A stretch of 63,068 bases of DNA, filler included, from Hyphochytrium catenoides (taxonomy: Eukaryota > Protista > Hyphochytriomycota), in NCBI GenBank assembly GCA_900088475.1. It is 10 parts of 10 records of this genome, joined end to end, with 100 filler letters (N's around TTAATTAATTAA, not from the genome) between each part and the next. Parts side by side here need not be neighbours in the genome. Positions count along the whole stretch, not along the records: positions 27,122 to 34,074 come from FLMG01004472.1; 9 more parts are not named here. The stretch is one strand, 5' to 3'. The notes beneath the pieces were generated by a model that was not told the origin of the DNA, searched no databases, and saw nothing but the letters and a program-made list of their open reading frames with translations. The position numbers were made by a program, and so were the translations under genes. Positions 1 through 63,068 of this stretch are shown piece after piece (position 1 is the first letter of the stretch; each line of letters starts with the position of its first letter).

Positions 1-2443
1 GCCGGGAGAGCACTGGGACGAGGAGGTGCTGCGTGCAAAACAGTTCGAAGGCAGAGAGAGAGAAATCACGCGGAAAAATAAAACGAGCGCTGTTAAGATA
101 AAGAGGAGAAGGAAAACTATAGAACAGAGAGAGAGAGACCAGAAAGAGACCGACCGACAGCGAGAAACAGCAGAGCAAAAGAGTTGAGGAAGAAAGGCCA
201 GCGAATCGAAGAACGGATTTCAATTTAGGTCATCAGACGTAGGAGGGAGGTCGAGAGAAAGATAAAATAATGAAGAGAGAAGAAGAAGGGAAACATTGAC
301 ACGAAATTGGTGTCTTTGGAGCAAACGTACAGGCCACGGAAAGGGCTGAATAATTGTGGAGAGGGTCTCTATGGCAATGTGCAGCTTCATCGGATCTGCT
401 GAGACGAAGACCAGCTAAGGAGGCACGGTAGATGGGCGGAGGATTGAGTATTAATGTACGGTCAATGAACCACAAGAAAGAAAGAGTGAGAAGAGAAAGA
501 GAGAGCCAGAGACACAGAGCGTGTGAGAGAAAGGAAGAGAGTGAGAGAAAACCGAGAGATTGGGCAACAGAAAGAGGGAGATAAAACGAGTTCCAAAGAG
601 TAAGAGAGAGAGAGAGAGTAAGAGAGAGAGGGGAGTAAGAGACAGAGAGGGAGAGAGAGAGGGGGAGAGGAAGAAAGGAAGAGTCAGCCAAGGTCCTAAC
701 AGACGATGAGGGGGAACAACCCCTTCTCGACTAACGGACACAGAACATTCAGCGAAAGATTATTCCCATACCAACAAGGTTTTAGGATTGAGGAGAGGAA
801 GAAGAGAGAGAGACCACAAGCTAGAAAGGATTACGGTTGTAAGAAGCTATAAGAACGAGAGAGACCGAGAGACAAAAGCTGGATAATGGGCTTCAACAGC
901 AAGATTATAGCTATATGAAAAAGAAAGACCACATTCAAAGAGAAAGCCTGAGAGAGGGAGAGAGATACCAAGATACGGCGAGAGCGAGGTTGAGACAGAG
1001 CACCACGGAAACGGAAAGAGACACTCACCCTTCTTTCACAGAGCACTGCCGTCACAAGATTGAGAAGATGCCGCGGAGAAGTGAAAACTTAGAGAAATTC
1101 TTCTGCATCATGAACGGGCGGGCTAATCTCTCCTAAATGAGGAATTCTATAGGTGTAACTCTGAGGACTGGAGGCACAAGGTGAAGGAGCCTGAAAGGGA
1201 AGAGAGAGAGAAAAGAGAGAGAGAAAGTAAGCGCTAATGCCCTGGGACAGAGCCAGAACCTGTAGAGAGAGAGTGAGAGGCTGAGGAAAGATGAGAGCCA
1301 TTATGGGCAAAGGAGGAAAGGGATATGGAAGAGAAACCCCACATACCCGCAGAGTGACTGGAGTTCCAGCAGGTGACGTTGTTGGCAGAGCGCGGAATCC
1401 GGAGAGAAGGGAGACCAGCTCTTCTTCTCCTGCGCCGAGCCAACGCCGCGCCTGTATGTCCTGAGAGATTTTGGAGAAGAGCGCGAACATGGGCCTAAGA
1501 GAGCGGAGCGTTGGCCGAGAGTTAGCCGAGAGGAGAAAAAAGAGACCAGGTTGGGAGGCGCTTTGCTACTGGTTTTCTCTCGCATTCTTTTTCTCTCTCT
1601 GTCTCTTTCTCCTCCCTGGCGCTCTCTCTCCTTCCCCCCTCTCTCCTTCTCTCTGGCTTTACGTTTCTTCTCTTTCTCCCTCTCTCTCTCGTTCTGCCAC
1701 TTACATCTTGGTTATAAAGCACAGAACCTCTGGCGTCCGCCATCCCACGTTCAACCTCTTGCCTTCCCCTTCCGGCAAGACTCTTCTGCAGTAGCCGTAC
1801 ACTTTCTTCGACCGACCGTCGCTGATAACAAAGACATGTTCCGTGCTGAATGACATTGGGAGAGACAAAGAGAGAAAGACAAAGGAAGATGGGGAGAGAA
1901 CAAGAGGAGTCAGATGCATCCTGTCTTTGCTCCAACACGTTGTATGGCGGGAACACTGCCCTTTGCTCCGCTCCTCAGCTCTCTCTCCATCTCTCCGCCG
2001 TTGTCCCTCTCCCATTGTCTCTCTTCACCTGTCTCTCCCCCTCTTTCTCCCGCCGTCTTCTTCCTTTCACGGTTTCCCGTCTGGTCAATTTCTTTCTCTT
2101 CTTCTCTGCCGCTCATCTTGCTTTCTGTTATTATCGCTTCTCTCTCTCTCGCTCTCTCTCTGTCTGTCTCTGTCTCTCTCTCTCTTTCTTTGGCCCTTCA
2201 ATTGCTGCCTTCGCACCTTCTCATGGTCATCTTTTTCTCCATCATCGTCGCCGTCGGACAGCAGAGAGAGGCAACATCCTTCGGCATCATCGATGAACCT
2301 TCTTCTGGCCACCGCCAGAGCACCGTCGGCTCCTGAGGACGCTGTGAGGACTCAGGCGAGGCCTTGAGACCCACGATTAGGAAAGACTCGAACATTTTGG
2401 GAGCTTCTCCTGCTGCTCCTGCTCCTGACAGTGGTGCCGACAT
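1..2443 (-). CDS. DENN-domain protein (DENND2/ST5-like Rab GEF), 3'-partial; exons 2443-2217, 1845-1705, 1494-1347, 1190-1029, 414-331, 28-1
   Basis: Phase-consistent GT-AG splicing gives MFESFLIVGL..PTVLWRWP..KDVASLCCP | TEHVFVISDGRSKKVYGYCRRVLPEG..PEVLCFITK | PMFALFSKI..RALPTTSPAGTPVTLR | ..SPRHLLNLVTAVLCERR | LVFVSADPMKLHIAIETLSTIIQPFPWP | HLLVPVLS. These match uDENN/DENN motifs (FGYCRR, LLERRxxFVS, PFxWxHxxIPVL). One in-frame TAA at 1091-1089. Confidence 0.88.
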
Positions 2444-3594
2444 CTCTCTTTCTCTCTCTCTCCCTTCCATTTCTCTCTCTTTGCTCTTCTCTCTCTTTGC
2501 TCTTTCTCTTGCTTACTCAGTCACTCGGTCTCCCTATGAAGCTCCTCCTGTCTCTCCAGACTGCTCTCTCCTCTTGAGCTCTATGACTGGCACTCTTGGT
2601 CTCTTGGCCCTTCTCCCTTGTCGATCTTAGCTGTCTCTTCGCCCTCGACTCTCTTCTCTCTCCTGGTCGGTCTTCTCTTATATATATCGATCGATAGAGA
2701 GAGAGAGAGAAAGAGCAAAAAAGAGAGAGAGAGAGAGAGGTGTGCAGAAGAGAAAATTGCTGATGAGACAGACAGAGTGAGCACTTCAGATACGGCTGAG
2801 GATCCAAGAGACAAGTGCCAGACAGACATCGAACGAGATGAAGATGATAAAGAGAAAGAGAGACGGACGGACCTGCAAGCCGCATAAGTGGCAACAGAGG
2901 AAGAGAATAGAGGTGAGAGGAAGAGCAAAAGCGGAGAAGAGAACGAAAGAGTTGAGAAAGAACTGGCTAATAAGCATCTCTAAAGGAAAAGAGCGAGAGC
3001 AAGAGAGAGATAAGAGAAAGATAAGAGAGAGGGGAAAGTAGAGAGAGGGAGGAAAGACAAGAAAGAGAGAGAAAGGAAGAAAGAGAGAGATTGAAAAAGA
3101 TAGAGAGCTTGAGAAAGAGCGAGAGTGAGACAGAAAGCAAATGAGAAAAAGGATACAGNNNNNNNNNNNNNNNNNNNNNNNNNNNNNNNNNNNNNNNNNN
3201 NNNNNNNNNNNNNNNNNNNNNNNNNNNNNNNNNNNNNNNNNNNNNNNNNNNNNNNNNNNNNNNNNNNNNNNNNNNNNNNNNNNTTCTGCCTCTTCGCTTA
3301 GAGCTACAGCTACAAGGCAATACCTCACATCCCAAAACAGCACAAGGGACTTGTCCCTAGAATGCTGTCTAATGACGCAACACAACAAGGCTCCCGCCGG
3401 GAATTGTAGCGGCCAAGCACTGCCATACAGCGCCATGAGATTGAGTCTCCCGTGATAGTTTGGGATAATTATCTTCACCCAGCCTTCCCCTTGGACCCTG
3501 TTGCCCTTCTGTTCTTTGTTTTCGTCTTGTCCTCGTTATAGTTTCTAGTTCTACAGGTACTGTCTCTGTCTTTTTGCTCTCGTATGCTCTCTTT

Positions 3595-3650
<56 letters not shown>

Positions 3651-3953
3651 CACTCTGTCTCAACTCCCCTCGCTTCTCACCACTCTCTCTTCACCTCACC
3701 ACTCCTCCGTCTTCTCTTTGTCAATGGGTTCTTCTGTCTTCCTATCTCCTGCGCTCTCCCTTACTCTCCCATTCTCTCCTTTCTCGCTGCTCTTTCACTG
3801 AGAAGCTCCTCTCTTCTCTCCTCGCGAGGTTTGAGCTTGCTAGTGTGCTTCATCTCTCTTTGCCTGCTTGCCTCCATAAGTCCTTAGGCGCTGAGGTTAG
3901 TCATCCTCGTCTCTTTGCCTGTAGGAAACAGTATCTTTAAGAGAGAAGAGACA

Positions 3954-4596
3954 ATGGAAGTCAGGCAGCGGCAGCCTGCTCCTGTCTCTCTCTCCCCAGA
4001 GTCGCAGGCAAATGCAGACGAAGCACAGCGCGCAATAGAGCTAGGCATGCAGCACTTCCAAGGCAAGGTAGGGAAGAGAGCCGTAGACCCGAAGAGGAAC
4101 AGAAAGAAAGAGAGGAAGAGAGAAGATAGGCCGAGTAAACGGGGCTTTTCGGGAAAAGTTGAGTAAAGAAGAGAGAGAGAGAGACAGAGGATCGAGAGAG
4201 AGAGAGAGAGGGCGGAGGGAGAGAGAGGGGAGGGAGAAAGGAAGAAAAGGTGAAAAGGAAGGTAGAAAGATAGAAAGGGAACCTTGTGGAGCCAGAGGTG
4301 AGAGAGAGGGAGAGAGAGAGAGCGAGAGAGAAAGAGAGAGAGAGAGAGCGAGAGAGGGCGGAGGGAGAGAGAGGGGGAGGAAGAAAGAGAAAGGGAAAGA
4401 GAGAGAGAGAATAAAGAAAGAATGAACGCATGGCTACAGATCAGGAGTCAGAAGTTCACAGCGGGTCTTAGGGACAACTCTTGTTGTTTGCAGAACTACC
4501 AGAAGGCGGTCAAGTTCTTCACCATCGCTCAACGCCTTCACCCCACGCAGGAGACCCACGAACGTCGTAAGGACCATCTCTTTCTCTCTCTCTCTT

Positions 4597-4638
<42 letters not shown>

Positions 4639-6187
4639 CTGGCGCCCTCCTTGCGTAAGCCCTAACGCCCTATCCTCCTTACTATCCCTCTTTCCGCCAC
4701 TCCCTCTTTCTTCACTTTTATAACTCCCACACGCAGTAGACCCAAGTGTTTTCATACGGCTTCCCATGTTCTTTCTCACTTCTCTTTCGTTTTTTCTCTT
4801 TTTGGTTTTGCTCTCTCTCTCTCTCTTATTTCCTCTCTCATTTCTCTCCCGGTGACATTCAGTGAAGAAGGCTGTAGAAGCCCTGGGGCCAAGCTATAGA
4901 GATCAGCGGTAAGAGGGCTGTAGGGGGCAAGAGAAAGAGGAGAGAGAACAATCAAGAAGGAAAAGGAACTCGGAACAAAAAGAGAGGAAGCATAGAGAGG
5001 ATCACACTGAGTGTGATGAAAAGAACTCTAAAGAGATGGAGAGAGAGACAGAGAGATACGAAAGAGAGAAGCAAGAGCCAAAGGAACATGAGCAACAGTG
5101 GAGAAAGGGCGAAAGAGATGAGTAGGAGGAAAGAGGAAAGAAGAAAATGGCCTTGCAACCAGCTCTCCTTCCTCTTCTTCCTTCTCCAACAGAGCGTCTG
5201 CTGGTCCCTCCGCCGCGCCAGCGCCTACAGCATCACAAGGTGAACACCTACCTCTCTCCTCCTATTCTGTTTCTCTTGCCTACCTGTCCGCCAGATTCTC
5301 TCCTTGAGATCTACTCTTTATCTGTCTGCTTGTATCTCTTCATTTACGAGCTTTTCTCGCGCTCTCTCCTTCTCCATAACTTCTCTCTCCCTGCATCTTC
5401 TCTCTTTGTTGCCGTTTTTGCTCAATAGCAGACCCTTCTGTTTTCGAGTGTGTTCCCGAGTCATGCCTGGGCCTGTCCTCATTCTTCTTTTGTCCGTGGT
5501 GTTCGTGCTTCCTGCAGATGCCTTTGCGAGGAGTGAAAGACGACCTCAGTCACCTTCGTCGTCCTCTGGAAGTGGAGAGACAGACAACAGGAGAGAGAGA
5601 GAAAGGGGAAGAGGCTTCTACATCGAACCCTGGGCTCGCAAGCCTCTTCTATTCATCTCCGTCATTATCATCGCACTGGGGATCTGGAGGTTCTATCTTA
5701 AAGGCAAGCCATTCACACTGGGGGCGCTACCAGGTACCTGTTCCTCGTCATGTCTCTCAGCTGCTCTCCCATGGCCAGAACAAAGTTCTCTTTCCTTAGA
5801 TAGAGGTTTCTATAGAGGTTCTCTTTCCTCTCTCCATTAACCGACATGCTTGTCTGGCTGACTGGGCTCCACATGGACTTCTCTCTCTCTCTCTCTCTTT
5901 CTACATGTGTGTCTCTACAGCTCTCTTTCCATCTTTCTTCCTCCTTGCCATCTGTCTTGTCTAGTTATCCTTTGGGTCTATATCTGGTCGTCATCCCTTC
6001 CTTGTAGCTCTGACTCTTATCTGGTGACTGCACCTAACGCTGTGAGTGGCCTGTCACTCTAGGAGACATCAACTATCAGAGTTCCAACTTCATCGTCTCC
6101 TTTCCCTGGGTCTCCTGCATGTTCTTCTCCCTGGTAGCCAACCTCATACTGAGAATCTTCAACCAACCATCCCAACAGTCTGCTTAA
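3954..6187 (+). CDS. 206-aa protein: N-terminal TPR-like helix pair (resembling the DNAJB12/14 N-terminus) plus C-terminal DUF2905-like two-TM domain; exons 3954-4067, 4494-4566, 4863-4908, 5193-5239, 5518-5733, 6063-6187
   Basis: Six phase-consistent GT-AG exons from ATG to TAA (621 nt). N-terminus ANADEAQRAIELG..NYQKAVKFFTIAQRLHPT. C-terminus has a TM segment followed by LGALPGDINYQSSNFIVSFPWVSCMFFSLVANLILRIF, matching the remembered DUF2905 pattern LGRLPGDI..NF.FYFP..S...SL.L. Confidence 0.8.
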
Positions 6188-6377
6188 GGGAGACAGCGAG
6201 GCACAACGATTGACAGGGAAGAGGGAGAATCAACGATTGCTCGGGGAACACACAAGTTTATAGAAAGGAGAGACAACAGGGAGCGAAAGCAAGGCGCGAC
6301 CCTCTTTAGAGATGAGGGAGAAGCCCCACGGGCTTTTATTAATATTTCCAATATTTATTCCATTTTTAGTGGCTGCT

Positions 6378-7372
6378 CTAGTGCATCAAACCTGCTTGCT
6401 TATAAAGTAGAAATAGCCTTCGCTCAGACTTGGGAAGGCGAAAAGAGAACTGAAAGATAGAGAAAAAAAAGAGAGAGCGACCCACAGAGGGAAAGGAGGG
6501 CAGAGAGAAAGAAGCAGCAGCCGACAGACAGAGAGAGGGGAGAGAAATGCACGAGACTAGATACAGCGAGTGGATGGATAGAGTGGGTCTGATGTCAAGG
6601 TGACTCGACAGAGAGCTCTATGACTCTCCTTTCTTGGCTCTAGGCTAGACATTGTGACCGAAGAGATGAGTGCCACATCAGCAGAGAAAAGAGGATGAAG
6701 ATCAAGGCATTTCTTCTGTCTGCGTACATCCATCTTATAAGCGAGCCGGGACGATGCAGGTCTGACACCTGCTCACAGAATACTGGGTCCTCCTCCCAGA
6801 TCTTATCTTCAGACAAGGTCCGGGATGACATCGGCTAGAACACGTGCAAAACAAGAGAGAAAGAGTTAGGTAAGGTAGACCAACCAGAGAACGCATCTAC
6901 GGCCAAAGTGGTCAATCTCGTATTCACCCAGGAATAAGACCGAAAAGCTCATTATGACCAACGGAGAGAGAGAGAGGACATCGTATCGGCAGTAAAATGA
7001 ACCCTTGCTAGAGCAGCAAAGGGTCTCAAAAGGACCAAAGGCTAGGAAAAGCCAGTGGAAAGTCAAACGCCAAAGATGTGTTAGGAGAGGCGGAGCCCTA
7101 GGCTAAGATAGATTGGATTGGATTGGAAGGACAGGATAGTGACAGCAACGGAGAGGTTGACAGAAGATTGAGATAGAATAACGGAGAGAGGCAGCGAGAG
7201 ATTGACAGAGAGAAAGAGAGGTAGGTACAGCCGGTACCTTGGTGTCTCCTGATATCCCAGTTGCATGCTTGAGGGCGGTGACCCATTCCTGGCCCAGCTC
7301 GTGGTCCGCAGTCTTCAGCTTCACAACCTCACGGGTCATCGGGTTCTCGACGATAATAACAAACCACTCCAC
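6378..7372 (-). CDS. C-terminal exons of a probable PH-domain protein (5'-partial); exons 7372-7238, 6834-6769, 6449-6378
   Basis: Phase-0 exons read VEWFVIIVENPMTREVVKLKTADHELGQEWVTALKHA (PH last strands plus helix, LKxxxxxxxxEWVxAL), then PMSSRTLSEDKIWEEDPVFCEQ and FSFRLPKSERRLFLLYKQAGLMH*. Confidence 0.55.
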
Positions 7373-7593
7373 CTACGGCGCGGGACAAGAGTGATGATGC
7401 AGGACAGGGTGGAAGAGCAACAAGAGGGAAAGAGAGAGATCATAAGAGTTGTGAAATAAGAGCAAGTCAATGGTCAGACTTCGTTTACTCGCTGGAAAGA
7501 GATGAAATGATGTTCTGGCCGGCACAACCTTTTTGCCGTCTTTTTGTCTCCTTCTCTTATGGCCCGTCTGTCGATCGTTTACCCTATTCTCAC

Positions 7594-7693
7594 NNNNNNN
7601 NNNNNNNNNNNNNNNNNNNNNNNNNNNNNNNNNNNNNTTAATTAATTAANNNNNNNNNNNNNNNNNNNNNNNNNNNNNNNNNNNNNNNNNNNN
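7594..7693. other. Artificial scaffold-joining spacer N44-TTAATTAATTAA-N44 (also at 10633-10732, 12848-12947, 14820-14919, 23981-24080, 27022-27121, 34075-34174, 60689-60788, 61886-61985)
   Basis: Nine identical 100-bp blocks; the 12-mer places stop codons in all six frames; genes are truncated at these points. Confidence 0.98.
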
Positions 7694-8460
7694 GAGAGAG
7701 AGAGAGAGAGAGAGACCCTACTTTGTGGTGCCACAACTCTGCCTTCCTCTTTCCACCTCCTCTCTACGGGCAGGAGACACATCAATTATCTGAGACGGGG
7801 CACCATGAGCATTCATGTCAAATTCGCAATATATTGGCTTGCTATTCCGGACAAGAAGATTAGATGACAGGTAATACAGAGGCAGACCCATAACCCTTAC
7901 ATTAAGCGTTTCCCGTGGTGTAGTACGATCTAAGACGGAGCCCAATCATCTCATAGATTCGTAATAAGCATGTATCAACTCCACAAGGCGGTTAGGTAGC
8001 CTCAGGGTGGCCCCAGTTAGAAAACAAAAAGGGTCTACAGTTATTGAATGTTGCACTACTCACCTAGATCCTAGATACCAGTAGATATATACAGACCTGA
8101 GTTTAGTCGTACAGCCCACATTTTAGAACATTTAGGGCCCAGCTGAGACTCTTATCAGCCAATCAGCACCACTATTCCTACCGCGCTCTTAGGCTGACCT
8201 TGGGCCTCCAATCCCCGCCATTTATTATTGACTCCGCAAGCCAGCCTTCTAAAGGGGACAGGGGTATCTTAGCTCAGAGTGAAATACCATTGTTGACTAG
8301 TAACGGTCCACAAGAAAAGGTCTGAAAGATCCTCAAAACAGAATAAGCAAGGTCTAGCCGTTAGCGGGTCCATATTTCTCTTTTCTATCTCGTGCAAACG
8401 CTCGTTCTCTCTCTCGTTCTCTCTCTCGTTCTCTCTCTCTCGTTCTCTCTCTCCCCTCCC

Positions 8461-8492
<32 letters not shown>

Positions 8493-8553
8493 NNNNNNNN
8501 NNNNNNNNNNNNNNNNNNNNNNNNNNCTCTCTTTCTCTCTCTCTCTCTCGTCT

Positions 8554-8585
<32 letters not shown>

Positions 8586-9294
8586 CTGTGTCTCTCTCTC
8601 TCTCTCTCCCCCCTGAAGACCGAAGACTGGAGCCCCTGTCCCATCACGACGGTCCCGTCATGGTTGACATTGGTCATGCTTATTAGGTAGCAGCGGCACT
8701 GACGAGCGGCTGCTGTCCTTCTGTCTGTCATCTTCTCTCCTCTGCGTTTAATCCTCCCTGTCCTTACCTCGTGCACTACTCGTAGCTGTTTCCCACCTGC
8801 AAGAGTTCATCACGGTTGCTGGGATGTGGTCCGCTCTTTATTATTAGTTCTTCCTCTCTCTCTCTCCTCCTTCTTCATCATGATGATCCAGCATCCATCT
8901 TCCTTTGTCGATGGCATCATCCAACCGCGATGACTATGTCATCTGACGCAGTTGTTGGCCACACGACGGCGGCATGGCGATCCTTCCTGCCTTCCTCTTT
9001 TTCCTCTTCTTCCTTGGTCCACTTCTTTCTTCTTTGTTACGAGTAATAGGAGCGCCTTCCTCTTCTTCATCCAACTGCTGCCGCCGCGAAGTGACGGTAG
9101 CTGAATAGTAGAGGGAACGAGGAATCGAGGTATTCTGCTGAAGGGGAAACGAAAGGGGCAAGAAGGGTGGTGAAGCTGTGGGAGGAAGAGTGGTTCATAA
9201 TAATCAGCCTTCTTTTTTCTTCAAATAACAACTTTCCATCCGACACTACCGCTGCCATTTTCTTGCAACAGTTCTATCTCAGCCAACCAAGCGC

Positions 9295-9723
9295 TTGGTG
9301 CCACCGCTGCTGCTTCTGCAGCGTCTGGTCAGCTCGTTCGCTGCTGAGACGAGAGGAGGACAGGTGGTTGGGCCATGGAAAGAACTGAGCTCACCAGGCA
9401 TGAGAGTTAATGTTCGCTACTGTCGTGAGAATAAGTCTGTCTCAGACCTAAGAGGTAGTCCGGACAGACGCTCGGTACTGGCTCTTGTCCTACAGCTGCT
9501 GACAGAGGTGGAGGCTGTTGCATTAAATTGCTATGACCAAGTAAGCCTACAAAGATTGTTGTCAATAGGAGTTTCCGAGATGCTGGCACCTGATGGCAAG
9601 TCTCGTCTACTAGTGAAACACATTAGGCACCTTCTCCTCAGACATGCCCAGCTACAGGATACGTGGGACGGCGTTTGTTCTGATCTAAGGGACACCGTGC
9701 TGAAGATAACAAACGCTATATAA
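9295..9723 (+). CDS. Hypothetical ORF (142 aa), possibly a repeat- or TE-derived fragment
   Basis: Microsatellite-free open frame with ordinary composition; no motif recognised. Confidence 0.2.
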   Translation: MVPPLLLLQRLVSSFAAETRGGQVVGPWKELSSPGMRVNVRYCRENKSVSDLRGSPDRRSVLALVLQLLTEVEAVALNCYDQVSLQRLLSIGVSEMLAPDGKSRLLVKHIRHLLLRHAQLQDTWDGVCSDLRDTVLKITNAI

Positions 9724-9894
9724 GTAAAGAGAACTTCCAGTTTACACAGAACAAAGCGAATGGATAGCGAATATGAAGACTACGATTACGCACTACCATA
9801 CAGGCTAGGTAGCGAAGACAACCATTCCAAGAGCACTGTCGGCAGGAAGAACGCCTGGGGTGCCAATTCCTCTGTAAATAGGTCATCAGTAGGG

Positions 9895-10590
9895 AACTGT
9901 CACACGACGCAGGCCACGACGAGGTCACAACGGTGTTAGGTCAGAGTAGGTCACACGACGGGTCGGCCACGAGTAGGTCACAACGCTGTTAAGTCACAGT
10001 AGGCTACGCGATAGGTTGGCCATGAGTAGGTCACAAGGCTGTTAGGTCACAGTAGGCCACAAGACTTGTAGGTCTCGAGTAGGTCAAAGGACAGGCAGGC
10101 CACGAGTAGGTTACACGACAGATAGGCCACGAGTATGCCCACACCACAGTTGAGCCACAGCGGCTGGTAAGCCAGTACCACAACGACCGGAAAGCCTCGT
10201 AGGTTCACACCACTCTTAGGCCGACCGATAGGCCTGCGGGTAGGTCACTCACCGTTTGGGTCACGAGTAGACAACAATATCCAGTAGCCTCGCGTAGGTC
10301 ACCCACCATTGAGGTCACGAGTAGGCAACAATACCAGTAGGCCTCGAGTAGACCCACACAACTCTTAGGCCACGAGTAGGTCACACCACTGATAAGCCCT
10401 AGGATCACAACACTTTTAACGATGAGGGCACACGACCGATAGGCCCATGGGTAGGTCACCCACCGTTTAGGTCATGAGTAGGCAACAATACCAATAGGGT
10501 AGGTCACACGATCGGCAGGCCACGAGCAAGTCCACACGACTGTTAGACCGCAAACAAGCAGGTCACACGACGAGGCCATGAGTATAAGGA
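9895..10590. repeat. Degenerate ~28-bp minisatellite (core AGGCCACGAGTAGGTCACAC)
   Basis: About two dozen diverged copies of aggccacgagtaggtcacacgac-like units, ending close to the scaffold end. Confidence 0.85.
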
Positions 10591-10732
10591 AAGGCCTCTT
10601 GGTTAGGCTTATCAGAGTGCCGCTACTACTAANNNNNNNNNNNNNNNNNNNNNNNNNNNNNNNNNNNNNNNNNNNNTTAATTAATTAANNNNNNNNNNNN
10701 NNNNNNNNNNNNNNNNNNNNNNNNNNNNNNNN

Positions 10733-11640
10733 GAGAGACAGAGAGAGAGACAGAGAGAGAGACAGAGAGAGAGAGACAGAGAGAGAGAGACAGAGAGAGA
10801 GAGAGACAGAAAGAGAGAGAGACAGAGAGAGAGAAATAGGATAAAGAGGGCAAAAGCGGTATCGAGTAAACTGCCTTGCACCTGTGCTCTCTACTCTCGG
10901 TAAAGCTCTCAAAGCTCCCGGTCAGCTTCTCCAAAGCCTAAGAGAAGAAGAGAGACCAGGTGAGAAATGAGAGAAGGAAAAGGAACACAATTGCGAGGAA
11001 GAGAGAAGAGATAAAGGGGGCCCAAGATAAAGAAGAAGGCAAGAGGACAGAAAGCTAGAATGAGAAGCAAGAAAGAAAGAGATTAAAGAGGAGAGAGAGA
11101 AAGATGGAGAGTAGATTAGGGAAAAAGGAGAAAGAGACAACGCAGAGAGGAGGAAAAGTGATGGAGACGTAACGAAGAGAGAGAAAGAGAGAGAAGGAAA
11201 GGATGAGGACGAAAAGGTAAAGAGAAGAAGACGACCCAAACCTGGTCAAAGCAGCTATCAATCTTCTCGGCTGGTACATCGCCATCCACCTGCAGGTCGG
11301 GAAAGTAGGAGGTGATGCTGGACAGAGAAGAAGGCCCGGTCAGCGGTCGAGGGAGAGGAGAGAAAGTACACAATAACAATGGGGAGGGAGAGAGAGAGAG
11401 GGAATGAAAGAGAGAGAAGGAAAGAGAAAGAGAGAGAGAGAGAGAATAGGAAGATGACGAGACGAAGTGCACTAGCGCGTCTCCTTGAGGGGCGTCTCCC
11501 TCCTCTCCTCTCACTACATCCGCTCACCCCCTCTGGCCGCTCTCTATGCCATCCCTCTNNNNNNNNNNNNNNNNNNNNNNNNNNNNNNNNNNNNNNNNNN
11601 NNNNNNNNNNNNNNNNNNNNNNNNNNNNNNNNNNNNNNNN

Positions 11641-11682
<42 letters not shown>

Positions 11683-12191
11683 AAAAGAGTAAGCGAGCGA
11701 GAGTGGAACGATAAGGCACAGACAATCGACAAAGCAAGGGGGAGAGACGAAGAGGGAGACACACAAACAGGGAAAGCGATAAGGGTTGAGGACAGCGGAA
11801 CAGGTATAGAAAGACAGAACGAGAGGATAGAGGACGGGAAAAGAGAGAGAGAGAGTACAGGCGACACACAAACTGATGAAGCAAAGGGATGAGTGCGAGA
11901 ACTAGAAAGCTGATAGGGAAGAGACGAGTGCAGAAAGCGCAGCGTGAGAGGAGGTACTGAAGAGAGAGACACCCAAAAAACAGAGAGAGAGAGCGGGAGG
12001 ACCAGCGAACATACAAAAGCAGAGAAAGAGAGACAAAGAAGAAAGAAGCATCAGGACCAGAAGTGTAGGAGTCTCAGTAGGTCTGGACTCTCTCTGGAGA
12101 CGAAGATGGTCCAGTACTGGACACACAGAGGCGACTTCAGAAGCTTCAGATAGTAAGCCGTCACCTCCTCCTTGTTCTCCACATCTATCGT

Positions 12192-12232
<41 letters not shown>

Positions 12233-12520
12233 AAAGAGAGACACAGAGAAACAGAGCGACAGGGAGAGAGGAGAGACAGAAGAAGAGAAAGAAAGAGCGA
12301 GAAAGAGACTTAAGATTATAGCCGACACAGAGATAGGCGGTCGGAGCCAATGAGGGCAAGGTGTACACACCTCTCAACCTCTCTCCCTTCCTGTTTACTA
12401 TACCGTGTTCCATCCTCTCTGTCTTGCTTCTCTGTGACACGTTTTCATATCCCTCTCTCTTCTCTCACCTGGCTCTGCCCGGCGTATTTCTCGCTTTTGC
12501 TCTTCTCCCGTTCTCTTCTT

Positions 12521-12551
<31 letters not shown>

Positions 12552-12847
12552 GTCTCTCTCTGTCTCTGTCTCTCTCTGTCTCCGTCTCTCTCTCTCTCTC
12601 TCTCATTCTCTCTCTCTCCTCTAATCTCTCTTTCTCCTTCTCTCTGTTACCTGGTGGTGGCGGGAGACCGTTGACTCTCTCTCTCCTGTGCTTTGTATTG
12701 AAGTCCATAATCTCCTGCTTGATCTCATGCTTTATATGCTGAAAGTTGATAGACGTTTGCTTGATAATGTTGAGAGAGGATCCCTTCGTCATGAGGCTAG
12801 AGGCCGCTTGCTTGTAGAATTTGCTTCTCTTTCTCTCGAGTGAGTGC
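10733..12847 (-). CDS. Internal fragment of a multi-exon gene with an RGS-like segment (partial at both ends)
   Basis: Spliceable exons ..HIKHEIKQEIMDFNTKHRRERVNGLPPPP | DVENKEEVTAYYLKLLKSPLCVQYWTIFVSRESPDLLRLLHFW (RGS-like LLxxPxxxxxF/WxxFxxxE...LxFW) | VDGDVPAEKIDSCFDQ | ALEKLTGSFESFTESREHR. Confidence 0.45.
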
Positions 12848-12954
12848 NNNNNNNNNNNNNNNNNNNNNNNNNNNNNNNNNNNNNNNNNNNNTTAATTAAT
12901 TAANNNNNNNNNNNNNNNNNNNNNNNNNNNNNNNNNNNNNNNNNNNNAAAGGTC

Positions 12955-14331
12955 ATGCAATGGTTAGAGGAGAGGTACAAGCCACTGGCTGGCATCGAGG
13001 ACCGATGGAATCTTGCCCCCGTTATTCAATCTTGTCAGATGGAGACGATTCTCTGGATGCAAAAAACTTACGGGGCCCGCAACCCGATCTGCGACCCAGC
13101 GGAGGTCCACGAAGCCCGCGAAGCTCTTCGTCACCTTGCCGCCAGAGGCCGAGTGGACTTTCTTGATTGGCTTTTTAGACATCCTCTATACTCCCGTCAG
13201 TCTCTCATCCACAAAAGCCCGCGACACATCATCAATGCAGCTGTAAAGTCGGGCCAGTTCGAGGTCATTGAATGGGTAGAAAAGATGTGGGAAAAGCGTC
13301 TCGAGAAGCTGGTTGATGTCAACGGTCTCGCTCTTTGGTACTGCTGGCTACGTGACGGGGTGCCCAGAAAAGCCCGTCTGCGCCTTCTACAATGGCTTCA
13401 TCAGAGATACCCACGCAGGAGAGCTAAGTGGCGAGATAATCTTGTCTCTAGTGCCTTTAAGGAGAGAGCGATAGATGTGCTACAGTGGCTTCATAGCCTC
13501 CAGAGCTTGCCAGACGACAGCTTTTTTTCCCATGTCAAAGTCAAAAGCCTTCTGGAGAAACCGGGCGGAGAGGATGGGGTCAAACTCCTGCATTGGTTGC
13601 ATGAGGTCCGACCGCAGGTCTTCCATTCCATCGCGCTCAGTGAAGTGCCAATTAGCGACATCACTATTTTTAACCCAAGCTTTGAGGTTCTTAGTTGCGT
13701 GACTCAGGTCTTTGGGCCACAGTTGACAAGACAAGTGGAACTGGATAGCGCACTACGGGCCGCAAGTAAGAGAGGCCTGTTGGGTATGATAACGCACCTA
13801 CAGCAGCATCTTGAAACAGGGCAACCGACTCGGATGGGCCACACTAGAGCCCAATTTGATGAAGAGAGCAGTCTCAACACCAACGCGGAGAAGAAGAACT
13901 ACGACTGGCGCGCTAAAGTGGTGGCCGCTGCTGTACCTCGCAAAGATAGCCGCAGCCTTGAACTGCTCTATCAGTTGGGTTACAAAGTTCACGGCCTGGA
14001 GGAGAAGCCTATCCTGCGAGCGGTGAGACGTGGTCGTCTTGACGTTTTGTCTTTCCTCCACTCTAAAGGTGCACTGGAGGTTACAGAGAAAGTCTTGGAT
14101 CTTGCCCTATCCTTAAGGCTCTGGGACGTCCTCCACTGGCTCGCCAGAAGTGCTTCACCAGATATCTATAGCAAATGGCTGGCGACCTCTTCTCTAAAGG
14201 TAGGACCGTTAAAAAAAAGAAGGCCGCCAGGGAGTTTAGCTGTGCTAATTGGTGCGGAAGAGGATGAAGGTTTCGGGTCAGATGATGACCGTCCATGGAT
14301 TCTCTATAGCGACGAAGAAGACGTGATGTGA
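12955..14331 (+). CDS. Intronless divergent ankyrin-repeat protein (458 aa, probably 5'-partial)
   Basis: Long ORF with recurring AARGRVDFLDWL, AVKSGQFEVIEWV, AFKERAIDVLQWL, ASKRGLLGMITHL and AVRRGRLDVLSFL units (AxxxGxxxxLxWL ankyrin-like). Confidence 0.75.
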   Translation: MQWLEERYKPLAGIEDRWNLAPVIQSCQMETILWMQKTYGARNPICDPAEVHEAREALRHLAARGRVDFLDWLFRHPLYSRQSLIHKSPRHIINAAVKSGQFEVIEWVEKMWEKRLEKLVDVNGLALWYCWLRDGVPRKARLRLLQWLHQRYPRRRAKWRDNLVSSAFKERAIDVLQWLHSLQSLPDDSFFSHVKVKSLLEKPGGEDGVKLLHWLHEVRPQVFHSIALSEVPISDITIFNPSFEVLSCVTQVFGPQLTRQVELDSALRAASKRGLLGMITHLQQHLETGQPTRMGHTRAQFDEESSLNTNAEKKNYDWRAKVVAAAVPRKDSRSLELLYQLGYKVHGLEEKPILRAVRRGRLDVLSFLHSKGALEVTEKVLDLALSLRLWDVLHWLARSASPDIYSKWLATSSLKVGPLKKRRPPGSLAVLIGAEEDEGFGSDDDRPWILYSDEEDVM

Positions 14332-14919
14332 GATGATGGAGGTTAAAAGATGGAAGCAGGTACACAGAGAGTAGAGGTAAGAGGGAGAGAGAGTAGGAAA
14401 GAGGGCCAGAAGAGGAGCACCTTTTGGGAACGATGGTCCTTCATGCATCCGTCATCTTCTAAGCTGATAATAACAAGATCTTCTGTCAGTTCCTCGACTT
14501 GACTGTCGACCATATTCCATCCTCGAATTTGGTAAGAGCACAATTGAAGGAGGCAGGCTGCTGAAGGTTGTCCTCGCACCACAAGTAGCTTGATGAGACG
14601 AGCTGACGGATATGTGGCAAGCGGGAATGGAACGTGCTTAGTGAGGGAGACGATAAAGCTTTTCGTGGGGCATTAGTTAGAGTCTCCTGGCGGCGCCAGG
14701 AAGATGATGGGGGCTGATCTCGCTCACTCTTAGAGTTGCTTGGTTAGCCTCAATCCTGTCGTCTTCTAAGAGCCAGGAACCATAATATAAAGGCACAGCT
14801 GACCAGACCTGCGAAGGACNNNNNNNNNNNNNNNNNNNNNNNNNNNNNNNNNNNNNNNNNNNNTTAATTAATTAANNNNNNNNNNNNNNNNNNNNNNNNN
14901 NNNNNNNNNNNNNNNNNNN

Positions 14920-15809
14920 TGGAGTGAAGGACCTGCTTCGGCGGGTTCTGGAGTACAAAGATCCGCTAGTCATGAAGGTAGGAAAGAGAGACAGAAAGAG
15001 AGAGAGAAAGAGAGAGAGAGAAAGCTTACGCGGAAAATGGGACGACGAGCGGGGAAGATGTCTCAAGAATAAAGCAAAAAGAAGGAGTGACCAGTTGTGC
15101 AAAGCATCCACATGCGCTTCCTCGTGTCTATCTCCCTTTCTCTTCGTGTCTCCCTCCCTTTCACTTCGTGTCTCTCTCTCTCTCTCTCCTTTTCCTTCGG
15201 CCTCTCTTTTCCCCTATTTTGAGCAGATCTACAGTCCTCTTTCTCTTCTCTCTCTTTGTGAAGCCCTTTTCAACTGGTCTCTCACTTTTCTCTTCTCAGA
15301 TCCTCAGAAATATCTCTGAGGTTTCCTACGCCCAGCAGCAGCAGCTTGAAGATATCACTGACTATAAAGGTAGCACTGACCATTCTATCTCTCTTTCTTT
15401 CTCTCTTTCTCTCTCTCTCTCTCTCCACTCTCGGGCGGCGCGCTGCCCACACTTCTTGGTCCCCACGCCCCTGGTCCTCTCCTCTTAACCCTTTATTTGA
15501 CTCTTTTTTGATCCGGCACTATACTAATGCACTCTCTCTCCTTTTGTCGTTCTCTCTCTCTCTCTCTCTCTCTCTCCCCTTTTGTCGTTCTCTCTCTCTC
15601 TTACTCTCTCCCCCTCTCTCTCTTTTTGTCTCTCTCTCTCTCTTTCTCTCTCCCCCTCTCTCTCTTTTTGTCTCTCTCTCCTTTTTCTTCTGTCTCCTTT
15701 CTGTCGGCCGTGCTCTGTCTCTTCTCCCTCGCCCATGTATTTCCCTGTTTTCTCGCGGACATTGTCCGGGTCTCCCTCCCTCTATTTATCCCTGGTTCTC
15801 TCTCTCTCT

Positions 15810-15849
<40 letters not shown>

Positions 15850-16480
15850 TCTCCCCTCTCTGGTCCCCATCCAAAGGCTCCTTCTGGAATCCCAAGATGG
15901 TTGTCGCGCTTGTGAAGCTGGCTGGACAATGCAAAGGAGAGAGAGAACACGAGCTTCTCCTGGACGTTCTAGGGACTCTCGCCAACGTAACCCATTATGA
16001 TATGCAGGGGAAGATTACCTGGGGAATGGTCGCAGAAGAGAACTCTCTTCTCTCTTTTCTTCTCTCTCTCCTCGTTCCTGGCTTTGCGGAGAACGACATT
16101 ATCCTCTGCGTCATCTCTTTCCTGTCTGTTCTCTCTCTCGATGAGAGCATCGCGCCTCTTCTCTCCGAGAAGAGACTCCTCCGTTCCCTTGTTAGCATTT
16201 TGAGAGAGAAAGGAGAAGAAGAGGAAGAGTTGGCTCTGCAGCTTCTCTTTCTCTTTCTCCGANNNNNNNNNNNNNNNNNNNNNNNNNNNNNNNNNNNNNN
16301 NNNNNNNNNNNNNNNNNNNNNNNNNAGAGAGAGAGAGAAGAGAGAGAGCATGAAAAAAGAGAGGGGGTGAGAGAGAGAACCACGTATGTATGAATAGAAA
16401 AGCACCTTTTTTTTCAATGTCTTACTCTCAAATGGGCAATTATTATTATTTTCTTGCTCTTCCTCATGTGTGTCTCTCTC

Positions 16481-16519
<39 letters not shown>

Positions 16520-17487
16520 CCCCTCTTCCTCTCTCTCTTCGTATTCTTTTCTCCCTCTTTCAGGTTAGCGCTATGGCTGATCTCGTCTTGGACGCTGTGG
16601 CGGAGAATGACAGGGATGAGAGAGGTCTCTTCGGCGAAGTCGGGAACAAGATCCAGCAGACACGATTTGAGGTGCAAAAAGAGGAGAGAGATAGAAACAA
16701 TTTTAGCGGTTCCTTCTCTTCATTTTCTCTCTCTCTCTCTCTCTCTCCCTCTTTCTCCTTTTCTTCTGCCTTCGTCAGCTCTGCCCCTATCCTTTATCCA
16801 GGTCTCACCTTCTTTTTCCGGTCTCTCTTTCTTTCTCTCTTTCTTTCTCCCTCTGTCGCGTGTACTGTCTCTCTCTCTCTGTGCAGAGCTACAATGTGGA
16901 GTTTATGAAAGCTCTGGCTCTCCTGGAGAGTCAGAAGGGCAAATCGTATGGGGAAGAGGATGAAGAAGGTGAAGGAGACGAAAGAAGAGGAAGAGCAAGG
17001 TACGAGCAGGAGCTATTTATATTCACATTGTGCTCTCTGCCTCTCTCTCTCTCTCACTCTCTCTCTCTCTGTTTCTCTCTATTATCTCTCCACTACTGTT
17101 CCGTTTCTCCCTCTCTCTGTCTCTCTCTTCGATTTCTTTTCTTCCTTCTATCTATTCTTCCTTTTCTACCGCCTTTCCTCTTCCTGTCTTTTCGTTCCTC
17201 GCCTCTCTTTCTTCCTCTCTCTCCCTCTTCCTCTTCTCTTTCTCTCTCTCTCTCCTCTTCTTCTTTCTCTCTCTCTCTCTCTCACTCTCTCTGTATGTGT
17301 CTCTCTCGCTCTCCCTATCTCTCTAACCTTTCTCGTGCTCTTTCTTTCTCGCATCTTCTTCCTGGGTCGTCTATTTCTATGTGGTTCCTTCTATTAACGA
17401 TTTGCCTCTCTTTTCTCTTCTCTCTCTCTGTCTCTCTCATTTTATCTCTCTCAATTTTCTTCACACTCTCTCTACTTCTCTTCCTTT

Positions 17488-17528
<41 letters not shown>

Positions 17529-17720
17529 TCTCTCTTCTGCAGCATGGCCAATGTCCGTATGGACACTGCCCTTCTCTCCTCTCAGCAGCGGGAGCGATCC
17601 TCTGAAGAGAGAAGCGCCGGCGACGAAGTGGCGTCCAAGGGAAGCAGAAGCGTCGCCGTGCCGGAAGATGGAGAGAGCGATAGCTTTTCAGATGGGGGAA
17701 GCAATGAAGAAGAAGAGTAG
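14920..17720 (+). CDS. KAP3: Kinesin-associated protein 3 (non-motor subunit of kinesin-2), 5'-partial, multi-exon
   Basis: Spliced peptides GVKDLLRRVLEYKDPLVMK | ILRNISE.., ELLLDVLGTLANVT, LVPGFAENDIILCVI, SLDESIAPLL, EKGEEEELALQLLFLF, ADLVLDAVAEND and KIQQTRFE | SYN match the KAP3 motifs KDPLLMKMIRNIS, LGTLANLT, PGxAEDD, EDDEFVxQ and KIQxEKF. Confidence 0.9.
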
Positions 17721-17756
17721 CCTAAAGAAGAGAGAGAGAGAGAGAAAGAAAGAGAA

Positions 17757-17801
<45 letters not shown>

Positions 17802-18184
17802 AAGGAAAATGGTCTACTGCTGCTTTCAACAAAAGAAAATAAAAGTATATTATTATAAAAAAATGAAGAGCCTTAGCGATCTTTTCCTCTTTCTCTCTTG
17901 CTCTTGAGCGAAACAAAGCGAAAGAGAGAGAGAAGGCAAGATATACAAAGAGAGAGAGAGAGAGAGACAAAGAAAGAGAGAGGAGGTGTAGCCCCAGGAG
18001 AGACGAAGCAAAGCATATCTATACACAGACAGAGATCTACACATAAAGACAGGGGAGCAGACAAGAGACGACTTGGAAAAAGTCTCCTTTTTCTTTTCTC
18101 TACCGTCTGATCAGTAACAAGGGGAACCAGTACGGAGAGAGAGAGAGAAGAGAGAGAGAAAAGAGAGAGAGAAGAATGGCTTCT

Positions 18185-18563
18185 TCACTCGACATAGAGA
18201 AGAATCCCCTGAGGTTTCTCTGGTGACCTCTCAGGAGAGACTTCTGGCAAGTTGAAGGCGTTCATCGCCTTTAGCCGCTCCGCTTTGGCCCGAAGAAGTC
18301 TCAGCATTTTCTTGCTGCTATCTTCCTCTTCTCTCTCTGTTTCTCTCTCTCTCTCTTTTTCTCTCTCTTCGTCTTGGTTACTTCTTCTGGCACCAGAGCC
18401 GCTGCGTCTTCTTCTCTCCTTCCCATTCTCTGAGCCACTAGAAGGCCTTCTTTCTGCTGGAGAGACAACGGAGGCGACCGATGACTGGGAAGACTCCGAG
18501 CACGTGGAAGAGAAGGATGAAGAATCTGGGAGGAGAGAGAGAGAGAGACAGAGAGAGGGAGAA

Positions 18564-18604
<41 letters not shown>

Positions 18605-19225
18605 GTGTAAGGGCTACATGTTTGAGGTGGAAAGCGAGTGCAAACTTAAGGCGAAGAGGCCGAGCACGGTATAAGCTAATGACCAAGAAGAGAGAGATAT
18701 GAATGAAGAGAGAGAAAAAGAGAGAGAGAGAGAGTCTATATAAATAAGCCACCAGAAGAGACTCCCTCACCTGATCTGGAGGCTCTGACAGCCTTCAGTA
18801 CGGCATTGGACACCTTTTCTTTCTGTTCTTTCTGCCGAAGAGAGGCTGCCAGCACGACGGCCTGGGGGAGAGAGAGACCTCCTGGTGCTTTAGAAGGAAG
18901 AGGGAGAACAGCGGCGGAATGCTCCGTCTCCTCGGAAGATGAAGAGGAAGAGCGACGAGGGACTGGTGGCTTGCTGGGGCTCCGCGATTCCTTGGGAGAG
19001 AGAGAGAGAGAGACCGGACCTTCTTCGTTGTTGTTTCTAAAGAAAGGAGAAAGAGGTTAAGATCGGTCAGAGCAGTGGAGAGAGAGAGACAAAAGAGAGA
19101 GAGAGGAAGAAAGAGAGAAAGAAGAAAAGGGGGAATAAAAAAAGAGCTTGAGGGTAGGAGAAGAGAAAGGAGTGGGAGAATGAGAAGGAAACGAAGAGCG
19201 TTAGGGAGACGAAGAAGAGAAGAGA

Positions 19226-19260
<35 letters not shown>

Positions 19261-20352
19261 GAGAGAGAATGAATGAAGGGAGAGAGAGCACTTTTGAGAG
19301 AGAGGAGAGGCTTACTTGTCTGTCCTCTGTTCCTGCTGCTTCTTCTTTCTTGCTTTCAGGGCCTGGAGCATCTCCACTGCCTTCACATTGGACTCACTTG
19401 CCGCATGATGAAGGACGCGAGGAGAGGAACTTGGTAGCGCGCTGCGCAGGTCAGAGAGAGAGACAGTCTCCGACAGCGTCTTTTTCTGAGAGAGACCTCT
19501 CTCTCTTTCTTGCTCTGCCTTCAACGCAATGCCAGCGCTAGCTTTCTTGGCTATGTCCTGAAGGCGAGTGTCCCAGTCTATCCGCGTGCGTGTGCTAGGG
19601 ATTCTCTTCTCTCCTTTCTCTCTCTCTCTCTTCTCCAGCGTTTGCGCATTTTTCTCTTGGATCTCAGCGATGACGGAGTTTAGCGCTTCCTGAAGCTTTA
19701 ACAGGCTTCGGGCGCAGCCGAGATCCACTGGATAGAAAGCGAAGACGGAAAAGGGAAGAGAAGAAGCGTTAGAAAGCTCTTCTCTCGTGAAGGGCTGAGG
19801 CATGAGGAGAGAAGAGAAGAGGGAGAGAGAATGGTAGGAAATGTTCTTGAAGAGGGGCAACGAGAGTAGACTGGAATGAGACAGGAAAGGAAGGAGAGAG
19901 AGAGAGAGAGAGAGCAGCTGAGTGGGGAATGGAGGACAAAGAGAGAGAGAGAGAGAGAAGGGAGCTGCAGGCGGGAGGGGAGGAGAGAGAGAGCGCGCGA
20001 GAGAGAGAGAGAATGAGAGAATGAGAGAGAAATGAAAACAATAGAGGAAGAGAAACCGCGAAGAACTCACCTTCTCCTCTTCTATGTAGCAACCTGTCAA
20101 TGATCGCAAAGGAAGAGGAAATGGCTTCTAAGACATCGCAGGAGAGAGAGACTTCCATGACTGCTCTCGTGTCTTCTCCGTCCTTGGCCTTGTCTCTCTT
20201 CCCTGCCAAGTTCAGCGCTGCCCGCCGCGCCATCGCATGAAGCGTGACCTTCATCTCCTGCACGCAATCGCTGTACGCGGCAGTCTCCGTAGCACTGAGA
20301 GGGAGTTCCGCAATCTAGAAAGGGTTCATTCAAAGAGAGACACAGAGAGAGA

Positions 20353-20386
<34 letters not shown>

Positions 20387-20466
20387 CAGAGGGATCATTA
20401 GGTGCTGAATGATCAAAGGAACGGTTATTATAAAAAGATGATTTTGCCTATATTCTCGCGAAACAT

Positions 20467-20509
<43 letters not shown>

Positions 20510-21418
20510 AACGGGTCATACTTTTTCTTGAATGTTCTCGCTGGCGCCGTCTTCAGAGAGACAGCTGGACACGAGAAGAGATGCCCAGCGATCTTCGTAG
20601 TCATTAAGGGCATCGAGCGCCATATCCATCTCTTCCATTGCAGCAGCAGCCTGCATAGCGATAGGGGCGGGAGAGAGGGAGAGCAAGAGAGAGAGAGAGA
20701 GACAGAAGAGAAAGAAGAGATAGATATTGCAGGAGGAAAATGGATGAGTAAGGTAGACACTACGAGACAGAGAGATGAGGCAGGGAAATAAGGGGAAAAG
20801 GATATAGAGAGACCTACGAGAGGGAGAAATAGGCTAACATGGAAGCTAGACATAGAAGAGGAGAGAGANNNNNNNNNNNNNNNNNNNNNNNNNNNNNNNN
20901 NNNNNNNNNNNNNNNNNNNNNNNNNNNNNNNNNNNNNNNNNNNNNNNNNNNNNNGGTCCCATAATGCACTTTGAGCGCCGCGGCGCGTTGGTCCGCCACC
21001 ATCGCCCGCGCGTGCGCCTTCGCCTCCGCCAGCGCTTTCTCTCCTGCGCCCTCTGGATCTGCCTTGACCACTTCTTCTCTGTAATATTCTGGGGCGGAAG
21101 AGAAGCCGAGAGAGACTTCATAGAGTTTGTGTCCCTCTCCCTCAGCTTTCACAGGGCACTGACGCCCGATCATCCCGCAACTGTGCTGGGGAGGCTCCCC
21201 GTACCGCGTGATGTGGTGGCGGTAGCTCTCAATACTATAGGGAAGGGGAAGAGAGAGAGGGAGAGAGAGAGAGAGAGATGGGTCAGCCAGAGCGATCGGG
21301 AGGATACGTGGAGAGAGGAATGCCGAGAAGCGGGGTGAGGTATAGAGAAAGAGTGAGAGACAAAGAGATCAGGGTGCAGAGACTTAGCCTTTATTAGTGA
21401 ACAGAGAGACGGGACAGG

Positions 21419-21481
<63 letters not shown>

Positions 21482-21673
21482 GGCCGGCGTTGTTTACCTG
21501 CCCTTGAGAGTGTCTCTCAGCTTCTTGAACCAATTCCATTTCCTCAGGATGAGCTCATCTTTACTGCCCGCAGACTGCTTCCGCCACTCCTCCGCTACCT
21601 CTCTTAGAGCAGCATGAAGAGCTCTGCGCTCAATGAGGGAGAGCCCTGGAAAAAAGGGAGAGCGTGAGAGAGA

Positions 21674-21705
<32 letters not shown>

Positions 21706-22470
21706 TGAGATGGGAGAGGAAGAAGGAGAATATTGAGACTAGAGCTTGGTACGACTCAAACAGCGGAGAAAGGTACAGAGAGAGAGGTCAAAGCGAAGGC
21801 AGCATAAGAAACGATATTAAGAAACTCCAAAGAGAGAGAGACAGAGACAGAGAGAGAGAGAGAGCAGAAGCGAGGGGGATTATGTGATACCAGTGACTCT
21901 GAGCCCTTCAATGACCGAGGGATGCATCTTCCTCAGTGTTTCTGGGTCCGTGCGGATCAGTTGGAGAACGTTGGTCCGCTTGAAGCGCTGCGCCATCGCC
22001 TTAGACATGCGCCGCCCGTCAGGAGTCCTCGTCTGCAGCTCCATAAGTGCCTGCTCGCTCAGCACTCGAACATTGACCGGCATACCTGGTCCAGCGGAGA
22101 GAGACAACGAGAGAGAGAGAGAGAGAGGGAGAAAGAGAGAGAGAAGGGAGAGCCGAGAAGGGGGAGAAAGATAAGAATTAGCGCAGCGAACAGATAAGAG
22201 AGAGAGAAACGCGTCAGCACCGAGCCAAAGAGACAGGCCGCAAGGAAGCAAAGAAGAGAGAGAGAGAGCGAGAGAGAGAGAGAAAGTTTTAAAGCTAACT
22301 CACATGATCGTATCGTCCTAAGCGCTGTCTCGTTTTCATCTTCCTCCTGTCTCTCCCATGCCTCTTCCTGCGCTTTTTGGCTAGCGATGTACTCGTCCGT
22401 CAGCATCATGGCCGTGTGATACTTCTCCATCTCCTGCTCCAAGACAAAATACTCTCGACGAAGACGAGTC

Positions 22471-22503
<33 letters not shown>

Positions 22504-22903
22504 AGAGAGAGTTAGAGAGAGAGACTCACGCGAAGTGAAAGATGTGGGAACAAAGAGAGAGACACGAGAGAGAGATGGTCAACGGGTGAGTACCTGCTCT
22601 TCCTTATCTTCTCTCACAACTTCCGCGCCACCGATCTCTTGCATCCTGCGAGAGATCTCCTCGACCTGACAACACATGAGAACGTTGAGAAGAGAGAGAA
22701 AGCGAGAGAGAGAGACGAGAAAGAGAGAGTTAAGGGCCAGTTCTGTGCTTTCCCCCTCTCTGCCAACCTCTCTTTCTAACCTTCTGTTTGGCCTCTTCAT
22801 AGGGAATGTCTTCCACGACCTTCAGCCCTGCCTGAGCCATCTGCCGCTCCATCTTCTCCAATCTCTTCAACAGGCGGGCAGCCACCTACCACAGAGCCAA
22901 AAC

Positions 22904-22934
<31 letters not shown>

Positions 22935-23779
22935 GTGAGAAACATAACTCTTCCCTCTTCCCAAATCTCTTCTCAAAATTTCTCTCTCTCTCACCTCGTC
23001 CGCGGGGATAACGGAGGTGAATAGCGCTCTGTTTGCGGAAGAAGCCACAGCTTGCTGGTCCCTCAGGCGCCGCTGGAGGTCAGTGATCTTCTGCTTCGCT
23101 TCCTGCAGCTCTCGGGCCCGCGCCTCGCTGATGGGAGAAGAAGAGGACCATCCTCTCTTCCCGTTCTGCTCTCTTTTGCCTTGAAGACTGTTGATCAGGA
23201 CCTCCAACTCTACATGATGACGAGAGAGAGAAAGAGAAAGAGAGAGAGAGAGATGTGAGAGAGAACCCTGTGAGAAACTTACTTTGTAGGCTTGAACTTT
23301 GACAGAGAGAGAGCAAGAATGAAAGGAGAGATGGCGGAAGAGAGAGAGAGGAGGAGAGAGAGAGGCGGAGAGAAAGAGGGCGAGAGAGAGAGAAGGGAGA
23401 GAGAGAGAGTGTTACCGATGACACGCAATTTGGTCCTCTCAACTTCGTTCTCCAGCTCTTGCGCTCTCACTGTCTCCTCTCTTGCCCTGACTGCCGCCTG
23501 AAGACGCGCCTCTTCCTCCAGTCTCGCTTTCTCAGCAGCAGCCACAGCGGCAGCCGTGGCCTCTGCCGCAGCTGAGAGAAGCCGAGCCGCCACGTCTGTC
23601 AAAAAAAAAGGAGAGAAAGAGAGAGAGAGAGGAGAAAAGGAGAGAGAAGGATGAGTTAGGAAGGAGAGACTACAGACATTAGAGGGTGATCAAAGTACCT
23701 GCTGAGAGTTCAGAGTTATCCGTTGAGTGATTTGCTTTGCGGCTGGCAAGAAGGCATCCTGGAAGGCAACAAATGGGAG

Positions 23780-23821
<42 letters not shown>

Positions 23822-23980
23822 AGAATGAGACTTAGTTTGTCCCTTCTTCATTCCTTCGTCGCATCTCTTCCACTCAATTCGTTCTTGGCTCTCATTTCGC
23901 ATGGTCCACCGTGTAACTCTCTGAGGCAAGGTCGATAGGTCTTCATGTCCTTCTCCCTCTCTCTCTCTCCCTCTCTCTCT
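18185..23980 (-). CDS. Large multi-exon coiled-coil protein with an uncharacterised central globular domain (5'-partial)
   Basis: More than 12 phase-consistent exons with no internal stop, e.g. GLKVVEDIPYEEAKQK | VEEISRRMQEIGG | TRLRREYFVLEQEMEKYHTAMMLTDEY..WE..NETALRTIRSC | MPVNVRVLSEQAL..AQRFKRTNVLQLIRTDP..HP | LSLIERRALH..WNWFKKLR; ends ..LLYVE* at 18185. Confidence 0.7.
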
Positions 23981-24080
23981 NNNNNNNNNNNNNNNNNNNN
24001 NNNNNNNNNNNNNNNNNNNNNNNNTTAATTAATTAANNNNNNNNNNNNNNNNNNNNNNNNNNNNNNNNNNNNNNNNNNNN

Positions 24081-25313
24081 CCTACTCCCGCCTGACGAGC
24101 TGCTACCGAACTCTGGGCTCGCCATCGACTGGCCACTAGACGCGGGAGTGAACAAATCCTCCACTGGCGTCTGCAGTGAGATTGAGAAGATACCATTGCC
24201 AGAGCAGACCAGGCGAAAGGAAAGCGCGGGTAGATGATTAATGAGCTGTCTACCGAATGAAGATATGAAGATACACCCAGCTCAGTCAAAGTAGCCAGAG
24301 AAAGAGAGAGATCTATATATATATAGAGAGAGAGTGAAGGAGAGAACAGTCTAAGCAAGATGGAGAAAAAGATGCAGTCATCACTGGAGTTTCAGTATGT
24401 AGGACGAAAGGTAGCTCTGCGGGAGTAGGAATGGCCAAAAAGTAAGAGAGGCAGCGTGAAGAAAGTACCCTTCTCTCCGAGGCTGGCGTAGGCACTTCGT
24501 CCCAGTCTTCTTCCAGCTCAGAGTCAGGATAGTCAGGAGAGAGAGACGCTATCATAGTGCGCATCGCCCGCTAATAGAAGCACAAATAAATAGCAGTGAG
24601 ACACCCATTGCACGGATAGCTCTGCTTCTTTTGAAACCTTTAGACAACAAAGCACTGCATTCCTGCTTAATATAATGATGCCCATGCCCAACCCGCACTC
24701 TCTGTCTCCCTCTCTCTTCCTAGAGATCCATTCGGCATCTTTGCTGCTCTTTGATGCCCTTCTCTCTACAAAAGAAGGAATGACAGTGTTTCCTTCCCCA
24801 GACACGGTCCTTGCTTACCTCCGCGTTTTCTCTGTTTGAACTTTGAGGTGTGAAACGCAGGTAGGATCGGAAGCCAAAGCCCAGTAGCCTCTGGGGAAAC
24901 TCCTCAAGGATGCCTGGTACAACGGGAACAGACTGTCAGCAAATAGTCAAAGAAGAAAAAGGGGAAAGAAAAAGAGAGAGACAGAGAGATTTGAAGAAAT
25001 GCCTGCCTAAAGAGGAACAGAGTATAGCATGATGATCAGGGGCAACAGCGGAGCGCGGCAAGTGTGGAGCGGCAACTACCTCTCTTCAGCATGAGTTGCA
25101 GGTAAAGATGACACTCATCTACGGAAGCGAAGGACACGCCAGGGCAGACAGGCTTCTTCGGTCCGTGCTGCTTCATCCAGTCTAATATTTGTTGGCTGGT
25201 GTAGCCCTTATCAGGCTGTAAGAGCCCGAGACAGCGGGGGTAGGGTCAGGGGCGACGGAGAGAGACGGACAGACAGACAGAGGAGAGAGAGAGAGAAAGA
25301 GAGAGAGCGAGAA

Positions 25314-25345
<32 letters not shown>

Positions 25346-27021
25346 CAAATAACAGATGGGGTCAAGTATGCGCTACAAGAGAAGAAGGATCAAGCGATCC
25401 CAATGACAGATAATTTGGCGGTAAATGAAAAGGACGGCTCGGGTCCTCCTTACCCGCCGTTGTACTTCCTGCATTATCCGGCTTGCCACCGTCCACAGCT
25501 TCTTCTTCCCTGGCAAGCGCTTCATACAGAGAGCCAACTTTATCTCGCCCGACACTTTGTCCCGCCTGCTGGTGGGCTGGAGCTTGTACCAGGCAACCGT
25601 CTGAGCAATTCATTATGGAGAGAGAGAGAGAGAGATGATAGCGTCAATAGGAGGAAACGAACACGCGCCAGAGTGCCATACAAGCATCCGAAGCCGTCCG
25701 TCCCCCCTTACACCACACTCTTCTCTCCCTTGTTCTTCTTAGCTTTGCCCCCATTCCATCTTTGCTCCCATGTCCTGTCTCACCTACGTCTCTGAGGCTC
25801 TATCACTCGTCTTACCTCAGTGCCTGAGCGGTCAATATTATTGATATCTAAGAATACACGGCCGAGGTCATCCCCAGCCTTTCTCATGGACTCGCTCTTC
25901 ACCTTAATAACTAACGTCTTGGCCGATCCTAGATCACCAGCCTAATAGCGGCAGACAGACAGCAAAGGATGACAGGAGAAGAAATCAAGCGAAAGAGAGA
26001 GAGGGAACAGAGAGAGAATGAGGATAGGGTGAGAAAAGAAGAGAACAAGAGAGATAGGATGGAGAAAGAGAGAGAGAGAGAGAGAAAGAAAGATTAGAGA
26101 AAGAGGGTGTTCGCATGAAGAGAAGGGGCGAAAACTGATACGTAAAGGATAGAGATTGCGGGCGAAGAAAAGAGGAGCATCTTCTACTGCTAACCTTGCC
26201 AAAAAGGAACTCTTCCATGGACACTGCAGCTTCCAAGTGCAAGCCAGGAGTCTTCCATGAGGCCCCTTCTTTCTCTCTCAGGAGCTGAGCCTTGTAGGTC
26301 GCCCATAGAGGACTCCTTGTTTGCGGCCGAACCGCAGTCTTCTGTTTCTCATCTACCAGCTCATTCCCTCGTCTGTCGAGAAGGACGAGGGTGCAGTACG
26401 CACTGGGCAGCTTTCCTTCTCCAATGAGCATCAAGTCTTTGGCCCCGATAGGAGTCACCTTGAGCATGTAGCGGTCAAGGAGTCGCCTTCTGCGAGCTGT
26501 GTCAACAGAAGATGGAGCCCAATGTCAAGCAAAGGAGGCGAAAGCGAGCAATGAGGAGACTAGTGAGTTCAAAGACGGTAGAAAAGTAAGGTAGAGATAA
26601 CCGAGAGAAAGAGAGAGGCGGAGCCTTGGGATGGCTAGTGGCGTCGCGAGATGTTGACGGTGAGGACAGCAAAAGAGTGATGTGAGAGGGAAAGATTGGG
26701 ACATTTGAGTGGATAAAATGGAACACATTTTCTAGAGACAGAGATGAGGTATGAGGGGACAAGAGGAGCATGTCGCGTTGAAGCAGGAACACCCGCTACG
26801 ATTGGCGTATAAGCTAATGAAAGAAGGCGGACCATGTCCATGAGAGAGACAGAGAGAGAGAAGAGAGAGAGAGAGAAGGAGAGAGAGAAGGCTACGGACT
26901 TGAATCTGCTTCTGCCATCCTCCCGCTTGTTCGCCTTCAAAGCGAAAAACAAAGCCTCCAAAGTTTTGACCCCTTTTTCCGCCCCTCAGAAGAAGGAGAT
27001 CATGGTTCCATCCAGGATCCC
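24081..27021 (-). CDS. C2-domain + DEP-domain protein (partial at both ends)
   Basis: C2: YMLKVTPIGAKDL..SAYCTLVL..KQKTAVRPQTRSPLW..EEFLF | KTLVIKVKS..DDLGRVFLDI | WYKLQP..VSGEIKLAL. DEP-like: GYTSQQILDWM..SVDECHLYLQLMLKRG | ILEEF..F..SYLRF. Confidence 0.75.
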
Positions 27022-27121
27022 NNNNNNNNNNNNNNNNNNNNNNNNNNNNNNNNNNNNNNNNNNNNTTAATTAATTAANNNNNNNNNNNNNNNNNNNNNNN
27101 NNNNNNNNNNNNNNNNNNNNN

Positions 27122-28238
27122 GAGAGGGAGAGGGAGAGAGAGGGAGAGAGAGAGATAGAATCGGCCAGATAAGAGAGTAAAATCAGAACTATTCCCTTAA
27201 GGCACGAGGAGTAGATACACAGAGAGAGTGATAAAGACAACGAAAGAGGAGAGAGAAGAATGAAGAGCGGCGAGCGCGGAGAGAGAAAGAGAGAGAGGAG
27301 AGAAAGTCACTTACATCAACCTAGAACACGACAGTGGGGTGCGAGAAAGAGCTATAATTATCAGCGAAGCGGGGTTAAAAGAAGAGAGAAGGGGAAAGAG
27401 GAGGAGAGAGAGAGAGCGCGTCTACCTGTATCTGAGAGCTACGAGTCTTCTGCCTCCTCTCCCTCTGTCTCTCGCCTCCGGGAAGGGCTCTTGAGTTCGT
27501 ACTGCTCTGTCTCCTCCGATGTATCTTCCCGTATAGGAAATCTCAAGCTTTCCTCTCTCTCTCTGCTCTATTAAAATGTCTATTGGTCAGAGAGAGAGAG
27601 AGAGAGAACGGAGAGAAAGGCAAGAGAAAAGAAAAGGAGAGAGATATTGAAGAGAGAGAAAAGAGGAACATGTTAGTGAGAGAAGAACGAGAAGAGAGAT
27701 CACGACGGTTGGCGGCTTAGCTGGGGAAAGAAAAGAGCTCTACAAGGAACAAACAAAGAGAATATCACGAGAGAGACTTGAGACAGAGACAGAAAGAAAG
27801 AGAACGTAAGGAGAGAAAATAGAAGGAGAGATGAGAAACAGGGGAAGAGAGAGAGAGAGAGAAACAATAAAGCAATTACCTCTTCCCATAGTGTTTGGTG
27901 TTATAGAAAAGCATGGGAAAAAGGGAATGTGTTTGTGACAAAGCTGTTTCCAGTTGGAGAGAGAGGGATGAAGCTGCAACTCTCTCTCTTCCCTTTCCAT
28001 ACTTTCTCCCTCGGGAAGANNNNNNNNNNNNNNNNNNNNNNNNNNNNNNNNNNNNNNNNNNNNNNNNNNNNNNNNNNNNNNNNNNNNNNNNNNNNNNNNN
28101 GAGAGAGAGAGAGAGAGAGAGAGAGAAAGTGTCAGACGGGGAAGAGAGAGAGGGGTAGAGGGGAGAGAGAGACAGAGAGAGAGAGAGAGACAGAGACAGA
28201 GGGAGAGACAATGCTGTACGAGAGGATGAGAGAGGGTC

Positions 28239-28270
<32 letters not shown>

Positions 28271-28470
28271 GAGGGCACACATAAGGAGGAAAGAAGCGGG
28301 GCAAGATAGAGTGAGGGAGAGAAACCACAGGTAGGGGAAGAAAGAAAGAGACAGAAGAGAGAGAGAGAGAGAGATTGCGTGCCCCACCATCCGCGCGCAA
28401 CCTCTTCCTTGTTCAAAAAAAGAAAGATCCCGGCGACCAGTTCTCCAGGTAAAGCGTCGAGAGGGTCCAT
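27122..28470 (-). CDS. F-box protein with downstream SPRY-like domain (3'-partial)
   Basis: MDPLDALPGELVAGIFLFLNKEEVAR (F-box LPxExxxxIFxFL). Later exons give SNWKQLCHKH and LEISYTGRYIGGDRAVRTQEPFP, a RanBP9/10-type SPRY start (YxG...DxxVRxxxPxP). Confidence 0.72.
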
Positions 28471-28621
28471 ACGTCTGCCACCTTCTTCCGCCCAAGCAAG
28501 CGGAAGAGCCTCTCTCTCGTGTTCTGAGGCCTCCTCTCTCTCTCTTTCTCTTCTGTCTGTTCTCTCTTCTTGCTCTCCACTTGTCTCTTCTCTCTCCTCT
28601 GGCCGTGGAGCCCAGTCCACG

Positions 28622-28952
28622 CTCTCTCTCCCGTCTGCTCTTGTCTCTTCGCTGAGTTTGAGCCTGGACTGGCCCCAGAAAGGCTCTCTTCTTCCGTTGT
28701 CCATCGTCCTTGAGAGAATCACGAAAAGAAATGCTCTTCTTTTCTCTCCCTCTCCCTGTGTCTCTCTCTTTTCTTCTCTCTCTCTCAGCCCACTCTTTCC
28801 TCTCTCTTTTCCTCTTTCTCTCCTTTGCCCAACTTTGCGCTGCTTCCCCAGTTCCAAGCGTTATGTGTCCTTGATTCTCCGGACTGTTGAAGATCCAGGA
28901 GCCAGTCCAGGCTCAAACTCAGCGAAGAGACAAGAGCAGACGGGAGAGAGAG
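28622..28952. repeat. Perfect 52-bp inverted repeat (28622-28673 / 28901-28952) with a 227-bp spacer
   Basis: ctctctctcccgtctgctcttgtctcttcgctgagtttgagcctggactggc and its exact reverse complement. Confidence 0.9.
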
Positions 28953-29154
28953 AACGACGCCAGGCACAAAGCCTTACAGAACTTTGTGGCATGGGAGCGA
29001 GAGATAGTGAGAAAGGAGAGAGAAGAGAGAGAAGAAGAGAGGGAAGGTAAGCCAAAGGGAGAAGACCATCTTTCTGATGGCAGAGTACCATCCTCGTACC
29101 TTGTGCAACTGATCAGACACAGAAAGAGGAAGAAGAGAGAACAGAGAAAGAGGG

Positions 29155-29218
<64 letters not shown>

Positions 29219-29253
29219 GAGAGAGAGAGAGAGAAAGAGAGAGAAAGAGAGTG

Positions 29254-29299
<46 letters not shown>

Positions 29300-29939
29300 A
29301 AAGAGTGAAAGAGAGTGAAAAAGAGAGAGAGAGAGAGGAGAGGAGGGAACAGGCACACCACCGGTAACGATGATCACTTATAGGTTATCAGCTGTAGTTG
29401 GAAATGGTAATATAATATAGAGTTTCGTGTATGGGGAGACTTCACCGTGATGGGTGGGCGGGTTATGGCAACAGTTATTTTATTATATTGTGCCATTGAT
29501 TATCTCAACCTTTCAACCCACACTAAACAACACTTCCCTCGAGTCCTGGATCATCGACGGCGGCGGCGGGCGGCAAGCAGCCGGCAGCGCACCATCCATG
29601 CATGATATGCATCGCAATGAATAGCTATAGCCAGCAGCCAGACGACCAACCAGCACCTTATTACACCGCGCGCAGATTCTTACGCGCGCCGCGCCACCTC
29701 CTTCTGCGACCCTCCGTCATAATAATATCCTACTAAACAGCAGCTTCGTAGTAAGTCTTCTTCTCATCATCATCAGAAACAAAAACATATGATGATGAGG
29801 TAGTAGTACTAGCACCATTTCCACTCTAGTGCCTCCTCCAAGAGATGACAATATACCTCCTCCTCCTACGCTACCACCACCCTCTACTCCGCGGCTCCTT
29901 GTCGCTTCTTCTGATGACGCCCTGAGTGGAACGCGTCTT

Positions 29940-31203
29940 TATTTCCCCAATAATACCCCTGCCAACAGAGGAGGATTTATTGATTATCACCACCCCAGAT
30001 GATCCTCCCTCGGGGCCATTCCAGACCTACGAAGAGGCTACGGAAGCCTTGCAAACGTGGGCAAAGAGTCTTGGATTTTAAGTCACTCAAACAAGACTCT
30101 ACGACTGTACAAAGAAGAGGAAGAAAGACCTCTTTCCCAACCTTTACTCTCATCAGGTCTATCTGACTTGTGAATGCGCCGGTGCGCCAAAAAAACTGGC
30201 ACCTGGGTCTCCTCGGAAGGGATCCAACAACAAGAAGACCAACTGCCCTTGGAATGTCACAACACTGGTGAGGGAGCCGAACGAGGAAGTCTTTGAAACC
30301 CACGTCAGGCGTCCCGAGAATCTTGTCCACAAGGGGCACCGGCTCCTACAGCAGCCGGTGCTAATAATAATGAAGGTGGTGGCGCAGGCGTCAATCCGTG
30401 GCTTCACGGAAGATGAGGTCGAACGGGTGGAGATAATGACAACAAGCGCTGGAATCAGCCCACGTTATATTTATAATTTGTTCACCTTGGAGAGAGAGCG
30501 CCGGCAAGAGGATACGACCTTTACCATCCTCCAGACAGTGCGAAACCTCATCAAGAAGAAGCTCCAAGCAGGTAAGAGGAATAAACGTCTACCATGCAGA
30601 TAGTACACCTCATGAAACACGTCCACCCAGATTCTGACAATAGAAAAATGGGAGACATCCAAGCTCTTATTTCCAGTTTTAGAAAGAGGCAGGATCTCAA
30701 TAATCCAGACTTCTACTACGACCTTTATGTAAACTATTACAATGAGGTTGCTGGAGTTATGTGGATGACCCCCGAACAGCTCTGGTCATGCGGGCCTCAC
30801 TCGTAGATGTTCGTACCGAAAGTGATGTCGAACCCTACAGAGTCGTGGTAAACCGTATAGGCCAGCAGATAGATAGTAGATGCTGTTCTCGGGGGTCATC
30901 CACATAACTCCAGCAACCTCCTCATTGTAATCATTTACATAAAGGTCGTAGTAGAAGTCTGGATGATTGAGATCCTGCCTCTTTCTAAAACTGGAAATAA
31001 GAGCTTGGATGTCTCCCATTTTTCTCTTGTCAGAATCTGGGTGGTGGACGTGTTTCATGAGGTGTACTATCTGCATGGTAGACGTGTATTCCTCTTACCT
31101 GCTGCTTGGAGCTTCTTGATGAGGTTCCGCACTGTCTGGATGGTAAAGGTCGTATCCTCTTGGTGCCGGCGCTCTCGCTCCAAGGTGAACAAATTATAAA
31201 TAT
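29940..31203 (+). mobile_element. Defective Mutator-like (MULE/FAR1) transposase fragment with an inverted duplication
   Basis: Plus strand: FQTYEEATEALQTWAKSLGF*V..VYLTCECAG..NKKTNCPW..HKGH (FAR1 WRKY/GCM1-type DNA-binding domain, stop at 30079-30081), then DIQALISSFRKRQ..NPDFYYDLYVN..EVAGVMWMTP. Minus strand in the loop: YHDSVGFDITFGTNIYE (MULE motif FGDVVxFDTTYxTNxY). Confidence 0.85.
30467..31203. repeat. Long inverted repeat: arms 30467-30780 (314 bp) and 30882-31203 (322 bp), 101-bp loop
   Basis: Manual alignment of arm 1 to the reverse complement of arm 2 gives 7 substitutions and 7 short indels. Confidence 0.95.
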
Positions 31204-31420
31204 CAATAGCTTTAGGCGGCTGTGCCTAGGACTCGCCCGCCGATGTTACTAGTGCGTAATCCAGCCTTCGGCTGCATTATTATAAGTGGAAGATGCTTGG
31301 ACGACACACTGATTTGGTTGTACAGTACGAAGTAACACCAGGAAGCTCTTCATCTCTTCCTATTTCCTACATGTAGAACCATCAGTATTTCCTACCTAGA
31401 TAATAGGCACACTCTACTCG

Positions 31421-31619
31421 TGTACAGCCAGGCAAAGTTGCTGACCGTTAGAGGTCTTATTTGCCGAGACGCGTCCGATCGTTACAACTGGGAGTCAGAG
31501 ATTTCCAGATTGACAGAGACCCTGGGTTGAGCTTCAATAGATTGAGATTTCTGACGAATAAAGACCTGAACTCCGAACCTACCGGGGCTTGCACGAAGGG
31601 AACTAAGCGCAAGCTTACA
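31421..31619 (+). mobile_element. Probable solo LTR (199 bp) with 4-bp target-site duplication
   Basis: Termini TGTA...TACA, flanked on both sides by CTCG (31417-31420 and 31620-31623), with internal AATAAA at 31557-31562. Confidence 0.65.
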
Positions 31620-32294
31620 CTCGTTCTTCACGCACGCTTCCAACAGCAGAGTAGTGAGTGAGTGAGGAGTGAGTGAGTGAATGTCGAAAGTTTCTCAACT
31701 CTCAAATTTGCTGCAGGAGTTGCGTGACATGTCACCTCCACCTTCAGCTCCTACAGCTAAAGATACTGGAAAGTAGGTGATGCGTCTCGGGTAAAATAAG
31801 GTTACAACACAAATTCGCCTGGACGCACGCGATGTGTCTCAATTTATGGTGATACGTCTCGCGTTACAAATTCGAGTTATGTTTATAAAAACCCTTTCGC
31901 TTTCGCTCTGACCCCTTCATATATCCAAAGTAAACAAACAAAGACCCAAACCCCAAAAGAAAAACCCAAACAGTGATTAGTAAAAAGTCCATTTGTGCTG
32001 AAGCCCCTGTGGGTTGAAATTGAGGGGTGCTTCCCTCAGCTACTAAAACTACACTTTCAGCTTCACATTTTACGAGTTGAAGTTGATGATTGATCGGACC
32101 GAGAAACCAAGAATAACGCCCATCACAGCTTCTCTTCGCTCTCCTGCTGTTCAATGAGAAAAGAGAGAGACAGAGAGAGAAAAAGAGAGAGAGACAGAGA
32201 GCGAAACAGAGAGAGACAGAGAGAAAGAGTGACAGTGAGTGACAGAGAGAGAGAGGGAGTGACAGAGAGAGAGAGAGAGAGAGAGAGAGGGAGT

Positions 32295-32328
<34 letters not shown>

Positions 32329-32460
32329 CGCAGAGAGAGAGAGAGAACGAGTGACAATGAGAAGAAGAACAGGGACCCATAACCTCTATAATAAAACACA
32401 TCAACGGGAGAGACAGGAATAGACCAGCAACGAGGGAGAGAGAGAGCGAGAGAGCAGCCG

Positions 32461-32505
<45 letters not shown>

Positions 32506-32730
32506 AAAGAGGAGCAGGGATCGGTAAGTGGAGCTTTGAAAGGTGGCTGTAGATAGAGAGGCTAAATCTTCTTTTCTTCGAGGGGTTGCTCCCCACCTTT
32601 GTGGTGTCTATCTCTCTTGAGATCTGTGGCTTTCACTTGAGTCTCTCTCCTTCTTGCATATGGTGTCTTTTGCTCTCTCTGTGTGAGTCTGAGCTTTGAC
32701 GAAGCGGGGCAATGGTGTCGAAGTAGGTGC

Positions 32731-32775
<45 letters not shown>

Positions 32776-33225
32776 TCTCTCTCTTTCTCTCTCCCCCTCC
32801 CTCTCTCTCTCTCCCCCTCTCTCTCTCTCTCTTTTCTCCTCCTCCCATCTCTCTCTCTCCACGTCCGGCTGTCATTGTATCTCAGTCCTTCTCTCTTGTC
32901 TCTATCAAACACCCTGTCAGCTCTCTCTCTCTCTCACTGTGAAGTTCCGCTCGTTCCCTCTTTGTCCTCCTCTGTCGGTGCCCTCTCTCTCTCTCTCCTG
33001 TTTCTCTTCTTTCCTCCTCCTTTCTTTCCGTTTCTCTCGCTCTCCTTCTTTCCCTCTTCTTTGGCTGTCTTCTTTCTCTCTCTCTCTCTGTCTCTCTTTC
33101 CCCTCTCTCTCGTCTCGTCTCTGTTTCTCTCCTTGGTTTCATCTCTCTCTCCGTCTCTTTTTGCTTTGTTATGTCTCTAACCCTGCCGTGTGTAGGAGGT
33201 CGAGAGTGTATCAGAATCAGAGAAA

Positions 33226-33437
33226 ATGTCGGTGGAGGTCTTCATCGTGGAGGACAAGAGAGAGAACGAAGGTGATCTCCAGGCCTTTCGCTCTTTTCCA
33301 GATCTTACTCTCTCTGCCTCTCTCGTTGTCTCTCTGTTTCTCTCCGTCGCCCTTCCTTTCTATAGGTCTCTTACAACTCTCGGTCCGTATCTCCCTCCCT
33401 CCATCCCTCTCTCCGCCCCACCTCCCCTTTCCCAACC

Positions 33438-33497
<60 letters not shown>

Positions 33498-33643
33498 TGG
33501 CTCTCTCTTCTCTCTCGTCCCTATCCTTCTCCGCCTCTCCTTCCGAACCGCGATGCCTTCCCGTCATCACTTTCCAGTTCCTGCTTCGCTGTCCAGAGCA
33601 TTATCCTCTCCTGTCTATGAATATTGCGGCCCTGCAAATCCAG
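33226..33643 (+). CDS. Possible first two exons (33226-33271, 33578-33643) of an unidentified gene
   Basis: MSVEVFIVEDKRENE g|GT..AG|tt PASLSRALSSPVYEYCGPANP g|GTAAG is phase-consistent and flanked by CT-rich introns; no homology recognised. Confidence 0.35.
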
Positions 33644-33813
33644 GTAAGAGAGCACTTTACCTATGCCTCTCTCTTCTCTCTCTCACTCTCACTCTCTCTC
33701 TCTCCGTGGGTGCGTCACTCCTTTTCTCATCCTCTTTCTTGCTGTTCAGCTGCCGCTTGCCTTCATCTGACCGCTTCATCTATATTCTCTCTTTTCGTCT
33801 CTTTGTGTTTCCC

Positions 33814-33873
<60 letters not shown>

Positions 33874-34174
33874 TCTATTTCTCTCCCTCTCTCTGGCTCT
33901 TCATCCTTTTCTCTCTCTCCTCTGACTTTCGCATCGTTTACTTGCTACTATAGCTGCATGTCTTGCTGGCGTCGCTTTCTCTCCCCTTTCTCTCTAAGTT
34001 CAGCTTTTCTTTTCCAGCTCTTCTCCTCTTTTTGCATTCACTCTTTCACATTCTCTCTCTCTCTCTCCCTCTCTNNNNNNNNNNNNNNNNNNNNNNNNNN
34101 NNNNNNNNNNNNNNNNNNTTAATTAATTAANNNNNNNNNNNNNNNNNNNNNNNNNNNNNNNNNNNNNNNNNNNN

Positions 34175-36150
34175 CTCATCTGACACTCCCATTGCCTTGT
34201 TGTCTCTGCTACAGAGAATGACATCTAACAAAGAGACAAGAGCCAGCGCGCACTGCGTCCAGCCGATCAGCGTTCGGAGAGAGATGTCCGAACGCCAGAT
34301 GTTGAACACGGCAACGCCGAGTAACATAGCGAGATGATGGAAAAGACAGAGAGAAAAAAGAAACGAGGGAGAGAACTGCAATTCCTCTGTCTGGAAGAAG
34401 AAGAAGATCTCGTCGAAGGAAGGAGAGAGTGCTCCGCTGATATAAATCCAGATGGCCGACTTCCAAAAGACAGATTGCCGAAGAGAGAGAGAGAGAGAAG
34501 CGTAAACTGTCTCCTGGCTGTGGCAAGGCAGGAAGGAGGAGAAGGAGAGGCCTGATCACCAGACGAGGTGGAAGGAGGACATGCAGCGGAAGAGGAAGAA
34601 GAGGAGAGAGACAACGGGAGAGAAGATGGATGAGGGTACGGATCTTCGTGGACCCAGAAGGTGACAGCGACCACTGGTGCTGGGCCCACGGCGGAGATGA
34701 GCACCCAGTAGCTGTGAGAGAGAAAGACAGAGAGCACGAGAGAGGGGAGCAGCAAGTCAGAGAAGCCCAAGGAAAAGGAGAAAAGAAAGAGAGAGAGCGA
34801 CAAAGAGAGACAACGGAGAGCGAGAGAGAGAGAGAAGAATCTCACCCTCCCGATATATAACGTAGGAGTTGAACGACAGTGAGGGTAGGAAGAGAAGGCT
34901 GATGAGACAGGCGAGTGAATGACGCCAGATAAAGGAGATCCAAAAGGATAAAGCTGAAGAGTGGCGAGCAACAAAAATAGATGACCCTCAGTAGATATGA
35001 GGAAAGAGAGAGAAGTAGCGTGAGTGAGAGGTTAAGAGATAGAGAAGAGAAGAAGAGAGAGAAAGAGAGAGATCCTACCTTCAGACCTGGTCCGCTCAGC
35101 GCTGCTCCTGCAACTCCTCCCAGTGCCTCCAGGAGCCAAGAGAAGCTTTGCAAGTCTCGTGCACTTTCCCATCCCTCTCTCCTCGTGCTCTCCACCACCT
35201 TAGCATCCATCACGACGTCACTGAAGGCGGCGGAGAGGGAAGAGAGGGAGAGAATGAGATGAGTAGAGAGAGAGTCGCGAGGCTATCGCTGAGGAGGAGA
35301 GAAGGAGAGGAGAGAGAGAGCTCAGGAGGCCGAAGAGGAGGAGGTAAGGTTTTCTTCTTCTTCCTCCACAGAGAGGGAGAGAGTCAGAGAGGATTCCATA
35401 GACAGGCTTCAGCATCCACGGCATACTCGAGACAGTCCTCAGTGTCCGACTCATAGCTAGCGAAGAGGAGAGAGAAACGAGGAGAAGAGGTAGAGACCGA
35501 GAGAAAGAGAAAAGAAGACGGTTATTATTTACCGAGGAGTACCTCTCGAAAGTAGGAGACAGACGGTAAGAGGGGAGAACGCCAGACAGAGCCGCTTCTC
35601 CTGCTTTCATTCCTCTCCTTTCCCTTGTCGGTCTTCTTCTTCTCCCTCTATTCTCTCTCTCTCTCTCTCTCTTACGCACTCTGTCTCTCTCTCTCGCTGT
35701 GTCTCCCCTTCTTTGCTGCTTCTTCTCATTCTCTCTTAGGAGAAGCTTACCTGGTGAGAGCTTTATTATCTCATCCTTGAGTATGAAGCTAACGCCTAAC
35801 ACGCTAAATGTCTTGAAACCTTGTGCCCCGTACACCGTGCAGATCTGCACCACCAGGCCCAGACCATATCTTTGACATAAGCCGCCAACCCAGCGCCTTC
35901 CCCGGAAGAGTAAAGAGAACGGGATGAGAAAGAGAAGAGAAGAAAAAGGAGAGAGTGAAGAAAAGGAAGAAGATACAGAAGAGATAGACTTTGCAGCAGT
36001 TTCTAGGCAAACGAGAGGCTTATTCTCTGCAGTCTGTCTCCAGGTCTTTTCCTCTGTTCCCTGTTGCTCCTTCTCCTTTTGAGAAGAATACAGAGCGGAC
36101 TTTGAAGGAAGGGGAGAGAGAGAAAGAGTGAGAGAAGAGTACATGCTCCT
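34175..36150 (-). CDS. BT1-family folate-biopterin transporter (MFS), 3'-partial, with two apparent frameshifts in (CT)n runs
   Basis: VYGAQGF..FILKDE..LSP | ..MPWMLKPVYGILSDSLPLCG.RRKPY, AFSDVVMDAKVVE, LQSFSW..GG, FWKSAIWIYISGALSPSF..FFFFQTEELQFSPSFL and LLDVILCSRDNKAMGVSD are hallmark BT1 motifs. Confidence 0.88.
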
Positions 36151-36656
36151 TTCTCTTCTCTTCTTCTCCTCTGGATGGAGATGCACCTCTATGGCTCGAT
36201 CTATGCGTATTGTGGTGCTGCTGCTCTCCGCAGGGTCGTCTGCTTGTCTCTCAAGAAGAAGTGAGTGCGTAGAGTATGAAGTGAACGTGGAGAGAGGAAG
36301 AGGAATGGAGCATTGTTCTTCCCTTTATCTCTATTCTCTCTCTCTTCCTCCTCTCCGTCGCCTGGGCTTGGGCTACTTATTGCTTGCATCATGGTAAATA
36401 GAGGTTTGTCCTTCTTCTCTGCTGGGTGTCATCGTGAGTGCAGCGCTCCTTCAAGACCTGCGCGGATGTTCCTCGGCGCCTCGCGTCGGTAAGGAAGCAG
36501 CACAAGGAGAATGACATGGTAAAGGTGAAGAGAGATGGCTGATGACGTGGGAGCCATACCCTCACAAGCCCCTTCTGTCTCACTGTCTCTTTCTCCCTCT
36601 ACTCTCTTTCTCTCCCGCTTTCTGAGTCCATACGACGCTTGTCTCTCTGTGTCTTC

Positions 36657-36696
<40 letters not shown>

Positions 36697-36824
36697 GAAG
36701 AATCACGGGTAAGATGATGGCCGATGAGGCGAGAACCCGTACCATCACAAACCCCTTCTGTCCATCTTTCGCAGTGTCGCGCTGTCTCTCCCTCTCTCTC
36801 CCTCTCTCTCCCTCTCTCCCTCTC

Positions 36825-36861
<37 letters not shown>

Positions 36862-38672
36862 TGAAGGTATCATGACACCAAACCTGGTAAAGAAGTAGCG
36901 CACTACGCAAGCGGAAGATACAGCGGCTACATAGAGACCCCAAAGGGTGTGACCAGTTGCACCTGCGCTAGCTCTGGCTTCCTTTTCTTATTTCTCAAGT
37001 TGCACTTTCGCCCCCATCTCTTCTCTGCTATTGTTCTCTCTCTTAATAGATTCCCCGCGCTCTGTCTATTGTGGACGACTAATCTCCTCTCTCTCTTGTC
37101 GCTTCTGTCGTTCTCCCTTGCGGTTCCTGAGTGACTATGTTCCCGCCATGTCGAACTTGTCTTTCCTGCTCTCCCTCTCTCCTCTCAGCTTTGTCCCGGT
37201 CTTCCTTCATTCCCCTTCTTTCGTCTTTCTTTTTATAAAATAAAGAACCTCCTCTCTCTCTCTCTCNNNNNNNNNNNNNNNNNNNNNNNNNNNNNCTCTC
37301 TCTCTCTCTCTCTCTGCCTGTCTGTCTGTCTGTGACTCTTGCTTTCTTTCTTTCTCGTTCTCTCTCGTTCTCTCTCCTTTTCTCCCTCTCTCCATAATCC
37401 TCTCTCTCATCTCTCTCTCTCATCTCTCTCTCTTCTCTCTCTCTCATCTCTCTCTCTCTTCTCTCTCTTTCTTTCTCGCTCTCTTTCTCGCTCTCTCTCT
37501 GCTCCACAGGGATGCACGCCACTTCTTGTCTCAGCAGAGTTCTTGGATGGTTCAGGCGGTTAATCTTTAAGAGTTTATTGCTCATGACGCTAAGACAAGA
37601 GGATACCGGGCGGCATATGACTAGATAAAAGGCAGCATTTTTGGGAGGAAGGGGGTCAAAAGAAACAAAAAGGATTAAATCCCCCTTTTTGTCTTACTGA
37701 GAAAAGCAAAAATATACTGCAAGCATCGATACAGTGTGTATAAGGGCACCAAAATGTCTAACACAAATTATTAGTCAAGAAGAGTCATGGTAGCTGAGCT
37801 TGAGTACGTGGTATTACAAGTAGAAGTTGTGTGAGATATTCCTTGCTCCTCTTTCTTTGTGCCTCTTCAAGTGCAAGAGATGCACTTCTTCTCTTCTTCC
37901 TCTCACTCTTCCCAAGCTCTAGCCCTCTCACTACCCAGTACCACGGCTGCTAGACCGATCTCTCCTATGTAGACTTCCTCCTCTGGAAACAGAGCCGGTG
38001 TATAAATGAAGGAAGAAGGAGGTACCGCCCACGAAAGAGGAGGGTGAGAAGAAAAGTAGTGACCGATGATAGTGAGTGAGAGAAGAGTGACAGAAGCCCA
38101 AGTTGTAGGTGGGACACGGAGAGACACGTGTTGTTTATCGAGGTGTTATGCATCAGTTTGCAAGGACGAGGAGAAGCAGATGTGGAAAAACGGTAGCCGC
38201 ACAGTGATGGACAGAATACTACTCGACGAAGCAGCAAGAGAGAAGAGCTTACAGCTGAGCCCCTAAGCAGCAATATTGAATGACAGAGGTGAACGCAGAA
38301 TTTGACAGGGAAGACGAACATGGTGATCGCCGCAGCTAGCTGGCAGCATGGCTCCAGGAGGAGAGACGAGAGTGACCTTTAACGTTAAATAATAGTCTTT
38401 GAACATGCATCATATCTGCTCTATGGGTCGTTCTCTCGCTCGGTTCCTCTCTCCTCCTTCCTCTCTCCACGCCGCACAATAGCGGCTGTTCATCAGGTCT
38501 GGGACCCACATATGTCCTTTGTCTAGTCAGCCTGAACAGCACAGACTAACCGAAAGCAATAAATATCTCATCGATCGACGAAGAAAGAATGCTCCGCTAG
38601 CAGGAGAAGGAGGCCACAACCAAAGTTAATTCTTCTCTCTCCTTCCGGCTTTGCCTCGTCTCTCAGTCTTCT

Positions 38673-39872
38673 TCAGACGTCTTCCATGTCAAATATTCCA
38701 TCCTCTCCATGGTCTAGTGGAAGGAGAGGGGATAGCATCTCTGCCGCTGCGTAGGCTGACCAGCAAAAGACCGAAGGAGAAGACGGTTCGTGTTGAGAAA
38801 CACGATACCTGTTCTTCCCACAATCATCGGAGGGAGAGATCGCGAAACAAAGGGTTGAGGACGGCTCTATGAGAGAAGGAGAAAGATCGGAGAGAGAAGA
38901 CGCAGTAGAGGGTGCCGGAGAGGAAGAGCAAGTCCGCTGACTGATCTCAGAGAGCCTGCGATTAACTCCCATCTTCCCCTCTTTGGGCGGCCAGTCACTG
39001 GTCCACTCTTTCTCTTCAGGTCTTTCACTCCTTTCTCTCTGCTGCTTGGCTCCAATCTTTTGCAGAGATGGAGAGAAGGAAGAGGGAGAAAGGACGGGTG
39101 AAGAGGGGCACCACTCTTCTTCTTCCTCCTCCTCGTCTTCCCTACAACCGTTATTCCCACATGCCTCATCTCCTGCGAGGCCTTTCTTTTCGTTTTCTCT
39201 ATCCGTTTCTCTCTCTTCTTCTTCTTCTCTCTCATCGTTGAGGCTCCGACGTCGGCTTAGCGGTAAAAAGTCTAATGGGGACCGCGGAGTCAGCGGAATG
39301 GGCACGGGAGCGGAGGGAGGGTAGGGGGAAGAAGACCTCTGTTTCTCGAAGAGAGGACGAGAGACAGGAGAGCAGGAGAGCCATTCTTCCTCTACACCTT
39401 CTCCTCCTGTCTCTTCTCTCTTGCCCTTTCCTTTTGTCGCGAGCAAGGGATGGACGGGAAGTGTCATCTGTGGAGAGATGGAAGAGGGAGACAGAGAGAG
39501 AAAATGCCCATAATAGAGCTGATCTTGCCCCGTTTCTCTTCTTCCATCCTTCGCTAATAATTCGCAGGTTTGGTCGAAATTGCTTCTCTCCTCTCCTCTC
39601 TCTCTTTTCCTTTCTAGGAGGACTTGCGCTGGCCGCCTCGCAAGGGTGGAAGGCGCTCTCTCTTCTTCTTCGCTTGGTCTTGGCGATGAGGAGAACGAGA
39701 CTGGAGAGAGAGAGAGAGTCTGGATATGCTTGGGCCTGTAGTGCTGATAACGATACCCAGCAGCGCAGCCTTCTTCTTCTCTTCTCTCTTCGTCTCTCTC
39801 TCCAGTTTCAGCTATTCTCTCCTGTGGCATCTGGTTCCTCCGTCTGCAGATCGCTGTGGTTGGAGAGACCAT
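38673..39872 (-). CDS. 399-aa single-exon, low-complexity (S/P/E/R-rich) hypothetical protein
   Basis: ATG-initiated 1.2-kb ORF not built on pure dinucleotide runs; disordered composition; ends EDGIFDMEDV*. Confidence 0.5.
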   Translation of the reverse strand: MVSPTTAICRRRNQMPQERIAETGERDEERREEEGCAAGYRYQHYRPKHIQTLSLSPVSFSSSPRPSEEEERAPSTLARRPAQVLLERKRERGEERSNFDQTCELLAKDGRRETGQDQLYYGHFLSLSPSSISPQMTLPVHPLLATKGKGKREETGGEGVEEEWLSCSPVSRPLFEKQRSSSPYPPSAPVPIPLTPRSPLDFLPLSRRRSLNDEREEEEERETDRENEKKGLAGDEACGNNGCREDEEEEEEEWCPSSPVLSPSSFSPSLQKIGAKQQRERSERPEEKEWTSDWPPKEGKMGVNRRLSEISQRTCSSSPAPSTASSLSDLSPSLIEPSSTLCFAISPSDDCGKNRYRVSQHEPSSPSVFCWSAYAAAEMLSPLLPLDHGEDGIFDMEDV

Positions 39873-40755
39873 GGTTCTTGATGTTTTATGATCTCTCTGC
39901 TCGGTCGTCCCTCTCTCTTCTTTCCTCTCGTCTCAGGTCCGCTTGGCAAGGGAAGAGAAAAGGAAAGAAAAGAAAAGAATGGCAGTCGCAGATCTCTCCT
40001 TTCCTGGAATGAAAGACACGCTTTGCGGCGCATCCACTGTCTCTTCTCTCGGTCAAGGAAGAAGACTCTTCTGTCCTCTGTGCAGGAGAGTGGTTCCACG
40101 AGAAAGCACTGATGGTCTGTGAAGCTCGTCGGAGATCCAGCAATGACGCGAGAAGATTGCAGGAGAGAGAACCAAGCGAAAGAGAGAGAGAGAGAGAGAG
40201 AGAGGAAAAGGGGGGAAGAGTAAAGAGTGCAGCAAGCGCAAGCCGCTTTTGCCGTGTCTTCCTCTTACTGCCCTTTCCTTGTTCACCCTCCTCATCCCGT
40301 AATGGTGGTCGTAGCTGTTGCTGTGGACGGAGTTGAAGAACAGGACTTTAACGCTTTCCTTGGTGAGAGACGAAAAGAGAGAGGAACAGAGAGAGAGGAA
40401 AGAGTGAAAGGGAGAGAGGAAGAGAGAGAGGGAGAAGGAAGATTCCTCCTATCCAACAGCCACCAGCCAAAAGTGAACCAGAGTCAAGTGCAGTTGTGTT
40501 GTTGAGTCGAATGGCGGGGCTAGAAGAGGGCGGAGAGGAACACACAGCCACCGCCACCAAGCAGCTGCAGCCTTCTGAATGGGGAAGAGGCACAAGATCA
40601 TTCTCCCTTGCGGTTTGGCCCTTCTCTCTCTCTCATTGGTTCTTTGTTCCCCGTTCTTCATCTCTCTCTTTAGTGCTCCCTTCTCTCTTTCTTGGTGCTC
40701 TCTCTTTCTCTCTCTCCCTTAGTGCTCTCTCTCTCTTTTATAGTGCTCTCTCTCA

Positions 40756-40801
<46 letters not shown>

Positions 40802-41876
40802 CGATGAGCCTGTGTCTTGCATGCTGGAGAAAGAAAGAGCGGAGCAGCTGCACTCAAAAACGGCGACGCTTAGGGACGCTTCAGGTGGCCCAAGGGGTAA
40901 GAATCCCTGATTCCTTGAATAAATACTATTGTTATCAGGTATAAATGACCTCACTATTCTTCATGTTCACAATGATGAAGAACTATCTTCCAACCGCCTC
41001 GATCTTTTAGTGAGGTCTCGCAGTCCAAGAGAGAGAGACAGAGCTCTGTAGAGTGATGATAGATATGAGACAGAGGGGCCAAATATTAATGGTCAGTATT
41101 AGACCGAAACGTATCTTGGGCATCAGAGCCATTGAAGAAGAATGCGGGTGAGATATATCTAGCCTCACATCGTGCTGCAAGTGTCCACTATAGAGATATG
41201 CATTAGCAAGACAGATATTGTTTAACCTCAGTGATAGCTATCGTAATGAGAGCTTAGATGTAGGGTTGCTAGACAGAGCAGAAGATGTTGATCAAGGTAG
41301 GAAGACGGATCTTCGAGGAAGCTGACAACAATAGAAAGAAGGACTTCCTTCTCTTCTCTTGCCCCTCTTTGTCTCACTTGTGACGTTCTCTCTCTCTTTC
41401 TCTCTCTTTCTCTCTCTCGCGTTTTGTCTCTCTCTTTCTCTCTCTCACTCTTCTCTCTCTCACTCTTCTCTCTCTCACTCTTTCTCTCTCTCTCTCTGAC
41501 GCTAGTGATGCTTGCGCTTCCTAGACAAAGAGCGCAAGAAGAGAGAAAAGGAATCTCCCCCATTCTTGGTGGAATGGATGGAGCGCCCAGATGCCTCTTC
41601 TTTCTCTCTTCTCCTCTCTGTCTCCTCCTCCCCTCGTCCCACGAATCTCTCGATGAGGAGAGATTCTCTCTCTTTGTATCTGATGTCGAATCTGTCTCTC
41701 AGAGGGTTCTCACCTCTCTCTTCCCCCATGCGTGTCCTCTCCTCTCTCTCTCTCCCCTCACCCTTTTCTCTTCTCTCCTGCGAGAAAATCCATTGTGGCG
41801 CCAGAGTTCTGTGTGGAAGATGGGTGGCCAGTCTGCCGCCAGCAAAACATCCGACAAAAAGAACCGAGAGGGAAAA

Positions 41877-41907
<31 letters not shown>

Positions 41908-43391
41908 AAGAAAGACAGGTGAACGAATGACGTCGTCTCTTCATGTGTTGGGACGAGGAAGGAGCAGGGGATAGGAAAAAGAAGAGACGAATGACAGGTG
42001 AGAGGGAAAGGAGAGCTTGACCGGCTCTTTTCAAGCCATTTGCATTCCTCTGAAGTGCTCTTTCTCTCTCCCTCTTCTCTCCCTGTCTCTCCCACATGCC
42101 GAGAAGGGAAGGTGAGGAGCAGGGCCAGCTGCGAGCGATTGACTGGCAGACAGACATCGACCGCCGTGACTTGAGGCACATGAGGGCAGAGAGAAAGATT
42201 GGTGAGGAGAGAGAGGGAGAGTGGATGTAAGAAAGAGACATGACAGAAGCTCTCACAAAGCTTCATCCAACGTTATGAGGGGGCTTCAAATCTTTAATAA
42301 CGGGTCAGAGCTGCAGAGAGGGACATGAACGACGTGTCTCTCTTTCTTTTTTCAAGCTCCATCTGGTGATGCGAAGTCTCAGATTATCTGTGAGCTCCAC
42401 AATAGCAGCGGCTCACTTATTATCCCTCTTGTTCTCTGTTTGTCATTTTCTTTTCGCTGTTCTCTCTCTTTTTCTCTCTTGCCGCCAAGGGTTTTTACCG
42501 AGGAGGACGGCAAACAGAGAGAGAGAGAGAGAGTCGCTACTGAGAAACATCGAGGACAAGAGTCCCGTGTGCCGCACTGTTCCTGGCGTTGGACGGAGAG
42601 AAACGAGTTCTGCAATCACACAGCAGTAGTCATCTCTGCGAAAGGGAGAGAAAGGAGGGAAAGTGGGAGACAATGTCTACTAAGAGAAGAGCGACTTTGA
42701 GACAGAGAGGAAGACAGCGATCGCAACAGAGACAGAGAGAGAGAAAGAGAGAGTGCGCACGGCGAGTGTCAGTCGTCTCACTCCGAGCATGTAAAGGTTT
42801 CTTCTCCGTAGTAATGAGTAGACAATATCATCTCTCTCTCTCTCTCCAGTCATAATAAACCCAATAAGCTACCTAGCAATAATTTTGCTGCTACGGTATC
42901 ATTGTCCTTACGGCCAAACAAGGACCGTCGCCGTCTGCCATCTCTCTCCTCCTGCTACTCTTGCCTTTCATCTTCCCTCTCATCGTCTGGATAAAGCGGT
43001 AGAGCTGCAACTACTAGAACGGCTTCAGATGGAAAACGGAAGAAGAAAAGAGACAAGCTGGAGCTTCTTTTTCTTGAAAAAAGAAGTGAGAGCTTGTTGC
43101 CACTCCGCCACAAGGCCGCATAAGGGAGGAGATGGCACATGACGGAGAGAGGTCCACAACGCGGGGAAGACAGGAGGGAAGTTCGAGTGCTTCTACAAAG
43201 AAGTAGTGAGAGATAGAGTGAGAAGAGCTGTCGTCAACGTACTGAACGAGGGCGAGGAAGAGAGAGAGAGATCAACAAAGGACTGTGGGTGGTGCTAATG
43301 ATGAGAACAAGTCACACACAGAGACCGAGAAAGTTACTCTTTCTGAGTAGCACGCTCCTCGTCGTCTGCCTCTTCTTCGAGGAGACACGAA

Positions 43392-44350
43392 CTAAGCCTG
43401 GCCCTGTGGCCGAAGAAGAAGGTTGATCAAGTTGTTTATCATTATTGCGCAGCTCTCTAGAGGCTCAAGACGAGTCTCTTCTGCACGGCAGAAAGACATT
43501 GCAGCCATCACGAGTGCTGTGGCCCATGCTGACGACGAGTGGAGCAAGGATGTCGGTCTTAGTAGACCTCCGTCACGCTTCCTGTGCCGCTCCGCCGTGC
43601 CATTTGTTGACAGCCACACAGTTCCTCTGCATCACCAGTCCTTGCAATTGTGACGTTCCACTCCTCCAGAAGTCTCATCGCCAGAAGTGCATTGCCAAGG
43701 CGCGCGTCATAGCTGAAGAAAGGTGAAGGCTCGCCAGGCGAAGAGTCCAAGCTCCAGAACTTGAGAAGTTCTCTCTGCTGCTTAGAGAGAAAGTCTTTCA
43801 GGCAGTAGACAAGTGAGACGTTGGGGGCCATAGGGAAGGCGGCGCCGGTGAACCGGATGAAAGGGTGGCACTTCTTGTTTGCCCTATCCTGCAGCTGCTG
43901 CTGTGTCTCTCTTCTAGGAGAAGCCGTGGTGACCGGCATACCAAGGCCTGATATCTGACTGAAGACGACCAAGGCGTAGGCATGCAGCAGCGCGGCGGGA
44001 GAAGGATGATGCTCGGCGTCCTCCTTACGTCGGTTGATTTGCTCAGTGATGTAAGTGATGTTCTGCTCGTGCATCAGACAATAGGCCATACTCTCACTGA
44101 CTTCAAAGTATACTCTACCCTCGGGACAGGGCGACGAGGTACTATCATAGCCGCCAGCAGAGAGGGAAGAAGCAGCGATCTTTGGCCCATCAAAGGATCG
44201 CGTCTTCGTACTTTCCTCCTGGAGAAGACTCTGAGCTTGTGGCGAAGAAGATGAAGAGGTTGATGCTGACACGGGAAGAAGAAGGAACAGTCCCGCCTGC
44301 ATAGTCAGCAGACAGAGACGCCAGACTGATAGGCTCGTCGTCATCATGAA
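43392..44350 (-). pseudogene. Intronless putative secreted protein interrupted by a 2-bp duplication frameshift near 43620
   Basis: Hydrophobic N-terminus (WRLCLLTMQAGLFLLLPVSA). Removing one TG from gaactGTGTgg joins ORF 43559-44407 to ORF 43392-43619 (..AEELWLSTNG..). Confidence 0.4.
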
Positions 44351-44986
44351 TTGATGGCTGCAGCAGAAAGTGAAAGCCGCGCAACAAGGAAGGGAAGTCG
44401 TCAACAATTAGCAGAGTTTTATATCACCACGCTTTCTTCTTCCTGTCGTATGCTTGCTGCTTGCCGCCAGACGTCGCTTTCTGCCAGTCACTGTGCTCAA
44501 GCTAGGAAGTTGCTGACTGACTGACTAATGACAAGATGAGAAACCAAGCACCCCGCGGTCCCACGGTCATCATGCTGCTATCATTGCGGTTGGGAACTGT
44601 AGCAAGAGAGGAAAAGCTGTCTAATGTCTGACCCACTGTGTGGGGCCTTGGGTGGATCATCCAGAAGGAGGAGGTCTCTTCCGCTCGTTCATGCATTGTT
44701 GAAGCCTTGTGTTGCCTGTCAACAAACAAAGCAACGACAGCAGGAGGAGCACCAGCCCGTTTATTCTTGTTCTGGTCTAAGTAGGAGTGCTGTCCAATAT
44801 TCTGAAGAGCGGCAATTGGCAGAGGAGAAGGAAGAGAAGCCAGGCAACGAAGTGCAGGCTCAAGAAGAAGAAGAAGAGAATGAGAAGAGAACAGAAAGGT
44901 GAACTGCAGCAGAAGACCGAAGCTGGTAGAAAGATGGCTGTCCTGGGTCCTGGCACACTGATAGGAGAGCGATGGGCTCAGGACAT

Positions 44987-45043
<57 letters not shown>

Positions 45044-45049
45044 NNNGAA

Positions 45050-46750
45050 GACGCTGACGAGAAAAACGCTTTATACGGAATTAGTGTTGATGGAGTGATG
45101 GATTGAGCATTTTTCCAGACCGCCGTAGAGATTTGGGCTTTGAAGTACACTTCTGCTCCGCCAGTCTTCGTCTTCACCTTCATAATGATGATCCTCCAGC
45201 TGATCCTCCTCTCTCTGCAGTCGTCCCTTCCTGCCTGACTCCTCATAACCATGCATCTCTAGCATGAGAGCAGTACTCTGGCATTAGCACTGAGCTGAGT
45301 CCGAACGACAGATGTCGAGGAGCTGTCGTCAGGGTTCAAAGATCGATTGAGACGGAGCGAGGTGGCTTTGGGTTCGCCGGTAAGGGGCCAAGGAAGGAGC
45401 CGGTGTTGGGACGATGATGGGGGATGTTCATAGGGGCGTGGGCAAGATGCACTATTCTCCTAAAGCATTGTCGCCTTTATTAGTACTTATTTTAGTTCCA
45501 GAACGTTGCCCACTCGGGTTCTGTAACGACCCATTTGGGTCTCGGTTGCGCTGTCGTCCTTGTCATTCTCCCCGTTCAGCGGTAAACGCGGGCAGCTGCT
45601 GAATGAATCGGCCATTTTCTTTGCATTGGAAGCATCCTCTCGTCCGAAGAAGGCGTTCACATTCCGCTGGAGTGAGTGGAGCTAGTCAAGGCAGCGACCA
45701 TGACGGTAGGGGGAAGGGTCTCTTCCATGCTGTCGGGGACCTCGCCTCCTGTCAGGAGAGAGGTAACCGCAGGGTGGTGATGTCGGGGTGGTCCCGTCGT
45801 GGGCCACTTGGCTGTGGCACAACGTTCAACAACAATCTTATCGCTCTGGTGCCGGCCATGACGGCCGAAGAGAAGCTTTCGCTCCTTCTTCATGCCCTCT
45901 CGGCGTCCGTCGGGCCCTTACGTTAGTGGAATATTTGGAACCGCACCAGTCGCGGAGGCTCAACGGGTTAGCCTTGTTGTTTGTAGCGTGAAAGTTTTGA
46001 CACCGACACGCCGGGAGGGCATGGCAAGTGCCATAATATTTTTCAGCTCTCTTTTCAGCTCATAGTATAGAAAGAGTTGCTGATGATCGTGACATAATTT
46101 TTTGTGAAAGAATGCTCTTCCTTGTTATTGTCTCGTCAGTATTAACGTAGACGCTTTGAAGAAGAAGAGTAAACAGCCATCCTCCGCCTGCCCAATGACT
46201 GATGCGGAGGTCTTCCCTCCTTTTTTTTCCATCACGCCGGCTACTTCTGCCGATGGATCTGAATAATGCTGTCCGCTCACTGGATAGTGACCCTTTCATC
46301 ACCACTCCTCCTCCTTCTTCTTGCAACTTCCCTTCTTGTACTACTGGAAAAGAAGATGTTACTGATTCTTAGCGACATTATCGCAGGAGAAGAAGAAGAA
46401 GAGAAGATGATCTTTCCTCCTGGTGGTTAGACAGCGGCGATGATGGTAGCACTGCGCATCATCAAGAGGATGATAGGTTTGAGCGAAGAACAAAAGACCC
46501 AGAAAGTGATAGAAAGGCCGTCTTTACATTACTAGCTCAACATCAAGAGATGGACAATGGAGTACAACGCGGTACTACAGCTACAACTACACCATTCTGC
46601 CATAGTGACATAGAGACAGCGTCGCGTGAAGAGGGAAAGCGCCACAGTAACTTTTGCTGCTGGTAGGAGCAGAAGAATTTTCTTCATAATAGTAGTTAGG
46701 CTCTCTTCTTGCAATAGCATTGAAAGTCTTTGGCAAGATTGGAGTAAGAA
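45050..46750 (-). mobile_element. Highly decayed LTR-retrotransposon (Ty3/gypsy-like gag region)
   Basis: Minus strand near 45685-45590 reads LAPLTPAECERLLRTRGCFQCKENG, resembling the gypsy gag LTxEERxRxxxxGxCFxCxxxGH knuckle. The surroundings are full of stops and indels; boundaries are approximate. Confidence 0.45.
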
Positions 46751-47641
46751 TACGTGCAGGGTATAAGCCTCATATTAGGGATATTGTAGTGTAATTATGG
46801 AGAGATGCATAATTCGCAGGTACCTATCCCAGATATCGGCTTCTCGCAGCTCTTTACCTTGAATTTGATGAAGAGACTCAAAAGACAGAGAGGGCGACAG
46901 ACAGAGAGAGGGCGAAAGAGATATTGGAAGGGACCACGATTGAATAAGAATAGAGAGAGAAGGGAGTAGATTGAGCAAGTCAGAGAGGACCATATGCAAG
47001 ACAGAAGAAAACAGAGAAGTGCTTCAATGGGCAATGGGGAGACACCACCATCCAGACAGACATAGGTGGAGAGACACCACAAGTTGCAGAGACAGGTACT
47101 AACTTGCCTTTTACTATATGGGCTAAAGATAAAGAAGGACCATACAGAGTGGGCATTCTGGAGAGACAGAGTATGCGAGAGATAATAGAAGAGAGACCAG
47201 CAGAGCTTCGTCCACGGTCCATGAAGTTTCTGCGCATCGGCTCTGAGACAGAGACAGCCCAGACTGGAGCCTTCAGCTTCATTGACGCCATCGAGTTTCA
47301 CGGAGAGATCAGGCAGAGCAGGCGTTAAGTGGACACTTCAGAGAAAAGCAGTTCAAAAAAGAGACTCAAGAGAAGAGTAAGCGCTTCAAAGATTCTATAA
47401 ATCTTTGGTGTTCAAGCAACCCCCGAGGTGGGCGATTACAAAGAGGAAAGCAAGAGGAACTCTAGAAGAGGAGAGGTACCACGGATCTGCTAATTAGCTC
47501 CTCTACAGCTCCAAAGCTTCGTTCTCTACTCGTCTCTACCTCTCTCTCTTCCCAGATGCAAGGCCCTCTCCTGGCTCACGCCATCCTCTAATCTTGCAAC
47601 CTGCCTCTTATGTTCTTGGCCTAATTTTCTCTTCTAGCAGG

Positions 47642-48693
<1,052 letters not shown>

Positions 48694-51665
48694 GCAAGAG
48701 GGACAAGAGATAATAGAGCGGAGGCATGGTGGAAAGAAGGAGGGAGACTTGCCTGAAAGAGAAAGAGAGAGGAAAGATGATCAAAAGCATAAGAAATACC
48801 TGGAAGGAGAAAGAGATGAGAGGTTTGGTTTGGAGAGGAGGAAGACTTTGGGGAGTCAGCAGAGACAATAGCTATCGATCCCCGTGTTGATAATGTGTAC
48901 ATCAGTATGACTTTAGTGAGGCACCGCCTGGATAGAGGAGAGAGAGTAAAAGGAAAGAGGAAGAAAGGCAAAAAGAGGGCCCTCATTGTCCTAGTTCCTT
49001 CATCATTGGCGACGCGCTTCTCGCCTGTGCTTACATACATTTATACAACGTCCATGTAAGAATGACGCGTATGGTTGCCCTGTACATTGGCCGCGGCTAC
49101 GTTGACGAAAGAAAGGCTCGCTAGTCATCGTCTGCCTCCAACATAAGGCACAGGAAGTGCTTAGATAGTGTCGCTTTGCCAATAGCGGGACGAAAGGCAG
49201 TAGCATTGCACATGAGTCTTTCTGCGCTGTGCGTTCCGTCACCTAGTCAGCTAGAACAAGGCGGGATTCTTCACAAGCACTTCTTCAAAGAGCCAACTGA
49301 CCTTGATGCTAGTTGTGTCCTTTGACTGCTAGCTCTTGCCGCCTTGTTCCTCTTGCCTCCTCTTTCGTTTGCCTGGGCGCATCACTGGCTACTGGCGATA
49401 TTGCAAGCTTTATGAACCTATCCAGTGTTGGCTCTCTTAGTTCCTCTGTTTCGTGCCGCAATCAATTGCTGTTGGCGACAGTCTGGCCCTCGTATTCCCT
49501 CGTGCTCCTGTTGCAGTTCTCTACCACTGGTCTGTGCGCTCTAGTGGGACGGAACAATGGCAAAACGCTATGTCTACAAGCCCATCATCCTTACACATGC
49601 GGACAAAGTAGAATAGAGGTGGGATCAAGGCTAGCTCAGTGCCGTGCCGTAGAGTGAGAGGAGTCAGGCCACTGGATACTGCTCTCGTAATTACTTAGCA
49701 GATGAGTCTTTCTTGTGCCAAGGTGGAGGTAAGAGTGATCCAGAGATCAACCGTGGCAGGAGCTGAGCCTCAGTGAACGGAAAGGCAGCTATCTCCTGTC
49801 ACTATTGATACACGGTCACAGAAGTCAGACGCTATGAGTCATTCCTGAGAGAGAAGCGAGCTGGGCTCGGCTGCAGCAAGAAGCCAAAGGATGGGAAGAG
49901 CCGTCAGTAGAAGACGGTCCTCCTCGGGACACCATGTCAGCTCCTTTCTCATTCAGATTATGATAGTTCTTTTCTTAAGTTCTCTCCTCTCTTTCGACAC
50001 AAAGCGTTTCCTTAGCACTACATGCCCGCTGGGATTTAGCCGGCAGGGATGAGCACATGTCGGAGCACTGCCTGCAAATGCAGAGGACAGGCCTCGAGTC
50101 GACGAGCAGTCTCCAACGTACACCAGCTGAGCTAGAGTGGGGGCACAGCCCACTCCAACATTACGGAGGAGAGGGGTAGCGGGTGCAGCCTGCCTCATCA
50201 CCCAGGTTGCGCTGGGGTCCAGCCGGGCCGCGGTAGCTGAAGCACGCGGCCGGGATACTCGCTGTCAAATGACTCCTATCGGGATCTCTATATTCTTCTT
50301 ACCACTCATCTTCAGCGTAAGAGGCAGTGCCATCAGCGAGGAAGCTGCTGCACAGCACCAAAGAATTGAACAAGCAAAAGGCCACGAGCACCTCACCGCG
50401 GCACCTGACGGTGGACGAGTCCGGCGTAGATTTGAAGAGGACCTCTCCTGGTCTAACTGCAACCCTCTTCCTTGCGCCGGGAGCCAGTTCCGAGTCAATG
50501 AGAGGGCGACAAGGCCAAAACTAGTAGTGTCCAGTACCGAGATAGTAAGGCCTCTAACCTAGTGATCAACCGCTGCGAGACGGTAATCCTGGAGCTTGGA
50601 CATCGGCTCCTACGACTGTCCTTGAAGGAGAAACTCCTCATGGAGAAGAGTTTAGACACAGAAGAGACCGCAGGACGTTCGGACCAGGACGGGCACTGAC
50701 AGCATGAGATGAGCTACAGAGACTTAGTCCTTGAAAGACTAAGAACTCCGGTAAGCTCCTTCCAGTCTCTACCATCACCAGGCCCGTGTGTTAATTGGGC
50801 TGCGTCCACCTTTCTACTCGGCAACAACTAGCTCCTCAGTCTACTCGGCAATAACTAGCTCTTCAGTGGACCGGCTATTCTCCATAGTTCAGACCTAGCA
50901 GCCCTTCCAGTAGCTCTAGTTCTAGCCTGAGAAGGAGCTAGGACTGTGCTTGTCGATGCCGACAAACGGTAGTTCTACACTTTTTTGGGGTTTAGCCGTT
51001 CTTTGGTTGCTGACTAGTAGTAGTTCTTCTTCTCCTTCTTCTTACGAAGTATGAGAAGGCGATACACTGCCATCAGTCCCAATGTTCGGAAGGAAAGAGG
51101 TCAGGGAGAGACGGAGGACAGGGGAACAAAGAGCCAGGATGTTAACCAAGCCTTGCTGCTTGCCAGTGCGCTTCAGACCTTCTCTCCTCGTCCTTCTTGG
51201 TTCCTTTGTATGGAAGGAGTGTTAGCTCTGACCTTCAGGCCTGCGATCTCCATTTATCGACGGTTGATGACGGGGTGACGTAGACAATAACAGACATCTG
51301 GCCAGCCGACCTATAGCTGGATTGATGAGAGACGGAAGAAGAGTGAATGAAGAACTAAGAAGGATGGAACCCCAGAGAAAGGCTCATGGAGAAGGCCAGC
51401 AGGAGGAGGACACAGTGCGTTTGACCAGGAGACCGTTCTCCTTCTATCAGTGACCGGCGCCATCAGGAGACCGGCTCATGAGCCTCTCTGGAGGGGCCTG
51501 TGAGCCATCAATAGACACTGCGGTGAGCTACCGCCGAGAAGGGCTTTATAATATAGAAAGACCTGCATCACTCAGGGTCTTGAACCTGCTTGCGGCGCGA
51601 TCAAGCGCCAAGGTGGCTTTCTGTAGGCTTTAAAGCGGTTCATCACAGTCAACCTCAAGCCAACA

Positions 51666-52712
51666 ATGACAGGCCGCCCTGGCTTCAGCAGCTCACATGC
51701 CCGGTCAACCTACCGTCATGCAGTGATGATGGACATCTTCGTTGCAATCCTCTGTGTCTTGCCAGGATTACTTCTCTCGTCCATTGAAGTTGCGGCTCTG
51801 CCCGAAGGACCTCTCACTCACTCCTGCGGGGAGACTCTACTCAGTGCAGATCCTTTCTCTCCACCCACAATAATCTCCTCAGTCTCTTCCTCGGTCCTCG
51901 GAACCCGCACCAATAACCAGAGCTATGTCTTCTGTGTGCCTGAGAAAGGAGACTATGAGATCACTCTGGACATCACTCAGGCGCCGCCAAAGGGAAAGAC
52001 TATTACCTTCCACATCTTTCTTGACGGAGGAAAGGTCAACAAAGAACTTCCTTCTGCTGAGATCAAAGTTCCAGCGGAGTCTAAGACAGCAAAGGGCGTC
52101 GTGTTCCTCAATGAAGGAAAGAGAACAATGACTATCTTCCAGCTTCCCTGTTCCTCCTCTTCTGCTGCAAAGAGTTCCCCGCCTGCTCCTCTTAACGCTT
52201 ATAAGGTATCAGTGAAGAGACTCCTCACCAAAGAAGGAGAGAAAGAAAGCGTACACGAGCAGGAGAAGCACGAGGATGAGTCGGTCGTCCCTCGGAATGA
52301 AGTGTATAGCATCGAAGAGGAGAAGCACCAGGACAGCTGTGACGCTGTCGTTTATGCAGACAAAGAGAAACTAACCGTTCTCCCGCCCTCCAGCACTCCT
52401 CTCAGTGCCGTCGGGGAGAGCTATTCATATGACCTGTGCTTTGAAGATGCAGCTCCAGCCAACTATAGTGTCAACCAATTCGTGCCTTATCCTAAGAGTG
52501 ACACTGTCTTCGAGGTCTATTGGAATGCCAAAGCTGTTGGACGCATCTCTGCTGAATATAGTGGACCAGCCTTCGAGGTTTACGGCCTTGCGGCACGAGC
52601 AGATGTTCCTTTAAGTGGAAAGAAGGGTAACCTGACGGTAAAGCTTTTGGAGTGGGGCCTCAGTGCCAAGAGATTGACGCTTGCGCCTACGATTCAACGC
52701 GTCTCTCCGTAA
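51666..52712 (+). CDS. Intronless secreted protein with two CBM6/CBM35-like beta-sandwich modules (likely start at MMDIFVAIL, ~51726)
   Basis: Signal-peptide-like MMDIFVAILCVLPGLLLSSIEVAA. Module 1: YVFCVPEKGDYEITL..FHIFLDG..VFLNEGKRTMTI. Module 2: YSYDLCFEDAAPANYSV..FEVYWNAKAVGRI..VPLSGKKGNLTVKLL..LTL. Confidence 0.6.
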   Translation: MTGRPGFSSSHARSTYRHAVMMDIFVAILCVLPGLLLSSIEVAALPEGPLTHSCGETLLSADPFSPPTIISSVSSSVLGTRTNNQSYVFCVPEKGDYEITLDITQAPPKGKTITFHIFLDGGKVNKELPSAEIKVPAESKTAKGVVFLNEGKRTMTIFQLPCSSSSAAKSSPPAPLNAYKVSVKRLLTKEGEKESVHEQEKHEDESVVPRNEVYSIEEEKHQDSCDAVVYADKEKLTVLPPSSTPLSAVGESYSYDLCFEDAAPANYSVNQFVPYPKSDTVFEVYWNAKAVGRISAEYSGPAFEVYGLAARADVPLSGKKGNLTVKLLEWGLSAKRLTLAPTIQRVSP

Positions 52713-53540
52713 GACAGATTGCAAACCCGGCATCGTTAGAGCCTCTGCCTCGTACATCTTGAGAGGGTGTTTAGCTTTGCTGTAGGAGAGACCTGTACAT
52801 ACACTCTATGCCTAATAAAGAATCTGGAGCTACTCATGACTAGAAGGGCTGTTGACTACTGGCAATAGTAAGGGGAGAACCGCGACGATGACGAAGAAAT
52901 TGATAGGAAAGGTATGGAGAAAGGAGGCGAAGAGGGAATCTACGCTGAAGTTCTATGGCACAGACCGCAAGGAAAGACCTTGACTCCGCCTTTGTCTGGT
53001 CTATGATATGGCTCCTTCTATCTATTAGTAGAGTAGCAGAAGGGACTTGAAGGGGCAAGATCATGGAGCTGGCGGTGAAGGCAATAGCGCAACGGCTTCT
53101 AGTGAAGATGGCTGACGAAGGGGAGCGGGGTCTCTTAAGAGCTCGGGTTATGGTGAGTGGGCTAGGGTAGCGGATACTGGCACTGGTGCTTGCCATCGAA
53201 CGGGCAGGTGAACTAATCACGAAAGCGTGGCTTTCGCCCGGACTCCACTAGCCGCCAGATTAATGTCCTTGTAGAGTGCCAATAGATGAAAAAGAGTTGG
53301 ATCATCTTCAGTTTCAGATCTCTGGCTATGAAACAAAGAACGCGCGTAGAATAGGACGTGGTGCTTCGAATGAGCTCCACAGCTAATCTGTTATTGCCGG
53401 GCACTGGTTTCAACATTAAATGCGGCAGACCGATATGAGAAAGGTCATTTGTTCCCTTCCTTCCTAACCTTCGTCAAGGACGTTTCAATAGCAGCAGCCA
53501 CTGACGGAGATGATGCATGATGAAGCAAGGACCTTCTCAG

Positions 53541-53910
53541 ACAACAGACAGTATCATCCCAGCCCTCGCCGCCATCGCACAGGGCATTCTCAGCAGGCAA
53601 GAGACAGGTACTGTCATCTCAGCACTCGCCGCTATTCCACAGGGTATTCTCAGCAGGCAACAGACAGTCCTGTCATCTCAACACTCGCCGCTATTGGAGA
53701 GGACATCCTTAGGCAACAGGACAGGTACTGCCATCTCAGCACTCACCGCTATTGCACAGGGCATTCTTAGCACGGACTGACGGCACTGTCATCTCAGCAC
53801 TCGCCGCTATTGCACAGGGCATCCTTAGGCAACAGACAGTACTGTCATCTCAGCACTCGCCGCAATTGCACAGGGCATTCTTAGCACGGACAGACGGTAG
53901 CGTCATCACC
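53541..53910. repeat. Tandem repeat, six full units plus a partial seventh, periods 60/59/58/58/56/58 bp
   Basis: Core gtcatctcagcactcgccgctattgcacagggcattcttag recurs, with unit anchors at 53555, 53615, 53674, 53732, 53790 and 53846. Confidence 0.92.
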
Positions 53911-54392
53911 CGCTCGGTCAACAATCGGAAGATGGCAGATTCTGTCGCAGAGCTCCCGGAGCGCAGATGAAGCTCTTTCCTGATGAGTTCCAGATGCCAG
54001 ATGGAGATCTCGATGAGAAAGATTTTTGACAGAACCACAAACTGATTATCAATATTGAGGACAGATAATAGTAGGCCTTTGGAGTTGGATATTGCGTGTC
54101 TTAGCTGTGGCGGTTGGAGTAGTAAGAAGATTCGTTTTAGAGAAGATTATTGCGGCTTCAGATCTTGAGATCTGCAGAACTCCCCAGACTTCCTTTCATG
54201 TTCCCGATTGCCGGCGCTTCAGCAGACTTCTTAGCGGCAGATCTCCTATGCTGGCGACCAGATACTGAGCTCTAGAGATAAGGAAGTGTCTCTGCAGGAC
54301 CAGAGGTACAAAGCGAGAACTAGCTATCGCTGCATAGGAAAATCTTGGTAGAGGACCCAGGGAGACCAGCGGTAAAACGTCACAAGTGCCAG

Positions 54393-55778
54393 ATGGAGTC
54401 ATTACTAGGATTTGTAGGCAAAGAGTAAGGACACTCTTCCTCCCTTGCACACTGTTCTTGGGATCTGACGACCTCATCCTCCTTGGTACGATCTGACTCT
54501 CTCTCCCTCTGTTTCTCTCTCTCTCTCCCTTTTTCCGCCCCCTCGCTCATCCTTCCCCCTGGTCGTTGTCTTGATTGTCCTGCGCAACGAGCAGCTACGT
54601 CCTGATTGCCGCGGACGCCACTGCGGGCCGGTCGATCGTGGTCTTTAAACACGATGAAGATAAGGTATGGTTAGAGGCACTTTGCCTCGGCTAGATCGTG
54701 CACGAAGGCCTTCGCATTAGTCTTTTGCTTTGCTTGCTGCCTCTCTTGTGCTGACCTTCCCTGCCTCTTCTCAAACCTCTATGAGCTTAGATCATCAGCC
54801 TCGACTCCGCCAAGATCTTAGGAGCCGTCGGTGACGCGGCGCACCGGGTGAACTTCTCGGAGTACATTCAGAAAAACATCAAGCTCAACGAGCTTAGAAA
54901 TGAACTGCAAATGACGACACATGCAGCAGCAAACTTCACAAGGAACCAGGTGGAAGCTCTGCCTCTTTCTTCCCTCTCTCTTTCTCCGGCCTTCTCTGAG
55001 TGGGTTCCAATAGGGCACTAGAAGGTTCTTCTCTCTCCTCGTTGCGCTATTTCTGTCCCGTTCTCTCTCCTCCTTCTCACCGTCTTCGTCACACCCTTCG
55101 TCTCCAGCTGGCAACCGACCTCCGGAAAAGCCCTTCCAACGTTTTCTTGCTGCTGGGCGGATTTGATAAGGCTACAGAGCTGTCAAAGGGCGGACCCTCT
55201 CTCTACTACATGGACTACCTTGCTTCCATGACGAAGACCAACTTTGGAGCTCATGGATACGCATCATTCTTCATCACCTCCATCTTTGATAGATATTGGA
55301 AGGTAAGAAGAGAGAGACAGAGTGAGAGAGAGAAGAGATCAGCTTATGAAATAGCTGCTAACACGACAGAAGTGTGAGCGCAAGGAAAGTGATTATTGGG
55401 AGAAGAGATAGCAAGGATGGTGGCAGGGAGAGAGAGAGAGAGAACAATAGAGAGAGCATAAGCGGTCCCGTATTCCTCCGTCTTTGCCCACAGCATCACC
55501 TTCCTTTCGAGGTCAAAGAGGGATAGAGGATATGATGATATTAGAGAAAAAGCTGAGGGCATATCGAGAAGCCAAGCATCCTGTCACTCTGACTCTTCTC
55601 TTTCTTCTGCTTTTCTCTCGGAAATCACCGCCCTTAGCCTGACCTGACGCTCGAGGAAGGCAAGAAGCTCCTTCGACTCTGTTTGGATGAGATCCGCCTG
55701 CGCTTCCTAGTCAACCAGCCGCAGTTCGTTATCAAGATTGTGGATGCTAACGGCATAAGAGAGATTCAACTCGAATAA
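54393..55778 (+). CDS. PSMB2: 20S proteasome subunit beta type-2 (beta4/PRE1), 198 aa; exons 54393-54424, 54595-54664, 54791-54949, 55108-55302, 55638-55778
   Basis: MESLLGFVGKDYVLIAADATAGRSIVVFKHDEDK..NFSEYIQKNIKL..HAAANFTRNQLA..GPSLYYMDYLASM..FGAHGYA..DRYWK..RLRFLVNQPQFVIKIVDANGIREI. Confidence 0.96.
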
Positions 55779-56059
55779 GTGCCAAGGGGAATGGACTCCC
55801 GAGCGACAGAGAGACTGAGATAACGGGAGAGAGAAAGAGAGAGAGAGAGAGAAAAGAGGCTCCTAACGCGAGAGGAGAAAGGAGGAAGAGAGAAGGACCT
55901 AATCCTCTTCCCCGCTGTAGTTATTCAAAGCCTCTCGTCTTATTGAGAAACGGATAAATATGTGTCTATCTAGCGAGCTCTCATCCTCACTCTTGTAGCC
56001 TTTCTCTTCTCGCTTGCTCGTTCTCTCCTCGTTTCTTTCTGCTCTAGTTCTCTTTTCCT

Positions 56060-57484
56060 TTATGATATTTCTTCTGAGCTGGGCCCAGACAGGGTGAATG
56101 AGGATACAGAGTCAGAAGAGGAAGAAGGAAGTCCTCGGAGAAAGAGATTCTCAGCCTCGAGCTCCTCGATGTAGTCAAACAGGCCCACGATGCAACGCTA
56201 GAGAGACAGCCACAGGGGATTATTAGCCATCAAAGCGGGAGAAGGCACAGGCTAAAGCCGTGAGATGGAGAGAGAGGGGCCGCTCCATCTTCCTTTCTTC
56301 TAGGTTACCTCTATGTCAGCCTCCACTTGGTCTTTCTCCTTGAATTCTGCTTCTATGGCCTCCAATCTTTCCTGCATCAACCGCTTCTCGACATACCTAA
56401 AGCATGCAAAGCGTTTGGAAGAAGAGAAAAGAAGAAAGAGCGAGAGACCGGTGAAGGATAACGAATCAGACAGGTGGTCACTGAACATGCACGAGCGAGA
56501 AAGGCAAGCCAGCGCGGAGGGGCAGACGGAGACACACACACATAGAGAGAGACAAGGCAGGGTCTACTTCTCCGCCTCCATGAAGTCAATAACCCGAAGG
56601 AAGGAAGAGAGAGAGAGAGAAGCCAGATGAAGACATAGTAACGGAGAGAGAGAGAGGGATGAGAAGAAGAGCGGAAGATATGGAAAGATAAGCAATGGGG
56701 CAGCGAGGAGACAGCTTCGATCCTCTACGAACCACTGGCATTGGGCCTGTTCTTCTTCAGCTCTATGCATCCGTCCAGACAATCCGGAAGAGAGAGACAG
56801 AATGAGGGTGGTGAGGGAAGTTCGAGGAGAGTATTAGAGAAAAAGAGCCGAAGGGAAAGAAAGAGAGAGACAGAGAGAGACATTGAAAAAGACAGAAAGA
56901 AAGGGGCGGGAGGAAGAGAAGAACAGTACAAAGTAGTGATGCGAAGTATTACTGCGGCGGAGAATGAGGGCACTTAGACAAGAAAAGAAAAGAGAAAGGG
57001 GCAGGGAGAGAGATAATCCAAGCGCTATGAAGAGACACACTTACAGCGCCTTCACCGCTTCTGAAGTAGAATGGTCCTTCCCTTGCCCTTTCTTCGTATT
57101 CTCTGATCCTTTCTCTCCTGGTTGAAGTCGCAAAAGCTCCTCTGCGTGCTTCTGCACCATCTGTCCAGGGATATCGAGAGAGGGGGAGGAGAGAGATAGA
57201 CAGATATTGATAGAGACAAAGTGTGCGGAGGGAGAGAGGGTGCGAAGGAGAAGGTGTAAGAGAGAGAGAGAGACAGAGAGAGAGAGAGTAATCCTTCAAA
57301 AAGTCCAATAGTGCCAGGAGAAGAAAGGACTGAACAGAGTAGACGGCGTGCAACTGGGCGAAGAGAGAAAGACATCCACTGTCATAGATAGGAGAGTACT
57401 AGGACTTTGCCGCGGCAGTTAAGAAAGGAGAGAGGGTGGAGAGAAGGAGGTGAAGAGGAGCGAAAACAGAGAGAGAGAGAGAGG

Positions 57485-57550
<66 letters not shown>

Positions 57551-57963
57551 CTACTGATAATTAGAACTACTGATAGGGAGAAAGGGAGCTGAAGAGAGTG
57601 AGGGAGAGGAGAGGCAACCAAAAGCAGAATTGAGAAGGTATATAAAAGAAACCGAGCGAGAGAACATATAGGCGGAGACGGATTGTGCAAAGAAGAGAGA
57701 CGGTCTGGGGACCTTAGGTTTTGGTTCCTGTTGCTTGCCCTTCAGCTGCAGGAGACGCCGATACTCCGCCTTCGCCTTTCTCCCTCTCCCTGCACCTCCG
57801 TAGATCAAACCTGAGGAGGACATCGCCGCCTAGTAAGGAAAGCCAGCGACGGCAAGGGAAAAGCAAAAGTCCGTGAAGATGTGTCTCTTTAGAAAGGGTG
57901 ACGGTCTGCCTTCACCGCCACAAGCACAGGCAAGGAAAAGAGAGAAAAAGCGAAAGCAAAACG

Positions 57964-58002
<39 letters not shown>

Positions 58003-58333
58003 GGAGAGAAAGAAAGTGGGAAGGAAAGAGACAGAAAGAGAGGGCGAGAGAGAGAGAGAGAACAGGGAAGCGAGCGAGATGGGGAAAAAGAAAGTGACAG
58101 AGAGAGAGAGACAGAAGGAGAGAGAGGAGAGAGAGAAGTAATGAAAGGCCCTCAAAGGCTATTCAAGGAAGAAAGGATCCTAGGTCTCTTCACCTGCAGC
58201 CGCTGATGAGCTTTAGGTTTTGGTATCTGAGACTGCTTTGTTGCTGAGCTTGAGAGGGAAGGACGCTGGGAGATAGGCAAGCATTAGGACTGGCAAGCCG
58301 CGTTCAGAAGAACAGACATAGTAAAAAAGAAGA

Positions 58334-58407
<74 letters not shown>

Positions 58408-59761
58408 CAGCACTGGAAGCTAGCTGAAGGCACGAGACTCGGATAAAATGATCCCAGCGGTACCAGAGAAGAGAGAGACACAAGGGCAGATTCTACGAAG
58501 AGGGAGAACGTGAGAGAAGGCATAGAAGCGAGAAGAAGGCAAAGAAGGATTACAAAGAGCCTCAGCAGAGAGAGAGAGAGAGAGAGTAAAGCAGTGAAAG
58601 AGAGACGGACACAGAGATTGAGGGCAACAGAGAAAGAAGAGAGAGAGAAAGAAGTAGGGAAAAGAAGGTGCAGCCTTGCCTGCAGTTGCTGTACGAGGTC
58701 TTGTAGCTCTTTGATGGTCCGGTCCTGCTCGGACANNNNNNNNNNNNNNNNNNNNNNNNNNNNNNNNNNNNNNNNNNNNNNNNNNNNNNNNNNNNNNNNN
58801 NNNNAGAGAGAGAAGCGGATGACTTTAAGAAACTCAACCTTCAGATCTCTGGCCATTTTAAGCGCTTCCTGCGCTGCTCTTTGGGCGTCCGGACTGCTCT
58901 TCTTCAGCTGAAGGAGAAGAGAGGCCTGCACCTCCTTGAAACTAACGATCTCTCTCTCTCTCTTTCCCAGTGCTTCCTCTAGCCTCTCGGCCCTCTCTCT
59001 CCTTGCTTTGTTCTCTTTCTCCAGCTCTCGATTTTGCTTGTAGAGCTCGCGAAGGAGAAGGTCAGTCACTCTTTGTTGTTCCCTCTCTTTCTTCCGCCTT
59101 TCTTCTTCCTCCAGTGTATGGTTCTCTTGTCTCTCTCTTGAGTTTCTCCAGCTATCCCCACGCTCTGGATGATTGTCTCGACTGAGGAAACAGAAAAGGA
59201 AGAGAGAGAGAGAGAGAGAGAGAGAAGAAGTGAAACTCTGGGTCAGACAGAGTAAAAGAGATAACAGGGGAGGGTCAAGAAAAAAGGGGCCATAGAGAGA
59301 TAGGTGAAAGGCGATAGGAGAGACTGAGATTTCGTGACGGGAGGCCAATGAAGAGACATGAAAGGAGAGACATGGATCTGAGAAAGGAACGTATGGGTTA
59401 GCCTTAGGGCAGGATGGAGAAAGACGAGGGGCAAAGAGAGAAATAGGGACAAATGGTAAAGCGAGAGTGCGACAGAGACACACAGGAGAAGAGAGAGAGN
59501 NNNNNNNNNNNNNNNNNNNNNNNNNNNNNNNNNNNNNNNNNNNNNNNNNNNNNNNNNNNNNNNNNNNNNNNNNNTTCGGTTCTTTCGGATCTCATGCAGT
59601 TCCACGAGAGCTTCCTTTGTTGTGGGAGAGAGAGAAAGAGAGAGAGAGAGTATACAAGGGACGTTGGCACAGCATGGGGAGAAGGAAAAAGTGAGACAGA
59701 ATGTACTATCAGCAATAGGAGACTGTGAGGAAGATTGGTGAGTAGTTGAAAAAGACAAAGG

Positions 59762-59812
<51 letters not shown>

Positions 59813-60434
59813 TGAGAGAGACACTGAGAGAGACACTGAGAGATTCACTGAGAGAGACACTGAGAGAGACACTGAGAGAGACACTGAAAGAGACACTGAG
59901 AGAGACACTGAGAGAGACACTGAGAGAGACACTGAGAGAGACACTGAGAGAGACACTGAGAGAGAGGGAAAGATACATATATACATATAATGTGATCACC
60001 TTGAGTCTATTGTCTATGTCAGATCCGTCTTCGGGCTTCTCTCCGCCTTCTTCCTCAGCTCTTTCTGTTGCTCTGTCTCTCCTTTCCTGAGGTTCTTCCT
60101 CCTCATGCTGGTTCCTGCTCGTCTCTCTCTTGCTCTCTCTCGTCTTTCCTCTCTTTTCTGTCTCTCCTGCTGTTTCTCTCTCTACTAAGAGCTGTGGCTG
60201 ACTCTTCTGCGCTCTTCCTGAAAAAGACGAAGATCGATCGATTGCTCTTTTCAGCGTCTCTCTCTCTCTTTCTTCCCTCTCCAATGTACCTCCTCCTTCC
60301 CTCTTCTTGGGTCCTCTCCCCTCCCTCTTCCCTTTCGTGGAGAGAGTCTTCTCTTCCTTTGGCTCAGAAGAGTCTTTCCCTGACGGAGGTGGAGCCCGAA
60401 GGGCGCCATGTGGCAGAAAGAGGGCCATCTTCAC
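56060..60434 (-). CDS. Multi-exon coiled-coil hypothetical protein (5' end uncertain)
   Basis: Phase-consistent exons including ..DIDNRLK | EALVELHEIRK, ..LLRELYKQNRELEKENK..ALKMARDLK, EQDRTIKELQDLVQQLQ, ..KAHQRLQ | AAMSSSGLIYGG.., ..QW | YVEKRLMQERLEAIEAEF..IE | RCIVGLFDYIEELEAEN..*. Confidence 0.55.
59809..59964. repeat. 12-bp minisatellite (ACACTGAGAGAG)x13 inside an intron
   Basis: Thirteen near-perfect units directly abutting a pure (GA)n run. Confidence 0.95.
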
Positions 60435-60859
60435 GCCCCTCTGCTGTCTGTATCTCTCTTCTCTCCTGCTCTCTCCCTCTCTCTCGGTTTCTCTTTATCG
60501 GGATAGCTCATTTGCCAGCGGAGCGGAGCCTACCGAACGCAGGCTGATGGTAGTGGAAAAGGAGAGAGGCGAAGACTTGAGAGAGAGAGAGAGGGTTGCG
60601 CATTCCTTTGCTTCTTCCTGGCGTTCTTATCAGGGCAAAGAGAGAGAGATTGGACTTTTCTTCGCTGGCGCCGCCGCGCTCCGCCAGCNNNNNNNNNNNN
60701 NNNNNNNNNNNNNNNNNNNNNNNNNNNNNNNNTTAATTAATTAANNNNNNNNNNNNNNNNNNNNNNNNNNNNNNNNNNNNNNNNNNNNTCTCTCTCTCTC
60801 TCTCTCTCTCTGTCTTTTCTCTCCACGTCGCTCCTCTGTGGTCTCTCTCGCTGTCGCAG

Positions 60860-61551
60860 TGACGGGATTCCGCTGATAAAGAGATTCTCAGGCGGTGGGA
60901 CGGTGGTCGTGGACCGGAACACTGTCTTCACGGCGTTCATTTGCAACAAAGGGGACATCACGGGCGTGGAGCCCTTTCCTCGGCCCATTATGAACTGGAC
61001 AGAGACTTTCTATAGACCTGTCTTTACAGATTTATGCGGCAATAAGCAGGTCTCAGTCTTCGTCTCTCTCTCTCTTTCTCTCTCTCTCTTTTGTTCTATC
61101 GCTTTTCTCTCTCTCTCACGATTGACGCGGCAGGGAGCGCCTCTCTCTCTCTCCTCTTTTGTCGCTCTCTTAATCTTTCTCTCTTGCTTGTGGGCTCTCT
61201 CTCTTCTGTCTCGGTTTCTTCTTTCTCCTTCTTTCTAGTTCCTGTGATTCCTTCTAGCTCGACCATCATCGCAGCTACATCTCTCCTTACTGACTTCTTA
61301 TAGGTTACTCTTTCACTAGCCTGCAGCGGCTCCTAACCCTTCTCTTCCCATCTCTCACTCTTGTTTCTCCCTCTCTCAAACCGCCTTTCTCTCTTTGATT
61401 CTCCTCGCTCTTCTCCCGTCTCTTCTTTCATTAATTTGTCCCACTTCTCACCCATCTTCTCTTCCTTCCTGGCGTTCGGTGCTGTAGGAGTTCAGCCTTC
61501 TCGAGCATGACTACGTGCTTGGCAAAAGAAAATTTGGAGGCAATGCTCAAA
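60860..61551 (+). CDS. lplA: Lipoate-protein ligase A family, internal exons 60860-61049 and 61488-61551
   Basis: DGIPLIKRFSGGGTVVVD..PFPRPIMNWT..Y.PVF | EFSLLEHDYVLGKRKFGGNAQ contains the RRxSGGGTV and KFGGNAQ signature motifs. Confidence 0.92.
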
Positions 61552-61642
61552 GTGAGTGCAAGCGCTCCTTCTATTGTCTCTGCTCTGTAGGACTCTCTCT
61601 GCTCTCGGGGGCCGTCGCACTACTTTCTTCGCTTCTGGCCAT

Positions 61643-61689
<47 letters not shown>

Positions 61690-61985
61690 ACAGAGAGCAG
61701 TCAGAGATATGGCGAAGAGTGGCCCTCAAAGGCTGAATTCTTTTAAACTACGCTCTTCCTCTACTTTCCTTTCTCTTGCACGGCATCGCCCGCCATCATC
61801 ACTTAACTTCGCTTCTCTCCAATCTCCCTCTCTCTCTCTATCTCTCTCTCCCTCTCTCTTCCTCTCTCCCTCCCTCTTTTCTCTCNNNNNNNNNNNNNNN
61901 NNNNNNNNNNNNNNNNNNNNNNNNNNNNNTTAATTAATTAANNNNNNNNNNNNNNNNNNNNNNNNNNNNNNNNNNNNNNNNNNNN

Positions 61986-62982
61986 TTTCGTGGTTATGAT
62001 ATCAAAGCTACAAGGGATGGAGGATTACCCTGTTTGGTGATTGAAGATGGAGGCTTATCTCGATGAACTGAATCTCCTTCATCATGTTGACGGGAGCCAA
62101 GGATCCCCCCCTGATATCTCCTCGAAGAACAAGTCCATGTCTACGTCTAGGGCTACGATGCAGCCCTCTTGGCTAAAGAATGACAAAAGGGCATTCAACA
62201 AGATTGTTTTGGCAGTGGCTGATGACATTATTCCACTTCTACCTCGTAGAGGAACTGCGAGAGAAGCTTGGCTCAAACTGGAAGAATCTTTTGAGAGCAG
62301 AAGCGCAAACAACATTGTGACTACTCTTACCTCCTTCTTATCGGCAAAGGCAGATGAAGAACAAGACCTTAGCCTATTCCTGTGCGAGCAGAGAAGAAAA
62401 CTTGAGTTACTTCGAGAAATGATGGAGAAGAAAGATTTCTACGACAACCTCTACAAAGCCGCAGTACTTATGGCCCTTCCACCCTCATATGAAGGTATTG
62501 CTCAAGCCATCCAAGTGCGTGAAACGGGGGAACTATGTGCAAGTGCCATAGACGACATTCTTATCGGAGAACAACACCGAAGACGTGCTATGCGCACTAC
62601 CAACAAGAGTTATGACGAAGAAGAAAGCTTTGCAGCATACACTCTACATCAACAAAAGATAAAGGAACCTCACCATCACCGTCATCACGAGACCAAGAAC
62701 AAGGCTCATCCAGGGTNNNNNNNNNNNNNNNNNNNNNNNNNNNNNNNNNNNNNNNNNNNNNNNNNNNNNNNNNNNNGTCGCAGCCATCCTTCAGAGAAAT
62801 GCTGGGAACTCGAGCAGAACGCTCATCACAGACCGCCTTTGTGGAAATCACGCTCTAAAAGGAATCTGTCAAAAGCTTTGAAGAAAATTATTGATTTATC
62901 TTCATCAAAGAAGAAGACCTCTTATCGTGAAGCAGTCAAGGAACTACTGAGAAGAACTGAAGAACAACCAGCTCATCACTAA
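61986..62982 (+). mobile_element. Ty1/copia retrotransposon gag (UBN2-type), defective
   Basis: KLQGMEDYPVW*LKMEAYL..L...VDG, WLKNDKRAFNKIVLAV, TAREAWLKLEESFE, VLMALPPSYE, and a zinc-knuckle remnant HPSEKCW after an N gap; in-frame TGA at 62038-62040. Confidence 0.88.
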
Positions 62983-63068
62983 GGAAACATCTCAACAACC
63001 AACTAAACTATCTCTTTCTGAAGAGGAAGCACGGACAGGAGTCAACCAACATCAAGGTCCCAAGGATC

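Follow-up and report, generated by a model that had tools for sequence, protein, structure and literature searches.

Tandem 2-3-bp indels between two facing partial copies of a putative FAR1/MULE-like transposase gene in Hyphochytrium catenoides

Slippage produces cryptic simplicity, i.e. scrambled short tandem repeats, as Tautz, Trick & Dover reportedly described in 1986. Tandem duplications account for most short insertions in flies and primates (Messer & Arndt 2007 as cited in PMC2374710), and polymerase slippage explains at least three quarters of human indels as changes in copy count, including 56% outside repeat hotspots (PMC3638132). In Dictyostelium, indels arise at twice the rate of substitutions and the share of indels that are multiples of 3 bp (3n) is high even outside simple repeats (PMC7466956), while in P. 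falciparum the indel rate is >10-fold higher than the substitution rate (PMC7466956; see also PMC6644851). Here we describe a locus of Hyphochytrium catenoides (assembly GCA_900088475.1) at which indels and substitution events are equally numerous between two facing partial gene copies, nearly all of the indels being 3 bp long. The locus lies in a 6.9-kb piece (FLMG01004472.1, positions 27122-34074) of the window, i.e. the whole stretch of 63,068 nucleotides that was analyzed, filler included, and all positions are those of the window.

Two facing partial gene copies

Exploring the piece, we found that its sole inverted repeat not made of simple sequence spans 737 bp (30467-31203). Its two arms, A and B, were delimited by aligning 30467-30800, both locally and globally, to the reverse complement of 30870-31203 (Table 1). 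The alignment holds 304 matches, 7 substitution events (8 mismatched bases) and 7 indels, with a net difference of +8 bp in arm B (322 vs 314 bp), which reproduces the counts of an earlier sequence-only reading of this DNA. Both arms show an identical change of reading frame across a stretch bounded by GT and AG, indicating a putative phase-1 intron between two exons, and each arm thus runs from the 3' part of exon 1 across the intron into the 5' part of exon 2.

The copies extend unequally beyond the arms. The open frame of copy A runs over 29926-30078 and 30082-30603 with a single in-frame stop between them at 30079-30081, and copy A has >500 bp of gene sequence on its 5' side that does not recur beyond 31203, as judged by BLAST within the piece. 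On the other side, six-frame translation of the minus strand shows that the spacer reads as an extension of copy B toward the start of the catalytic domain, ~100 bp further 3', a reading that needs at least one frameshift and has a stop codon at its end. Given that each copy carries gene sequence that is absent from the other, neither arm looks like a simple fold-back duplicate of its partner, and a clean fold-back (hairpin-primed) origin was set aside. From their extents, the two look like partial gene copies arranged tail to tail and abutting at 30780/30781.

Table 1. Coordinates of the arms, gene parts, indels and micro-repeat regions at the locus
Feature	Position	Strand	Length, description or count	Basis
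Arm A	30467-30780	+	314 bp	inverted-repeat alignment
Spacer between arms	30781-30881	-	101 bp	six-frame translation
Arm B	30882-31203	-	322 bp; 5' side of copy B cut off at 31203	inverted-repeat alignment
Copy A	29926-30780	+	putative FAR1/MULE-like transposase gene, 5' part; pseudogene, truncated at 30780	open frame, atlas neighbours
Putative GT..AG phase-1 intron, copy A	30572-30630	+	59 nt	frame change, splice dinucleotides kept
Putative intron counterpart, copy B	31037-31098	-	62 nt	same frame change, splice dinucleotides kept
+TCC in arm A	~30527-30529	+	exon 1, one codon more; exact tandem copy	
+AAG in arm A	~30553-30555	+	exon 1; 3 vs 2 AAG units; exact tandem copy	
+CAC in arm B	31163-31165, opposite A 30504/30505	-	exon 1, one codon more; inexact copy	
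+AGC/GCA in arm B	~31104-31106	-	end of exon 1, one codon more; exact tandem copy	
+CCA/CAC in arm B	~31045-31047	-	within the putative intron; exact tandem copy	
+GAG in arm B	~30921-30923	-	exon 2, one codon more; exact tandem copy	
+GA in arm B	~30889-30890	-	shifts the frame vs A; 7 bp short of the inner end of the homology; exact copy	
Segment at the 5' end/upstream of copy A	29500-29999	+	period 3: 26 vs 6.5 +/- 2.5 expected, P < 0.001	two-unit repeats vs shuffled sequence
Genic segment	30000-30466	+	period 3: 12 vs 5.2 expected, P = 0.007	two-unit repeats vs shuffled sequence
Right flank, non-coding	31204-32120		period 3: 13 vs 10.0 expected; second count 8 vs 4.7 and 5 vs 5.5	two-unit repeats vs shuffled sequence
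Right flank, non-coding	31204-32120		period 4: 8 observed vs 2.6 expected	two-unit repeats vs shuffled sequence

To identify the gene, the exons were searched separately against databases, the two being joined only by script and for codon alignment. In a protein atlas based on a language model, the neighbours of 30082-30570 are clusters of FAR1, HTH_FAR1, ZSWIM1/3, AFT and MULE at 0.92-0.93, and the wider neighbour set at 0.88-0.93 adds ZSWIM3_N, ZSWIM1-3 RNase-H-like and DBD_Tnp_Mut (recognition 2551). Searching the atlas with the 56-residue exon-2 piece returned a blank. The exon-1 protein gave no Pfam match by hmmscan even at E <= 10 and no sequence relative by phmmer against 1.84 billion cluster representatives, and Rfam and tRNA scans were empty; a single-sequence AlphaFold2 model of the protein had a pLDDT of 35. 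In the spacer, the minus strand carries at 30800-30835 a D-x-T-F-x-T-N-x-Y-like motif, which may belong to the start of the catalytic domain; a Pfam search of this motif region gave no match. The MULE (RNase-H-like, DDE) catalytic domain itself was not found, both copies being truncated before or at its first strand, and neither long terminal inverted repeats nor a 9-11-bp target duplication flank 29370-32130. The language-model neighbours together with recognisable motifs provide a lead that the exon-1 protein is the N-terminal part of a transposase of the Mutator superfamily (FAR1/MULE-like), and it appears to belong to a very divergent lineage of the FAR1/MULE family.

Indels and substitutions between the arms

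The indels are changes in copy number. Exact one-unit tandem copies make up 6 of the 7 indels (five of 3 bp and one of 2 bp), the remaining 3-bp indel being inexact, and at every indel site the repeat that pre-exists in the shorter allele is no longer than 6 bp. Were 3-bp insertions random, exact tandem copies in 5 of 6 would be expected by chance with P ~2e-7. Substitutions usually outnumber indels roughly 10:1, and against this ratio the occurrence of 7 indels among 14 events has P ~1e-4. The sequence-only reading had counted six exact tandem indels and one other 3-bp indel, as frequent as substitutions and most of them arising without a long pre-existing repeat, all of which we confirmed.

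To call such events duplications is a claim of polarity, and in a comparison of two sequences each of them could as well be the loss of one unit from the other arm. A third copy was sought by BLAST within the 6.9-kb piece and, together with any relative, in metagenome, genome and viral contigs, and none was found; an exact 27-mer search of metagenome contigs gave no match, and a search for homologous proteins with exon 1 and the arm-B ORF as queries revealed no relative. With a third copy absent from every collection searched, the indels are described here as copy-number changes rather than as gains or losses.

The five exonic indels add exactly one codon each, and the frames and splice sites are intact in both arms. 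At two indels the frame is irrelevant, namely the 3-bp one within the intron and the 2-bp one beside the junction. Among the exonic substitutions, 3 are synonymous on ~49 sites and 3 non-synonymous on ~200, giving a pN/pS of ~0.25, a contrast that is not significant (Fisher P = 0.09); an apparent fourth synonymous change was left out as a by-product of the GA indel. The sequence-only reading had cautioned that selection to keep the reading frame could favour 3-bp indels, noting as exceptions a tandem indel in the intron and the GA indel. Both exceptions were borne out, the former being a 3-bp tandem indel and the latter frame-shifting; as to selection itself, the caution agrees with the five codon-sized exonic indels and open frames and does not account for the intronic indel, which is 3 bp long as well.

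By type, the seven substitution events are five A:T<->C:G transversions and two transitions. RIP was rejected given that an excess of C:G to T:A is absent, transitions being 2 of the 7 events, and the RIP-like mutagenesis that had been offered as an analogy thus finds no C-to-T pattern to rest on.

One of the substitution events is an adjacent double substitution, CT vs TG (A 30734-30735), which lies 8-9 bp from the +GAG indel (30734-30743 / 30921-30933), so that both fall within 12 bp. In arm B, the CT/TG change adds an AATGA to one already present 9 bp downstream. The CT/TG pair and +GAG may thus be one complex event, and their arrangement suggests a single template switch rather than three separate mutations.

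Micro-repeats and simple sequence around the gene

As an internal test, two-unit tandem repeats were counted by region and compared with shuffled sequence (Table 1). Period-3 micro-repeats are in excess in the genic segment and, four-fold, in the segment 29500-29999, which is a patchwork of pure trinucleotide repeats of 2-4 units and many different motifs and in which stops interrupt all six frames. The right flank (31204-32120) shows no excess of period-3 micro-repeats over shuffles. The excess at 29500-29999 is the best support for the idea of a mutational bias put forward in the sequence-only reading; it fits a frame filter only if the segment was once coding, possibly for the transposase N-terminus, and has since decayed.

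No gene was recognised in the right flank, which harbors a (GAGT)n array at 31649-31680 and has 6-bp as well as 4-bp micro-repeats in excess. Imperfect GA/CT tract (at least 90% purine or pyrimidine) makes up about one third of the 6.9-kb piece, whose base composition is ~48% G+C. The tracts lie at 27122-29360 and 32150-34074, change strand several times, and flank a unique island of 2.8 kb that carries the gene copies. A crude and heavily confounded count within the GA tracts gave 105 phase-shifting doublets, 73 in-phase triplets and 147 non-purine interruptions.

Origin of the indels and comparison with known systems

The sequence-only reading had explained the arm differences by a special, duplication-biased process, for instance loss of MutS-beta (MSH2-MSH3) loop repair, staggered-nick fill-in or a RIP-like system, and the arms do not bear out such a process. 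Given that the literature describes short indels as mostly tandem, copy-count changes (PMC2374710, PMC3638132), the tandem-copy nature of the indels is the norm and does not point to anything special. The unusual features are the 1:1 ratio of indels to substitutions and the 3-bp size. As to size, 5 of the 6 indels of 3 bp are exonic and lie in a kept frame, so that selection on frame can explain it. Moreover, the 917-bp non-coding right flank lacks a 3-bp micro-repeat excess, and the comparison comprises one pair of 320 bp. The inference of a special mutator has seven events in a single selected sequence as its basis, and these are no proof of one. A high slippage rate is plausible, and it would be of a known kind.

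The most likely origin, which we consider somewhat more probable than not, is ordinary replication slippage in a slippage-prone genome, with the 3-bp class enriched mostly by selection on the reading frame and the copies juxtaposed later. The genome is evidently slippage-prone, given the share of the piece that is GA/CT tract. At very short proto-repeats, slippage would have added or removed single units of 2-3 bp, its unit sizes being mixed and filtered to 3n where frame matters. We infer that at least part of the divergence arose while both source copies still encoded a working protein and that, under purifying selection on the transposase frame, only codon-sized changes would have survived in exons; truncation and juxtaposition of the copies would have followed the divergence. 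The contrast between flank and gene in period-3 micro-repeats fits slippage filtered to 3n in frame.

Several observations count against a frame filter, and some of them favour a true mutational bias, in which 3-bp tandem duplications in unique DNA would be about as frequent as substitutions and the arms would have diverged neutrally and in place, owing to weak loop repair or a slippage-prone polymerase, with the same process seeding the microsatellite load. The sole intronic indel is also 3 bp; the trinucleotide excess at 29500-29999 lies where no frame is open today; and five codon indels in ~85 codons at ~2.5% substitution divergence are many, even for a tolerant region of a protein. The 1:1 ratio, with the probability given above, and the extent of the GA/CT tract point the same way, and a 3n bias can be mutational, for which the mutation-accumulation lines of Dictyostelium are a precedent (PMC7466956). 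Set against this are the absence of a period-3 excess from the non-coding right flank, the fact that each indel may equally be a loss, the presence of just two indels outside exons, and the unequal extents of copies A and B, which argue against divergence of a fold-back in place. On balance we regard a true mutational bias as possible and rather unlikely. Slightly more doubtful is the general statement that, in a GC-balanced genome laden with GA/CT tracts, de novo tandem duplications of 3 bp (and of 2-4 bp) in unique sequence are about as frequent as substitutions and continually seed microsatellites, a process of which the arm differences and the 29500-29999 excess would both be signs.

Other origins would place the cause in the arrangement of the arms or in the data. 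Biased homogenisation, by gene conversion or by repair of a hairpin heteroduplex that clears base mismatches better than 3-nt loops, would enrich indels among the surviving differences. The region can fold as a near-perfect stem of 320 bp with the indels as bulges of 2-3 nt, and the arms are separated by 101 bp only, but the idea is speculative and improbable, given that seven substitution events remain, evenly spread, with no conversion tracts visible. An artefact, i.e. a chimeric join of two paralogous copies in the assembly or mis-polishing between the arms, is a shade less credible again. Assembly and amplification are known to create chimeras with inverted junctions, and the scaffold contains an 81-N gap at 28020-28100, yet chimeric fold-backs have identical arms, whereas arms A and B differ by 5%, and sequencing errors are mainly 1-bp homopolymer changes rather than codon-sized, frame-keeping exact tandem copies. 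Finally, staggered cuts followed by fill-in produce exact short tandem copies, and each duplication of 2-3 bp could on that ground be read as the target-site duplication of an excised transposon. Such excision footprints are very improbable indeed, as transposons would have had to insert independently and excise cleanly six times within 320 bp; no target consensus is seen among TCC, AAG, AGC, CCA, GAG and GA, and one of the events lengthens an (AAG)2 that was already there.

At present the locus provides a small sample, probably filtered by selection, and its main practical value is that of a pointer to the indels in dead repeat copies. Were a 1:1 ratio with a triplet bias to hold genome-wide in neutral DNA, this genome would be a third case, different in composition, beside Dictyostelium and Plasmodium, in which slippage and not base change would dominate sequence evolution and which would offer a direct handle on the birth of microsatellites.

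The arrangement of the copies is reminiscent of Mu killer. Like Mu killer, the locus has, as modelled, a partial inverted duplication of a transposase gene that would be able to form a long hairpin. Folding of the 737-nt RNA of the inverted repeat gave a predicted free energy of -578 kcal/mol (z = -80), and transcription from the upstream side of the gene would yield an RNA hairpin with a near-perfect stem of 320 bp. Mu killer differs in that it includes a terminal inverted repeat and forms a hairpin of ~4 kb, whereas the stem here is 320 bp long, its arms diverge by 5%, and the locus shows no recognisable terminal repeat. By analogy, it is plausible that the hairpin-forming partial duplication is a Mu killer-like source of silencing RNA for this FAR1/MULE-like transposon family.

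The indels themselves resemble the copy-count indels of slippage, in that 6 of the 7 are exact one-unit changes of 2-3 bp adjoining their template and proto-repeats of no more than 6 bp suffice. They differ in frequency and size: in non-repetitive human DNA, base changes outnumber such indels ~16-fold and most of the indels are of 1 bp, whereas the arms show a 1:1 ratio and mostly 3-bp indels. With its trinucleotide repeats of many motifs, each 2-4 units long, the patchwork at 29500-29999 is similar to cryptic simplicity, except that only period 3 is enriched there. With Dictyostelium discoideum and Plasmodium falciparum the locus shares a load of simple repeats, indels at least as frequent as substitutions and many 3n indels also outside long repeats. 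Unlike the piece analyzed here, with its balanced composition and GA/CT tracts, the genomes of both have >77% A+T, and the mutation-accumulation data of Dictyostelium are deletion-biased, whereas the present data are a single comparison of 320 bp. Together, these comparisons indicate that the pattern of the arms is an instance of known phenomena, i.e. copy-count indels, codon-sized indels in coding sequence and the indel-rich spectra of repeat-rich genomes.
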